6,841 nucleotides of DNA from an uncultured Muribaculaceae bacterium (GTDB taxonomy: Bacteria; Bacillota_I; Bacilli_A; RF39; UBA660), in NCBI GenBank assembly GCA_964549115.1, contig CAZJTX010000014.1, positions 1 through 6,841 of the forward strand, given 5' to 3'. Positions 1 through 6,841 of the stretch are shown piece after piece (positions within the stretch are counted from its first letter, which is position 1; every line of letters starts with the position of its first letter). A program made the position numbers and the translations under genes. Below the pieces are notes generated by a model that saw only the letters and a list, made by a program, of their open reading frames with translations, made no database searches and was not told the DNA's origin.

Positions 1-2
1 CT

Positions 3-65
3 CTTTCCTCTGAACTCTCTGTGTCAGGATCGGGCCACTGGAATGATCCATATATAGTAGAATAA
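3..65 (+). CDS. Possible 3' end of an upstream + strand ORF, truncated by the window start; candidate tail of the DGR target (variable) protein
   Basis: Frame 3 is open from the window edge to TAA at 63-65 (..LSSELSVSGSGHWNDPYIVE*). The first ~50 nt are much GC-richer than the surrounding intergenic DNA. A hairpin plus T-tract follows at 99-152. Aligning 3-14 to the DNA just after the TR (356-367) keeps the TR reading frame in register with this frame. Frame 1 is also open, to TAG at 55-57, so the frame choice is tentative. Confidence 0.3.
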   Translation, partial: LSSELSVSGSGHWNDPYIVE

Positions 66-98
66 TAAGTATAGAGAAAGCCTATATATCTAAACAAT

Positions 99-152
99 CT
101 CACTTTGACTCCTCAAAGTGAGCACGAAAGTGTTTCTTTGTTTCTTTCTTTG
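99..152 (+). terminator. Candidate intrinsic terminator: perfect 10-bp hairpin, GAAA-loop mini-hairpin, then a T-rich tract
   Basis: 99-108 ctcactttga pairs perfectly with 113-122 tcaaagtgag (loop ctcc). 123-132 is cac-gaaa-gtg. It is followed directly by tttctttgtttctttcttt (133-151). The position fits termination of a + strand gene ending near 65. Confidence 0.4.
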
Positions 153-180
153 TTAAAAGAAAGAAAAGGTTTAAATTTTC

Positions 181-209
181 TTGACAAAATAAAAATATTT
201 TGATAATTT
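181..209 (+). promoter_or_regulatory. Candidate sigma-A type promoter with extended -10, driving the TR-avd-RT transcript
   Basis: TTGACA at 181-186, a 17-nt spacer, then TG (201-202)-a-TAATTT (204-209). The hexamer matches TATAAT at positions 1, 2 and 6. The predicted start near 215-218 lies just 5' of the TR candidate. Confidence 0.5.
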
Positions 210-226
210 AAAATTGCATCGGAGAG

Positions 227-355
227 ATGCTGGGATATGTTACTATGGTGTCGCCGTATAACGTAAATACTAATAACGCTAACGAGTTTCACTTGAATTC
301 GTCCGGCACTGTGAATAACAACAATGTGAACAATACAAATGGCGTGCGTCCCGTA
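227..355 (+). repeat. DGR template repeat (TR) candidate; boundaries approximate because no VR is available to align
   Basis: About 42% GC by hand count, in a locus that is far more AT-rich. The region is non-coding, but in one frame it reads (M)LGYVTMVSPYNVNTNNANEFHLNSSGTVNNNNVNNTNGVRPV. That frame holds 13 AAY codons over 260-340, and 26 of ~39 adenines sit in them. It ends with G-V-R-P-V, like the G-x-R-x-V ends of C-type-lectin-fold VRs. The GC-rich element ggcgtgcgtcccg (341-353) lies at the 3' end. Confidence 0.65.
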
Positions 356-542
356 TTTTCCTTTTAAACAATGGATGATAACTCCATAACATAGTTTATT
401 AGAGAGTGAAAGTTAGGGATCAGAAGAAAGGAAACAAACATAGTCCATGGCTTAGTCCTAAAAACGGAAGGATATATAATTACTTTGGCTTAGTAAATAA
501 TTGAAAAGTCGATACTAATTATGTCCTTTTTTAAGGAAATTT

Positions 543-890
543 ATGGAAAAATTTCAAATTTTTAGAAAAAGTCAATCTTTGTTTCAATACATAAGAAGAT
601 ATGTAATTATAAGCATTCCTAAAATACATAGTACTTATAGATTGAAATTAGACGAATATTTAATTTTATTAAACGAAAACATAATAAAGGCAAACTTGAA
701 TGTTAAAAATGTTAGAATAAGAGAAAAGTATCAAAAAGAAGCCCTATCTAATATTGCCATGATAGAATTGCTAATTAGAATATTAAAAGAAGAGGGAATA
801 ATAAGCGGTAAGAGATTTTTGGTTGTAGTCAATAATTTAAATGAAATAAACAAAATGTTGTATGGGTGGATTAATGAAAAGGAAAGGTAA
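543..890 (+). CDS. avd: Accessory variability determinant (Avd)-like four-helix-bundle protein (23S rRNA-intervening-sequence protein family)
   Basis: 115 aa, predicted all-helical and basic. The S-I-P-K-I-H-x-x-Y-R segment and the C-terminal E-I-N-K-M-L-Y-G-W-I resemble patterns I recall in Avd/four-helix-bundle proteins. An aagga RBS lies at 533-537. The ORF sits immediately upstream of the RT gene and overlaps it. Confidence 0.7.
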   Translation: MEKFQIFRKSQSLFQYIRRYVIISIPKIHSTYRLKLDEYLILLNENIIKANLNVKNVRIREKYQKEALSNIAMIELLIRILKEEGIISGKRFLVVVNNLNEINKMLYGWINEKER

Positions 891-2148
891 TTATTATTAC
901 GACAACTTAAATTATACAAATATACACAAAAGTTATAAAAATGTTAGAAAAACTTGTAAAAACAAACAAAAGTTGAATAATTATTTAATAAATGAATCAC
1001 TTAATTTATTTGGTATTTTAGATGGTTTGTATAATAAAAATTATAATTTTTATAATTATAATATATTCTTAATAAAAGAACCAAAATATAGAATAGTAAT
1101 GAGTGAGGAAATTAGTGATAAGGTTGTAAGTTATTTTATAAGCGAGCATTTATTAAGACCTTATATAGAACCAAGTTTGTTATATAGCAATGTCGCAACA
1201 AGAAAGAATAAAGGTTCTAGTCTTGCTTATAATTTATTTGAAAAGTATGTGAAAAGGATAGGTTTGAGTAAAGAAATTTATGTACTTAGATTAGACATTT
1301 CTAAGTATTTTTATAATATAGACCACAAAATATTAATAAATAAAATAAAAAGAAAAATAAAGGATAAAGATGTAATTGATTTAATAACAAAATTAATAAA
1401 AAGAACTGATAGCAAGTATGTAAATAAAAAAATAAATTATATAAAAGAAAGCGAAGCAAAACATATAAAGAAAAAAAACATAAAAGAAAGCGAGAAGAAA
1501 AAAAGAATAGAAGAAATTAGTAAAATACCCACATATGATGCTGGTAAAGGGTTAAGTATAGGAAATATAACTTCTCAATTATTGGCAGTCTTTTATTTAA
1601 ACGATATAGATCATTATATAAAAGAAAATCTTAAACATAAGCATTACATAAGATATATGGATGATTTAATAATATTGTCTTCGGATAAAGAAAAACTTAC
1701 AAAAGATTTTGTTAAAATAAGTAGTAAAATAAAAGAAGAAAAATTATCAATAAATCCTAAAAGTAAAATTCATGTTTTAAATAAAGGTTTTACTTTTTTA
1801 GGATATACATATAATATAAAGGATAATAGATTAATAAAAAGAGTTAAAAACATTAATAAAAGGAAGATTAGGAAGAAATTGTCGTATTTAAAATGTAATG
1901 ATTACAACAAATATTTTTTGTCGTTAATTAGTTATAAAGGATATATAAAGGGGATATATAATTTAGATAAAGAGTATGAGTTTTTATGTAATGTGTATAG
2001 TGATTATTATATATATTTTATAAACAAAGATGTTCTAAAAAGAAATAATAATAAAAAATTTAAAGAGTTATCAAATAAAGATAGGTATATAATATTAAGA
2101 GATAACAAGGTACTAATAAATAATGTGTTTGACACCGATATTAATTAA
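862..2148 (+). CDS. Reverse transcriptase, DGR class
   Basis: Motif 1 is EPKYRIV. Motif 2 is SDKVV...L. Motif 2a is ATRKNKGS. Motif 3 is LRLDISKYFYNIDH (1285-1326). Motif 4 is GLSIGNITSQ (IGNITSQ at 1558-1578): the I/L-G-x-x-x-S-Q form is DGR-type, whereas retron and group II RTs have Q-G-x-x-x-S-P. Motif 5 is YIRYMDDLIIL (YMDD at 1654-1665). Motif 7 is GFTFLGYTY. The start is ATG 862 or ATG 874, and both overlap the end of avd. Confidence 0.88.
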   Translation: MGGLMKRKGNYYYDNLNYTNIHKSYKNVRKTCKNKQKLNNYLINESLNLFGILDGLYNKNYNFYNYNIFLIKEPKYRIVMSEEISDKVVSYFISEHLLRPYIEPSLLYSNVATRKNKGSSLAYNLFEKYVKRIGLSKEIYVLRLDISKYFYNIDHKILINKIKRKIKDKDVIDLITKLIKRTDSKYVNKKINYIKESEAKHIKKKNIKESEKKKRIEEISKIPTYDAGKGLSIGNITSQLLAVFYLNDIDHYIKENLKHKHYIRYMDDLIILSSDKEKLTKDFVKISSKIKEEKLSINPKSKIHVLNKGFTFLGYTYNIKDNRLIKRVKNINKRKIRKKLSYLKCNDYNKYFLSLISYKGYIKGIYNLDKEYEFLCNVYSDYYIYFINKDVLKRNNNKKFKELSNKDRYIILRDNKVLINNVFDTDIN

Positions 2149-2157
2149 TAATATAAT
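2129..2157 (+). promoter_or_regulatory. Consensus sigma-A promoter of the rpmH operon
   Basis: TTGACA (2129-2134), an exact 17-nt spacer, then TATAAT (2152-2157). It lies ~25 nt upstream of the rpmH ATG and is followed by an AAGGAGG RBS (2171-2177). It overlaps the final RT codons (..NVFDTDIN*). Confidence 0.65.
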
Positions 2158-2181
2158 GATTATTAGCAAGAAGGAGGTCTC

Positions 2182-2310
2182 ATGAAAAGAACTTGGCAAC
2201 CTAATAAAAGAAAAACGAAAAAGAATCATGGTTTTTTTGCTAGAAAGAAAAGTAAATCAGGAATACTTAATCGTAGACGTAAAAAAGGAAGAAAAAGACT
2301 AACACATTAA
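2182..2310 (+). CDS. rpmH: 50S ribosomal protein L34
   Basis: Not in the ORF track. Hand translation gives [42 protein letters not shown] (42 aa), which has the canonical L34 pattern MKRT(W/F/Y)QP..rkr.k.HGF..R. There is a strong AAGGAGG RBS, and the position upstream of rnpA is the conserved one. Confidence 0.92.
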
Positions 2311-2332
2311 AAATGTGTGTTTTTTATATATA

Positions 2333-2656
2333 ATGAAAAGATATGAAACTGTAAAGAGCAAAAGAGATTTTGATTATATTATAAAAAATGGAAAGAAATA
2401 TCAAAATAAGCATATTTCTGTTTTTGAATTAAAAAATAAGGAAGAAATAGCATTGTTTGGAATAGCGGTGTCTAAAAAGCTAGGTAATGCGGTATTTAGA
2501 AATAAAAAAAGAAGACAAATAAGATGTATTCTTGATAAATATAAGTATGAGTTTAAAAATAAGCATAGTTATATTATAATATTAAAAGAGGCCGGATCTA
2601 AAATTTCATATAAAATCTTAGAAGAAAGCATCAAAAATTTATTAAAAGAGGTCTAA
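2333..2656 (+). CDS. rnpA: Ribonuclease P protein component
   Basis: Contains the RNR motif region VSKKLGNAVFRNKKRRQIR and the N-terminal KSKRDFDYI. Size is ~107 aa and the rpmH-rnpA synteny is conserved. The track ORF starts at GTG 2315, but the ATG at 2333 (MKRYETVK..) is the more likely start. Confidence 0.85.
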   Translation: MKRYETVKSKRDFDYIIKNGKKYQNKHISVFELKNKEEIALFGIAVSKKLGNAVFRNKKRRQIRCILDKYKYEFKNKHSYIIILKEAGSKISYKILEESIKNLLKEV

Positions 2657-2657
2657 A

Positions 2658-3656
2658 ATGAATAAAAAAAAGATAATTATATTAATAATAGCTATGTTAT
2701 TTATAACCGGTTGTGGTAATAAAAAATATATTATTGATGATAAGGGAAATCCTTTAAAATATGAGGCGACAGGGCAAATGTTGGAAAATAACCTGTTATG
2801 TAGTCCAAGTAAAGATACTGAAGTATATAAATTATATAAAGAAAACGAAAAGCAATTAGTTTTTAAACTAGAAGAATTACCTAATTGTAATAATTTTAAA
2901 TTATCTTCAACAAAATCAAAGTCAATTTGGGAACACGTAGTAGTTAAAAGTACTGCATGGGTAATATTAAAAATAGGTAAAATTGTTAAAAATTTAGGTG
3001 TTTCTGTAATGATAGTAGGACTATTAATTAGAATTATATTAATGCCTCTTCAGATAAAAACTACTAAACAATCACAAAATATGAAGAAGGCAACGCCTGA
3101 AATACAAAAAATTGAAAGAAAATATAAGGATAAAACAGATAATGAATCAATGATGGCTAAGAGTCAAGAAATGATGTTGGTTTATAAAAAATATAAAGTA
3201 AACCCTGTATCAAGTTGTATAACAGCGTTTATTCAATTACCAATATTTTTAGCGTTTTTGCAGGCTATTTATAGAATACCTGTTATTTATGAACAAAAAT
3301 TATTGGGTTGGAATTTAGGTATGACCCCATCAGTTGGAATATCTAAGGGACATTATTCATATATCGCATTATTAATACTAATAATATTATCAACTTTCTT
3401 CTCGTTTAAATATTCTATGAGTCAAACTCCTCAAATGGGAGATGATAGTAAAAAACAAACAAATACAATGTTATATGTAATGATGGGTATAATAACATTA
3501 GCGTCGTTTAGTTTACCAACCGCAATAGCGTTATATTGGATTGTAACTAATGCATTTATATCGGTACAAACATTTATAACTACAAAGTTATTAGATGATA
3601 ATAAAAAAAGTAAAGTAAAAGTTAAAGTAGGTAAAAAAAATGGAAAAAATAAGTAG
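2658..3656 (+). CDS. yidC: Membrane protein insertase YidC (Gram-positive lipoprotein type, SpoIIIJ/YqjG-like)
   Basis: The signal peptide has a lipobox, ..LFITGC, with Cys19. Conserved insertase segments are present: PLQIKTTKQSQNMKKATPEIQKIERKYK, VNPVSSCITAFIQLPIF and LPTAIALYWIVTNAFISVQ. The C-terminal tail is lysine-rich. An aagagg RBS lies at 2646-2651. Confidence 0.9.
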   Translation: MNKKKIIILIIAMLFITGCGNKKYIIDDKGNPLKYEATGQMLENNLLCSPSKDTEVYKLYKENEKQLVFKLEELPNCNNFKLSSTKSKSIWEHVVVKSTAWVILKIGKIVKNLGVSVMIVGLLIRIILMPLQIKTTKQSQNMKKATPEIQKIERKYKDKTDNESMMAKSQEMMLVYKKYKVNPVSSCITAFIQLPIFLAFLQAIYRIPVIYEQKLLGWNLGMTPSVGISKGHYSYIALLILIILSTFFSFKYSMSQTPQMGDDSKKQTNTMLYVMMGIITLASFSLPTAIALYWIVTNAFISVQTFITTKLLDDNKKSKVKVKVGKKNGKNK

Positions 3657-4251
3657 TGAAGGTAAAACGTTTGAAGAGGCAATTGATCAATTAAAAGAAA
3701 AAGGTTATGTAGAAGAAGAATATGTATTTACTAAAGAAGAATCAACAAGTGGATTATTTAAACATAAAAATATAACACTTAATGCATATAAAAAAGAAGA
3801 TATATATGATGCGATAAAATCTTTTTTAAAAGACGTTATAGAAAATTTAGGACTAGAAGTGTCATTTGAAGTTAAAACTAAAGACGAAAGAACAACCATT
3901 CAAATATATACCGACAATAATTCTTTAATTATTGGTAGGGGCGGAAATACTATAAAAGCTTTAGAAACGTTAGTTAAACAGTATATATATAATTTAATAG
4001 GAGTTAATTTTATAGTTTCGTTAGATGTTGAAAACTATAAAGGTAAAAAACAAAAAAGAATTATAAGAATGGCTAAAGATTTAGCTAGAGAAGTTTCAAG
4101 AACAAAAATTAGAGTAGAGATGGATAGTATGAATTCTTTTGAAAGAAGGATAGTTCATAGTGCTCTATCTAATTATAGAGGAGTATCAACAAAGAGTGAA
4201 GGGGAAGAACCAAATAGGTATGTAGTAATCATGCCTGAAGATAAGGATTAA
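3640..4251 (+). CDS. jag: Jag/KhpB RNA-binding protein (Jag_N + KH + R3H domains)
   Basis: The N-terminus EGKTFEEAIDQLKEKG is Jag_N-like. A KH GxxG motif is present (IIGRGGNTIKALETLV), as is an R3H region (SFERRIVHSAL). The position between yidC and mnmE is conserved. It overlaps yidC by 17 nt. Confidence 0.85.
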   Translation: MEKISSEGKTFEEAIDQLKEKGYVEEEYVFTKEESTSGLFKHKNITLNAYKKEDIYDAIKSFLKDVIENLGLEVSFEVKTKDERTTIQIYTDNNSLIIGRGGNTIKALETLVKQYIYNLIGVNFIVSLDVENYKGKKQKRIIRMAKDLAREVSRTKIRVEMDSMNSFERRIVHSALSNYRGVSTKSEGEEPNRYVVIMPEDKD

Positions 4252-4252
4252 T

Positions 4253-5596
4253 ATGGAAGACACAATATGTGCAATCAGTTCAGGTATAGGGGAAGGTGCT
4301 ATATCAATAATAAGAGTGTCTGGTAAAGACGCTTTTTTAATCGTGAATAAAATTTTTAATAAAAATATATTAAAAGAAAAAAGTCATACTATTAAATATG
4401 GCTATATTATGGATGGAAAAAAAGTTGTAGACGAAGTTTTATTAATGATGATGAGATCACCAAAAACATATACAACGGAGGATATAATAGAAATTAATTG
4501 TCATGGTGGACACACAGTAGCAACCAAAGTATTAGAATTATTATTAAATAATGGATGTAGATTAGCTGAAGCAGGTGAGTTTACTAAAAGAGCATTTTTA
4601 AACGGACGAATTGACTTAACAAAAGCTGAAGCAGTTAATGATTTAATAAGTGCTAAAACAGATAAAGCAAGAGAACTTGCTATAAACACAGTAAGGGGTA
4701 ATTTATATAATAAAATTAATAATTTAAGAAACAGTATTGTTAAAATAATAGCTAACATAGAGGTTAATATAGATTATCCGGAATATAAAGATGAAGTAGA
4801 AGTAACTCACGATATGATTAAAACTCATTTAAAAGAAGTAAAAGAAGAACTTACAAACATAGTAAAAGAATCTAATGAATCGGATATCGTTAGATATGGA
4901 TTAAATGTAGCAATAGTGGGTAAACCTAATGTGGGAAAGAGTAGTTTGCTTAATATTTTAATAGATGAAGAAAAAGCAATTGTAACGGACATACCAGGTA
5001 CAACAAGGGATGTAGTAGAAGGTTCTATTATATTAGAGGGAATACCTATTAACTTTTTAGATACCGCAGGATTAAGAGATACAAAAGACATAGTCGAACA
5101 AATTGGTGTTAAAAAAAGTTATAAAGTAATTGATAAAGCCGACTTAATAATAGTGGTTTTAAATTATAATGAATTATTAACTAAAGAAGAAGAAAAGTTT
5201 ATAAAAGAGTTAGATAATAACAAATTAATTGTTTTTGTTAATAAAGATGACTTAAATAAAAAAATAGACATCAATTTCGATAATACAATATATGGAAATA
5301 CATTGTCGTTAGAGGGTATAAGAGAGTTAAAAAATAAAATAATCGACATGTTTAAATTAAAAGAATTAGTAAATAAAGATATAACTTATTTAAGTAATAT
5401 AAGACAAATAGATTTAATTAATAAAAGTATTAAATCTATTGAAAACGCAATTAAAAGCGAAAAAGAAGGGTTGCCTTTAGATTTAATAGAAATAGATCTT
5501 AAAGAATCATGGAAATATTTAGGTGAATTAACTGGTGAATTTTACGATGAGGAATTAGTTCACGAGTTATTTACTAATTTTTGTTTGGGAAAATAA
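4253..5596 (+). CDS. mnmE: tRNA modification GTPase MnmE (TrmE/ThdF)
   Basis: The N-terminus DTICAISSGIGEGAISIIRVSG is typical. G1 is GKPNVGKSSLLN, G2 is PGTTRD, G3 is DTAG and G4 is NKDD. The diagnostic C-terminal C-L-G-K tetrapeptide is present. Confidence 0.95.
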   Translation: MEDTICAISSGIGEGAISIIRVSGKDAFLIVNKIFNKNILKEKSHTIKYGYIMDGKKVVDEVLLMMMRSPKTYTTEDIIEINCHGGHTVATKVLELLLNNGCRLAEAGEFTKRAFLNGRIDLTKAEAVNDLISAKTDKARELAINTVRGNLYNKINNLRNSIVKIIANIEVNIDYPEYKDEVEVTHDMIKTHLKEVKEELTNIVKESNESDIVRYGLNVAIVGKPNVGKSSLLNILIDEEKAIVTDIPGTTRDVVEGSIILEGIPINFLDTAGLRDTKDIVEQIGVKKSYKVIDKADLIIVVLNYNELLTKEEEKFIKELDNNKLIVFVNKDDLNKKIDINFDNTIYGNTLSLEGIRELKNKIIDMFKLKELVNKDITYLSNIRQIDLINKSIKSIENAIKSEKEGLPLDLIEIDLKESWKYLGELTGEFYDEELVHELFTNFCLGK

Positions 5597-5597
5597 A

Positions 5598-6841
5598 ATG
5601 ATAGATGTAATTGTAGTAGGGGCAGGTCATGCCGGCATAGAAGCAGCACATATAACAGCTAAAATGGGTAAGAAAACCCTCCTTTTAACAATGAATATAA
5701 ACAACATTGCTGATATGGCATGTAATCCTTCAATAGGTGGAACATCTAAAGGAGTAATTGTAAGAGAGGTTGACGCTTTAGGAGGATTAATGGGAAGGGT
5801 AACAGATGTTTCCCATTTTCAAATAAAGATGTTAAACAAGTCTAAAGGCGCAGCAGTAAGGGCCTTACGCGCGCAAGTTGACAAAGTTTTATATCCTAAA
5901 AAAATGTTAGAAGAATTAAACAAAGTGTCAAACTTAGAGTTAAGAGAAGGTAAAGTAGAAGACTTAATTATTGAAGATAAAAAGGTGTTGGGAGTTATTT
6001 TAGATAATGGAGAAAAAATTTATAGCAAAATTGTAATATTAACAACTGGAACTTATACAAAATCTAATATTTTAATTGGAGATGAAAGTATAGAAGAAGG
6101 TCCACATGGTGAAGATAGGTCTAATCATTTAACTGATAACTTAAAAAAAGAAGGTATAAACATTTTAAGACTTAAAACTGGTACTCCTCCTAGAATTAAA
6201 GATTCATCAATTGATTTTACTAATATGATCGTGGAAAAAGGAGACGATGAGTTATATACCTTTAGCTTTGATACAATTCCTAGCTATGATCCTAAAAATC
6301 AAAGAGATTGTTATTTAATATATACACATAAAAAAACTCATGATTTAATTAATGAAAATATAGAAAAAAGCGCTATGTATAGTGGTTTAGTAACCGGCAC
6401 AGGAGCAAGATATTGTCCTTCAATTGAGGATAAGCTTGTAAAGTTTAGCGATAAAGAAAGACATCAAATATTTTTAGAACCAGAAAGTAATTACACTGAT
6501 GAATGGTATTTACAAGGATTTTCTACAAGTTTACCAAGAGACATACAAGAGAAAATGGTACACAGTTTACCAGGTTTAGAAAATGCCGAAATATTAAAGT
6601 ATGCTTACGCTATAGAATATGATGCTATCGATCCAATTCAAATATATCCTAGTTTAGAAAATAAACTTATATCTAATTTATTTACCGCGGGTCAAATAAA
6701 TGGAACAAGTGGATATGAAGAAGCAGCTGGTCAAGGTATAATGGCGGGTATAAATGCTGTATTAAAACTAAATAAAGAAGAACCTTTCATATTAAAAAGA
6801 AGCGAAGCATATATCGGTGTAATGATTGATGACTTAGTAAC
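5598..6841 (+). CDS. mnmG: tRNA uridine 5-carboxymethylaminomethyl modification enzyme MnmG (GidA), N-terminal ~414 codons, runs off the window end
   Basis: Not in the ORF track because it has no stop in the window. The ATG at 5598 lies 1 nt after the mnmE stop. Translation gives MIDVIVVGAGHAGIEAAHITAKMGKKTLLLTMNINNIADMACNPSIGGTSKGVIVREVDALGGLMG.., which has the FAD-binding GxGxxG motif and the canonical MnmG N-terminal signature. The frame stays open to 6841. Confidence 0.95.
   Translation, partial: MIDVIVVGAGHAGIEAAHITAKMGKKTLLLTMNINNIADMACNPSIGGTSKGVIVREVDALGGLMGRVTDVSHFQIKMLNKSKGAAVRALRAQVDKVLYPKKMLEELNKVSNLELREGKVEDLIIEDKKVLGVILDNGEKIYSKIVILTTGTYTKSNILIGDESIEEGPHGEDRSNHLTDNLKKEGINILRLKTGTPPRIKDSSIDFTNMIVEKGDDELYTFSFDTIPSYDPKNQRDCYLIYTHKKTHDLINENIEKSAMYSGLVTGTGARYCPSIEDKLVKFSDKERHQIFLEPESNYTDEWYLQGFSTSLPRDIQEKMVHSLPGLENAEILKYAYAIEYDAIDPIQIYPSLENKLISNLFTAGQINGTSGYEEAAGQGIMAGINAVLKLNKEEPFILKRSEAYIGVMIDDLV

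Follow-up and report, generated by a model that had tools for sequence, protein, structure and literature searches.

Template repeat and flanking RNA elements of a very probable chromosomal diversity-generating retroelement in an uncultured bacterium

A short Asn-rich stretch lies upstream of a reverse transcriptase gene in the window, the term used here for the whole 6,841-nt stretch of DNA that was analysed (positions 1 to 6,841 of contig CAZJTX010000014.1, from an uncultured bacterium). The question raised by this stretch, positions 227–367, is whether it is the template repeat (TR) of a diversity-generating retroelement (DGR) and, if so, where the template begins and ends, which gene it serves and whether the system still operates. 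There is little doubt that window 245–355 is the TR of a chromosomal DGR, in which the target gene with its variable repeat (VR), the TR, a structured RNA, avd and the reverse transcriptase (RT) gene follow one another in this order. All features described below are given on the forward strand.

The segment 227–367 is open from ATG to TAA over 46 codons (MLGYVTMVSPYNVNTNNANEFHLNSSGTVNNNNVNNTNGVRPVFSF*). It holds 13 Asn codons, all of them AAY (7 AAT and 6 AAC), and neither AAA nor AAG, a recount that agrees with an earlier note made on the letters of this DNA. Taking the real genes of the window as the codon-usage reference (AAY 7.5%, AAR 12.8%), the probability of at least 13 AAY in 46 codons is 2e-5 and that of no AAR is 2e-3. 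The 13-mer GGCGTGCGTCCCG at 341–353, singled out before as the most GC-rich of the intergenic region, is with 84.6% G+C the top 13-mer of the entire window, and 245–355 has a G+C content of 42%, against 26% for the window. The AAY-only pattern and the GC-rich end of 227–367 are beyond chance. Adenine changes turn no TR codon into a stop codon, as had been argued for AAY codons, and up to ~10^19 stop-free protein variants are possible from the 36 TR adenines of 245–355, because 33 of them occupy a first or second position in AAY and similar codons. Thus codon bias alone, in the form of AAY-only Asn and a GC-rich end, can flag a true TR even though its variable copy lies off the window.

A repeat search inside the window finds no second copy of 227–367. 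A second copy, which the earlier note expected of a TR, is present in the overlapping contig L012, a 599-nt metagenome contig from another sample that was found by a peptide search with the relic frame. Positions 165–509 of this contig equal window 1–345 at 344 of 345 bases, so that its positions 1–164 extend the window upstream, and it is there, immediately upstream of window position 1, that the VR sits. When window 246–355 is aligned to L012 51–160, ungapped over 110 bases, 20 of the 35 TR adenines are mismatched and none of the 75 T, G and C positions is (Fisher p = 7e-13), which is also the adenine bias that had been anticipated. Position 245 is additionally changed from A to C in the VR, and mismatches at bases other than adenine set in at 244 towards the 5′ end and at 356 towards the 3′ end. 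As the differences are confined to TR adenines, the two copies are read as a DGR TR/VR pair, with the TR in the window. The TR proposed at 227–367 is therefore real, but its coordinates were slightly wide: the adenine-only homology that delimits the RNA template for the VR is 245–355, and 227–244 and 356–367 are flanking RNA-structure elements outside the template. The codons changed in the VR are Asn codons plus CAC, ACT and ACA. These differences fall in the two Asn-dense blocks described previously, and the codons that split and follow them, EF.L.SSG.V and GVRP, are unchanged. The evidence on the VR comes from this one contig and a single VR allele; three further scans, of which two covered JGI metagenomes and the third IMG/VR, gave 0 matches to further VR alleles or to contigs across the window start, the second and third with a pattern carrying N at every TR adenine.

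The copy of the TR carried by L012 itself departs from the window after position 345, where an indel and substitutions begin. Its flank aligns with that of the window plus ~35 extra bases, which still read the target tail QWNDPYVV, and these additional bases fit a TR that arose when the target 3′ end was duplicated, together with the idea that its open frame is a relic of the target frame. A chimeric junction of the 3′ part of L012 with a second target gene was considered and rejected, since the alignment is that of the same TR flank with an indel of ~35 nt. The contig ends 8 nt past the relic stop codon.

The protein machinery is encoded downstream. The avd gene (accessory variability determinant, 543–890) encodes 115 aa and matches Pfam bAvd (E = 2.4e-7), NCBIfam DivGenRetAVD (E = 1.7e-7) and the PHROG 'Avd protein of DGR' (E = 2.2e-10), the Pfam and NCBIfam matches lying under the curated cut-offs; a comparison of Avd with PDB sequences yields no meaningful match. 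The gene that follows (862–2148), with a 29-nt overlap with avd, encodes a DGR RT of 428 aa, with matches to RVT_1 (E = 3e-18) and to a PHROG reverse transcriptase (E = 1e-61). Among solved structures it matches 8ub7_A best (E = 1e-24), a chain of 328 aa under the deposited name 'Reverse transcriptase', against an E-value of 3e-8 for a group II intron RT in the PDB; IGNITSQL aligns on IGSLTSQL and YMDD on YMDD. The 8ub7_A chain is presumably the RT of the Bordetella phage, bRT, as its length agrees and the entry series fits the cryo-EM study. Where group II intron and retron RTs have QGxxxSP, RTs of the DGR clade carry [I/L]GxxxSQ, along with the catalytic YxDD, and the window RT harbors SIGNITSQ and YMDD. 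Phage RTs are at most 39% identical to it, that of phage nd12 being among the nearest phage matches. The genes after the RT are rpmH, rnpA, yidC, jag, mnmE and mnmG, which places the cassette on a chromosome.

A scan of species-representative genomes confirmed 222 relatives of the RT, of which 80 were kept for locus analysis. Nearly all of these belong to uncultured gut Bacilli, 'Tenericutes' or Mollicutes MAGs, and one is on a closed 1.26-Mb chromosome. The best RT relative is 50–53% identical; no genome of the same species is found among these representatives, and the exact TR-end pattern has 0 matches in them. An Avd homologue lies directly upstream of the RT in 74 related loci. When each locus was compared with itself, 39 of the 80 proved to hold a repeat pair with adenine bias. 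Of these 39, 35 show the arrangement of the window, VR-TR-avd-RT on a single strand; the other four comprise one avd-TR-RT, one avd-RT-TR and two without an Avd match. TRs and VRs of related loci share a GC-rich end that encodes G-x-R-P, and in 32 loci the pattern is that of the window, with a shared GC-rich end and flanks that differ at non-adenine positions.

The RNA around the template can be read against the cryo-EM structure of the Bordetella ribonucleoprotein (bioRxiv 10.1101/2023.10.23.563531). There, the spacer pairs with the end of the TR on its 3′ side in a template:primer duplex that ends at the priming adenosine Sp A56. Two nucleotides further on, the spacer pairs with a segment upstream of the TR to give an 11-bp duplex, just before which cDNA synthesis stops, and a short stem-loop is followed by unpaired adenosines that dock into G:C pairs of the 11-bp duplex. 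In the window, the template-side strand of the first of these duplexes would be TTTCCTTTT at 357–365, and the primer-side strand GAAAGGAAA at 426–434, followed by C435 and A436 (426–436 in all). This pairing is the only consensus helix returned by RNAalifold, and it joins the 3′ flank of the TR to the GGAA of the GGAAACAAG motif. Across 32 loci, the share of paired cells is 79%, against 66% in shuffled controls, and covariation is 0.384 against 0.152, values that 0 of 500 shuffles reach; sliding the register lowers the scores. Covarying pairs include TCTC/GAGA, TTTCA/TGAAA, CTACC/GGTAA and ACTCC/GGAGA. The first non-adenine TR/VR mismatch falls within −2 to +7 of the start of this helix in 27 of the 32 loci. 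In alignment A2, A434 and A436 are invariant and A433 and C435 are at least 90% conserved, so that the AACA at 433–436 changes little, if at all, within the family. A434 is the predicted priming nucleotide, by analogy with Sp A56. An unconstrained minimum-energy fold of the window RNA does not recover the primer duplex.

The stretch 357–365 differs from the VR at non-adenine positions, and this bears on the 3′ boundary of the template. As defined in one survey of DGRs (PMC5758913), the VR ends in an IMH and the TR in a non-identical IMH*, with a GC-rich start that marks the 3′ limit of A-to-N changes. The element at 341–353, which encodes G-V-R-P and is identical in the VR, corresponds to this GC-rich first part of IMH/IMH*. 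The earlier claim that it is the IMH-like 3′ boundary holds for this shared part, but the stretch specific to the TR is 357–365. It is probably the latter, apart from the shared 341–353, that fixes the 3′ boundary of copying, and we infer from the Bordetella analogy that it may be the uncopied flank equivalent to IMH*.

The second duplex would pair 231–241, 3 nt upstream of the 5′ boundary of the TR, with 437–447, as found with RNAduplex and in alignment A4. Family-wide, the 11–13 nt after AACA pair with a segment 3–69 nt upstream of this boundary. In A4, an ungapped composite whose 5′ strands were chosen by duplex energy, a choice that favors pairing and is controlled only in part by the 200-shuffle test, 93.8% of cells are paired, compensatory changes occur in 10 of 11 pairs and 0 of 500 shuffles reach the score; in that test, 25 of 32 loci have a duplex that outscores all, or almost all, of 200 shuffles. 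In the window the duplex has 10 bp and one A/G mismatch, and taken alone is not significant (p = 0.19); in position and sequence it is homologous to that of the family. Next comes a putative short stem-loop, GGC-TTA-G[T]CC, with an unpaired A-rich run, TAAAAAC (448–464), in a layout like that of the Bordetella stop element. RNAfold does not recover this hairpin in the window, because of its bulge. A hairpin followed by an A-rich run occurs in about three quarters of the 32 related loci, with stems that differ between them (GGGC/GCCC, GGAC/GTCC, GGT/ACC, GACT/AGTC). What relatives share downstream of the TR is GGAAACAAG...TYCC, then a hairpin, then TAAAWA. A local GGAA...TTCC hairpin after the primer strand was also tried and rejected, as the TYCC pairs with the leader and does not covary with GGAA. 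Between the strands of the primer duplex lies a loop (366–425) with local hairpins, such as ATGGA/TCCAT at 371–387, which occupies the position of the Avd-binding stem-loop of the Bordetella RNA and of which part is a decayed relic of target-tail codons. A search of the whole window against Rfam at a permissive threshold gives no match, and ARAGORN detects no tRNA.

As for the start of this RNA, a promoter-like site at 181–209 was read from the sequence: TTGACA and, after 14 nt, TG-A-TAATTT, an extended −10. It may drive a TR transcript from near position 216, a suggestion kept weak because a promoter/terminator consensus scan of the window did not list the site TTGACA...TGaTAATTT.

The gene that would receive the copied sequence is the one whose 3′ end opens the window. 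Positions 1–65 hold, in frame 3, the constant tail that follows the VR (LSSELSVSGSGHWNDPYIVE*, stop at 63–65), as established from the overlap with L012 and from related target C-termini, which end alike. In L012, positions 2–229 form an open frame ending in ...GVRPVVSLSSELSVSGSGHWNDPYIVE*, to which window 1–65 supplies the last 20 codons, and this tail is in frame with the relic frame of the TR. The recovered part, the last 75 codons of the target, is homologous to the C-termini of 500–650-residue proteins at related loci. DUF6273 (PF19789) matches the target tail with E = 7e-4, below the Pfam threshold, and the target of a relative with E = 1e-10, above it. Domains of this family are diversified by DGRs and modelled as C-type-lectin-like in gut phage 'tentaclins' (PMC10743442). 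On the basis of such similarity, the C-terminal domain of the target is probably DUF6273-like, with a C-type-lectin-like fold. An AlphaFold2 model of P0017, a related full-length target, built on a 60-sequence alignment, has a mean pLDDT of 43, and its C-terminal domain stays below 50. No PDB sequence is matched by a profile of the related target family, and NCBIfam and Pfam, each run on three full-length related targets, match none of them. Full-length targets in relatives have 300–650 residues and a hydrophobic N-terminal segment that resembles a signal or an anchor, so the target protein at related loci looks secreted or surface-anchored. In the organism of the window, apparently a low-GC bacterium of the gut, the element probably serves to diversify a protein in its C-terminal domain. 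Downstream of the stop codon, an inverted repeat at 99–122 probably terminates the transcript of the target gene. Its stem has 10 bp, and a small CAC-GAAA-GTG hairpin and a T-rich run come after it; the scan listed the repeat on the minus strand, and it is palindromic.

It could be argued that the DGR is a fossil, that is, that diversification of the VR lies in the past and that the system has ceased to work in this lineage. The recovery of one VR allele, the variant 3′ flank of the TR in another strain (L012) and the internal mismatch in the stop duplex of the window would all agree with this. However, the RT and avd frames are intact, with YMDD and IGNITSQ present, and the RNA elements have been kept. 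The TR sequence is identical, wherever covered, in the Logan contigs L001–L005, which represent five independent assemblies. The absence of non-adenine mismatches in 75 positions implies no drift since the last homing event. In addition, assemblies that encode an identical RT end at window 284, 325 or 326, inside the TR, or at window 26, and breaks at the TR and VR are expected of a repeat or a hypervariable site. Loss of function is thus unlikely, and the element may still be active in this lineage.

Far less probable is that 227–367 is a genuine small gene for a 46-residue Asn-rich peptide, even though it is open from ATG to TAA and similar Asn-rich ORFs have been called genes in other assemblies (P0001–P0005). 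The ORFs called in relatives vary in start and end, and a Pfam search with the peptide has no match. The ATG lacks a ribosome-binding site at proper spacing, as GGAGAG touches it with zero spacer, and codons that are AAY-only and free of AAR fit a TR and not the genes of this genome. Moreover, the ORF begins and ends in strands of the covarying RNA helices. Since the frame is that of the target C-terminus, the 46 codons are better seen as a relic of the target frame than as a gene, as the earlier note had suspected. A decaying pseudogene duplicate of the neighbor's 3′ end, unrelated to reverse transcription, would account for a TR that clearly derives from the duplicated target 3′ end and for the relic tail codons after it, but it is effectively refuted by the mismatch spectrum, as neutral decay would not put all 20 differences at adenines and spare the 75 other positions (p = 7e-13). 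Nor would it place the copy right before avd and RT, as is the case in 35 of 39 related loci, or keep covarying helices around it.

For the DGR thus supported, a mechanism can be proposed by analogy with the Bordetella system, whose RNA elements recur here in the same order and spacing. A transcript from near position 216 would fold so that 231–241 and 437–447 form the stop duplex and 357–365 and 426–434 the template:primer duplex, with the TR looped out between them. The folded RNA would be bound by a complex of RT and Avd. Synthesis of cDNA would be primed from the conserved adenosine that ends the primer strand, approximately A434, with the first nucleotide placed opposite 356 or 355, and would proceed 3′ to 5′ along the TR, with random nucleotides inserted opposite adenines, until the stop duplex halts it just past 245. 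This cDNA would then replace the VR of the target gene, guided by the shared GC-rich 341–353, and the variants would lie in the C-terminal DUF6273-like domain of the target protein. It is from the agreement in elements, order and spacing with Bordetella that priming at A434, the start at 356/355, the stop past 245 and the role of 357–365 as IMH* are derived. The covarying helices thereby give base-level predictions of cDNA start (~355/356, from ~A434) and stop (just past 245).

Comparison with the prototype DGR of phage BPP-1 (mtd-avd-TR-brt) shows how much of this is shared. Both have an RT with IGxxxSQ and YMDD, an Avd-like protein, an AAY-rich TR, and TR and VR that differ only at adenines and have in common a GC-rich end followed by differing flanks (IMH versus IMH*). 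The RNA elements predicted for the window are those of Bordetella in order and spacing. In the window, though, the TR and its structured 3′ RNA are upstream of avd and not between avd and RT. With avd downstream, an untranslated leader, rather than avd itself, contains the 5′ strand of the stop duplex. This element is on a chromosome, beside rpmH, and not on a phage; its target is other than Mtd and has ~20 constant codons after the VR, and its RT exceeds that of the phage by 100 residues and carries a Lys-rich insertion. The DGRs of Legionella pneumophila and Treponema denticola (TvpA) are likewise chromosomal and diversify a C-terminal region, and the hydrophobic N-terminal segment on targets at related loci is a further likeness to these cellular systems. 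For Treponema, Wu et al. (PMC5758913) describe a DGR with HRDC as accessory gene and with another gene order. The 'tentaclin' targets of gut-phage DGRs (PMC10743442) are similar through DUF6273, while the context of the window is cellular and its own DUF6273 match is sub-threshold.

Wu et al. 2018 (PMC5758913), in the main text, divide class B into B1 (avd-TR-RT), B2 (avd-RT-TR) and B3 (TR-(avd)-RT with avd reversed). The window, with avd, TR, RT and no other accessory gene, agrees with the definition of class B given there, and its TR-avd-RT order with avd co-oriented falls outside B1–B3 as that main text presents them; this order may already be among the 48 variants of the supplementary list. 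The DGR of the window is a well-formed yet ordinary case of a known system type, and it leaves DGR principles unchanged. Only the clade-wide RNA scaffold and the co-oriented TR-avd-RT order might be candidates for novelty, all else being of known kind.

On balance, the comparison favors, with some reserve, a large clade in small-genome gut Bacilli in which the whole DGR RNA, from leader strand, TR, primer duplex and stop duplex to stem-loop and A-run, is placed upstream of avd and RT, with a conserved covarying scaffold, an invariant AACA and no Rfam family. If this is true, the architecture of the Bordetella ribonucleoprotein persists even though a strand of the stop duplex is outside avd, and the structural model of the phage would extend to a distant Gram-positive clade with another gene order. 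If the scaffold is undescribed, TR boundaries and cDNA start sites would be predictable to the base from sequence. The target at one related locus (the L019-type target) has thousands of homologues. Among 60 of these that are 82–96% identical, 20 of the 28 columns with an entropy of at least 1.5 bits are in the VR, at TR Asn codons, and this VR-centred entropy indicates that elements of the clade are active in populations, a result that concerns the related DGR only. Relatives, too, carry a hairpin after the target gene.

The 3' flank of the template repeat (TR) differs between strains. Contig L012, a public metagenome contig from another sample, carries about 35 additional bases in its TR 3' flank (510-599) compared with window positions 346-405, and this flank remains readable as the tail of the target protein (...VVSLSTIASVSGFGQWNDPYVVQTD, followed by a stop). 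The window holds a shortened, decayed form of it, in which the remnant of QWNDPY reads CAATGGATGAT..CCATA, and the difference between the two flanks is, judging from the aligned sequences, a strain variant. On the 5' side, a 5-bp hairpin (GCATC-GGAGA-GATGC, 216-230) lies directly 5' of the strand of the stop duplex, at the position where the TR transcript is predicted to begin.

TR-like copies are also found in relatives. The close relative L015 harbors two of them 5' of avd (345-463 and 852-952), and both are adenine-biased with respect to one common variable repeat (VR). A related TR-like segment (10001-10171) in the L008/L009 locus (8269-11750) is flanked by two paralogous target genes, and the called genes in the 10 kb to its left and right include no RT.

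Within the cassette, the reverse transcriptase (RT) has about 45 inserted residues compared with the Bordetella phage enzyme, and Lys and Glu are very abundant among them. The insertion falls within RT residues ~166-221 (window ~1357-1524), between two aligned blocks, where query residues 166-221 face residues 159-169 of chain 8ub7_A, taken to be the phage protein. The cassette ends 33 nt before rpmH (2148-2182). Next come rnpA, yidC, jag, mnmE and mnmG (context 2182-6841), which together with rpmH make up the usual origin-proximal gene set. The location of the cassette is not conserved, since the rpmH-to-mnmG genes are absent within 10 kb in all of the 80 related RT loci, with the exception of one weak MnmE-like match in locus L059.

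Two further loci contain genes that resemble the target. In L014 (76-426), whose source contig has a coverage of 0.9x, the flanks of a second target-like gene are about 90% identical to those of the window's target, while its downstream context differs. Compared with the window TR, its VR-like stretch is 15 nt short and has mismatches at 15 A and 6 non-A positions. This gene could be a second target, either remote or in decay, or the orthologue of a related strain. On L013, a 225-kb contig, an 82-residue ORF (P0012, 3916-4164) similar to the VR-containing C-terminus of the target may represent a target that is truncated or remote; it is solitary, adjoining a Fic-domain gene amid ribosomal protein genes, and no RT lies within 10 kb of it.

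The target of a related DGR, L019 (7187-8881; proteins P0017-P0136), has over 7,700 homologues in the database. In those that are 82-96% identical, most of the variability falls on residues whose codons lie opposite the TR Asn codons. For this related DGR, the pattern is a clear footprint, at the population level, of DGR activity in gut Bacilli.
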